Source of the DNA: Ascidiella aspersa
Lineage: Eukaryota
Assembly (NCBI GenBank): GCA_963924565.1
Contig: OZ004607.1
Coordinates: 10,416,001 to 10,480,000 of the forward strand
Length of the DNA stretch: 64,000 nucleotides
Direction: 5' to 3'
Shown piece after piece: positions 1 to 64,000 of the stretch. The position numbers and the translations under genes are program-made. How positions within the stretch are numbered: position 1 is the first letter of the stretch; each line of letters begins with the position of its first letter. Below the pieces are notes generated by a model, which ran no database searches, was not told the origin of the DNA, and saw nothing but the letters and a program-made list of their open reading frames with translations.

Positions 1-1046
1 CTCATTGAGCATACCTTACTTTATAAATTATGCTTCTTATAAGACCTTTGCAGCATTCGCTCCATTTCGAAGTGTTTAAAGGTCTGTATGTGCGCCCTGA
101 CGAAAAAAAGTTACGAAACACAGACATGCACCTATAGGTTTCCCATTCGAATGCTGTGAAGAAGGCGAAAATCACTAGCATGAAGCGGTATGTAAAATTT
201 ACCAAAATCGCACACACGGTAACAGTACCGGAATACATTGAAATTTCAATCTCGCAATCACAGAGGTTCCTTTTGAACGCAACTAAACCGAATTCCGACA
301 GTCGGGTAGAATGTCAACAACGGAACAAACACGAGTTAACCAGCTGTAAGTCAATTTCTCGTGTTCAAGTGCGCTGTGAAACGATACTGACACGGGTCCG
401 ATTAAACCTATTTGAAGACTCTCTCATTGTACGAAACTTCGATTCGAAATTTCTGGAATTATCTGCGGTATTTCTCTATATGAACTACAAATTTACTAAA
501 CGTTTTGTAGGGCTTATTATATGAAGGTATATTTAAATGGTTTTAAACTTGTTAGGTTTAATTTTTGTAACCTTAAAAATACCTGAAACAACTAAAAATG
601 TTTGAAAATAATTTCTAGACGAACTAATATTAATATTTTTTCTACAAATGTATCACAGAAAAAGTCTACAAATTTGAAAAATTCCAATTATTTTTTTCCG
701 ATTTTCACTGTTTTACCTGGTAAATCCATACATATCAACACTCTAACGTTCTACAAAATCGAATATATTTAGACTTTGACAAAATTTTGTGTTGTTTTTA
801 TTTATACAAGTTTATCATAAACAGAAGCGGTTTCCAGGAGAAATAACCCACATTTCGTAAGTTAGAATGTAAGAACTTATAAAAAAAAAATTTTGCTGTT
901 AGCTTCTCAAAAAAATGCCTTTTACTCTCGCTGGTGCTTCTAAGTGCATTTTAATTGTTTTCATTTATACATTGACCTGAAAACTCAATACAATTTGTCT
1001 TTATATAGTGCCACCTGATTCCTCTCTGCAGAGGCGAACTGCCTAC

Positions 1047-1207
1047 CTTGAACTTGCGTGAGCCAGTCAGGTTGTAGATAGTGCTCGGTTGCAAGCGAGA
1101 GCGTATTGAGAAAGACGAGCACGATCACGAGCCAATAGAAGGTCTGCGACTTGACCACTAGTCGGAAGCGTCGGCGAGTTTTGCGGTTCCACCTTTTCCA
1201 TCGCCGG
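1047..1207 (-). CDS. CACNA1C/D/F/S: Cav1 exon 12 equivalent (end of I-II linker, IIS1): [53 protein letters not shown]
   Basis: aattag|C acceptor and AAG|gtaggc donor, 161 nt, phase 2 to 1; strong similarity to Cav1 IIS1. Confidence 0.96.
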
Positions 1208-4200
1208 CTAATTTGAAAAAATAGAAGATTAAGTTATTTTGCGGCACAAATTCGAAAAAAAATAATATAACTGACCAGAGCTCTACAAACTGACAGTTGC
1301 GATCTTGTGCGGCACAAATTCGGCGGTGTAATAAAATATAGCATACCAAGGTTTTAAACTGATGTTGTGCAGCTACTTTTACGTGTTGTTAGTATACTCC
1401 ATTAAAACCATTGAACAAAGTCTTGCGTCTGTATGTATGAAATGTTTCATTGCTATACCAGCCAACATAACGACGACTGGAAAAAAACTTTAAAACCAAA
1501 AATAAGAATAACTCCTACCCAAATTTATCGCGTCATACAACTTATTGTTTTAGAATTAATATCAAAGCCCATATACAAGCATAGGTAGCATATTTTGAAC
1601 GTTTTAAGTAATTCTTCATTCATTTTAAACATTAGATTTCAACTTCAAGTTAGAAACTAAATAAAGAATTGTTCGATTTGACATTCATTCAACGTTTAAC
1701 TATACAACCTCGATACAATATGCTCCAACAATTTTTAAGTTTAAAACAACGATTTTAAGTTTTTCTTTTTAAGTTTATTTTTTGTTATAAGCCCAACCGA
1801 ATATTTGACCTACATTTCCAGACAACGCATTATCGACATAACGAGCAACAACACCAAATAATATTACCTGTAGCACGTCTTGCTCAGCTTCTTTCTGTAG
1901 TGACGTCATGCGGAGTTTACGATATTGAAAAGCAATGACGTCATGTAACGTGTTGATGACGATGGCGATGACGGAGAAGTGGCGGAATGAGGGGAAAATA
2001 AAACAAAGTCGAAGCGGTAACATCGAGTGACATATGAAGCGCGAATGTAAGCCAAAAACCATGCCAAGATAGCCAAAAAAAGTGAAACATTGCAGAACAA
2101 TATATAAAAGTTTGTTACAAAAAACAGGAATTTAGCAACTTTTATTGTTTCGAAAAGAAGTGAATGGCTTGGCATTTTTTAATTGGAGTCAACATCCTTT
2201 GCTCAATACAGTGCTGGTGTACCGTGAATTAAATTCAGACACGGATCGAATATGTTGACGCCCGCTGCTGATTAAATTACCCAAACGTGGATGCAGAGGT
2301 TAATTAGATATTTTATAGCAGCGTTTTAAAACTGTTGATGGCAAAGCTCTTTCTGGCGGGCCCTACACTTTTGGCTAAGTTATTTAAATTAAACAAATCG
2401 AATATTTATTTAAAGTAAATTAAAACCGTTAAAGTGTTGAAACATAATCATTTTTTGTGATTTGTTTATATTCAACTTTCTTCATGCATTTCAGAAACAT
2501 TATTTATTAATATTAGTGTTAAGAAGAGGCGTTGCATCAAAACTGAATGACACCAGTTTTGTGGTAAATGCCTTGCCGTCGCCACATTCGCGTGCCCGAA
2601 AATAACAAAGCAAAGTAAAACTGGGCAAACATTAATAAAAAGGTTAGTCAAAGTGGGACGCAAGGTAAACCCAATTTGGTAAAAAAGTGTCGCAACGAAA
2701 ATGAGATGGATAGAGTTGGGGTGTGTACAAATAAGTTGAGAAGCACTGTTTTAAAGTGACCTCCAAGGCCGAAAAAACTTGTTTGTTTACAGTACTTTAC
2801 ATATTGCACCAATAGCAATAACTTCTCGAAACATTTTAAACCCTATACAAGACCGCAACGATTTTCTTGAGACGTAAACAAACCCAAAACGGGAACGAGT
2901 TTTAGACGATTGAAATATGCTTGAGGACGTTAATGTCGCTGCCTAAATTCGTTTTTAAAATACGTTTAGACGTGTTTCAACATAAGTTTATTACCGTTAC
3001 GATTTTAGACCTTCTGGAAACTTGAATAAGATCAAGGCGAGTTGAATTTAAGACGATTTGAAGATATATTAAAAACGTTTTGTGTTCAATGGGATATCAA
3101 TAATAGGAACAACTTCTTAAACCATTTTGAGACCTGTTTACATGTAAAGTCATCAAACTCATTCAAACAAGTGACGTCTCGTGCATTTCACAACGAGCGG
3201 TTCGTACATTCCAAGAGGAGCTAAGTGTCAACAACATGTTGAGGCAATTATATTAGTCGTCAATTACCTTTGGCGTTGCAGCCAGCTCTCGTCAGCTTGC
3301 GCCGCCGTGTCCTCACTCATGTTGTCGTCCATTCCATCCAGAGTTCCTGAAAAATATAGTTGAAAAGTCACTTTCTGTTGCCAACCTACAAGTCGAACTA
3401 AGTCTTTCAGGACCCGAAGCTTAAAAAAACTTTACTATTTACTTAAAATATATTTACATATTGTAATCATATTTGGAGTAAGTAAAAAACAATACCTGAA
3501 AAACTTAGTTGAAATATCAGTTTGCCAACCTACATGCAAAACAAGAACAAGGGATGCCCGATAAAATCGGATGTGAGCAGATACCCGATGCCAAGTGGCG
3601 GTATCGGTGATCGCCCGATACTAAGGTGATATCGGTGTCAATCCCATAAAATAGTAAACAATTATAAAATCAATTATTGAATTATCGAGAGTCGTAAAAC
3701 TATAATTCCATTAGATGTACTTTGGTGAACTTAATGTAGATTTAGCACTTTGGTAAACCCAAATCCCAATTTGTTAAGTAAAAATAGGCATGTTCGGACC
3801 GAACCAATAAGGGCGCATATGACGCTGCAAGTGCACCAGTAACTGGGTGAAAGGTGATGTAAGCTTGATTGATCTCGACATTCCGACATTTGAAACCCAC
3901 ATATCAGTAGCAGCGGATAGCGCGAAGTCAGTTGCGCCGAGGCAAACTCACGACCAGCGAAATACGAGGGCAAACTGGAACGGCCCCGGCCCCTGGGACA
4001 CCAGCTAATGGAGCACACTTCTATTCCAGGTCTTCTCTGACGTCTACGACTGATTGAATTGCGTCAATGGTCCGGTGGACTGATAGTTGGGTGTGTGTGT
4101 GGGGTGGGTGGATGACTGGATGTGACCCATTGCTGAGTTACCCGGCGGCGATAACCTATCTTTAAGTCGAAAAGCTCCCTTCCCTGATCTTGTATCAGTT

Positions 4201-7200
4201 TTAAGTGCACTAAATTTACTCTTTTAAAATGACTTGGCTTAAGTCGACTAAAGTCTAGTCCGCATTGTTGGATTTATTGAGATTTTGTTCTGGGTTAAGT
4301 TTCTCTAAACTTTAGGAAAACGGTTGGATAGATACGACGACATGGCGCATATTATTTAAATACGAATTTATTTATTCTTTTTTAGTTACATTTTTGCCAC
4401 TTACTAAAAAGTTTGTTTTAGATAATTGGGTCGCCAACGTTTCGTTCACATACTTACGATTCGAGTTTGGGTCGCCGCGCAAGAAGTTGAGAAACGCTAA
4501 GTTAAATAATCCCCTCAAAAGTCCATATATGTCCGAAAACCCTTTTGTCTAATAAACGCTAGGAGTTAAACAACAACTGTTATACGAAACAGACAAATAG
4601 AAGAAGTCGATGAAGGCTTGAACTTAGGCCAAACTCTAGTTAAACATACCTACAATATACCCAATTATCGCAAGGTTAGAACTTCTTCTTAAGCTATAGT
4701 AAAGGTAAATGCAGATAGAGTGTGGCAGTGTTGTCAACAAGTCAGTTTGAAATGACTTACATACAATGATAAACCATTAAAATTGGTAAAATCATTCCAT
4801 TGTGAGCAATAACTCAACTAAAAAAACAGAAAAACAAAAAACGTATAGCAATGCAATCATTCTATGTGCAAAAATTGAGAAAAATAGTTCAAATTTTTTT
4901 TAAATGCGCTAAAGCAATTCATTTCAACCCACGCTATTGAACTCAATGACTTGACTTCAATCAAAAACTTCAATCATTACAACACTGGAGTATGGTATTG
5001 AAAAACACTCGTCACTCATTGCGGGTTAAAACATGACATGGTGGTAGAAAACAGACGGTGATCGACTGAGTACCTTGATGATCAGCCGCTGCTTCTGCGC
5101 GCCTGAATGTGAATGATTGGGCCAGGTGCTAATCAAAGCCGGTACGCCATACTAATCCGAAATCCATAGGCATCTGGCGCGGGTTATAACCAGATGCTGC
5201 TATGGCATGTGCGTATGTACGCAGAGGCTAATTATGTGTTAATAGGGCGCGTTACGTAAAAATATGACTCAAAATTATGTAGGTCGTTGCGTGGAAATTG
5301 AGTGTTCATATTGGACCACGACGAATGTATGACTGATTTTATTGCGAAAAATATCTTTCGAAAAACTGATTTTTATTGAAAAGGATATTTCCTTCTGTTT
5401 TCATATGTAATATGTTCTAAGAAATGTTTTAGCAAAAGCTCTTTTCTTAAAAATGAAAAGAGTTTCGATATTACAAGTTTGAAAAAATAATACTCCAAGA
5501 CTTTTTTAAAACGTTTGAGAAAATAGCGGTTTCATTCGATTTCTTATAAAACAAAATGCTTCATTCAAAAAGGAACCTTTTAAACTAGCATATATGAAAA
5601 TCGTTGGTTTGCAAACACATAATGTTAAAACGTTGGTTTGCAAACACAAAATATTGAAATTTCAAGTCATTTTCTAGACTGCTGTTTTCAAAAGACGGTA
5701 CTTTTTTGTAAATAGGAAGTGGGTTGTGCATTAGTTTATTGTTATCTAACTAGAGAATGCTGCCATCTGACGCCTTAACAAATTTCAACTGCAAATTAAC
5801 GCATCGTGCAGCAATTGAACTCGCCTATGCAAATGTGACATCCTTAACCGCATAATCAGGTCCTGATTGGAGGCAGTTAATTCAATCCGGGGCTGTAATG
5901 CTACTGCTATTTCTATTGCGTGATGCCAGTGCGAATTCCTTTTCCATGCTAGGTCGGGCCACAAAATATAAGCCAATCGATAAACTGTTCAAGTGTAATC
6001 ACTGTTTCGCAAATGCCACCGCACTCCTGTAATCTAATCCTCCTAACGAAAAATAATTTAAGTTCAGCGTTCCAATTAAGAGTTCCAAGCCTTTGCACAC
6101 CATGTGAATACATTTTGGGCAATTCTGTAATATTTATGCGTAAAGTTGTAAATGTAGATGGCTATTTATTATTGTCTTAAGATAGAATGACTTGACCTGT
6201 TTAAGTCATTTTGCCTTTTTGCCTTGACGAAATCGTGTTCGAAAAAATGCCTCAGGAAAGCAAGGTGTTTGACAAGATGAAAAACAAACAAATGTAAATG
6301 GTCTAACGAAATTATACCGCACGAAACTGACACTCATCACGCTCACATGAACGAGATTCCTGTGACATCCAGGGCTGGGTTAACCATTAAGCAAAATAAG
6401 CACGTACTTAGGGCACGAGCGGAAGGTGGCACAACAGAAATTCTTATAGCCGAATATTTAATGGTGTGCCCTAGTGTCTATTGAAATAGTTCGAGTTGAT
6501 CAGACGATTCAGGCCTCTATAGTGGCCGTTTGAAATATTTTTCTTACTTTTTTTTTCGAAAATTTTATTTTAAATCTCTTTATAAATGTTTGTAGATATA
6601 AGAAATATTTTCAAAACAAGAATCCAATTAATTTAATCATAACGTTTCAAGATAACATGTAACACCAGTATCATTTGACCCAAAGGGCACCACAGAATTA
6701 AGTGCTTAAAGCAGTGGTTCTCAAACGGCGTGCCGCGGCGCCCTGGTGTGCCATTTCAAATGCTCAAGGATGCGAATAAATATTTAAAAATTTTTGGGAA
6801 TGTGATTTTTGCAAATGATAAGCTTCTTGATAACTATTTGGTTACGATTCCAGTCGGGTGCCGAAAATCTATTTATAAGTTTTGAGGGTGCCGTAAACCA
6901 TAAAAGTTTGAGAATCACTGGCTTAGAATCAATCGACATGACCCTGGTGACACCGCTATACAACTCACGTCTATCCTCTCCGTCCAAGTCCTCGTCAACT
7001 GGATCGACGTCCTCGGCTTGTGTGATCCACTCGATGTAACCGCGCACATCTTCGTCGATCTGCTGCTTCTCCCGAAGCTTCTGAAACTCTCCGCGCGCGT
7101 TCGCCTTCTCACGCTCCTTGGAAAACTCTCTACACGAAAACATATATTTGTCAAAAGTACGAAAGGGGTTTAAAACAACTTGATTCGACTCTAGCCGAGA

Positions 7201-10200
7201 AAATAAAGTCGACTCTCGAGTCTCAACTCGTTTCCCTAAATCTGTATTATATACTTTACTCCAATATGGTGGATATACAGCAATCAACTTCTCAGGCTCC
7301 TTGAACAACTCTATGCACGAAAGTAGGATGTATTTGTCAAACGTATATAGCAGCGGTACCCAAACTAAGCGCCGCGAGACTTTGTCAGCGGCGCCGTAAA
7401 CACTTTGGTGACCTTTGCTGAGATTTTAGAACATCATACCCCCGGATTTGTGCCGCTAACAAACCAAAATTTTACACATACCTTGCGTGCCAGCATTAGC
7501 AATCCGGCAAACACACTTTTAACGAAATATATAAATAAAATATTGATGTTAATTTTTGTTCATGGGCACACTATGCACGGATTTGTAATGTAACGTGATA
7601 ATGTATTACAAAGAATTTGAATAAACTCGCTGTAAGGTCCTTTGAATTTCAAAGTAGTCCGGTTAACACAAAGATGGTACGTTTTTTGTTCAATTTTAGT
7701 GCCGTTTACGTTTCATAGGCGTAATAAGCAATAAAGATTTTTTCAATTTCACACTCGTAATACCACCAATAGAAAAGAGCAAACTTCTTTGTCAATTCTT
7801 CATAAGTTTAAACTACTGTTTAGAAATTTTTAGCCGCAGACGTTTAAAAATTAAAGTCATCATGACGTCAAAGTTTATAAACTCTGTTGAAATGAAAGTA
7901 ATACGATCTGGGCAGGGATACCGCAATTTGTCTGAAGGAGAATGGTAAAACAAGACGCCGTCATGTTTTTCAAGTTTTCGTCGTTTTGCTCCTTCAAATA
8001 TCTAATTAATTTGTAAGTGTATCCTTCTGCTTGACAAGGGTGGCGAAAAACACTTCAAAACGTTAATTTGAATAGGAAATTTCACCTAAACTGACTGCTA
8101 ACGATTGTTTTAAAACAGTGCAACCGTTTTCGTCCGAGAATGACTTTGAAAAAGGTCAATTCTATTGTTGGCTGGGAAAGTTCGGTAGCTTAAAAAGTTT
8201 GCCGACTGAAATAAATTAGGAAATTCCCCAACAGAAAAAATAAATTGCTTGTTTGCTAAGCCCTTCCCTCCGCCATTACATAAGGTTTCTACCGCAGGTT
8301 TTAATATAAGAGCTTTCTTATCCACTATTTCAGTTATTCAGGAACATATTCATGAAAAATTTTAATCTTGTCATTACGGCCTAGTCAGCCAGCCTAATAA
8401 ACTTTCAAAACAGAGAAGCAAAAAATAATTTTGTTTCGCAGCACTTTTCGTCTGGTCGTCATTAATAAAAACGTTTTTACAACCTGTTTAGATATAATAA
8501 AGGAAAAACTTGTCTGTAGTAGAAAAGCAATATTTTGTTTTTTTAACCTTGGCGATAGGTTCCCATAATTAACGACTTTAAATATTGATTTGTAAGGGGA
8601 GGCGTTCATGGACCGAATGCCAAATCCTAAACCAATCGAAATGAAAACATATTTACTTACCCGCTCAAGACTCCAAGAATAAGGTTCATGACGAAAAATG
8701 AGCCAACAATGATTAAAGAAACGAAGTAGATCCATGGAAGCAGACTTCCCATCGCGTCGTTCGTCTGCAAAACATTGGTTGTAAAGCTTATTATATACTG
8801 AACGATGACATCAGTCTTGGTGTTTCCAAATTTTAGAGTTAGTCCTGGTAAGTACTTCGTAGATCTTTAAGGATGTCCAATAATTTCCGATCGTAGCCGA
8901 TACTCCATGCCAAGTGGTAGTATCGGTACTCGTTCGATTCTACGGTGGTGTCTGTGCCGATCTGATACTAAATTTATTTGTGCACTACGACTGCGTTTTG
9001 CGTCCATTTAAGTTTTACTTAAAAAGGAAAATTTCTAAAAAAATATTACATTAAAAATTCGAGTATAAAAAGTGATTCAAAGATTTAATTCTTAGTTAGC
9101 TTTATTTTGAATAGTGTCTATAAGCAATATTTCACAAAAATAATATAGTCTTTCAAAGTGGAAAAACGCTTAGATCTCAAACCGTGGCTGAAATTTTTTA
9201 ATTAACGATCCTAAACCGTCCTAATATCGGACGAGAACCAATAGTATCACTTGGCATAAGGCATCGTTTCCGTTCCAAAATAACCAGACATCCCTACTCT
9301 CCGTTCCCTTAGCTTTAAACTTGCCCAAATAAATTTTCGCCAAACTTCAAAAAATGCCAAAGAGGCAAAACTCACGTAGTAAAGCACGTCAGTCCAGCCC
9401 TCCATGGTGATGCACTGGAAAACGGTGATTACGGAAAAGTAAAACGTGTCGAAGTTAATGATGCCGTACGAGGGGCCTTCCCAACCGCCCCGACAGGTAG
9501 TGCCGACTGGACAGTGGCGCCCTGCGTCCGGGATAGGGGCACACGGCGCCGGGTCGTCGAAGGCCAGGACGTAGTCTGTAAGGTGATGACAAAAACGGTT
9601 TATATTTGAGTTTTTTGATCGTATTTTGATTAACCAACTATATTTTTTGTGCTAAAATGCCCTTTGTTATTTGTAGGGTAAAATGCTGAAAAGTTTAGAG
9701 AATGGCCCGCACGCCTGAATCAACAAATACGGGGAGAATTATTTCGAATAAGTTGGAAGATCGACCGATCAAGCTGACAGCTTGACTGAAATAGGAGGGG
9801 TTTTTGAATTAGAAGCGGGAATTTTGCCGTCGTGGCGTAACGTCATTCGCGTTTTATTCTCTCCCTCACCTTTTTTTCTTTTTGATTCTCTTTCGGTAAA
9901 AATATTTAGCATGTATTTTGTTCTGAGTACATAATAATGTTTTTGTCGACATATTTACTGCTAATACGAAGACAATTATTAGAATACCGTATCCGGATAA
10001 AATTACCAAAACAGGTTAAATGATGATATGCCGATATAAAGGCAAAGTAGCCACAGTAAACAAAGTAAATCTTTCCAGTTAAAAAAATTTGTAAATTGTA
10101 GAACAGTAAAATCGTTACTATAGTTTGTTTAAGTTAAGCCTTCATAAATGTTTTAACTTTGACCTGATGAAGCACGGTTGTGCGAAAGCTTGTCGAGAAT

Positions 10201-13200
10201 CAAATACAATTTGTCTTTATACAGTGCCACCTGATTTCTCTATTTAGAATTAGGACAAATACGGCCATATACAAAGATAAATGTTTTAAGTAACACAGGG
10301 ATCACTGTAATCACAACATTTCGTTCACATTTTTCCCTAGTCTAAAAGGGTGCAAATTTTATTTCACTAATTTATAGAGTACCTTATTTAAGTGGTGAAC
10401 TCATTGTATTTGTATTGTCAATTCCATACAATTTCTTAATAGAAAATGAGATTCAATAATTAGCCTACTTCAATCACACAAAAAAAAAACTTAGCCCCGA
10501 CGACAAAGTCACCCAGCAACGTTATATGAAAACAATGCACTTACCTATTTGGTTATCTGCGGTGGTCTCGTTCTTGTAGCAAGTCTTGTGAAGCTTTCCC
10601 TTAAAGAGCTCGAGTCCGATAACGGCGTATATGATGATGACGAACATTACGAGCAGGGCGATATGCAAAAGTGGCAGCATGGCGCGGATAATGGCGTTCA
10701 GCACCACTTGAAGACCTAAAAACAAGTAGAACCTGCGTCAAATCGGGTAGCAAAATAAAAAACCTAAAAACTAAGTATACTTCAAAACAACTTGGAGGCC
10801 TTTCAATTACCAAAAGAACTTTAAAAAATGAGCAACAGACAAACTATCTACCAAAATTATGGCGTTCAGCATTAAAAGCCAGTTAAAACATTTGTTCCTT
10901 ATGGGGTCTAAAGAAATAACAGATGATCAAAAACTGATGAATCATCTGATATTAATATTATGTCTCACAGCATAACTTGCAGGCCTGCTATGAAAAGGAG
11001 GAACAATCTAGGAAAGCCTCTGTATAAAAGTATAAGAAGAGAAACAACAACAACCGAACCATTTTAATAATTTAATCCATTGGTTTCCGACCAAAGTCAT
11101 GGCGTTTATGCCAGTGTTTCCCATTGCAGGCCAAGGTCGTGTATAGTAGTGACCTTGGCCATGTTTACACGAAGAATGCTTTTACAGAGCCAAAGAGCCA
11201 AAGAACTAAAGTTCTATTTGTATAGGTAAAATAACTCTACGTTCTTCTCTCAGATTTTCAAGGTACACAACCGTCTTTATCGCAAGGCCTTTTCAAATCT
11301 AGCACTAAAATAAGTTGCAGGCGCATAATTTCCATTACCTAATTGAAGTCAGCATTCTTATAATTTCTTGTGTTATATCTTGTTGTTAAAATATTAGTTT
11401 TTAAATATACATTTCAGAAATAAATTCGATACCACTTCAATAGGCCGGTATCAATAAAGATGGGTTAACAAAAAAAATAAGCCTCGGGATTGTTAAGGCG
11501 CCTTTAGTTACGGCGATAACAAAGGTGCGACAAGTAATTGTTGGAAGTAATTTTTCACATTAAAAATAGAGTGTCAACAAAACATAAAATGGCGCCAAAG
11601 CGTTTTGATGTGCCAAACGAAATCTAAGAGACACTTTCGGCGCCTTAACTTATAAATACGACAGTAACCAGGGCTTTCGTTTAACTCGATTGGAGAGATC
11701 ACTTGAAGGGATCCCAAGGGAAATCGCCTGCAACCGAACAGAGGCATTAGCAAAGGGCGTTTTCGCCACAGCAAGGGGCTACAATGCCTTGTCCACTCAA
11801 TCTCCCAACGGGCCATCGCGGAACAGCTCCATTCACTTGCATTACTTTTGCATACAACATGCTGCAAGGCAGTATCGGTTAGGTTTTGGTCTTAATTGGA
11901 TTACAATAATTACGGCGTGACAAAGTCTAGAGTCGTTGTTCAAACTTGATTCGTTGTTCGTTGTTCAAACTTGATTCGTTGTTCGTTGTTCAAACTTGAT
12001 TCGACCCAATGAGTAGATCGACATTATCTTGATTAAGAATTTTCGATACGAACTTGAATCGTGTTCAATTAATGTGACTGAGAAGTAAATAAAAGCATCA
12101 CTTGAAAAGGTGGGATGCAATTGTTATCATTCGGAGTATCTATAGTCGGATAATTAGTGATCCATAGTTGTATTTACAATTAGTTGAGTTGATCTTTGGA
12201 CACAATGACATCACACTTGGGCCCGAGTTTTGAGAGTAGAATAACTCAAAAGTTGCTTTGCGACAAGCTTTTCCAAAAAAATTGGAAAGTTATTGTTTGA
12301 TTTGGAATATTGCGTGCGGTCAAAGATTTGGTAAAAATGTTTCTAAATTGTTTTTTAGATACAGTATGGTTGCAGTGTTAAAAAGGATGGTTAGAGTTAG
12401 ACCTCAATATAGGGCAGTTTTAATTTTGAATGAAGGAAAATGCCGATTACTGGATATGACTTGTTTGGACTAATGTTTATAACACGTGTTGTCTCGGACT
12501 CCAATTATATATAAATTAGTAGGCTATATTTGTAAGACCTACAGGTCTGCAGCGAACCTTGTATCTTTACTATATTGATTATTAGATCCTTTATTCTACA
12601 AGGTCAACACCATAAAACGTTAACGGTCCTAATATGTTTGCAAAAAGGATCGCGTGTCGAGAAAAAACATTCGGGTTGTTTACACCCGGTCTGCTGTCTT
12701 ATCGTTGTCCTCACGTTATGCGGCTCACAAATGTGTGTTCGTCAAACACTTACCGGAACACAGCAGTAAACATGACGACGTTTCATAAGGGAAAAAAATC
12801 GGGGTGTTGATCGATATCACAGGAAACGTGGTGTTGTTTTATATTTAAATTGTGGGTTGGCTAAGATACAACGCCATGGATTGAAACATAACGACCACCT
12901 ATGTTGCATAGAAGCATAAATTTGGCGTTGTATGAAAACGAATTTGTCAAGTAATAAATGGCATTTTCAATATGCCGAGTCGTTTAAACCAGGAACCTAA
13001 CTCAATTAAAAATGTTCCCGACGCTGTCAGCGATAAAGATAACAAAGATAACATTTATGTTGTCGTCGGTATGCATTTGTTAACCTGTTGAACAACTTTG
13101 GGCCAAAAATGTGATTTGAGTACTATAGGTACATGTAAAAACGATAAAAGCTAAGCCGACCTTACAAATGCGAGGCGAGACTGAATTTGGAAACCACTGG

Positions 13201-16200
13201 TTTAAATTAAAAAAAATAAAAGTGAACATGGTTATTCATTAATTTGTTTGAGAGAGCTAAAAAAATTTTGTTGATTGTTTTAGGCAATATTTTAAATATT
13301 TAACTAGCTGTGACTTTCTGCCGAAAAATAACTAAAAAAATCATAACTAATTTTAATATTTATCCACACAAAGTCCGCGGACCTTAGGTTTGCCAGTCTT
13401 GGTGTTAAGCATTAGAGATGTAAAGTGCAATGAAGGCAGCTGAGATTGCTTTGACCTCTGAACCCAAGCATACGTCACTGGCAAGCTAAAGTATCCGCTG
13501 TCGGCGCGAACGACTGACCTCGGGCGCGTGTTGCACATCAGAGAGTCGGAAAATAGGTGCTGTGTCAGCGGGACAGAAATAGAAGCTTACTAGGCCTTTA
13601 CCACTGTCCGGCCTTGCCCCTGCCCTGATGGGATTTATTTTGAAACCTTGCCTTTGAAGTTGGGTGCTTTGTTTAGAAGTAATATCAAAGCTTTAAGTAT
13701 TGGCTTGGCCTTCTTTGCACGCTCGGAAATCGTTTGTTGTGTTATATGGGTATAGGCTAAATTGGCCTATAAGATGACTTTTTATAGAATAAAATTCATT
13801 TAGCTTTGTTTTAAATGGAGTGCAAAACAATTAGATTTCAAATTATTCATGTTTTTCAATAGAATGTAAATGAACTTTGAAATTATTGAAGTTTTTCAAT
13901 ACAATATAAATAGAATTTTAAATTCCTAATAGTTTTAAAGGAATTTGTTTAACCGTCACTCAAGTACGGTCAATACCTGATCCACTACAACATTTTTGGG
14001 GGTATACAGCAGGATTGGACGTTGAGTAAAATTAATATTTTTTAAAAATGACAAAGTTTAGGATTGTTGTTTACACTTTGGTTGTAAACTTAAAGCAAAA
14101 ATAATATTTTATCAAAGCTATGTTTTAACATTTTGAAACGAGTAATAATTACGGTTATATATTTCTCACTAAACCCTTCAAAACGTTGCAATTTTAAGGG
14201 TTGAAAATTGGCGGACCATACGGCGTTTGAAAAAAACAGAAAAGCTTGAAGTAAATTGTTTCACAATTTCTCTATAGCGCTTGAAGGTTTTCTTTTACTT
14301 CCGCTAATTTATTATTTGATTTTGGTGCTGGCACAGTATAGGTACCTAATTAGATGTCAGGAAATTGCAAGGTTGCAGAAACGCAACATTATAAAAAAAC
14401 AATACTGCGTGTATTTTGTAGTACACGCATGTTTCAAGCGCCTGATTTTTGGGTAAAATATTATAGTGTTTGGAGTAATTATTATGTCATTCGAGTGATT
14501 TCCGAATTTCATGCAAGGTTAAAAGTCTTTTAGAAGGGATTCTAATCTGGCCTCCTTCAAACAGTGTTAAAAACAGCATTTAAAAGGCAAATTAACGAAG
14601 CACGGGTTGCCTGTCTGAATTGCTTCCTGGGCCCAGAGACTCGTAAAAAATATCATTATGAGTTGTATGACTATAACATTATTAGTAGTAGGAGGCTAGG
14701 AGTGTGTGTACTTACTGGGAACGCCAGACACCAGACGCAGAGGCCGGAGCACCCTGAAGGCCCTGAGAGCCCGCACTTTGTCGGTACTTCCCATGTCAGC
14801 AAGGTCGAAAACGATACTGAAGAGCCTGCAAAGAAAAACACAATGTTCCAGTTGATTGTATTTCAATTATGTTCAATTATGCAATGACTATAACACCGAT
14901 CTCTGAAAATTGTCATTGCAAAATGAGCAACATATAAAAGTTGGATGAACAAGATTTTCAATAAGAAGACAATTAGTATAAGATGTTAAATTAAATGGAC
15001 AAGGAGCGCAAGTACCTGAAGGATGCACTTGATATTTTGTTTAGATAGCGATACCCGATATTTTGAACAAAAAGTATCGCCATCCGATCCTATACCAAAT
15101 GACGTCATTGCTATGCCCCAATAAGCAAAACAGTTTATGGACAATAGGTTTAGTTACCTATAGATGTTAACCTATTACAAATTCCGACAAATTCACCCTT
15201 TTAATGTTGAAATAACTGTCTTTGGGCGCAAATTATAGATAAAACTCCTATGTTAATTTGGTATCATATCGGCACGGATATCACCCTAGTATCGGACGAG
15301 TACCGATACCAACATTTGACATCTTCCCTGTTGTACCTTATACAGACACACTGTACACTAGGGATGTCCGATAATATCGGATCGGTGCCGATACTCGATG
15401 CAAAGTGGTATAGTATCGGTACTCATCCGATACTAGAACGGTATCGGTGCCGATCCGATATCAAAGTAATACACGAATTTCAGTCAAGCTTTGCTTTTTA
15501 ACACATCGATTAAAATGTGGAAGGCAACCTTATTAGGTAAGCAACTGGAGATACTAAACTTCTTGAACGTTTTAATTATGTCTAATTTCAATGTCTTAAG
15601 CATAGTAAAGACGTAGTTTGGTATCGTATTGGATCGCGATAATGTGTGTCAGAAACATCGGTATACTTTTGCATAGAGTCTGCTACAAGTTTATGCTCAC
15701 AAAATCAAGTCGTTTTGGCAGGTTAAAAGTTCTACGATAAATGGCAGGCTCGAAGGAAATTCGTTCAGACATAAAAAAAAGTTCACAAGGATTTGCTAGG
15801 CTCTGACGCAACGAATGACGTCCAAGAAGCAGTCGTAAGATTAATACAGCGCGCCGTTATAACCACCAAGGTGCCCACATCCGATGTGCAAGATCATGTG
15901 CCACGAAGCAACATCACAGACGTCTACGCCTAATAGGTTAAGCCGTCTGATCTAATTTTATTAAGACGCGGAACGCTTTTAATGAGTTCTAACTTGGAAA
16001 ACAGAACATTTTTCAGGTTTTTGAGTAGATAAATTCCCCGCAAAAAAGCCTAAAGTTGTTTCCATGCTTTTGGCCTTGTTATATTCGGTAATCTATATGC
16101 AAAAATAAACTCAATCATAATTCTGGCCATTTGTTTGACTCCCGACTTTGAAATTTCCCGCAACCAATAAGCTAAAAAAAAGGCCCCATACAATTTTTCG

Positions 16201-19200
16201 CCCGCCTTTATTACGAAGTCTTACGTTTTTTTTTTAATTTTTCATCTTTGGTTTCTGTGTGCTCATGTTCAGAACTTGTGTAACCATTTTACACTCCATG
16301 TAAAAGTTTCCGCATGCTCTGTCCTTACCTTTGCTAATTCTACCCCTATTACATTCTCCCCTAGCTTTCCAACATAAAACACCCGAAGGTTCTTGCTCTT
16401 CGCTACGAAGAGATGAAAAAGGCACGTAAATCACATAACTTAAGTTTACTTATTTTTTAATGACGTGTTATTTTTGCTAATGTTATTTCACAGACGACGC
16501 CGAAAACGGGGCCGGTGTGTATGAAACGATACTTAAGTGTTTTAACAAGAGTTAAAAGATATCCAAATCACCAGTAGCTTACTCACCCAACAACGACAAT
16601 GATAAAATCGAGCAGGTTCCAGCCGTTGCGTAGATAGGCGTTAGGGTGAAGCACCAGGCCGAATGCCACGATCTTCATAATCGACTCGATCGTGAATATT
16701 CCAAGAAAAACAATCTCCACTTTTTCCTGAACAAAAAAAGTATTTTTTTAAGTTTTTTGTTCGATCTTGAGCTAGACGTTACCTATTTGTTTGTTGCGAT
16801 GCCCAAACCCGACATTTTGGGATAAATTTTCCGCCATTCAAACCGATACAATTATGTTGAAATGTGCAAACGTAATTTTTACAGGTTATTCAGCCAAAAA
16901 TATACTTTGCCGCTAGGAAGTTTATTTTTCGTTGGTTTGTGGCGATAATTTTGTTGTATATATTTCTAACTAGAAAACTTTGGGTCGTAATAACTTAAAG
17001 GGTCATATTTTAGGTCTTGCAAATCGCCATAACGCGATTTTGGACGTGATTATTACTATACGTATACTGTTGTGATTATTTCGTACTGTCCGTGTCACAA
17101 TAGACTAAATACGATGTTACAGTTAAGTTGATTTCGTATGACTAAATTACCACATTGATGAAGTATCGCATTGGCTCTAGCACATAATACCATATAGCAG
17201 GGTTTCTTAACCAGGGTTGCTCGAACCCCCAACGGGCGCGAGAACTGATGCAATGCTGAATCAGATACAGAAAATGTATTAATGTTATTTCTCTCTTTGC
17301 TCAATAAAATGTAAAACTAACTCACATTTTAGTATTGAGTTATTGTGTTATCAGTTACTTGTATAAAAACAAAATTACAATGATTTTGTTATTTAAGAAA
17401 TTATAGAAGGGGGTGCAAGAACTGGTTTGTGATTTGAAAGGAGTGCAGCATGGACAAAAAGGTTTAGAACCACTGCCCTATAGTATAGTACGACTAGAAG
17501 TTATAAGGCCTGGATTAGACGAATAGCTTTATTGCGATATTTTTATACATCGCCAACCAAATATGGGTCGAGATAAAATATAAATCAACAACTGACAGCT
17601 TAAATACCGAGTTGCATGGTTTTAAATGCAGATATTTTATTCGTGTTGAAACTAAGTTATTGTCAATATTGTCCTCTCAGATTAATGTGGTTTAAGATCT
17701 ATAGGCATGCTTAAATAATAACAAAGTGTTTCGTGTACTCCGTTCCCTTTTGGTGAAAAAAAAAGGAACTAAAAAAGTTACTGGTTGTTTTTGTACATTG
17801 TTGCGTCCCTTTATTAAATAAAAAAAAAACTGTTAGAAGCTTTAATACAGTGCCAATCTCTTCGGGCCGACACATATTTTTTCACTAAACATTGTAAAGC
17901 GAACGTTTCATGCAAAAAAGCAGCTGCCGAGAACCTAACTAGCCGCAAAGTGCCGAGTTACAAGCGTGTAGGTGAGATAACGCTCGATGCGGAACGAGTC
18001 GTGCTAGATTCTCGGCATCAGCAAACGGCAGTGGAAAGGTCAGGTCAGGTTCAAGCACTTACCAGAATCTCGTTGGTGGAGTTCGAGTCCTCGCCCGGGA
18101 ATGGCACGTAAATGGCGAGGGCTACACAGTTGGCGAAAATGGTCAGAAGGATAAGCACGTCGAAGGGCCTGGCGAAAAGTAAAAAGTGAGGTTGGAAAAA
18201 CGTTTGTCAACCTTTCGCAATTATTGGCCTGAGGGTATTTTCTGCCAAAAATTTAGAAGAAAAAATGAATGTACATGGTGAAAACGGAGAAAATTCACAG
18301 GGTTATGTAACGTCTTCGAATCAATAAACCTTGTTGGATAAATAATAATCAAAAGTAAAAAAACAGTTAAAAGATTTTCGCTTGACAGGTGGTTATTTCG
18401 CAGTACTGAAACTACCAGTGTATGCCAAAGCTTGAAGTTGAATAACCGTTTATCAACCTTTCGCAATTTTTGGCCTGAGGATATTTTCTGCAAACATTTT
18501 AGCGAAAAAATGAATGTACGCATGGTCAACACCGAGAAAATTCATAGGGTTATGTAATGTCTACTAATTAATAAACTATTTTGGATATATATTAATCAAA
18601 AGTAAACAAAAGTTAAAAGATTTTCGCTTGACAGGTGGTTATTTCGCAGTACTGAAACCACCTGTACAATTATGCAATGACTGTATCACCGACCTCGGAA
18701 AATTTGCCTTGGAAAAGAGACAAAATATGAAAGTTGGATGAAAGAGATTTAAAGAAAACAATTAATATAAGATTTTCAATAAAATGGATAATGAGCGCAA
18801 AGCAAAATGAAAAATGTCAAAGTTTTGGACCTGGCTGTGGTCAGTGCTTACTATTTTATACAGATGTCACAAAATTAAGCGCCTGTGACAAGTTAGCGCA
18901 CATTACTATAACCGTGGTGATTTCAACAGTATATAAAACCTTTTAAAGACCGTTTACAAACATAGTTGTAGCTTTTTCAACTATGTGACATTACACTTTG
19001 TCTTAACTTTGCAACGTAACATTTTGACGTAACTTTGTGATGTTATGTCATCTCTAAAAAAATGTCATACCACCCCTGTCTAAACGAAATTCCTAGATCC
19101 GCGCCTGGTTACAAGATATAAAAGACCCACCCTGTAATGTTAGAAAAGCACTAGAATCTGTAAAGTTACTTGATAAATGTAACCTGTGAAACAGGAGAAC

Positions 19201-22200
19201 CTTAACATATAAAGTACGCCAAAAATGCCAAGTCGAAGTTGTAGGAGAATTGTAATTAAAGAAGTTGTATTTCTTCAGGTTCGCAGTTTTATAAGGCTGT
19301 GCAAAGGGTTCTGAGGCTATCAAATGGCGAGGAAACAATAGCCCGGCGTGAATTGGGCCGAACTTAAACTTCACCGACGAAAGTTCAAAGGGACTTCTGT
19401 AAGTGAGCTGAACGCTCCCGGAGACATGAGAAGTATTTAAGTGTGCACAGGCCAAGGTTAAAACGAACTTTGTAAGTTCAGGGCAATTACCTGGCTTGCT
19501 ACAAACCGTGTCAGATCGGTTTGCCAAAGGCGTATTGAACGGTCGCAACAGACCGCTTAAAATTGCAACTGTGTTCGGCAATTTGATGACTTTCTATTTT
19601 TTTTTCACTGGTCTAGTACGTCAAAATTTAAAAAATACACACCCACACGGTTAACGTAAGATAAAAACCAACATGTAGGTCATGCCAATGCTACTTGCCA
19701 AAAACCCCAAAATAAGAAATCGCTTCATAACGTTTCAAAACAGTTCCTATATAAGTTGGTTATCGAAATGGCACAGATATGCCAGCCGAGTATCAGACGA
19801 GTACCAATACTAAAACTGGGTATCAAGTAACATTTTCGATACCATATCATTAAATTTGATAAGTTGCACGTCTTTCAGTGATTTATGCTGTGGTTTGTTG
19901 TTAGGTCGGCACCTAGAAAGATCAACCGCGAACACCCAGGTTTATGGTGGGTTCGTGTTTCAATTTTGAAGCGCGTGAAGAAGGAAATTGCTTTAATGAC
20001 GTGTAATTTGCCTCGCACCCGACTCAAAGCGCCGCAAGGTTGCCGCAAAAATCGTGTGTCGCCACAGTTAAGATAACTCTTATTTGGGCAATGGAAGGGA
20101 TTCTACTTTCGCTAGCAATATTAGTGAAAGAAACGCGAAACTGAATATAGCAAAGGAACAATAACACCCTCTTTATTTGCTTAGCTAAGCTGACTCCATA
20201 ACTTTAAGACTTTCATAAAATATCGAGGGGCAATTTGACAAGTTTTACCTTATTGAACTATTTACATATAAGAAAGACCTGTGCTACATTTATAACAGTT
20301 GTTGCATGATTAACTGAAGTTTAAACCCATCAAAATATATTAGAGTTTATCATTTCCATGGATAAACATTATTTTGCAGATTGCGAAGGATAAATTTTAC
20401 GAAATAAATAAAAAAATTGTAGCAACCTAAGAATTTAAAGGCGGTCAAAATAATTATTTTTTTTAGATTGCGTACATCGGGCATGTCGTTTCAACAATCC
20501 TAATTTAAGCCGCCTGGAAAGTGTAGCACGCTGGTGAGGTATTAAATAAACAATAAAAAACTATTGTCTTACCAAACGATCATTTATTACACTGAACATC
20601 TCCACAATGAATAGCTTTACAACATCTATTATACAGCCTGATACAGTACCTCAGGACCCAAACAAAAATTATAATTTCTAAAACTAAAATCGTTTTGTGA
20701 AAATCAGATTAACAAAATTGTTTTGAAAAAAAAATCGGATTCATAAAAATGTCTTAAAAGTTTAAAAATTTGACTAACCTTCCAAAAAAAACCCATAATA
20801 TTACATAATATTAGCCACCAATATCAGATCAGTCAAAAATAAATGTTGTCCCAGGCTCCCAGCGTACCTGCAATGCGATAATATCACTTATCAGCCGCGA
20901 AGCAGGCTTGCAACTTTTAATGCATTATGCAAGGATCCGCAATGTAGCACACAAAAGCACTCGTTGGCTAATAATCCCATGCGAGCAATGCCTTAGCGCG
21001 TGCCACATAACGGCAGGGTTGTATTACAGACCGACCATATTCCTCTTACCACTTAAGGCACCTACAATTTGGCCGTCGCACTCAAAAACGAACACCTTTG
21101 GCCGGAAAATTAGAGACTCCGCCGCCTCTGTTTACAAGCCTGTTTTCTATGCAACTGTGGGTCTCAATTTTTTATGTTAAGGAATGCTAAATATGCTCGC
21201 CACCGCTGTCGAACGTTGTCTAATTTTGAACGGACCTTTGCAAATTTGTCTTTTGTCTAATTTAGAATCCATTCAATTCATTACCAAGTTAGCTGAACGA
21301 ACTACGTAAACGTACTATATAGGTCACGGAAAGGCATTTAAACCATATATTGTTAAATATGCCATATTTAAAGTTAGAACCCTTGGTTGTGATTAATTAT
21401 CAATCAAGTTATTGTTATAATCGAGCAAGAGTATTTTAGGTAATGTCAGGACTTAACATTAACAAGGTTTTACACAATTCGTATACTTCATCAGGCCAAT
21501 TTTTACTATGTAAAATTTTGAATGAGAAAATATGATTTGTACTTCAAAAACCGCGGCCTAATTTTTGGTTTTATATTCCAAAGTTAAAGCTTTAAAAATA
21601 TATATATATATATTTGCCTAACCAAAAATATTGCTTAAAGTTGACTTTGTGTAAAACTCTAAAATGGAATTATTTCGAAAGAAAACAGGTCGCTTCGGTG
21701 ATTTCTCCGTTTATATTTGCCAACGAGTTGGACTGAAAACACCAGGTTTCTTAAAATTACTTTTTTATTACGTTATCTCTGACAAATTTCCTCTCGCCCC
21801 TGGTCCACGCGAACCCATTTTTAAGTCCCCTTATATTTCATTAGAAGTATTTTAAACTTCTAATGAACCATACATTTTTGAAGTCCGCCTTTTAAGGATT
21901 CCGCATTATAAAAACAACAACCTCTAGTTTAATGAATACGTTAAGAGGTAAACGTATAGCAAGTTGGTCACCTTACGTTATGCCTACCATATGTCCTCTT
22001 TTAGGAGGATTTGTCCTCTTTTCTCAAGAAAAGTGAACGGTCCTCCGAGGACGCCCAAAAATGCCAAAATGTCCTGTTTTTTTCGCATTTCGAATAAGTT
22101 GCTCTTACTGTCAACAAGACTTTTCGGCGAGGCGTTGTATTTATTCCCAAACAATTACTGCAGCAATGAAACATGCTAAATTGCTGGTTTAAAAAATTAA

Positions 22201-25200
22201 AACGATTGCCTAAAACGGCCCATTAATAAAACAAAGGTGTGTGGTTATTCACTTTAAAACGTTGGATTTTAAATCGTGACTTATAACTCTCTTCGTAGCC
22301 GCCAACAGCAACACCATCGCGCTCGCAACAAACAAATCAACATTTGCGCTCAAGTCGGCCAGCAACAACAAATTTCTCATCGAAAATTAATCAGAGAATC
22401 CTAAAACAACCAGACATACCGAAAATCAGCATAAAACATCATTGAACTTAAACGTAACAATTCTACTCTCGTTTTACTTGCCGGCAAAAACATGTCCTCT
22501 TTTTGGGTGTTGAAAATATGATAGCCCTATTTCAATATAGCTGTTTTGTTTATTAACTCTTGGGAAAAAGTCGGTACCACATCCGGCAGCCAAACTTATT
22601 AAAGAAAACATAAGGCATCTGTATTAAAATAAACGTGTTAGGTAATTAAAATTCCCCCTACCCAATTCATACGAGCCGAAATATATTGCAAGAGAGGAAG
22701 CGATTTCATTGGCGTTTTAAAATAAGGAAATGAGGCCCGATGCGCAAAAATGACGTGGAAAGCAAGGGAATGAATAAAGCTTCCGGCTCCGTGGTCACAC
22801 GCGAAATCGAAACCACTTTGAAGGAAGAACGCCGCAAACGAGATTTTTTAACGAATATTTTTTAAGAAACTTTTTTAACATTGTTTGAAATATATTATCC
22901 CCCTTATCGTGATAAAATGTATTTTTAGGTGGAAATTTAATCGTATAGTGTTATTTAAAAATCCTGAAGGCCTGTTGCCTGTTATCTTGAAAAAACTAAA
23001 AAAACTAAAACTTTGTTTTTGCTTTTATAAAAAATAATCAACATTTCCGTTGTCTTTATTTGCAGAGGGGGGGCCGGGACAATCACAATCAGTTTAACAA
23101 TTTAAAGGGTCTCCAGAAGGCTACGTAAGCTTAAGGCCAAATACTAATTTTCACTTTTCTTAATTTCGATATGCAAAAGGAAAAAAGGATGATAAAGATA
23201 TACCTTAACTTAACAAATCTGTGTCAAGGCAGACAGCGAGAAATGTTTTGTTCAGCACAAATAACCTGTATGATTGCAAAAAGCTTAATTTATATAAAAG
23301 GGTGTCGTGTACCAAACAGTTTGATCTGTGGGGTGGATATTTTCCTACAAGCTGAATTAGCATACGGCTGTAGACGAGCGTTCTACCAACCGAGGCGCTA
23401 CTTAACTGCGGCTTTGTGGCAACTGGTTATCCCATAAAGCGAGGCACAAACCCCCCGAGAGTGGAGACACAGGGCCTGACTCAGATGGAGCGAAGTGCCT
23501 TTGCCGGTGAAGGGTCGGCACAGCTGTTGGTCTATTGCTTATTGCGCAAACCAGAAAGCACCTTCGTTTCCAACAACCACTACAGCTTTCTGCCTCAACT
23601 ACGAACGCTTCTTCCTATTGATTCAAGTGAAAGGGGCTCCTGGGCGTGCGTTTTAACCTCGTTTTCGCTTTTATTTAGATTTAACGCTGCGTGACGATGT
23701 TATTTATTCGGTGAGTTAAAACAGGATCTAATAAGTTATAGCTGCGGCTAAATTTTATGTGATTTATTCAGCAATTTGTTTCGGACTATATTTAGGCGTT
23801 TAAGGTCACATAAACGCCCCTATTTGTGCGAAACAGTGATTCGTCATCGCAGCTTCAACGTAATCTTTCTTTACTCGGATATCAATATTAAAAATGTCAT
23901 TTCAAGCCGGACATATAATTTTGTTAACAAGCCATTTTTAAAATGATCTCAGAAATGGCATTTCTTAAGCAAGTTAAGTCTAAGTTAAACAATTGGCATA
24001 ATAAACCTTGTTGAAATTGGTAAGTTCGGATCTCGAAATTTCTTTTCGGAACACTCATTGTTGCATACTGTATTTCTTAACAGGATATAATATTTCCCTT
24101 GATGTATGAACCTTTGTTAAAACCTCATCTTTCTGAAAAATGCTGTCGGCTAGCAATCCTTTTATAATAGTGAGGCTTTCTAGTAAACAATCCCTCGAAA
24201 TTTAGGCTAATATTAATCTAGTTGGCATTTACACCCGTTGGACTAATGATAATAATAAAGATGTAGAATTGTAGACCTTGACAAAAAGGAAAAATCCTAG
24301 AAATAATGAAAATGACGCTATAGAAAAGCCTGTATATGGGCTGGCTTTCAATAACCTATTTGTCACAGAACTAACAGAATTTTCTGGGAAAATCTCTCAC
24401 CTCCATTCCACGATCTTGATGCAGGCTTTCCTAAAGGGATTCTTGAGCGAGAGACAGAGCAGGGAGGTTTCAGCTTTGCCTAAATCCTGTACGGGCTTGC
24501 GCTTTCGCGTCGTGCCGTTCATGGTGTTGTACTGCTGCGTGGCAGCCTGGATCACCTTGTTCCAGTCAACGCCCCCCTGTGGGGGTCCGGGGGCTGGCTG
24601 GGGCGGCGCGGGGGCACCAACTACAACTGGTGCCGCGCACCCGGTAATAGGGGCGCCAACGGGCGGCGCCTGCTTGTTATTACTGGTACTCGTCTCTGCG
24701 TTCGGGCCTTTAACGCTTGATGCAACAGTCGTCGGCTCGCCGAGGCCGTTTGCTTTTCGCTGTTTCGACTGCGAGCTGGGCGCGAGAGAACTGGGCGGCC
24801 CCGAGCTCTCCTGCTGCTGCTGTTGCTGTAGGGGCAACTCTTCAGGGATTGCCTCTGTTTTTCCTCCAGCGACACTGCTGAACTCTTGCTGCCTTCTATT
24901 ATCGCGCTGCTGTCCGCTGCCTGCTCCGATGCTGGTGGTGGTGGTGTTGTAGTTGTTGTTTCGTAGCTGACGACCGCGCTTGGGCAACTCGTGGTCCCTC
25001 GCCTTCGGACTATCATTCTTCAGTCCTGCAACAGACACACACGGGAGGCAAGGTTAGGCGCGTGCGCAAAAGAGAAGGCCAAGAAAAAGGGCGCCCACAC
25101 TTCCATTAGGAACGCGGCCCGCTGGGGACCGCCAATTGGCCACCAAAGCTATTCGAGCCCGGTTGTGATGTGGTGCTTTAGTCGGCCGAGCCGCGCCGAT

Positions 25201-28200
25201 ATTAACCGGCAAAGTGTTGTTCGTCTTGCAACACCGCCGCATTCAACGATCAGACATAGCTGGCCTACTTGTATGTGTGCTGAGAGAGCGAACTGACTCC
25301 CTAGAACACACTTAACACATCATCAGCGGCGCCTTTTGGTTTGCCAGCGCGGAGGTTATTGATTTGAAAGGTGACGTGTTTGAAGCTGAGACTTTAATGT
25401 TTTGCCAAAATAATCATCACGTTTTGCCTCAAATGTTTACTTATTGGCGTTTAATAAAACATAATTGGCAGTTATGTCGATTTTAAGAAAGCTACATAAA
25501 ACGTTCTACTGATCATTAAATCGCAAAGTAACTGACACAGGAGACCCAAAATACAAGTGTGTAGTTTACAAATTGCAAAAATGAATGGCCAACATGAATC
25601 TAAGGTGGAGTTTTTAACAAGTGTTTGTCGGATTTTTCTTCCGAATGCCAAAGACAAACGACATTGCAAATAGACAAAGCTTTGCAGAGCAAAGCGAAGT
25701 TACTTCCCTTATTCTGGCTAATTTTTTGTACCCGTGTTACAAATTCTCACCTTCCAACATCGTAATTCTACTAATTAGTCCTGGTGTTATACATAATGAG
25801 TATCTGTCACTTTTAAGGCTTAGTGCTTTGTGGATGTTCTGAGGATCAGAAACGGTCTCTCAAAATGCTTCATCGGTATCGAAAATATTTCTACATAAAT
25901 TCTTGGACAAAAACGAAATAGTTTCGAGCTGCTAAAATGTTATAGCATAGCAGCCACCAAAGCAAAACCTTAAAAAACACTTAAACAAACATTTTTATAC
26001 CCAATTCTCTGTTTACTGACCCCTGTACAAACTAATAGAACGAAATGTCACTTTTTTAAGTTTGCAATAAAACTGTGCATGGAAACGTATATTATCGTTT
26101 GTTGTTCGTTTACGCATAAACCTAGAGAGTTTCTGTTAGGATTTGCTAACAAAGAAGTTTTTATCACTGGGCGAACTGACATCATTTTTTTTTTTAATTT
26201 AAATTCAAGAAGCGTAAACTCTTGTTTCCACTAGAAACAATATATAAACCTTAACAGACACTAGATTAGCTAGATTCACGCACAAATGAAGGTTCAAACG
26301 ACTTGTACTGTATGTATTTTAAATGCACGATGTGGGGGCAAGCGTACAAAACTTACAATTTGTTTTATCAGTTTGTCCAGGGGGTAAGTAAACACAGAAT
26401 TGGGTAAAAAACATGTTTGGAACTGCATCATTGTTAAAGGTTTGCAGACTGCAAAAACATTTTAAGAGACCAGGGCTTTCCATCTTTCGAAAGGGGGTAT
26501 GAAAAAGAGCATACATCTATTAAGTCTCTCTTGCTCTTGTTTTAAGCGACTGTTCACTTTGCTTATAAAAATTTCCCAATGCCAAACAAAACAGGTCATG
26601 TCGGAGATTGTAGCAACGCCGTACCACCAGGTCTAATTTTCCCCTCCAAAGCTTATTTTGGTTCGTGAAAACACGACTTTGTCAATGAACACCTACAAGG
26701 CATAATATAAATTGCGTCCCGATGTCACAAAAGCCAAGGCAGGACGCTCCTGTGTAATTTCGCGATGACAAGCCGATAGGCGGGCCAGCACAACAATAGA
26801 GTAAATATACAAAGGCACGAAGTATAAGAAGTCGGTATGCTAGATTTCGCAAAGCGCAGGCAAACTTGTTTTTACGCGTTTTTGCGTAGCTTTCATAACC
26901 GCTTTAAATAAAGATAAATTTATTGGGGCCCATTTTGGGCTTTTTTTTGGCAAACGTCCACGTGCCGGTTTATAAGGTGTCGGATTTCGCTTTGAGACCA
27001 ATTTTAAGGTTTAAATGTAAGATCCTATTCCCAGTATTTTTAATTTCTTTCATTTTCATACTAGTTACTTTGACGACGCTTGAAACCCCTTTATTTTAAC
27101 GAATTTTTGACTATTTCGATCAAGTTACACGAAATCGTGAGAATCAACTGAATTCAACTGGTTTTGAACCAATTCTTGACTTCGTAAAGCACAATTTTTG
27201 TTTTACTTTTTATTAGTTTGTGTGACGGCCTAAACCAAATTTATAGGTCTACAATTTTTTGCAAAAGTTAGCTGCAAAAATGCCACGAAAGCCTGGCAAG
27301 ACGCCAGAGTCTAAAATGGCCTGCGCTCTAAGGGGAGGTCGTAAGGCGACTGAGCACAAGAAAGCCAGGAGTGGTAAAGCGAGCACTGATGAACGTGCGG
27401 TCGTATCACATTCCTAGTCGCTGATGGCATGTTTTCGCAGCCTATGGCCGATTAAAGCCGCTCACCTATAAGCTTGCTGCCTGCTGCTACGTCACACATA
27501 TTACGTCATCGCGGTTCGAACTTCGAGATAGTTTTCTACCGAGGGGAAGAGGGCGTGTTGGCGCATGCCACTGATTAAGTTTGAGACCCGCTGCTGGCGA
27601 CGATTTTGTGATTGACTCAAGGTTTTTTTTATGTTTGATTAGACACGACGCCCTGTGGAAGCTTCTGGAAAAAGTAGCCTTGATGTTTTTTCACGCAAAT
27701 ATGCTTTAAAGTTAAAAAAGGATTGGTATTAAATAACGCCTACTGGCTTCGATATAATTGATCTAAGACGACATTTTTCACTGGTCTATCGTTGAAATAA
27801 ATGCCTAATATTTGAACATCACATTGAAAGGGCTCTTCTCTAAACTAAGGCGCAATGACTTCGAAAACATTTTATTGATGACATCTGGGTTACTAACCTT
27901 GTCGGACAGGGTTGGCATAATTGTAAACTTGTCAGGGAGTAATAAGTTGCTTAGCCATATAAAACGCGAAAGCACATCCCAATAACGGCATTGTATAACA
28001 CTTCATAAGACAAGTCATGTTTCCTAGACAGCTCGTTCTCCTACTTTTACAAGCATCGGTCTACCTTATTTTACAACGCAAATTCGTGGCGATTTGTCAC
28101 CTTAGCGGGTGGACTACGTTTGGTAAATCAGAGGGCTCTATTATTCTTTATTTCATTTTGTTAACGTTTTAGGCCTGATTAGCACTGTTTTAGTAGGCGT

Positions 28201-31200
28201 ATTCGATATTATTTTAATGTTCAGAGGCTACAAGCATTCGAAGTAGCCTTATGCTAAAATGTGCGCCTGTCCGAAACCATATGTCGTCATAACTGGCAAA
28301 ATGGATAAAATTACAGTTTGAAAATGTTATGATTTATTCGTGGCCTCTTAAAAATTAAACGATTTATTTGGATCCAACCCAAGTTAGCTTCTAATATAAC
28401 GCTAATACATTTGCAAATTACCATTTTTCAACAACAGTGTTTTAAGATTTTCACAATTAAACTGTCCTAATTTAAAATAATAATTTAAAGTATTTTTTTA
28501 TATTTTAAGAAATATCTTAAGCTATACAAACTGGTGTTTATTCGATGTAGTGTCAGTTTCAAGCTGGTGCTGTTTTGCAGTGTTTTGGGTGCGTTTCAGT
28601 ATGCGTTGGCACCTTGAGACGAGCACATTTCAGTTTTGAGGTCGCCTAAGCGCCACTGCGGCCACCCGAATTTGATTGGCTACCTTATTTAAGGCGCAGA
28701 CGGCGCAGTAAATCATTGGGCAATCAAGTACGGGTGACGACGGTGTCAAGCCAGCCCCTGGGCTAAACTCGTGGTTTTATAGAAACGTTAAGCTATTGGG
28801 CGGCGAGACGCCAAGACTCGACAAAATTAAAGCACGCTTCCTAATGTTAATGTCATTTTTTTGACCTCGATAGTCGGTAGCCTGGCAATTAGAAAAAGTT
28901 GTAGTTCGAACCTCATAAAACGAGCATCACAACCAATTTGAAGCTTGCAGACATAGATGGGTTGCAGTAGCCAAAGACGCATTTACATTTTTGTTGATGA
29001 TTAATGGTTTTTCACTCAAATCAAATGTACAACCGTGAACCCCAACATGAAAACGAAAGGCGCCGTGTCCGCCCAACCCTTCAAATAATAATTGAAGAAA
29101 TCAAACCTAGTTTAAAACTGCAAAAATGCGCTCCAATTCAGAGCATTTGTTTCGAGGAAAACCAGCCGCCTAAAATATTGTTGCTTGGTTGTTACCGGCC
29201 TCCCAAATAAAATTCAAGTCGTAAACTCTTAAGCTACAAAAGTTACTTGAGTGTACCTTCGAAACCGTTCGAAATACACGAAACTTCGCGTAATTCGAAG
29301 ACCTTCATTTTGTCCAATCAAACTTTTAAAGTCAAAAATGCGACCGGCGTATTGCACAATTCATTTACAACACTGAAAATGCCCGTCGGCAAAAAAAACG
29401 TCCGCCATGTTTCTCGCTTGTTGTCAAACGAACAACACGCGATAAGCCAAAGCAAATGCCAACTCAAAATGCCTAACCGGGTGTGTCAGAAAACAACCTT
29501 GTGACCTATGCGTGTTAGATTACATGCAACTTCGTGAAGCCTTCATTTTAGGCCAATTTTCAGCCTTTTGTTTTTGTGTTATAGCTTCTGACTATTTATA
29601 ACATCGCAAAAACTCCTTTTTGCAGCTTGAATTTTGTACAACCCTCTTGCCAGTCACCTTTTCTATTATGCATTTTTTACCCTGTAGCCAGTTTACAAGG
29701 CCTCTACATGGAGCTAGCTTTCACAGGCATGATATAGACCAATTTCTAGCCTTCTCCGTGATCGCAATAGAGATAACTAGTTATCTTGTTGAGCCACAAC
29801 AGTTTAAAATGGCCAAAAATAAAGGTGAACCAAAGAAAGCCGTTTTTTGGGGGGTGAGGGGTGAGGGCTGTTGTCAATCTGTAACTTGGGCGATAACAAG
29901 GAGACAACGAATAAGACACCGTAACCCTGTCCAAACACAGCAAAGGGATGCAATGGGCGTGACGTGACGGCTGGCGGAACTGCAAGTTACCCTCATCACT
30001 TTACTGATCTCAACCGTTTATATCCCTGTTTGTCGGATGTTTTCAGGGCTAGGGGAAAATAAGTGAAGCAGAGCTGAAATTCGCTGTTTTAAGTTCTAGC
30101 GAGGAAGAAAATCAACGATTTTAATTTTTTACATTGCGTAGGCGTTTTTGGTGGTGTGAAACTGTTTGCGCTAAACTTACTGATCGCAGCTTTTCAATTC
30201 TAAAACGCAAAAAACACAGAACTAGGGCGGTTTAATACCAAAGGTTAACTAGAGAGAAACAACTACAAATATGACTTAATTCAGGTAAGTTTAACAAACG
30301 GTAAAATTGGGTCAGTTGAACAACGGTTGACTTGAGGAAGAATTTAGCAAACGGCCACAGTTTTACTAATTGCCGAAATTTGGAAATTAGCGCGACCTCA
30401 TGCTTATCGATTGTCACTTAATGTCGAATAGGGGGGGGGGTCGAGCATCGCCTTTTATCTTGGCAGGATTGCTACAACCTACCTGATTTTAATTTGTCTA
30501 GTTGCAAATGTCTGCTGACTGCACAATTCGCTATTTGCTGCATGCTTATTTTAAGCAGGGAAAACAACGTGATCTATATGCTGTTAAACAACAGCATTTT
30601 TGTTAACATTCCGATCTTCTGAGGTATTCTAACAGAGCAACAGCTGAACTACCGCCAAGCAGATTGTACCCGTGAAACATAAGACTTTAACTAATTTCCA
30701 TTCATTCAAAGACTTGATCATTGCAATAAAAGCCAAATAATTTTTTTAAATGGTAATATCATTTTGGTTAAACTGTGGGAACAATACCTTATATTGAAAT
30801 ACCAAGCTGACCGATTAAAGGCAAAATGTTGTAATCATGTTAGTTTAATAAAGTTTTAAGTTTTAATGAATATAACATATTTTTTAACATTTTTGTGTTG
30901 TTTTATAATTAACTGATTGCAAGTCACAACTTATTTCAAAAAAGGCCGAATACAAATAAGAACCGCATTTGTTTCGCAGTCTACAGTATTCGATTTTTCG
31001 GTCATCTGGTTAAAAAGCAATCTCGTTAATCTTAACAAGAAAAAGGTGCCGGTAAAATACGTGGCTATCTGGCCGTGACAAATATCGATTTCTTACCTCC
31101 ATTTGTGCAGTCGACAATCAAATTAGCTCGCACGGTCCTATGCCGAGCCGTACACAGAAATTTCCAAAGCTGCACCTCTACAACTAAAAAGCAGAGCTGC

Positions 31201-34200
31201 ACAAAACAACAACGGTATTCGATTTTTTAACTTGAATTGGTTTCTTCGAGTGGTTCTCAATGTGTGTGTGGCACGATTTTGGTGGTGACATATATATAAG
31301 GAACCAAAATGTATTGACCTGTTTAATGCCCAGTTATCGGCTTAATGTATAACTAACTAAATCTGGAATCAAACGCAAAGTGTTTTCAATCTATATTCTT
31401 ATACAATTTTGTTGTATTCATATCGCATTTCACAAAACAATCCTTATAGAAACAAACGGTTGCTGTGAAGCGATTATAGCCGGACCCTAATTTTTGCGAA
31501 CCAAAAGTGTACAACGGGTCCGAAAAGTTAAGAACCACATGTAAAAACAATTGAAAGCGCATTAAATCTTTCACCTGCCTCAAATAATCACTACGACACC
31601 TTTTTCTATCCCTTTGTCTGAAATGCAAATAAAACGCTTTTAAAAAATCTGTAACCTGGTAAAAAAAAGAATTGAACCACTGATTTAAGCAGTCTCTTGA
31701 GGCATTGCTAATATGTCGCCGTCTGCAGAAGGTTGCTACACTGCACCTCGACCTTATACACCTAAAAAAACGGCGAGAATGACTAAACGTTCCATTGAGG
31801 CAAAGATTTGCGCAAAAAGGGACGCCTGGTTCTGTACATTAACTAAAGTTTAAAGTTTGTGCGCCAAAACGCGAGAACCTGCATCCTACTACAGATTATA
31901 ACATTACACCTAGCATTACGAAATATGCCTCTCCCTTTAAAACAGCAAAGCGCTGGGCGTAAACAGCTCGTGAAAGAAGCGGCGTCTGGTTCAGGAACAC
32001 GGTCACCATTTGAAACGATTGCTGAATCCGAAAGGCGTAGATTTGCCACCGATTAAACATTTTCACCTTTCCTCAACGCGACCCTGAAATCTTCACGTGT
32101 CAAATCGTGACAACTAGACCAACTTGCGGCACTCGTATTAACGGGCTGAGGCACAAAACCCCGGCAGCGATTTTCAAGCGGGAGAGACACCTCGAAGCTA
32201 CGAAGTCGACCGATCGACCTGGCCTGTGACGTCACGGACGTGCTCAGGCGTGACCGTGGGCGTCGAGGCGCGACCGAGGACCCTGAGTAGACAAATGATC
32301 GTTGTAGGAAGAGCAGACAACCCACTGCGAGGCCCTTGAGTGTTTTCACAACAGATCTGACTGTGTATCGTGCCGTGAGCTGACAACAACCTTATGTCGA
32401 CTGGCTCGGCTTTTTCTGCCATCTCCAGGACGCTTTAATTGTGGCTTTAAGCCGTAAAATTCTCCCGTCGTTGACATAGATTCAAAGCACGGGCGGATCC
32501 AGCAGGAAGTATATTATGACATCTTGAACCATTTAAAATCGAATTTATGTGCGTTAATAATATGTTTTAGCCCGTTTTAGCGAAATCCAATCAGCCAAAA
32601 CGCACTGTGCAATCCATGGCATGTTGTGGAATGTGAACTCTACTATGTGCAACTCATATTAAATTATATGACACTGTATCGAGGTTATTCAAATGACATT
32701 ATATCGAGGCTCGAGCACAATGCCAAATTCTTTTATGAGTTTGCGTTTTTTTCAATATAATATGCGAGAACGACTTCACCTCCCTCTGCAAAATCCGATA
32801 ATGAACTATATATCAGTTAGAGGTATTAAATCTAGGTTAATGCGCCGTCGACTGAACTGTGCTTGAAAATGAGCAATCGCATTGTGAAACTGCAAACGTG
32901 GGATGGCCACAGATCACGATAGTAAGTCGAATGATAAGGACATTTGATACAGTACTGGTATTCTAACAAATGGACTTTATACGACACAAACAACATTTAA
33001 AGTTTTTATTCCATTGTTATAAGATTCGCTTTCGCTGAAAACAAAGTTAGAGACAATTAGAAACTCTTTTCGCATTACGTCATGGAAGGATCACTGAATT
33101 AGCGATTCTCTACCGACACCAAGTGTTAGATTTTTTAAGTAATAGTTATAAACAAACGATTAAGCACACGCTGCCTAAAATTTTGGGTTGTCTATAAACT
33201 ACGTTCTGGTTTTAAAGCAAATTAAAACGTTCAAATTGAAATTAAACGCAAAATCGTGAAGCGTTCCTTAACAAAAAAAAGAAAAGAAAAAAGGTTGCCG
33301 TGCGTTGTAGGCTTTTAATAATAAAAACTTATTAGCGACCCCAAATATGCAAAATACATTTGCGGCGACTGTAATTTGCAAATAAGCAAATTTTGCAAAC
33401 CTTTGCATGTGAAAAGTAAAAATACCTAATTTTCATGGTGGGTTAGATTATTATCAACGTGAAAAAAGACCGCGTAACCTCGCAAACCAGACAATGCTGA
33501 TTCAAATCTATATCGATCACCCGAAAGTTAGACGAGCGACACAGAAAAAGTCAGAAGGAATAAGATACCACAGAACACATGGGCGACCACGTCAAACCAA
33601 GTACCGTGACAAGTCAAGGCGGCGTAAGTAAAGCCGAAACCCAGTGTATTCACCCCTTCCCCTAAAACCGCAACTCAGCCGAGATGTCAACGCGCCCGCG
33701 GTCTACAAAAGTCTTGGGTGACGGCCTTATCCAGCCATGGGGGTCCTGGGTGTGGCTGCAGTTGTAATCCTGATTTTAATTTGTAAACAAAACATTTAAA
33801 CTTATTGTGCTTGTTGTTGTTGAATATACGTTATAGTATAGCAAAAATTAGATAGTCACTTAGTTTTATGTTTCAACATTCTGTACTGTGGCTTAGCTCT
33901 GTTCTTAATTGGGTCGTGTATGACCGGGCGTCATTTAACGAGCAACTGACGGCGAATGGTGGAAAAGGGCTCGATGGAAATCTTGCGACACAACAGCCCT
34001 AATTGGAGTAATCGTTTAGACAAGTTTAGCGAAACCAGCTCAAATGTTTCACAATGAGATATAATACCTTATTATATGTGGTACACGAAACCCAAAGTCG
34101 TAGTTTGGGTTCGTATACGGTACTATGGCGTAGCATTGGCGCCAATCCAACACGGATTTAACCTATGTATTTTATAAATGTGGCGTTGCAAAGTGTTCAA

Positions 34201-37200
34201 ATGCATTGGTTGCTGCATATTTTGTTGAAAAACTAGGATCGCTTCTGACTGAGTTCTTTAATCAAACAGCTGACCGACATTCTCTACAGAAGGCAGGATA
34301 CGGAGTTGAAAGCTTAACACGCGAACGACAAGAACGTGAGCATACCACATCTGCGATGCTGTGCGCGAAGACATCTTTACGACCCAGTGGCACGGGAGTC
34401 TACAGGTTGTGAAGCAGCGAGAGTTTACGACGCGTGTCTGGCACAGAATCCGAAACGCGTCTTTCACACCTGGCTTTTTTTCGACAAACACCAATACAGA
34501 AACCGCAGAATTCCCGTTTCACCCTTTACACGAAATTTACTCCACAACATAGCTGCCGTTTTAACTACGAATGCATATTGTTTTACTGCCTTTGTAAACG
34601 TAATCAGTGCAAAACCTTATATTGTTAGTCCACAGTTTCTCAATGGGGTCTTTCCCGCTAGGGGGCAACCAGCATAAAACTATTACCCTTCAGTCATGGT
34701 TAACTCTGTGGCTTTCATTATGGCTTTACAGCCTCTATTATGACGTTCGGTGGCATATTGTTTTAACTTATACCACAGGGGTCACAAAAGTTGTTTGAGA
34801 GCAAGTGTTATGAGGTGACCACTCATAAAAGCTTAAAACCGCCATTATTATAAAGGCTGTCTTCCTTTGTCGTCCCGTGCCCCCTCCCCCACCCATGTAA
34901 AGCGCCCCAGGGGGTACTAAACCCCGGTTGAAAGTCCATAACATTCTGCCCCAGACCGAACGCGCTCAGAAGGATAAAATCTAAACCGCATTATAGCTAG
35001 TGCAAAGTGCGACACGGCTAAGAGAGGGTCTAACACCTGTCTACAACTCCCAACGGCATAAAGCTCTCATTAATAATAGAGGCCCGATAAATCAGCGGCA
35101 CAGTCGGCGCCTTAACTCACTTTGCCATCTGGATGTAGGAATTTACGGCCTATCAGTGGAGTTTATGCGGCTTGGCGCTTGTTCAAAACCAGGTGTTGAA
35201 AGATATGGATTTTGAACTTTGTGGTTCTCTTCTTATAAAACTCACTTGCTTAACGTATTTACTTTTATTTAAACAACATGCTATTTTTGTAAACAAATTT
35301 GTTTATACTTAATGTTTTCATAAGGTTAATAATAATTGTACAATCGTACCTTACGAAGCTTAAACAAGTTTTTAACAAACTACAGAAATCATAAATAGAT
35401 TTTACACAGTAAATGATTAATCGTTTAATGGCTTTTTTAGCTAGTTTCTATTGAATTTTTAAATGCGAATTTTCAAATCGCCCAAATGCGAATTTTGAGT
35501 CACTGTTTAAGTTTGAGTAACTGTATATCCGGTATAATTAATGGCTTCAAATGACAGCTGACAGCTAGACATTGAGATAACTAAGCTGGATAAGATAAAA
35601 TAAGTTCGAGACAGCGTCATCCTAGTTGGAAAGTAAGACAGTGAATGATGAGTAGGCTATAACTATTGTTTTCAAATACGACAAGTCATAGCGCCTTGCT
35701 ACATGCTCATTAGATAATTAAATATTTCAGAAACGTTATTGCTAAAGTAAGTAAGGTACAAGGTAAAATTAATAGAGGGTGTATCAATTTAGTTCAACTG
35801 TTCGCCTGTTAGGACTACGAATAACTTAGATACACTATGCACGGATCTGTAATGTAACTTGGTAATGAATCTTAAAGCCAAAAAGGTCGCGCAAATCATA
35901 TAAGTGAGGTTTGGATATATATTTCAGTCACATTAACTGATGATGATACAATTGTTTGTGGAAACTTCTTAAGATGGTGTCGATTTACTCGACCTTTTTG
36001 GCTTTGAGATTCATTATTAAGTTGCGCTCAAACTAGTTTCAAACTCCCAAGGAACTCATGCAGAATAGAATGAAGACAGGCACGTAGACAACGCTAAATG
36101 CAAACCGGTTCGCTGACACTTTTAAAACTTTGCACTCAAGTTTTCGTCCACCAAAATTATAAATCTAAAATTCTGAAAGAAATTTTGCCAGGCGTTAAAC
36201 TTTCCTGGGTATTTTGAAGATAGCTGTAAACACATGGCTGTAATATGACACACAGGATTGATTATGACATATAAAGACATAAAAAATTCTTAACCCTTAC
36301 TTAACAGACTTAAAAATATATTTTTACTGATTTCAGACTTAAAGTAACTGCTGAGCCGAAAACAACTTTCTAGTATTTCTCAAACGAGTAAGTTGGAATC
36401 TTCACAAAAGTGGCCAACGAAGCCTATAGGCAACTTGGGTTAAAAATGATGACCTTGTCAAAGACTATCGTGACATTGTATTGTTCTGTGCGACTGACGT
36501 TGAAGGGAGACATATGGTGATAGCGAGAAAAGTTAAAATAACATTGCGAATAAGACGTGGCAATAAAAGAGGGCCTTGAATGTTTGTCTCATGCCAAAAC
36601 GCCCGAAACGTCTTTGTTTGCTAGACAACAGTTTACAGATTGAATTTTAAACAAGACAGATTCAGTCGCGCTAAAATGGACAATTTTACGATTGTATTAA
36701 TATTGCGTGTTTAACAATACAGTGTATTACCATCAATAAAATTCTTATGTGGCTGTGGGTAAGCAATGTTACAAATGGGTGTTTTCGCCAGCCTGCCCTA
36801 TTCAGAATTATTAAACAAAATATAATGTGTCGCAAACTACTATAGTAGACTTAAGAATCGAGCAAAACTCCTTACACGGTATAAATTGCTCGTACAGTGT
36901 ATTGTGTATTGTACACCATGTTAGACCTCAAATTTTTGTCAGCAGGTAACGGTTGACTTTTTAGGGGGAAAAACTGATAAATAATGATCCCAACCTATCC
37001 CATTACCAGCTTTACACAACACTGGCGTACGACCCAGGGATGACCAGGCCATGCAACCCCCCAAATAATTTTATTTTTAAAAACAAATTCAGGATCATCC
37101 CCCAGTTCTCCCATAGTTCAGCGATTACAACAGGTTTTTTATCAATCAAAATACAAAAAAAAAACGAAGACACTTGTGAATAGATTCACGAAAAAAAACG

Positions 37201-40200
37201 AGATTGCAACTTAAGTACAAGTGGTGCCACGCCAAAATTTACTACATAACTTATGCATACAACAGGGCCAGTCATATGGAAACCAGGTCAAAATATAGCA
37301 ATCCCAGTCGAGCCAACCAACCCGCTATCGTGGATTACTTACGCATTTTGGCTATCGATCGGTAAAACGGTCGAAACCATTAGACGAAATAAAGTTGCTC
37401 GACTAATTTAAAAACGTCCTTGGAAGCACCCTTGCCTGCTTCGCGCCTTTTACTGCTGTACAGCACACTATAGAAAAGAAGTGTGAGACAGATTGGATAT
37501 CCAGAGGCTTAATCTAACCCTCTTTCCCAATTACAGTTACTGTAGTGAATTTCGCCGCAATGTCCAGTAGGTTTAGCACGAACATTAACAGTCCAAAATA
37601 CCTTATTTCTTTACAACTTTTTCTTTTACAACTATTAAGTGGAAACGCCGTTAAATCCTTGTAAAAGCGACTCCAATTATGTTTGCCGTATGTTGCCAAT
37701 TTGCTAGGAAACTATTCCTAAAATGATAATCTCCTTACCCAAGGGTACACCTTTAGAGGCGGAAAACCATTTGAGAATAAATTCATTCAGGGAAGTATTT
37801 TAATCGCCAGTTTGGACAAAACCAAGTATATTTGAAATAAAATAGATCATTTTGTAAAAAGGTTCTTCTTTTTACCTAACTTTACTGGAACAAGTGAGAA
37901 TATATTCTGACATATTGTGAGGTTCCGTTTATGCTCTTTGTGAGTAAGCAGCTTTTAAAGGCATCAAATATAACGCTACATGACTAGATAAGCATGTACA
38001 ATAAATATCCAACTCATAACAATCTCAACAGACCAACACAACACAACAAAAAACACCGTGCTAGTACATAGCTTTTCTCTGCATGTAAATATTTAATGTA
38101 GGCCTACAAGTGCCAATTTTTTTCTATATTTAACAGAATCACACCCTCACAACACATCGCCTAATAAACATATGGTCAACTGCGCGGATTTTAATACGAA
38201 TACAAAAAATTCCAGCAAAAATGAAATGAGAACCGCAAATGTTGGGAAAAAAGGCCGCCAAAGTTCTTACATAAAAATTTAAGCAGCTTTTAAAGACCGA
38301 GCGAATTTCGGCGTTGTTTCACGATATTGTTTTAGGCTAAAGATGGGACTTTTGCGAAGGTAGCACCGGAACAAATGACTGTAAAACAGTAGTTTGGTCT
38401 TCACTGCCTGGAAAATACATCGCAATGTTGCCATACCCCATGTTAAACAAATGCCTATTCGATATATAACATAAACTCCCTAAGAATTTGATACAATTGG
38501 CACTGCAATAGTATCAAATTCTCCATACACTTTACAACTTTGTGCGAGGTATGAATTAATCAAATAGGAATATTAAGATGGTTTATTACATACTAAGAAA
38601 GAAATTGCAACTGTTTTCAACATAGAAAAATATTTCTTCACCAAAAACGATCTACTAAACTTACAACGCTTTGAAAAGCATTATAGGCTATATATATATA
38701 TATAACACATATAATATACCAAAAACATATGGAGTTACAACAAGTATATGCTCATATTAAGTTATCTTATCAAAACTGAAAATTAAAATACGGTTTAACC
38801 TGAATGGCTAGGTTTGAAAAATTTATTGGTCTTGGTTGGCAACATCCAAGCTACAGCCAATCAATACAAAGCACTTCAGTCGTGTGTAGACGCCATCAAA
38901 TACCCCGTTCGATTCAGGGCAACAAGAAAGACAACAACCCTGATGGAATTAATTTATGTTGTGTCCCTGGTTGAGAGGACATTTGTGACGTCATGACAAA
39001 CACTGTATCTGGTTTGCCGCCTTGTATTTTAACAAACCACTGGGCCTCTTCAATATCAAATGGTGTGGGTTGGTATTTTTTTTCAAATTCTATACAAAAA
39101 TATATACCACAAAACCTCAAAGATTCTTTCCGTTTCTCAGGTGATCAGATTACTTTGAAAACAAAAATTGTCGAAATTCTAAACACAATTTGCTCACTCT
39201 TTAAGTTGACTTAAAAAAAAGTTCCAAACTAGAAAGTGATGTTGAACTCATCAATCGCATTACAGCGTGTTTCTTTTGCTTCAGTCTGTTCGATTAAAAA
39301 CTTGCAATTAAAGCCACAATTTACCCTAGACCATTTTCACTATGTATAAAAAACCTACAATGTTTAATCGGATAAGACAAATAGATACAAACCAACTGTA
39401 GGTAGGCGTTGGATGGTATCTATTTATCGGTCCCTATACCTACCCCGTTCGTTTGTATTTATTTATGATGACAACGTGGACAATTAGATCACTTCAGTTG
39501 GCTCATTCAAAGAATTAGAGCAAAATGTGACTTGACCAAACCTAAATTGATTGAATTAAATAATGTAAAATTCTAGTTTGTTTTCTTTTTTTTTTTAAAT
39601 ACGTTTAATTTGGCACCTCTTCTTAGTCCGGTATATAAGCTTTTCAGGCGTCGCAATGAAAATCTACAAACAATGAGATATAGAAAGTGAGCACTTACTG
39701 ATCGGCGCCGTGGCCACGAAACTTGAGTTTCGGCGAGCGAGCGGCCGCGGCCGAAAGCGCACCGACATTTCGCCACTAACTATCGCCGCCTCTTCTTCTT
39801 TGTCTTGCTCTTCTTTTCCTCTTTCCTGTTCCGACGAGCTTTCTTGCCTTTTTAAATCCTCGGTACAAAGTCCTTGGCTGGTGGCGATCAGCGCGCCGCC
39901 CGTCCGATGCCATTCATTCAGTCAAAACATCGGAAACATTTATTTTGACCTATAGTCCACCTGTACACAAGCTAGTTGTGTTGCTGCTGTGGGGCTGTAT
40001 AGGCAGTAGTCAGTGGTGAGCAAAAGCCTTTGAACTAAAAGGCGTAATCAATAATGTATTGGTGCGGCGGCACGCTGGTATTTCTCGCTATCTCGCCCGG
40101 TTTTTCCGGCTTATTGCTGGCGATGGGACGAAAGCCCTATAGCGGTATCTTTTACTCGCGCCGCAATGAAATCCAATCAAGCTCTGCGGCCCGATTTAAA

Positions 40201-43200
40201 CATGGCAACATAGATTTTTTATCACAATTATACAAATATTAAGTGTCAGTTCACAAAAAATCAACAAGTTTTGGTTCACAAAAATCTAAAATTTGAGTGA
40301 ACAAAATTAAGATTTGGTTTACAAAAGCTAAGTTGTGGTAAACAAAATATAGAGTTTTGGCTCAAAAAATGACTTGCATATATAATATGTAATTAATAAA
40401 CATTATAATATACAATTAAATCATGTTCCATTTCTTGTGGCAGTTGTCTCGCGAGTCATCAACGACGGTTATCAAGGTGCTTTAGTTTCTTACCTATCTC
40501 TATAGTCTGCTTAATTTCTTCCCGGTAAAACTTGTAAAATGTGTCCTGCTCTTTTAGGTTATGCAACAATCAGCAGTTCGTGCTTATCGGAAACTAATAA
40601 TTCATTCTCAGAGGTCCTTGTTACAAAATAACGAAACCCCAGGGACTAGATAATAATCTCAAACTGGCAGCCCGATAAGCTAGCATTTTGAACCATTATC
40701 CTGGAGGGTGTGACGTCATCAAAACCGGCAGGGGGTCAACAAATACGGATCCAATACGCCCTTTTAAAAAAACGAGATGCCCGCTATTTTGCAAACCCTA
40801 ACACTGAGTGGTTCTTAACACTTAGTTAATCAATCCAAATCGATACTTAACAATTTAAACAGGCGATATCTTGACGATAATATTAGTCTACAAATGATAA
40901 TATTAAGGCTAAAAAACAAAAACTAGAATTCAGTCATGATTAAACTTTTCATGCTGATTTCAATGCAAGTTATACGGCAGTGTTGTTTATTATTTAAGCT
41001 GTGTCAGGTAATATCTCAATAATTAAAAAAAAGTCTAATTAAAAACAAGTTCTTCTTAAGACTAACCACATTACACTACAATAAAAGCGGAATACTCTAG
41101 GAAAGCTAGCAAATTAGTTGAGACACCATTAAAAGATCTTAAAAGATGTATATGTAGCCTATATTTCGCCAACAAAGGCATCGTCAGTATATGCAAAAAA
41201 ACAAACGCAACAGTATTAGAACAAGTCAGATACATTAAAATAAGTGTGTCTGACCTAAATTGCTAGCTTTGTTAGAGTATTCTGCTGTTACTGATGAGTT
41301 AAGGTCGTCATTTATCTTGCAAGGGTCGAGGTGATTTCTCTTATCACATATTCAGTGCAACACACTAAAATAGTTAAGAACCACTGGTGTAACCCAAGAA
41401 AACGAACAACCCACGGGTATTCTGCTTCGACATCTGTCATGACTCTGTGCTAACTAATGGCTTGTAATGCGCGGAAAGGCCTATAAGGTGGCCGTTGCAG
41501 GTCTCCCGTCTGCTTTATCTCCAGACATCTCGTTCTTTCGTTAATCGGCTGCTGCATGTCCCAACGCGTCATACACTCGTAGATTTCGCCGGCGTGGATG
41601 CACGCGTTCGTCATAACCGTCGTCGGCTGACTGAAAACTGCATTCCTGATTGGTCTACTTTGACCTGCATAGTTCGGGCTGGCTAAAGTGGGTAACCTGT
41701 ATAGTTTGAAATAACTTGAGTGAAACACATTGAAATAACTTGAGTGCCAGTCAAGACATTTGAAAAATAAGTTAAGTACAATTTGATTAAAAGTACAACT
41801 CCCACATCAAGTCATCACTTGTCAGGCCATTTTTAGAAACAAGTCAACTTTAAGTCATATCATTTCCATATTTTCCCTTGGCTAATATCTGCATTCCTAC
41901 GACTCGTAGCTGATACGACAGGGCACTTTTTTCATATTTATAAAAGCTGCACTCTGTATGGCTTGATTTCGTAATTGCTCGTTATGACAGAAATTGATTA
42001 AGAAACCTGAGTATTTTGTAAACACCGCATAACCTTTAAAAAATGGCCTGGCTGGTATGAAAACGATTTCAGTTTCAAGGGTTTTAAATAGTTGTTCTGA
42101 ACTAGATAGAAGACAACCTCTAGTTAAAAGTCTTGCTCTTCCCTTTAACTGAAAGTCGCACTACTTATGTATAATTTTTTTCGCGACTATAAATGTTACA
42201 AACGACTCTATGACCTTTCTTCCTATAAGACTTCTCAATCTATCATATACCTCAGACTAATTTAGCATATTTTTGCTGAAATGTACACAAACTATGACCT
42301 CTTTTTCAAGCCTATTATGGCTGATTAGTCCGGAAACATTATTTTATCACCCCTCGCAAAAAGCAGGTTTTCTAGGCACGGTAAAACGAAGCGTTTTGAT
42401 CTCGATTGCCAACCATCCAAAACCTTTCACGTCCTTGCTTTAACAGTCAACCATTAACCGTTTCGAAAACGACCTGGAAAAGCGTTAGTATCGCATTGCG
42501 TTCGGCGCAGCGGATTGTTCGACGACGGCTATTTCGTTGTGCTACTATAACGCAAAAGCATTTCGCACGGTGAGCGAAAGCAACATATGGCGGGACGGCG
42601 ATTGATTTTCTGACCGTCCCGGTCTTTGTTGATCGTATTTTTGGCAGGATTATGCCAGTTTACGGCGACTGGCTGGCAAAAATACAACGCGACGATCTCA
42701 AAACCTAATTTTAATGCCCTATCGGGGCATATTCATATTGGATCGCTTTACAGCAGTCGTCTCGGCTTATCAAGCTTTGGTGCAAAAATGACTAAAAAGC
42801 TTTTAAACATTCAGAGGCGTTGGTGAAAAATGCCGTATTGATCCGACTTGCGCCACGTTCTAATTTGACCAGCGGCCCCCAAGGTATTTCGTGCTTATTA
42901 TATTGCAATTGAATTCGGCAATGCGCTGCTGCAGTGCATCAAAGAGGGCAGATAACGATTTTAATTTGGTATACTTGAAGCATTGTGATGCAGTAGTATT
43001 GGAGGTGGGTTAAGGCCACGATCTACTTGGTAAAAAAAAATAGGGGTCGTTAAGTAACGTCGGCCGGGAGCTTGCAATCAGAGGCTGGTGATAAGAAGCC
43101 GCGATTATTGCGAGAATTATATTGCTAAACACTATTGGCGTTTTTTAAGGAAACTCTGTTTTCTCTGTACCGTGTTAAATGTTTGTCTCCCATTAGTTAG

Positions 43201-46200
43201 CTGGTTTAATTTAGAGTCGCCTAAAATCCCTTGTTTAACACAAAACAATGTAAAAATAATTAAGGGTAGTTTAACTGCAAATCTATGAACAATGCTGTAA
43301 CAGTGTTTGATTAAGGCAAAAACTGCAAGTCTTTACCTATAGCAGCGCCCTTTTTTAATTTAAATAATGGCTGCCTTCATGAATTTTTAAAACAGAGGAT
43401 TGTTTATAAAAAATCCTACAATATTAACTTTGACATTCTAATTAGTTTGAAATACAAACTATTGTTCAAAATATATCTTAGCTTCATAATTCAAGAAGAA
43501 TAATATTTTTCAAATAAAGTAATATTAAAATCAAATAAAAAATATGGCTTGCACACTAGTTTAATGGGCAGTAATTTGGGCAATCACAGTCCACGAATCG
43601 GCAACATCACAGTAAAAGATAGATCCCGGTCGTTCATATTTAAGCTTGAAAGGCGTGACGTTGTTTTAAACGCCGACGTGAGAAAGCGCCCTTATAAAGC
43701 ACCAAAACCACATTGCCGTGAATCTGCGCCAAGAGAAAATATCACCAACGTACTTTTCGCTAAGCGTTGCGCGATTTTGTGGGATTGTAAACGTTGGCGT
43801 GGCAAAGCTGACCGACGAATTGCGTTCACTATAACGTCACGGCAGCTGTTTTGCCGCATTTTAATCGATTTTTAGCGCTTCTCGGGCAATTCCATTTGCG
43901 CGCCGGGGTAATGTGTACCTCTCTACCTTAACAGGGTATTGTGGACACAAACACTATGTCGTTTAGCGGACCGGACTGTGTTGACATTTGCGTGTGTACG
44001 GTCCATGTTAATCAGTTTATTTTTGGCGCCTTTTTCTACCAGGGAGTGCTTCATCTTTTGGTTTAAAATGTTGGCCATTTCTGCTTTTAAGGGACCAAAC
44101 GTTAGAGGTGTTATTCGTAAAGCGCTTTTAACAGTGTTAATTAGTCAATTATATATCTTTCCCTTAAATTAGCTGATATTTACAATTAACATTTTAGCAC
44201 TTTAAAACAAATAAAGTCGTAAATAGGCTGAAACCCAAAGTACCAAAAGCAGCTATAAACTTTTCTATTTTAACCACTCCCGGCCGTTCACAATACACGT
44301 TTATGATGACGACTCAGCACGAGCATATTACAATTTTCTTTGGCGAACCAGGGTATTTAGATTATAAGGTGCTAAGAATATTTGCCTCGTAGAAAGTAAA
44401 CTCTTAGGCTTGTTTGCGTTATAGCAGCTTTAACTATATACATATACTGTTGCCACCAGGAATATACAGCAAATAAGTCCGTCCAGTACTTATTTATTTT
44501 ATCCGACATTACGGCTACCTATCCAGAATGCTTTCATCCGAGAATATGATTCCCAGATGAAGTCATCCTGGATATGAAGCCGAAACGTCAGATAAATCAT
44601 TAAGTACCGGACGAACTTCTTTTCAGTACATATACTTGCATGTTTAAAATTACAAGTAAAAAACAATCTTAGGCAGACCAGTGTCAAATTCGAGGCATCA
44701 ACCTGAAATTTAGTGCCTTTCACAAGCACCGGAAAAAACACGACAAAAATAGCGTCAAGAATGCACAATAACAGCATCTGTGTTTTCAGGCGGTTTCAGT
44801 CGAAATAATTTCCGCCCGATCCACTGTAAAGCGTTTATTGCCGAAAAGCACTGTCGGAGAAACAGGAACATAAACGCTTAGCGATTTCAACATGGATCGG
44901 AAACGGCTATACGCTGAAGCAATTCAACATATGTTACATGCTGGCAATCTAAACATCGTAAAGCGGTATAGAGATCTGGTGGTGCGACAGACTCATCATT
45001 CACGCCTGCTTTTACGACGGGAATCTGCTTTTGTGCGACTGGATCTACGGTAACTCCAGAGTTGAGAAAACAAACAGGCATGTTTTTCCATCCGATACCC
45101 CATATAACGGGGATTTTTAACTGGGGTCCGCGGTTCCCCTGGGGTAGGTGGGCTTATTTTATGGGGTTCATAAAGACCCAACTAAAAATCTTGTTGCGTA
45201 ATTTTATTTTAAAAATAAAATAGTTTTCCAAAGATTTCAAAGAGAGTTAAATATCTCCTCGAATGTATTTAGACTTCATTTCAGTTTAACATTTTTAAAC
45301 CGTAGGCAGCCGTTTTCTTAAGTATACTGTTTCTTGGCGTCAATGTATGGCGTGTCCACTAAAACAATTCATGCCGACTCTGGTCCAGGCTTACCGGTTT
45401 AAAAAGGTTATTCCTGCTTTTGATAAACTATTATAGCGAGTTTCTTTCCGGCAACAAATATTTTGGCTTTGAACTCGTTTCGCGAAAGTACTCTTTAAAA
45501 AACGAAATATTTTAAGAGATCATTCTCTAAGCACGATTTTTCTTTATAGTTTTGCACGTGCATTTTTTCTGGAATTTGACTTTTGTACAGAACGGCGCGT
45601 TATAAACCCGTGTGTAGGCCGATATGTCTAAACTGGTCATTTTACTGACCATTCTTGCTACTGAAAAAAAAAACAACAAATACTAACGATTACATGTAGC
45701 TAAATTTTTTTTCTAAATTTTCCCGAGTTCCTGCCTGTTGTCTTTGCGACTCTTTATTTCGCTAATTTATAAAGCCAAGATCAAAACAAAATCAGTTTTC
45801 ACGTCGCACCTAGTCGTACAACACAGCACCCTTCCCTATTCTTCCAACCTCGAATGCTTTCGCCTTTCAACGGCCTGTCCTTTTCATTGTCACGGCGATG
45901 GGCAGCGAACGCGTGGATCAGGTTCTCTTGGCGTCGTAGACGGACGATTTATAAGGCGTGAATAACGAAGGCGACTGCCAGACTCAACAAATGGCACGCG
46001 GGCGTCGTCGCTGGTGGTCACGGTAAAGCAAGCGGTGCGTGGTGCGGAGGGTAAAAGTAACGTCCTTTTAACTTTTTCAAAGCCCCCCGCCCGGCGACAC
46101 TTCTGGGCATTTTCCGTATTTATAAAAGCGTTGCAAGAGGTTGAATAGGACCCGGTCAACTATATAGATATAGTTCGACAATTTCCAGCAAATGATAATA

Positions 46201-49200
46201 ATAATCTACGTATTCTGTTGTTCTACAACGGGGGCCTAATATTTATGTAAGCCGTTATCGTGGTCAAAACATATGGACTCTAATGCTCTATATCACAGTT
46301 GTACACATGTGAGCACGAATGTTTCAGTGTATTTTGCATTCTGATTTCATTTTTGCTATAGTCTAATTTTCCGTATGTACCAAAATGATATACTTTTCAG
46401 CGCCATTCTTTGAGTCCATGCATTTTTATTCGTATTATGGGGTTACGTCGAAATTTTAATTTTGTAATTTGCGGCCCGGTCCAATACGATTTATTTCACT
46501 GTAAGAACGGTGTTTAGTTTAAACACGAAAATGTTTTAACTACGTTAAAACTGTAAACCTTTAAACACCTTCGTGTTCAATTTTAAATTTTATGTTTAAA
46601 TTATGAATACCTGAACGATTTTATGGGTACCACCTGATACTTTAACGTGTTTAACAACGATTAAATTATTGGCAGATTTCAAGCAACTTTAACGATTTTA
46701 AACATGTTGACGAAAAAATATCTGATATTTCAGCACCGTAATTTTTAAACTTGTTTATGCGATGTATTCGCGCAAAGTTAAACTGACGTATATTCATGCA
46801 CTTCAATCGCAACGACCGTATCGCTTTCGCATTTCGTATCTTTACAACGGCGCCGGTCAGCTTTCAAAATCACTCGAAACCCATTCTAAACCTTTCTCTG
46901 AAGGCGAGTAATTGATCGACGCATCGCTGCAAACGCTCCAGAGCAGCGTTCCACAACTGCACTGGTCGAATAAAGACGAGTTGCTCGCTCGCCCCCGCTC
47001 TCGAGATTGATTTTGTTTTCGCGTTTCGCTAAAAATGGCAAAGGGCGGTTGCATTGACGTGACTTTTGTTCGATTCAGCTGTCGAACGTTAATCGCTGTT
47101 TAATTTAAAGTCGAAATACCGCCGACTCTTCATATAGGCCTGGTTGGGGTTTAATGGCCGCTGCTGAGAAACTGCTTGAAACTTTTTATCCTATCGTGTA
47201 AGACGAATCTCAGCTGTACACACACATAAGAAAGTAGATTTCTGACCAACAATAACGGTTTACGTATCATAGTACTTTCGCAGACTAACCAATCTGTCGA
47301 TCAATGATGAAAGCACCTGCAGTGAGGTTCGAACTCACAACCCCCGGCTGCCTCAACAACTATTTAATTATAACATTTTATTGACAAAACTGAATATTCC
47401 ACTTTCGTATCAGCCCACAATAAATACTAATGCCAATTTCTGATTAACACCAAACCTTTATTTTAAACCATTGTTTCTTAACTTTTTTTTCGTGGAGGCC
47501 CGAATATTAAGCGTAAGAATAGCAATGAAGCCTTGGCGACCTTAGTCTTATCACTGAACGTTTTATAAGCAAACAAAACAAAAGACAAATAGCATGAATA
47601 TATTTTCGATTTAAATTAATTTAAGCCATGTCTTTTTTATATTTACAGTAATCTTTCACTGGATTGCTCTCGACAAATCTAACTAAGTGAACTATCGCTG
47701 CAGTCGGCGGCCTATTTTGGGTCACGAGCCATTTGTTAAGAAACACTGTTTTAAACAAGCATCCTATTTCGAATTAACTAGTATTAGTTTAGATCTTTAG
47801 ACTACATAAATTGTAGAAAGGTCTAAAAGAATATTTTTGAACAACAATCAGGCCACACTTTTTATTCCAGTATCTAAAGAAACCAAAAGAGCCCACGAGT
47901 TTCGTTTTCTCGGAATAACTTAAAACCTTTACTACGCGACTGGGTAAACTTGACACAAGTGTATTGAGGTATAGTTGTGTGCTGGGCCAGGCGTCAATCA
48001 ACGAGCAAAGAAAAGCAGCGGCCGGATATAAAACCGACTTTACTATCCAGGGCAACGACCTGACAAGTCCGGGTCCCAAGTAAAAAGTCGTGACCCATTT
48101 AACCTAGTTTCGGCGAAAGCACTTTCGTCCTTTTTTCACGTGTTTTTCCTGACTTTGGAAAACAACACTTTTTCTTGCTGGAAATTAGATTTCGACAAAT
48201 ACATCTTGTTCCCATTTTTTTTCTAATTTGGATTGGAATCGAAATTAAAGCTTTCCGGTTTTTTCGAGGTAAATTATAATTCGGATTATCGAACTAGTGA
48301 AACCTAGAAATTAAACTAAAATCTGAAATATATAATTATCAAATACCCATTTACTTAATTTGTAATAAATTACATTTTGTCGTATAGGAAGGCAAATGTC
48401 AAACACTTGTACATTCAGATGCCTATTGACCTACATTGCTGACGAATTGGTCAGACCGTGAAACTAAAAAAAGCTATTAGACAAAGTAGCATTTTGGGGT
48501 AAAAACAGAAATCGGGACATTCTTAGCATACTAACCTACACACAATATTGAATAATGATATTCAATAACATTAAATTTTATCCCTAAGTCATGATCGACT
48601 TTAAGCATTAGGTTTGCAAAAAATGACACACAGCAGAATAAAATAATCCGTGGTTCCCTTATAAATAATATAAAGGGCGATTTGTTCGAGCTCGCATGAC
48701 TTTACTTTGCGTTTCAAAGCTGCTTCAATATGGATAGACTAAAAACGAACAACAACAGTAAGATAGCAAAGCGCCTGCTTTAAACGCGTTATAGATAGGA
48801 CTCCTTTCTCTGATGATCAAAAAAATACGACTCCTTTCTCTAAAATAATAACTGATCAGTTCCCGTTCTGACAGGCTCGGGCTGCTTAAGCTTTCAACGA
48901 AAAAAAGAGATCACCTTGTTTGTCCCATCACCGCCGAAAGGCAGCAGATAAAACGGGGGTGGGGGCTCGATCAATACGAATACAATCAATGGCGATGTGC
49001 CTGACGTCTTTACCGTGTTTTGCGTCCTTCGCTGTCGCGTCAAAGCATCCCTGGAATAGAGCGGCTTCCGTCCAGGACCTTAACGTGCTTGTTTACACGA
49101 AAGGCGTCATATCGCTTCACCGGAAACGTTTGCCTTTTTCGGTGAGTTTTCGGTGAGATGACTGCTTTGTATTACAGAACCCTTGATTTTTCGGTATAAA

Positions 49201-52200
49201 CCATAAAGATTTTTTTTATATTTTTAGATGCTTGAGTAGATATACGTACTGTGCAGCGTTATCCATTTGTGTTTTTTTGTTTTGTTTTTCGTATATTCCT
49301 GTACAAATAATAATGAATTTGAGCGACTCATATATATGTTATATATGCCAAAAGTGTAATAATCTGATCGTTTTAGGCACTCAAGCATTTACCTGTTGGT
49401 AAATGGCAGTTTTCCGTTTTTCTCTATACATGTGTGTGAAACTGATAAAGGTGATATTTTCTGACGATTAAGTATTAAACTGTTTGGCTTTCGGTATCCT
49501 TTTCTATTTTACAGTGTATAAGATTGATGTACGACATATTCAATGGTCTTTAACTGTACACTTCTGCAACTGAAATAACGGAAAAATGTAAGCCTTTATT
49601 TGTAGGCATGTTTTGTAAACGGTCGAATGCCCGGCACTCGCTCGGCTGAGAAGAAAACCGCTGCGGCATCAATCAATTTTCCTTGTACCCAATCAATACC
49701 ATCACGCGGCGATAAGAAAATTGACGTTCTTGGATTAATGTCGATGATTTTATTTGCGTTTATGTGTCTGTCGATTGCCGGTCTTAATCAAAGATTGTTT
49801 TGGCAAATCGGCAACGTATTTCGTGTATTGCTTTTAAAGCGTCTTTATGTTTTGAGACATTTAAGCCTGCATTTTATCCCCTTTTACTTAGCGGTTCCCC
49901 TGTTTTGATTCTGTGAAATTACGGTCGACCCGTCAAAATTTATAACAAAAAAACATTTAAAATCATAATGCAAAAGCTACTCATTTAAATCAGTAGACAA
50001 TTCTATAGATTTTCCTGTCGTAGTCAAAGTCAGTCTTTGATAAATTCTAGTTATTTGACAGAGAAATGTATTTCTTCATTTAATAAGGAATCATCCGGCT
50101 CTATAGAATAACAACAAAACAATGCAAACACGTACACTTGCATTTGATGCCTTTTTGTGGCTAAATATATTTCTCTTTTAAGTAACTAGCTTATATTTGC
50201 ACACGATACACTTTTTCGTTAATAAACGTTTGATGGCCGTGTTTTGAGATTACTGATAAAATATTTCGTGGGCCGGATAAATTAAGCTGGTGGGCCATAG
50301 TTGGGCGAACACTGGTATAAATTACCAACAAAATATTTTCATTTTTTTGCTTTAATCGTGATAAACTTTTTCGTAAATAAACAATTAATGACTCTATTTT
50401 GGGATCACTAAAAAAGATGACACTCAAAATCGTCGAGGGTTCTTCTTTTTAATAATGTAGGCCTACTATAAATGTTGATGTTTATTTGTACTTAATATAG
50501 GTATTCGGTTTTCTAACGCACATTTATCCCCACTCGGATACCGTTTCGAACGCTCAAGAGTGTCGAGAGACATTTCATATTGGTTTGGATTCCAATTCTT
50601 CTTGATACATAAGCTTCTTCAAAACATGTTTTGTGCACTGTTGGGTGTTTTCTTGCATTGTTCACAGTATGTTGTTTAATCTCGTTTATTGTGACATAAC
50701 ATAACACTATAGGACAGAGATTTTTGAACTGGGGGCATCGTCCTTTGGGGTTAGGTTGACTAGTTTTGGGGGTTTAGTTTTATGACTAAAATTTCCATGC
50801 TGACCCTGTTCCACGCGAACGAAAAAAATGTTTAGGAGGTCCGCTTTAAAAAAAGTTGCAAACGACCCCCGCAGTAGAACTATCAATTCAATCAACGTGT
50901 AACACCAAAGCCATCTGTTGAAATGGAATAAACGTTAAAAATGATACATGCTTCTGTATAGGCTTTGATATTCATACTGCGCCTATCTACAACCCCAAAC
51001 CAGTAATCGACTAAAATTCGGTCAACGTTTTAATCACGAATAATTCGTTTTTCAAAATACCCACACAACGCTAACCTTTTTCTACAACCGCCATTTAAGC
51101 TGGGACCTGGATCTGTTCTTTGAAAAAGGTCACCGCCTTTTGCGCGCGCATGTCACGCAACGGGCATGCATTGCAAGGCACTGACACGTGTGCATTAATT
51201 ATGAATGCTCCCCCGCAAGATGAATGAAGTTGAAATTGATCTTTAGTGTATCGCAATACACACGCGTTCCAGAGTGGGTTATGTGTTTAGTAAGTGGCTC
51301 TGAATTGAGTGCGAGCCACGAAATGGCTGTGTACTCCAGGTGGGAACCGTTTCTTTGGACATCTAGGACAGGGGTCCTTAAAATGGGGCACGTGAACCCA
51401 TAAGGGGTACAGATTTAGTGGGTTCACGAAGACCAAATTAATACATTTTTAAAATGGACATTTTTTTAAAGAATAGCATTTAATTAAAAAACTCTTTGGG
51501 GCAGTTCTTAAATAAAGTTTTTACTTTATTTCAGTTTTGAATTTGTGGGACCAAAATTAGCAGACTGTGCACAATATTTTATAACTTATATTTATGACGT
51601 CATCTCTAAATATTTAGTTCATGCGAAACAATTTGTCAGTGGTTCGAGTCCAAATCAGTTTAAGAACCCCTGGTTTAGGGATCCAATTTCTTTCTTTGAA
51701 TTAGACAACAGGATTTCAATGTATAAACTGTTGCTACCACGCATAGTAATATAAGTAAAACAACTGCTCCTCTGGTAATTTCAACAGCATTTCAAGTTGT
51801 CGAAGGCTGGCCGATAAACACCAACAGCGCTCCTAGTGTGAGTTTCGGGCCATTCAATCTGCGATACGGCATTCCTGTAAGGCGAGCGAAAGGCCTGACG
51901 ACCGCTCTGTGACCTGCAGCACTTGGGATCTGCAAAATCGATTTTCGAATTCTGAACGCTGCTATTTAATGAAGTAGGCCAACGACCAGACAAGGACAGT
52001 GGGAAAGAGGGGGACAGTCTTATGGAAGCAGCGGCGTGAATTGGAAAGAAATAAAGCACGAATAAAAAGTATCTTCTTGGTAAATTAATCTACTTAGTTC
52101 GGCAACACTGGTATTTTAAGATAACTCGACAAAGTTGGTAGTTCCTTATTGACGGGTCGTGGAAAGTAACACACATACGGAAAATGAACATATAAAACAC

Positions 52201-55200
52201 ACACAAAACTGTATAATATTTTTATTGTACTTAAATTGAACTCTAGGGCAGGGGACATTTAAAACATAAAAAAACATGACAAAACATGGCTAAGACGCTG
52301 TTTAAAGAGTTGTGCAAATCGTCCTCAAACTTTTCTACGCGGGACATGTGTGACTTTCTGACTTTCTGGTGGCGAAAGTAGAATAATAGTCGTCTTGCTT
52401 GGCTGAATGACAAAATCGCAGCGACAGTCGGTTACCTGCGGGTCAGCAGTTCAACACAAAGGTCAGGCCTAACGCGACACTGCTGCTACGGCTGTTAGGC
52501 CTGAACCGAAAAATCGTGACGCAAAATCTGTTAATTTAAAATGTTTAAACGGATAATTCGCAAACGTTTGATTAAAAAATGAACTCAAGTGTATTTTGTC
52601 CTTGATAGGACATCGATACGTTTTAAGTTCTCGAACATTTATATGACAGCGAGGCCTATGGAGTGACCTCGTTTGTGAGAAGGGCATTGTGCCGCACTGA
52701 TCCGATTTAAATGCGACAGGTCCGTGTTGTGACGTTATCGCTTTAAGCCAGTCACAGCGGTGGCTAGATGTCCCTGCCTAATATACTCCAAACTTTTAAA
52801 TGTAGGACATTGTACCAAGATAACTTTCTTGGAGTTACATTCTCGTGATGTTCTCTTCACTTGATACGTTTGGACATTAATTCTGCAGCTTGCTAACATC
52901 CTACAAGTTTGTTACAATAAAAGGTACAACACCTATTGGTCACGGAAATCACTTTTTTCGATTACACAAGGATTAAACTTTACCGTAAAATATTGTCAAC
53001 GTGTTGTTCCTGAAAACTGTCATCTTACGCGTTGTATATATGTCACGACAAAAGGTATCCTTCAGTCGTTAGACTGCCATCAGTTTGTCGTTAAATCAAT
53101 AAATAAATAAAATACAGAAAATTGGTAAAACAATTTCAGAGATTTTGTTATATGAAGCAAACTATGCGAAAATTGAGGTTTGAAAAAAATAACATGTTTA
53201 ACAATTGTTCAAAGAAAGTTTGGGTATCAGTCCCTCGACTAACTAACGACTAACTAAATCTTAGCGTTTCGTCCTTGTATCTGATTCAATGATATGGAAA
53301 CAAATGCTAAACGGGTTGCACTCTCCCGACCATGCAAGACTAAAAATGATTGCTTGACAAGAATACTTACATTTCGCTTTGTATCCAGGGTATCAGTCAC
53401 ACATCGCTCCAGAGCTGGTGTGCAAATATCTCCGAATGCTGGGAACCAGTCGAAATATATCCGTGTGTTTGTCTTTTGCCAAAACACTTGCCACTTTTCG
53501 GTTAACTTTACACACTCTAAAAGCACGCCTGCTCTTCCGCAAAACAGAAACAGTTAAATTCTACATCTAATAGCGCCTCTAATCTGGGAGTACACATCTT
53601 GAACTCATGCCTTTGACGTTAAATTAAACAGTTCCAATTTATGCACACACTGTAGGTTGTGAAACCTGGCGGACAATGCTACTTAAAGCTAAAATAACAC
53701 GATTTACGCAACTCACCATTATGCACACCGTGTATATACATACGTGCTGCACATTCACCACGGGCCAGTAGCCTATTTCTGGTCATAAAACATCTGCGAG
53801 GTGCTTTGAGCAAAATTGTCCTGCGCCCTTTCGCCTAGCAAAAGATGCGCCGGCTCAAACGACGCTACTCTGCCGATTAGATCAATACAAATAAGAGCAA
53901 TTCACTGTAGCGAGCCTGCACGTGATAACAAAACCCGATAACTCATTAAGTCGAGTTGCGAAAGTGGCCGACGCTGTCTGCAGTTATACACTCTTATAGC
54001 AAGGCACGGTGACTAATTGTTTTGCTATTGAATTGCCTAAAACTGCTTATTTATTAACTGTATACATCTGAAGTCACCCGTAACTACAATAAGCTATAGG
54101 TGGATTTAAATGAAACTGAATGGGAATCCACGATGTTACCAAGACTCAGTAGCTGAGTTTTACCATTTCACTTCTGAAATTTGCATAAATATAAGTGGGG
54201 TTAAGCAGGCATGAATATCGATTTTCTCTATTTTCCTCTTAAAACGACTAAAATGGTAGTCTAACATATGCTACGGTTATCAATTTTCGCCGTCTGACCA
54301 TACATGGAGAAACTAACAGAGTAAGCTAGACACAATTAATAATTGTTTTGCATTCTACTGTTAAAACCAGTGGAACGTAAGGTTTAAAGCATTAGGGTTG
54401 CTAACATTGCCATTTTCCTTTACATAACTTTGCGAAACTTCAAAAAGATCTCAATGCGAATTGACAACGCTGACTGAATGTGTTCTATTTAGAGCTCTAC
54501 TCAGAGCAACTACTTTTAGAGCAACTACTCAAAAATTAAATTTTAGAACACCACAGTTACCTAGTTTCGCCTTTCCTCTCCACACAAACTATAGGTAACT
54601 TTTAAAGCGCCCACTAAGCAACAAAGTTGACTGACAACTGCGTCAGGGTGGCTGCGCCAAGCAATATCTGCAAAATCAATTCAACGCCGGGGGAGCGCAA
54701 ACTCAATGGCCTGATATACCCTAATGCAGGACAGCCTGTCGCGGCAAAGGTGAAGCTTATGCCATAGTCCCTTTCAGCGCACAGGCCTAATCAGAGCGTA
54801 GTGGCACGAAATTAAGCGGATTCGGTTTAATCGCCGCTAAGTCCGGGACTTTACCAATCGCCAATCTTTTCTTCGCATAATCGCCTTTCCCTGTCGTATC
54901 GATTTTAAATTTGCAGCCAGGGCAGGCTGCGACCGCCACCTAACGTATACATAAATACCAAATAAAATCCCCGATAAAGGATTTACGTATATAACGCCCA
55001 AACGTCAAATCAATAAATAAGAAATTATCGGAGGAGCATCTCCTTCAAATAAATTTTAAAAGTCCGATCACAAACATAATTTTTTTTAAATAAAAGTGAT
55101 TGCTGGTTGGCGACTGCTATGTTACACAATTGATTGGCAACGTGTAAGATTTTAATTGGACGAACGAAATTACAAACATACCATTAATGCTATTGATGGT

Positions 55201-56340
55201 ATACTGACGTCGTTGCAATTCTTCTCGAAAATTGTTTGTAACCAATTTTGCAAATATTGTCGACCTGTAGGTTTCGCAAACAACTATGCCTCAGTGAAAA
55301 CAAAGCAAAACAAAACACAGCAAATCATATTCAAAAACGGAACAAAAGTGCGATTATAGGGTCAGCTGTAAAATTGCTCGTGTGTTATTTTGGCAATTGG
55401 AAATTATCTGCAACATGCGTGTTCTCGCTAGTAACTGTTTGTGTAGAATAGACTAAAGAAACGTAAAAAACTATTAGGCGAAACTACAAAAATCTAATTG
55501 AACAAAGCGTTGGTCCCGCTTTAATTTGGACCCGTTTAAAACCTAAAGTACTAAAATGAGATAACAACCAAGGAAAAATCCCTGTTCAAATATTACTCAC
55601 AGCTTGTTGATTGGTTATTTTGCCAGCTAATCGTTTTAAATGTCAAACTTCTCACTTGAAAGGTAAAACTAAAAGTGAAAAACAGGGAGAAAAACGATAG
55701 GACAAAATATTCGTTGCAGACAAGGGTTATATCTGTAGCGAATCTGCTTGCAATTTGCTCATAGTGGTAGCACCAGGACACTTTTGTCCACCTTTTTTAT
55801 ACTATAATACCTTTCAAAGTAGTAATGGAACCCTTTCAAACCTTTTGAAGCTTACAGACCGTTTTTCACACTGAACAAAGTTTTTTAACACTGACTCTCA
55901 TCTGTTACGACTATATTTTAAAGTCCCAGGTAAATTTAAAAGGATTATTATTCTACATTAAAAGTAAGAACTACTACTAACTTTTTAAGATATGTTGCCT
56001 TACAGCAAAAAAATTCATCAATTTTTATTGCATCCACGAACTCCTTGTGCCATTTTACTGACCACTTGATGGTTCAACACCCCTGGTTGGAAACTACTGG
56101 TCTAAGTAAAAAAAAAAAAAAAACAGAAACCAGAAAAAAAACATAATGCGCCGAAGCACAAAATGCCATCAAAACCAAAGTTTGATTCAATTCAGTTTTA
56201 CTTTAAATAAAACAAAACAACTTACCTAGCATTCGCAGTACTTCGCTGGAGAAGATTTTGTGGCAAACCATCTTTCCTTTGTAAGGCCCTTCATCCTTTT
56301 TCACTTCCTCGTCCTCCTCGGCTTGTAAAGCTTTGTACAT
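1047..56340 (-). CDS. CACNA1C/D/F/S: L-type voltage-gated calcium channel alpha-1 subunit (Cav1), 5' part (N-terminus to IIS1); multi-exon span, continues beyond position 1
   Basis: Exons 2-12 join in frame with GT-AG junctions. They encode the IS4 motif [19 protein letters not shown], pore loop [13 protein letters not shown]6 and the AID. Exon sizes of 106, 140, 104, 27 and 161 nt match human CACNA1C exons 3, 4, 8, 11 and 12 as I recall them. The choice of first exon is less certain. Confidence 0.97.
1868..1894 (-). CDS. CACNA1C/D/F/S: Cav1 27-nt microexon (exon 11 equivalent): (R)KKLSKTCY(S)
   Basis: ctacag| acceptor and CAG|gtaata donor, phase 2 to 2; same size, phase and position as human exon 11 (HRISKSKFS). 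Confidence 0.85.
2319..2748. mobile_element. Degenerate hAT-type MITE
   Basis: CAGCGTTTTAAAAC ... GTTGAGAAGCACTG; TSD TTTTATAG/TTTTAAAG (7 of 8 match). Confidence 0.6.
3268..3346 (-). CDS. CACNA1C/D/F/S: Cav1 exon 10 equivalent (acidic I-II linker): (R)[25 protein letters not shown](R)
   Basis: atttttcag| acceptor and AAG|gtaatt donor, 79 nt, phase 1 to 2; links exon 9 to exon 11 in frame. Confidence 0.88.
6712..6920. mobile_element. hAT/Charlie-type MITE
   Basis: CAGTGGTTCTCAAAC ... GTTTGAGAATCACTG; TSD GCTTAAAG/GCTTAGAA (6 of 8 match). Confidence 0.8.
6969..7129 (-). CDS. CACNA1C/D/F/S: Cav1 exon 9 (AID): [53 protein letters not shown]
   Basis: ttttcgtgtag| acceptor and C|gtgagt donor, 161 nt; alpha-interaction domain motif GYxxWI. 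Confidence 0.97.
8661..8764 (-). CDS. CACNA1C/D/F/S: Cav1 exon 8 (IS6): [34 protein letters not shown](G)
   Basis: ttttgcag| acceptor and GG|gtaagt donor, 104 nt. Confidence 0.97.
8870..9295. mobile_element. MITE of a CCGATAC-rich family; related copies at ~3551-3648, ~15045-15330, ~15360-15670 and ~19757-19843
   Basis: Inverted ends (A)GGATGTCC...GACATCCCT with internal ccgatac/gtatcgg repeats shared among copies. Confidence 0.65.
9376..9575 (-). CDS. CACNA1C/D/F/S: Cav1 exon 7 (repeat I turret and pore loop with selectivity-filter Glu): ...[37 protein letters not shown]
   Basis: ccttacag| acceptor and |gtgagt donor, 200 nt, phase 1 to 0. Confidence 0.97.
10158..10197 (+). ncRNA. Minimal type I hammerhead ribozyme motif within a Penelope-like repeat remnant (about 10110-10241)
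   Basis: tttgac-CTGATGA-a-GCAC ggtt GTGC-GAA-AGCT-T-gtcgag: both catalytic boxes, 4-bp stem II, palindromic helix III, and stem I pairing. Confidence 0.75.
10545..10715 (-). CDS. CACNA1C/D/F/S: Cav1 exon 6 (IS5): [56 protein letters not shown]
   Basis: gtttttag| acceptor and G|gtaagt donor, 171 nt, phase 1 to 1; matches ORF 10522..10725. Confidence 0.97.
11933..12003. repeat. 25-bp minisatellite, about 3 copies
   Basis: TCGTTGTTCAAACTTGATTCGTTGT repeated. Confidence 0.9.
14716..14825 (-). CDS. CACNA1C/D/F/S: Cav1 exon 5 (IS3-IS4): [36 protein letters not shown](S)
   Basis: ttctttgcag| acceptor and A|gtaagt donor, 110 nt; S4 arginine repeat. Confidence 0.97.
16587..16726 (-). CDS. CACNA1C/D/F/S: Cav1 exon 4 (IS2-IS3): [46 protein letters not shown](G)
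   Basis: tttttgttcag| acceptor and GG|gtgagt donor, 140 nt. Confidence 0.97.
17198..17475. mobile_element. hAT/Charlie-type MITE
   Basis: CAGGGTTTCTTAACC ... GGTTTAGAACCACTG; TSD CCATATAG/CCCTATAG (7 of 8 match). Confidence 0.8.
18063..18168 (-). CDS. CACNA1C/D/F/S: Cav1 exon 3 (IS1): [35 protein letters not shown]
   Basis: ttttcgccag| acceptor and |gtaagt donor, 106 nt. Confidence 0.97.
18190..18662. repeat. Tandem duplication, two diverged ~230-bp copies about 246 bp apart
   Basis: Both copies share tcaacctttcgcaa...aagattttcgcttgacaggtggttatttcgcagtactgaaac. Confidence 0.9.
21459..21499 (-). ncRNA. Degenerate hammerhead ribozyme motif (probably inactive)
   Basis: Reverse complement reads ttggc-CTGATGA-a-gtatacgaattgtgt-AAAA-cct-t-gttaa; G12 changed to A and stem II decayed. 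Confidence 0.45.
21980..22529. mobile_element. hAT-Blackjack-like MITE (degenerate)
   Basis: Ends resemble TAGGGTGACCATAT; subterminal TGTCCTCTTTT repeats near both ends. Confidence 0.5.
24401..25025 (-). CDS. CACNA1C/D/F/S: Cav1 exon 2 (long low-complexity cytoplasmic N-terminus, NSCaTE-like DWNKVIQAA, ending [21 protein letters not shown])
   Basis: Branch-like cctaac plus tgtctgttgcag| acceptor and AG|gtgaga donor, 625 nt, phase 1 to 2; matches ORF 24397..25038. Confidence 0.93.
27466..27499 (-). CDS. Cav1 candidate alternative first coding exon (1c): [11 protein letters not shown](G)
   Basis: AAT-ATG after in-frame TGA, TAG|gtgagc donor in phase 1, pyrimidine-rich acceptor at 27535/27536. 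Confidence 0.4.
32067..32282 (-). CDS. Cav1 candidate 216-nt symmetric N-terminal cassette exon: (G)[15 protein letters not shown]...[10 protein letters not shown](G)
   Basis: tttgtctactcag| acceptor, AAG|gtgaaa donor (weak), phase 1 to 1, 72 open codons, GC-rich. Confidence 0.5.
35833..36023. mobile_element. Foldback element with CACTA-like terminus; the same terminus occurs at ~7569
   Basis: CACTATGCACGGAT start; ~42-bp inverted arms at 35856-35897 and 35982-36023. Confidence 0.55.
39699..39768 (-). CDS. Cav1 candidate alternative first coding exon (1b): [23 protein letters not shown](R)
   Basis: GC/CpG-rich island, GAA-ATG start, A|gtaagt donor in phase 1; upstream acceptor at 39960/39961. 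Confidence 0.55.
47313..47347 (-). pseudogene. tRNA 3'-half fragment or tRNA-derived SINE head
   Basis: Reverse complement GGGGGTTGTGAGTTCGAACCTCAC forms a T-arm (GTGAG/CTCAC stem, TTCGAAC loop, B-box); no D or anticodon arm. Confidence 0.5.
47469..47748. mobile_element. hAT/Charlie-type MITE
   Basis: TIRs CATTGTTTCTTAAC and GTTAAGAAACACTG with a perfect 8-bp TSD TTTTAAAC. Confidence 0.85.
51369..51672. mobile_element. hAT/Charlie-type MITE
   Basis: CAGGGGTCCTTAAA ... TTTAAGAACCCCTG; TSD decayed (5 of 8 match). Confidence 0.65.
56226..56340 (-). CDS. CACNA1C/D/F/S: Cav1 candidate distal first coding exon (1a): [38 protein letters not shown](G)
   Basis: ATG preceded by in-frame TAA, coding-like composition, TAG|gtaagt donor in phase 1 matching exon 2; most distal candidate before the divergent gene. 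Confidence 0.7.
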
Positions 56341-59007
56341 GACTTAAAATTTAAGTCCGAAACATTGCAAAGCAAGGGTCCTAGAGTGTTGGCCAACTTA
56401 ACCGCTTTCACAACACAAAACAAGTCTAGATTGATTAAAAAAGTATATGTGCTGAAAAAGTAAGTAGGCTTGGTTCAGGCTCTTTGCATGTCAGTCGCCT
56501 TGCACAGAAATTCTGATCTAAAATTTGGTTGTATAAATGTACACGTTTGTGGCCGTTTCAAATCAATGAGACTGCCGAAAACGATAATAAAACAAATTTA
56601 AAGTATAGGCCTACAGCTGTAATGTATCCCAATAAGATTGTTTGCGTTTGTTTTAAACTCATGATAGGCCTATTTTGCAACGCCAAGTTAAAATTAATTA
56701 AAAGGTTTCCAGGCGTTTATATACCGATTTCAGACATATCTAATTAACTTATCTGTTTAATAAAGCAAAAATTAAACATTTCCAAACAAACTAAACGTAC
56801 TGATATGTAACCGATTAGGGCCATTTGTTGTCGAATAAACTGTTCATAAATACTTAATTAGCTTAAAATATACTTAGGTGTAACAACTGATGTGTAGCCT
56901 ATTCCAAGTAATTCATTTTAACTGCTCATGAAATAGTGATAACCTGAATTAATTGAATTCCTGTTTAGATCAACTGCACTAGGCAAAACAAGTTGAACTA
57001 ACTAAATTCTACTCGATTCATGCTATATAGTAGCCAATAAAGTTGTTTATATACAGCAAAGCTAACCTAACGTTATATGAAACGTATTGGGATGAATTGC
57101 AATCAATTTTTCTGGTTTTTATTAAGGCAAAACTAACTGAAATAAAGGTAATGTTTAACTTTAAACTGAACAGTGTACATGTTTTAAACGGCAAGTAAAG
57201 TTAAACTGCCTAAATAGTACAAACACTGGCTTACAAACGTACACGTTGGCGTATATTAGATTGCGCAGCGACCAATCTTAAGCTTTCAGCAACGTTTTTT
57301 CGGGAACTTCTTATTCTATAAAGCGCCTTGAATGTTAATTGCAGTCGAAGCTAAGTTTGACAGCATGGCAATGTTAAACTGTGCGAGTACATCAACGTTC
57401 AATGTAAAGGTGCGAACTATTCAGGAGACGGACAGCTGTGGCCAACCTTGATTTCAGCATTTGTGTAACCGGCCTGATGTCTCTTGGTAATGCTACTTAC
57501 GTAAGAAACCCTACCACGTTGGTAAAATGAGTTTATGAAAACAAAACGAAAGTACAAAACCCTGCTTTCCAGACAAATGTAAACAGCCGGCTGATATCGC
57601 AAACATTACGCCTTATAAAAATATTTTCTTGCTTCAGGAATAGGAAAGGGGAAGGTCTATGTTTAGCAGTTATCTCCACAAAATATTTTTAAAATTCCAA
57701 AGGATGCACATTGTGAAAAGGTTGAATTGCGCGCTTAACTGTCATTTTGTGACTGTGTGTGCTAACTTGAAAAAAAAATGAAAATTGCATTATTTTTCGC
57801 TAGATGTTGATGATCAAAAAACTTAGCTTTATATGTTGGTTGGCTATGCATGTCACTTAAAATGCATTTCTAGCACGCTTACGTGAACTTTTTACTAAAG
57901 AACTTTGGTTTTGTTTGTGGCGACCAAAAACAACATTTTAAGCCATAAAATCCCGTCACAAAGGATTTTAGAAGGAGGAATATTGAAAAATACCTGATAG
58001 AAGTTATATGTCCGACGTTTTAAAGGGCCATGTAGCATAACTGTGCGATATGCGTTGTTTTCAATGCGTTTAAAAAAAAAATTTGACGCTATCTTAAAAT
58101 GTGATGTGCTAGGCCAAGGGTCGGCAACCTACGTCCCGCGGCCCGTACATCCGGCGCGCCGATGTAATCCATCCGGCCCGCCGTCTCTCAGACAAATCAG
58201 ACACGAGTCTATTTCACATACTTTTTGATTAATTTAAGGACGTAATTGCGAAAAAATTTCGCGCTTCGCGCGAATGTTTATTATGCGTTTGGTTTGTATA
58301 CGTAATGATGCTGCCTTTCTAACTAGATCATCGATTTTTTACCGTTGCGCAATGAAAGGCTGCCAGGTGCGTCGCGAACAAACGGAAAACGTATTCAAAA
58401 TTATTGGACATATATTTTTTAACTTTTTTTTTTATTTTCGGCAATGTAATAAAAACTTAAGAAATATCTGTATACCAAAAAACGCTTTTTTGACCAGTGG
58501 AATTTTTAATTGTAAAAAATTACCTTTCAGTATTCATAATCAAAAACAGAGACTAACGAACTCAGACGATGCTCGACTGCGACTTTGTCTGTGTTCTGAT
58601 GATTTACATGCAGTTAACCAAAATGAACAAGATTGAACCTGATGCACACTCTCGAATATGATATTCGCCATGGTCTTTCATTAGGGACGTCTCGGTCCGT
58701 CTTACAAATGCTTTGATCTATTTTATTTCTTGCAACGTGGCAAAACGATAATGTGCTTTGCAATTAGTGATTTCTACGAGTAGCTTTCATCGCTGGCGTA
58801 GTCGTTTGGCTGGAAAATTGTCTGCAGAAATAAAAGCGTTTATATAAAACATGTATCGCTTAAAACAAAAAAATAAGTTTTTCTGCGCCTAGCGGTTAGA
58901 GGCTAACCGTTAGACATTACGTATTTTATTTTAGGTTTGCTAATGGCAAAAAGACATTACACATAGCTTTCTAATAGCACTAAAAACAAACGTGAAGACT
59001 ATAGAGC

Positions 59008-59860
59008 AGTGCTTGTCAACCTTTTTCAGGATGGTACACCCCTTTTACGTTTAGTTAAAACTTATACACCCCAGTCCACGCAATACGCAGAATGCGTAGT
59101 AATTATAATAGGAAATAGAAGGATATCCGTAGCATATCTTTAAAGAAATAATAATTTCATCAGTCATTTAATGCAAGTGTTGCTGATGTTGAATTTGTTC
59201 AGTCAATTGTGCGAACCGAGGCAGTAGCCTCGTTTCGAGTGCTCCTATCATAAGCGATAAACATCCTTGATAAAATTTCTTTTTTGGTTTTAATTTCAAC
59301 AGGAGCAAAAAATCTTTGCTCGCAAAGATATGTCGTGGGCATGTGACAAGGATGGAAACGCTTTTTCACTGAGATTTCGGTATTTAGGACATGTTGAGAA
59401 GCGATACCGAAAATTCCACCCAATCTGTTAGAAATTAGTGCAGTTCTAAGCATAAAGGTCCACGACAATTAGGGCATCCAAGGGCAGAAAAGTCTGACTT
59501 TTAGACATTGAGGTCGTGGCAATGTACTAATTAGACCTTTAGGTAAACTCCCGGCATGGATCAATTGAAAATATTCGCTGAAAGTTTTGACAAAAGATAA
59601 GAAAATGTGAGATTAATAATACTCGACCTACCTGAACTAAAACGCTAACATTTACTAATTATTAAAAAAAAAATGATTTATTACTTGCTGAAGCAAATTT
59701 AGCAAGTTTATTTAAATAGGGGAATTCCCATATGTTCCTAAATTTTTTATCAACGAAAACTTAAATGCATTGACCATAACGAAATCTTCACACGACTGGA
59801 CTACATTACTGTAGATATGTCTTCGGATAGAAGAACAACCCCAAACGCTTAGTTTTATCT
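59008..59860 (-). mobile_element. Fossil hAT (Charlie/Buster-type) transposon 3' part with frameshifted transposase C-terminus
   Basis: TIR-like CAGTGCTTGTCAACC at 59008. Peptide MPTTYLCEQRFFAPVEIKTKK resembles the hATC dimerisation motif TTYLCExxFSxLxxIKTK, followed in another frame by MIGALETRLLPRFAQLTEQIQHQQHLH*. The upstream boundary is approximate. Confidence 0.8.
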
Positions 59861-60048
59861 GTCACTAACGCAGTCCGTGAACTGCACAAACGCAAGTTTT
59901 GTCTTGCCAACAAAGTCACATATCAATGTATATTGTATGTAGCTTAATTGACCATATCATATCTTGCTGGAATACTTCACTTGGTCGTAACATCTACCGC
60001 AAAAACTACTTTAATTTTTTGCGACATTTTCTTTAATTATAATTAACA

Positions 60049-63000
60049 ATGGAAAATAAGTCCACGTCTGTTCGGACAATACGCAAAACACATAAAAAAT
60101 TGCGGAAGCAGTTTTCCAAAGGTATGGTTGGTTGTTTTGGCGACAGCTAATTTATTGGTAATCTTGAATAATTGGTTAAATAGGCAGATGTATTTTAACT
60201 AAACTATGATTGTTTAGAGTATAATATTGCAAAAAACGTGTAAAAAATTTGGCTCAATAGCTGGTAAACTTACAAATATATTTTACATTAAGAAGGAACA
60301 TATTTCGGCGCTCGTCTAGAATCCTACCACAACGAACATTATTTTGGTTAGGGTGCCGGTTAGCGTTTGGGTTTGGGTGAGTCCAGTAATAGTGTTAAAC
60401 AATATTACTTGACCTACCCACACCCAAACACTAACCGACACCCTAACCCACATATTATGCATTGCTTAATAATCATTTCAACGTTGTGGTAGGATTCTAG
60501 ACCAGCGCCCATATTTGCTTTGCTACAAGATTGTAGCTACAGAGTATAGTTGCTAACTAATGTTGATTTCAAGCTCTATTCGTTTTGTGATTATATAGTT
60601 TTGCTTCGGTTCTTTTGTTAACAACCGATGTAGCAGGTTACATTTTTTTTTAAATAATTTGTGTGCGCAACTGATTTGTTTTAATGCACATAGCACACCT
60701 AAATTTCAGTAAAAAGTTAAACAAGGTAATTAAATTACCAGGGCATTTGTGGGAAACAAGACAATCTTGTTCAATTATACATTTTATGATGTTTAGGTTA
60801 ATTTTGTCTATTTAATACTTCTACCGAAAGAATTTTCTCCTCTTTCAATAAGCGTTGCTTTATAAAGTCTAAAAACACTATCAAAACTCTGTTTTAGAAA
60901 GTAGATTAAGTTTGTGTTCTACACCTGAATGTAAATATTCGCTTACACCTTTACCTTACAAACATGTCCCCAAAAACCATGACATGTGGTAACCCTAATA
61001 TAAATGGTTGTCTTTGTATCTATATAGATCAAAACTTCACCAAACTGTGGCAACAACACTGCAAGAATGAAAAAGAACTGGAGAATTATGCAATAGCAAT
61101 GAAGTCGCTTGCAAATAATGTTTGGGATGTTGATTGTGATGGAACAGACAGAACAAAGGTATATTTCGTTTATTACAAAGCTGTTTTGTTATACTTAATA
61201 TAAACATACCAGCTTAACTGAATTTGTCAATAGACATTGTACGTTTAAAGTCAATATTGATTTGCCTATTGAAAAGTCAAATACCTTATCTCTTTACAAA
61301 ACTGTTTGAATGGTCTTTGAAATTTATTTCATGTGCTGCTTAAGTTATGTGTTTAGAAAGTTACAGAATATAAACTTTTTTTGTGTGTGTTTGACTATTT
61401 GTTATTGTTTTGACCACATCAGTTATCCTTTGTGTTTTAAAATTATATTTAAAACACATAAAATGATTAAATTTAATTCTCTAAAACCGATCAATTTATT
61501 AGGCATATTAACAGAGGAACATTGCTTATCTTGGTGTACACTTTGCTTATCTTGGTGTACAGGTTGAAAATGAATAAAGAGTTATTCGAAACGTCCAAAA
61601 TGATACCTACTTCTGTATGGGCATTGATATTCTTATTACGTCTTACTACAACCTCCAACCATTATGCTCCAAAGGTGTACACTTTGTTTTGTGTTTAGTG
61701 GTGCCGGACTGTATGTAATGACTATTTCAAGCATGGCGGACTGACAAGGCTTATTAACAAAGACCAGAGGAGAAAAGAATATTATCTCAAGCAGAAGGCT
61801 TCAGAGTTCTTGTGTGGATCTAAACCAATCAATGTATCTGCTGGCGTCGAGCAAAACGATTTAGTAGAGGATGTAGATAGGTTTGTTACTCCTTGACTAT
61901 ATTATATTTGAACCTGGATTGTGATAAAACTTCCTCCTATATGCACCTAACCCGATGATAACAATTTCGGGGTTGTCACAAAGTTTTAAAATTGTTTTGC
62001 TTATTAGAAGTCTTTGATATACCCTTTGTTTTTATATGTCTTGAATTATTTTATTTGCCGTTTAAATTATGTGTTTTAAAAGTGCCATAGTAGAGCAATT
62101 GTGTGTAACATTTTGTTATTATGTGATCAGATACTGCTTTTTTTGTTTTTATTTAAAACACAGAGAATAATCCAATTTGGGGTGTTTAAAATATTTAAAA
62201 GCTACAAATTTTCCCTCAAATGTTGTGACAACCCTAAAAATTCTGACTTTGGGAATTTCCAAATTATTTATATTAATAAACCAGCTTCAATAAAATATTG
62301 GAATTTGTGTGTATAATAATATGTAAATTATTTTCTAGAACACAATGGAAAGATGGCAATAAAATAAAGTTACTGGATGTAGGATCATGCTACAACCCTT
62401 TCCAGAAAATGGAAGAGTTTGAAACAACCGCCATTGACTTATCCCCTGCTAATGAGGTGATTGCACTAAATTAGCAAATACATCTGTATTTTTTGCTGAT
62501 AACACAACTCAACTCAATATAATAACATTAACAACTTTGCAGAATGTCTTGAAATGTGACTTTTTGAGTGTGCCATTGAACAACAGCATGGCAGAAGCGC
62601 CAAATTCAATTCACAATGACACTGAAGACAATAATAAGGTAACATTTTTTCCTCAAAACAAAGTGTTAAAAATATAAAAGATTTTTAGACGGAAAAAAAA
62701 TTACAAAGAATAATAAATAGATATTGAATAAACCTTTAAATACAACATGCTATAAAGAAAGAGGTGCAACTCCAGTTTAACTTCAGCCTAGAAAATAAAG
62801 TTGATTCCTGAGTTCAGTTTCACAGCCCTGTATTCTGCATATTCATGTAGCTAAAATAAGGAGGATATAGTTTAGTAACAAACTAACAATAAAACTCAAA
62901 TTTTGAAAACCCTAATAAACAAATTATTGTGAATATACGCTTCAGAGGAATACTGTTCGACTAGCAGAAACCTGCTGCCAATGGTTTTCAATTGCATAAA

Positions 63001-63809
63001 GATACGCCCTTTTATAGGTATAGTAATTCAGTGTTGTGATATGCTATATACCTATCCACAATACGTGCTTGAAAAACAATCCACCCTATAATTTTTCACC
63101 TTAATTTACAGTGTATGATATGATATTGGTTCCGCATTTACGAAACGCACCACGGACTCATGCCTAATTAACCATTTCTGTTGAGTTCAACATCTGCAAA
63201 AGTATTGTTAATTAAGGTGTTTTTAACCAACAGCTTGTCAAAACAAATTATCCAGTCTCTTACTAACTAGGCACAAGGATATACCCATGTTTTGGGCTTT
63301 TTAACTACATAAGTTCAAATCTTTTCAATTATCTTCTTTCATTGTGATTATGAATGAAGCCGCGTTGAATCAAATTGTTAACTAAGCAAACAAACTTTTA
63401 ACTCTTTAACACCTTCTTTCTAAATTAAATTTGACTCACTTTCCATTGCATAAAAATCCTAGCCCCCTAATCCCCCATTGTTATAATGAAATACTACTAA
63501 ACTACACGAACAGCATAATTCTAAGTAAAAAATATCAGGGCCCGCCTAGACCTTTTTCGGTTTGGTTTGTAAAAAAACGACTCATAAAAAAGGCCGATCC
63601 TCGAATTAAATCATTCCACATTTGTCTACACAGGGTAAAGTCCTGAAAATCCTGCCGATTTGCCACTACCACGTGGTCGTTTTTTCCCTCCTGCTAACCT
63701 ACCTACCATGTCCACACCAGCGTTGGAAGATGTGCGAAAAAGCTCACCATGTTTTGGCCACAAACGGTCTCTTGTTGATTATCACGCCAGATTCCAGCCA
63801 TCAAAACAG
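60049..63809 (+). CDS. SAMTOR: S-adenosylmethionine sensor upstream of mTORC1 (SAMTOR/BMT2/C7orf60), partial. Exons: 60049-60121, 61028-61158, 61699-61880, 62339-62456, 62543-62638, 63634-63809. Continues beyond the window.
   Basis: Spliced translation gives [110 protein letters not shown], closely matching human SAMTOR motifs. All junctions are GT-AG and in frame; the last donor (gttttt) is weak. Confidence 0.95.
60307..60509. mobile_element. Foldback MITE in SAMTOR intron 1 (5'-GG termini, 8-bp TSD; possibly Merlin-like)
   Basis: 28-bp TIR GGCGCT(C/G)GTCTAGAATCCTACCACAACG with 1 mismatch, an inner ~50-bp inverted repeat, and flanks CATATTTC/CATATTTG. Confidence 0.85.
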
Positions 63810-64000
63810 GTTTTTTGTATATTTTTGTATATGTATTATTTTTTTACCAACTTATTTTGGCGTTAATGGTTCGAAATTTTAGTGAGACGTAGAAGAAACA
63901 TCAGAGCTCATAAAGAAGTTTTACGAAACGTTTAAAATCCCCTATACACTTCTATATTGTCCACATAATAGTAAATCCAATACAACTACAAAATATGTTA

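Follow-up and report, generated by a model that had tools for sequence, protein, structure and literature searches.

The hammerhead motif at positions 10158-10197 of the window, the whole stretch of 64,000 nucleotides of Ascidiella aspersa DNA that was analysed, belongs to a 123-bp insertion bordered by a target-site duplication of 13 bp. This insertion is very probably a 3' end, truncated on its 5' side, of a Penelope-like retrotransposon that is young and dispersed; in a calcium channel intron it is likely no more than a passive passenger. The insertion (10156-10278, + strand) was delimited by its identity to other copies and comprises a part of the pLTR followed by the tail. It is flanked by an AT-rich left copy (10144-10156) and a right copy (10277-10289) of the duplicated target, with one base of the left and two bases of the right limit common to insertion and duplication. 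Minimal hammerheads in such Penelope repeats have already been published and the locus is ordinary mobile DNA. From the results described below we infer how the insertion arose, that it is inactive at this locus and what a cluster of 5' junctions in its family may mean.

The insertion lies within an intron (9576-10544, - strand) of a Cav1-type calcium channel alpha-1 gene, which has GT/AG splice signals and adjoining exons matching Ion_trans. The upstream exon (10545-10715, - strand, approximate limits) encodes the S5 region of domain I. Among PDB entries, the host gene matches Cav1 channels best (115.6 bits for alpha-1C versus 89.3 for the N-type channel). The motif on the + strand is thus antisense to a Cav1-like gene on the - strand, as the earlier note had it. 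Five coding exons were found upstream, exon 1 not being located among them, so the designation as intron 6 holds only by the numbering of human CACNA1C. Introns of the channel gene contain other repeats as well, among them a 246-bp direct repeat and a GATAC-rich inverted-repeat element (18187-18665, 3552-3658, 8871-8977 and 15242-15480).

The motif has the layout of a minimal type I hammerhead, and both boxes, the stems and the palindrome read letter for letter as the earlier note had described them. Stem I consists of 6 bp with two G-U pairs (10158-10163 with 10192-10197) and is followed by the core box CUGAUGA (10164-10170) with an extra A (10171) between positions 9 and 10.1. Stem II, GCAC-GGUU-GUGC (10172-10183), has 4 bp, a G10.1-C11.1 closing pair (G10172-C10183) and the loop GGUU. 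The GAAA box (10184-10187) overlaps with AGCU (10187-10190), a remnant of helix III that is palindromic at positions 15.2-16.2 and forms no stable helix, and U17 (10191) precedes the predicted cut between 10191 and 10192. All core elements of minimal type I hammerheads (CUGANGA, GAAA and UH) are therefore present; U is the weakest allowed base at position 17. A hammerhead descriptor pattern matched twice in the window, compared with a mean of 0.01 in 100 shuffles. The fold of 10158-10197 (-10.2 kcal/mol, z -1.51) was equalled by 12 of 200 shuffles and is by itself weak evidence for a hammerhead, and the hammerhead was absent from the centroid fold of a 132-nt context. The Rfam search that the earlier note had proposed came back blank for hammerheads, both at the gathering score and at E<=10. 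Stem II and its GGUU loop are also self-complementary via G-U pairs, which predicts a competing dimer (cofold -27.0 kcal/mol).

Numerous copies of the insertion were detected in the same genome. It is identical to two of them at 123/123 positions (L019 and L009) and to a third (L030) at 122/123, and a search of the genome gave 53 matches at 95-100% identity (40 scored candidates). Exact patterns for a 37-bp stretch from core to tail, for the core plus stem II and for an anchor 3' of the motif matched 57, 541 and 495 times, respectively, with no match for any reversed control; these counts refer to arms, not to insertions. DNA read depth was about 4800 on the motif versus about 5 on the flanks. 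A figure of about 2000 copies for the family was rejected, as it counts seed candidates only. Within the window, an older copy of the same family with a largely deleted hammerhead (917-1025, + strand; BLAST E 1.6e-18, 71% identity with gaps) is found in another intron of the channel gene, where it ends about 10 bases from a splice donor. No second family motif was found nearby on the same strand; the copy studied here is single and not tandem. An empty-site allele was not seen among the 15 joints listed (113 more joints exist), and a metagenome scan with a relaxed motif pattern gave no match.

To describe variation within the family, we used an anchored set of 72 arms at 70 loci, chosen by the anchor 3' of the motif (30 loci from the top of the list of anchor matches and 40 of the 70 places that follow), of which 52 span the whole motif. 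The identical 40-mer is kept in 17 of these 52 copies. Differences amounted to 6.3% and 3.8% in the core boxes, 7.7-7.9% in the stems and 8.2% in the loop, and to 8.5% upstream and 12.2% downstream of the motif, where shared subfamily variants sit. The rates are similar on core, stems and loop, as in neutral decay. None of the 12 pairs showed a two-sided change in the 52 copies, and the stem covariation that the earlier note had asked for was thus not seen within the family; such a lack of covariation is expected, since these are copies of a young element that were dead on arrival. This lack, the blank Rfam result and the weak z-score of the fold are what could be put forward for a chance arrangement or a non-functional look-alike, an explanation to which we assign a negligible probability. 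It is opposed by the expectation of 0.01 descriptor matches per window, by the position of the motif in the pLTR, which is the published one, and by 25 other motifs whose stem II sequences differ. Among these, a Watson-Crick palindrome is present in 18 of 25 (control mean 6.1, maximum 15), at least 3 pairs of stem II in 14 (control mean 5.5, maximum 13) and at least 3 pairs of stem I in 9 (control mean 1.7, maximum 7). These features were outside the search pattern; the 25 loci are not all independent, as several belong together and two are variants of the family studied here. A PLE protein match within 1.5 kb was found for none of them.

Minimal hammerheads (min-HHR) have been described in pLTRs of metazoan Penelope-like elements (Cervera and De la Pena 2014, PMC4209133). 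As far as that description is accessible, the motif shares with them the type I layout with intact boxes, the extra nucleotide between 9 and 10.1, the G10.1-C11.1 pair and the palindromic positions 15.2-16.2, and the family likewise consists mostly of single dispersed motifs, with opposite-strand pairs 100-700 bp apart. In contrast to the motifs presented there, helix II has 4 bp rather than the 7-8 bp of the Schistosoma families, position 17 is a U, the family is young with low sequence variation, and its host belongs to none of the groups named in the accessible part of that paper.

The assignment to a Penelope-like element follows from longer sister copies. As the window holds no coding remnant, the link to a reverse transcriptase (RT) rests on these sisters, which extend upstream of the insertion into a 3' UTR and a coding frame on the same strand as the motif. 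Two of them (L030 and L019) carry a GIY-YIG domain, and the longest (L054:1401-3582; G000:C1:15311400-15313582) combines RVT_1 (E 3e-10) and GIY-YIG (E 2.3e-7) in a single frame of 487 aa, which shares the strand of the motif, ends before reaching it and is preceded by a further frame of 154 aa. These three sisters place the motif in the terminal repeat of a PLE, and the linkage to GIY-YIG/RT reading frames for which the earlier note had suggested a search is thus present. For the protein of the longest sister, 1140 homologues were found at E<=1e-30, with 50-51% identity for the best and many turtle sequences among them; the copy covers residues 247-829 of an 832-aa homologue, with a frame break. 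Turtle sequences come closer to its protein (about 50%) than those of Styela clava among the matches listed (36-38%), which is insufficient for a claim of horizontal transfer. An alignment that includes this protein revealed a CX4CxxC linker between RT and endonuclease (EN) as well as conserved C, C, H and H columns in the endonuclease. By these sequence features 10156-10278 can be classified as a 5'-truncated Penelope-like element of the Neptune/Nematis type, which may resemble Neptune more than Nematis.

The architecture of the copies agrees with this assignment. An inverted arm is present in 37 of the 57 young copies. With positions counted from 10192 as +1, direct arms end at +82 to +88 and inverted arms mostly at +46 to +61, so that the tail measures about 35 bp; in the window it corresponds to 10243-10278 (+ strand), a segment kept on direct arms and mostly missing from the inverted arms of sister copies. 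A duplication of 7-14 bp was detected in 12 of the 57 young copies, with a search that can handle simple copies only. In length the copies vary continuously from less than 60 bp to about 2 kb, reaching into the ORF. With RT and GIY-YIG in sister copies, inverted arms, a tail and a target-site duplication, the description as a Penelope pLTR remnant is supported. A full-length or direct-tandem master was not found in the assembly among the best candidates scored, neither by DNA search nor by the N-terminal RT frame, and a search for a tail followed by ATG gave 8 matches, none with an N-terminal coding match. Sequencing reads also contain a joint from 10247 to 10155, indicating that the family also occurs at some locus as a direct tandem unit of 128 bp, with 35 letters in between; this unit was seen in DNA reads, in one contig set and in one RNA read.

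A CX2-5CxxC linker between RT and EN together with CCHH in the endonuclease is given as characteristic of Neptune and Nematis in the accessible text of Craig et al. 2021 (PMC8557442). Like the C-terminal EN+ elements treated there, the family has the order RT, linker and GIY-YIG with C-C-H-H, heavy 5' truncation, an inverted 5' copy, a tail within 30-40 bp and a hammerhead in the terminal repeat. It differs from these elements, as far as they are described there, in that its assembly yielded no direct-tandem or full-length copy and that the junctions read lie in AT-rich targets rather than in microsatellites.

If cut RNA had served as template, the 5' junctions of the copies would be expected to gather at +1. 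No excess was found at the cut site, neither in the young set (4 of 51 at risk versus 2.1 expected) nor in the anchored set (2 of 63 at risk versus 4.2 expected). Junctions cluster instead at -44 to -32, just 5' of stem I, with 23 of 54 at risk versus 5.2 expected, a contrast whose significance is optimistic because the interval was picked after seeing the data and the 23 include the window copy and a duplicated pair (L232, L233). A second count gave 9 of 36 versus 3.1 expected, and uniform breaks simulated with the same aligner put 12% of junctions into the interval. The 5' junction of the window copy itself belongs to this cluster. As its cause we rejected both a spliced upstream exon common to the copies and a subfamily with another upstream sequence, since 29 arms of this kind are preceded by inverted arms or by unique targets. 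What is left is either a fixed 5' end of the RNA or microhomology at the first AT-rich patch beyond the motif. The cluster would fit the copying of an uncut RNA whose 5' end is a preferred one, with microhomology as the rival; the potential for microhomology peaks at -36 to -41, but equally at -45 to -56, -64 to -66 and -81 to -84, where fewer junctions fall. The family has TCATTT at -43 to -38, which we take to be initiator-like. In D. virilis the start is reported to lie further upstream, beyond an intron (PMC2377424), and the formation of 5' junctions by microhomology has been described (PMC3846280), in both cases according to the accessible parts of these papers. No description of such a junction cluster was found in the literature by title and abstract opening, and supplements may bear on it; the pile-up upstream of stem I is one modest new observation of this analysis.

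The insertion could accordingly be pictured as a sequence of steps, in which the GIY-YIG endonuclease of the element would have cut AT-rich DNA and its RT would have begun at the tail to copy the RNA of the element, coming to a stop some 35 nt 5' of the scissile bond. Such a stop implies that the RNA would have been uncut when it was copied. A comparable mode is known from PAc, a Poseidon element of Anolis, with internal RT initiation and a protein-assisted hammerhead (Frangieh et al. 2024, PMC11167929); in the accessible account, the main template is uncut RNA and no reads end at the cut site. The family resembles PAc, as described there, in two 3' end points set apart by the tail, in an ATT-like 3' junction (T is the next base in 28 of 38 full-tail copies here) and in that copies or reads ending at the cut site were not seen. 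PAc belongs to another clade, Poseidon, which has no linker zinc finger, and the present family is described here from its sequences and reads.

Tandem hammerheads do exist elsewhere in the genome. Following read joints that step back by 46 bases, we found 7 loci (L141-L147, e.g. G000:C2:20503600-20513500) with arrays in which 2-5 hammerhead units of 45-46 bp follow one another. They are located inside the arms of a roughly 10-kb non-coding, foldback-like repeat; these inverted arms measure 2.3-3.5 kb or more and share 93-99% identity, and the repeat has a central tandem repeat of about 190 bp. The arrays go back to a single insertion, which has a duplication and an inverted tail of its own and sits within the long arms of this carrier, and the core of their first unit is usually damaged. 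A 2026 preprint, of which part was accessible, derives non-LTR retrozymes, i.e. tandem type I hammerhead repeats, from pLTRs (10.64898/2026.07.22.740005). By its measure of two or more consecutive units the arrays are formally retrozymes, yet they spread with their carrier, and the window contains a single unit only. The tandem copies for which the earlier note had suggested a search thus occur as 46-bp arrays at 7 other loci, but not at the window locus. The window copy shares with the retrozymes of the preprint a type I motif derived from a pLTR, and differs from them as a monomer with a target-site duplication that is collinear with a coding element.

One may therefore ask whether the unit of about 125 bp is a non-autonomous, retrozyme- or SINE-like monomer, which spreads as its own short RNA with the Penelope protein acting in trans. 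The junction cluster at -44 to -32, the 45-46 bp arrays at 7 loci and the derivation of retrozymes from pLTRs in the preprint (accessible part of 10.64898/2026.07.22.740005) speak for such a monomer. The continuum of copy lengths into the ORF does not, nor do the ends of the unit, which lie off the cut site, unlike what a circular retrozyme monomer needs; moreover, the window copy is not tandem and the arrays trace back to one insertion in another repeat. We consider this explanation improbable, and the naming of the copy as a retrozyme remnant is not supported, as it is single and its longer sisters continue upstream into the 3' UTR and ORF of a transposon. Truncation of a Penelope-like element remains the preferred reading. 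A further and tentative possibility, which we would rather doubt than accept, is that the family junctions record the timing of the ribozyme. Copies of about 125 bp, including that of the window, would then be run-off products: RT initiating internally, at the tail, would have copied up to a fixed 5' end of the RNA, located about 40 nt before the scissile bond, while the hammerhead stayed uncut throughout transposition. Together with the 46-bp arrays, such units would represent a retrozyme being born from a Penelope pLTR.

RNA evidence for the locus came from one fragmented library of undefined strandedness, of which 6 in 100 was read, with reads mapped on the intron interior only. In this fraction, RNA depth was 0 on both unique flanks of the insertion. 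The element itself was covered by 336 RNA reads, none lying wholly on it, which derive from other copies, and per letter read its frequency in RNA is lower than in DNA by a factor of about 13. Read starts or ends did not pile up at the scissile bond in this fragmented library, from which rare cleavage could escape, and the RNA 5' ends at about 10192 that the earlier note had proposed to look for did not appear. In a natural cis tandem, the calculated energy of the helix-III dimer was -15.2 kcal/mol, compared with -18.2 kcal/mol for two monomers and -25.3 kcal/mol for swapped stem II strands, values that ignore the tertiary core. Even there, the helix-III dimer is predicted not to be the favoured fold. 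This agrees with the absence of cleavage in a minimal hammerhead monomer and the low activity of dimers reported in the accessible text of PMC4209133. The motif of the parent element would be predicted to cleave only as a dimer via the AGCU palindrome or with the help of the element protein. Being single, antisense to the pre-mRNA and without detected transcription, the motif in the window likely never cuts.

The suggestion that it could process an antisense transcript found no support, given an RNA depth of 0 on the flanks, no piles of ends and no partner motif nearby. Recruitment by the host, in which the window copy would cleave an antisense RNA regulating the calcium channel gene, seems highly unlikely to us. 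The intact motif and the presence of the insertion junctions in contigs of two other runs would fit with it, but the motif is intact because it is young (123/123 identical to other copies). The lack of RNA on the flanks, the lack of a second family motif nearby on the same strand and the disfavoured helix-III dimer (-15.2 versus -25.3 kcal/mol even in a natural cis tandem) also argue against recruitment. As a passenger, the window copy likely does nothing for the channel gene.

The family as a whole offers a test bed for the role of hammerheads in Penelope-like elements, which is an open question. It is young, has hundreds of mapped junctions and shows an excess of ends upstream of stem I but not at the cut site, and its natural 46-bp cis-tandem arrays allow a dimer cleavage assay without engineered spacers. 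Further hammerhead-like sequences are found in the window. The second descriptor match (41160-41187, - strand) has a 3-bp stem II, the palindrome AUAU and no clear stem I, and sits between 53-bp inverted arms (41079-41131 and 41241-41293). Two segments at 35825-36021 and 12010-12081 belong to a different repeat family, which has minimal hammerheads and inverted arms; both are decayed and show 72-91% identity to loci elsewhere (L188, L191, L196, L197, L199 and L201).
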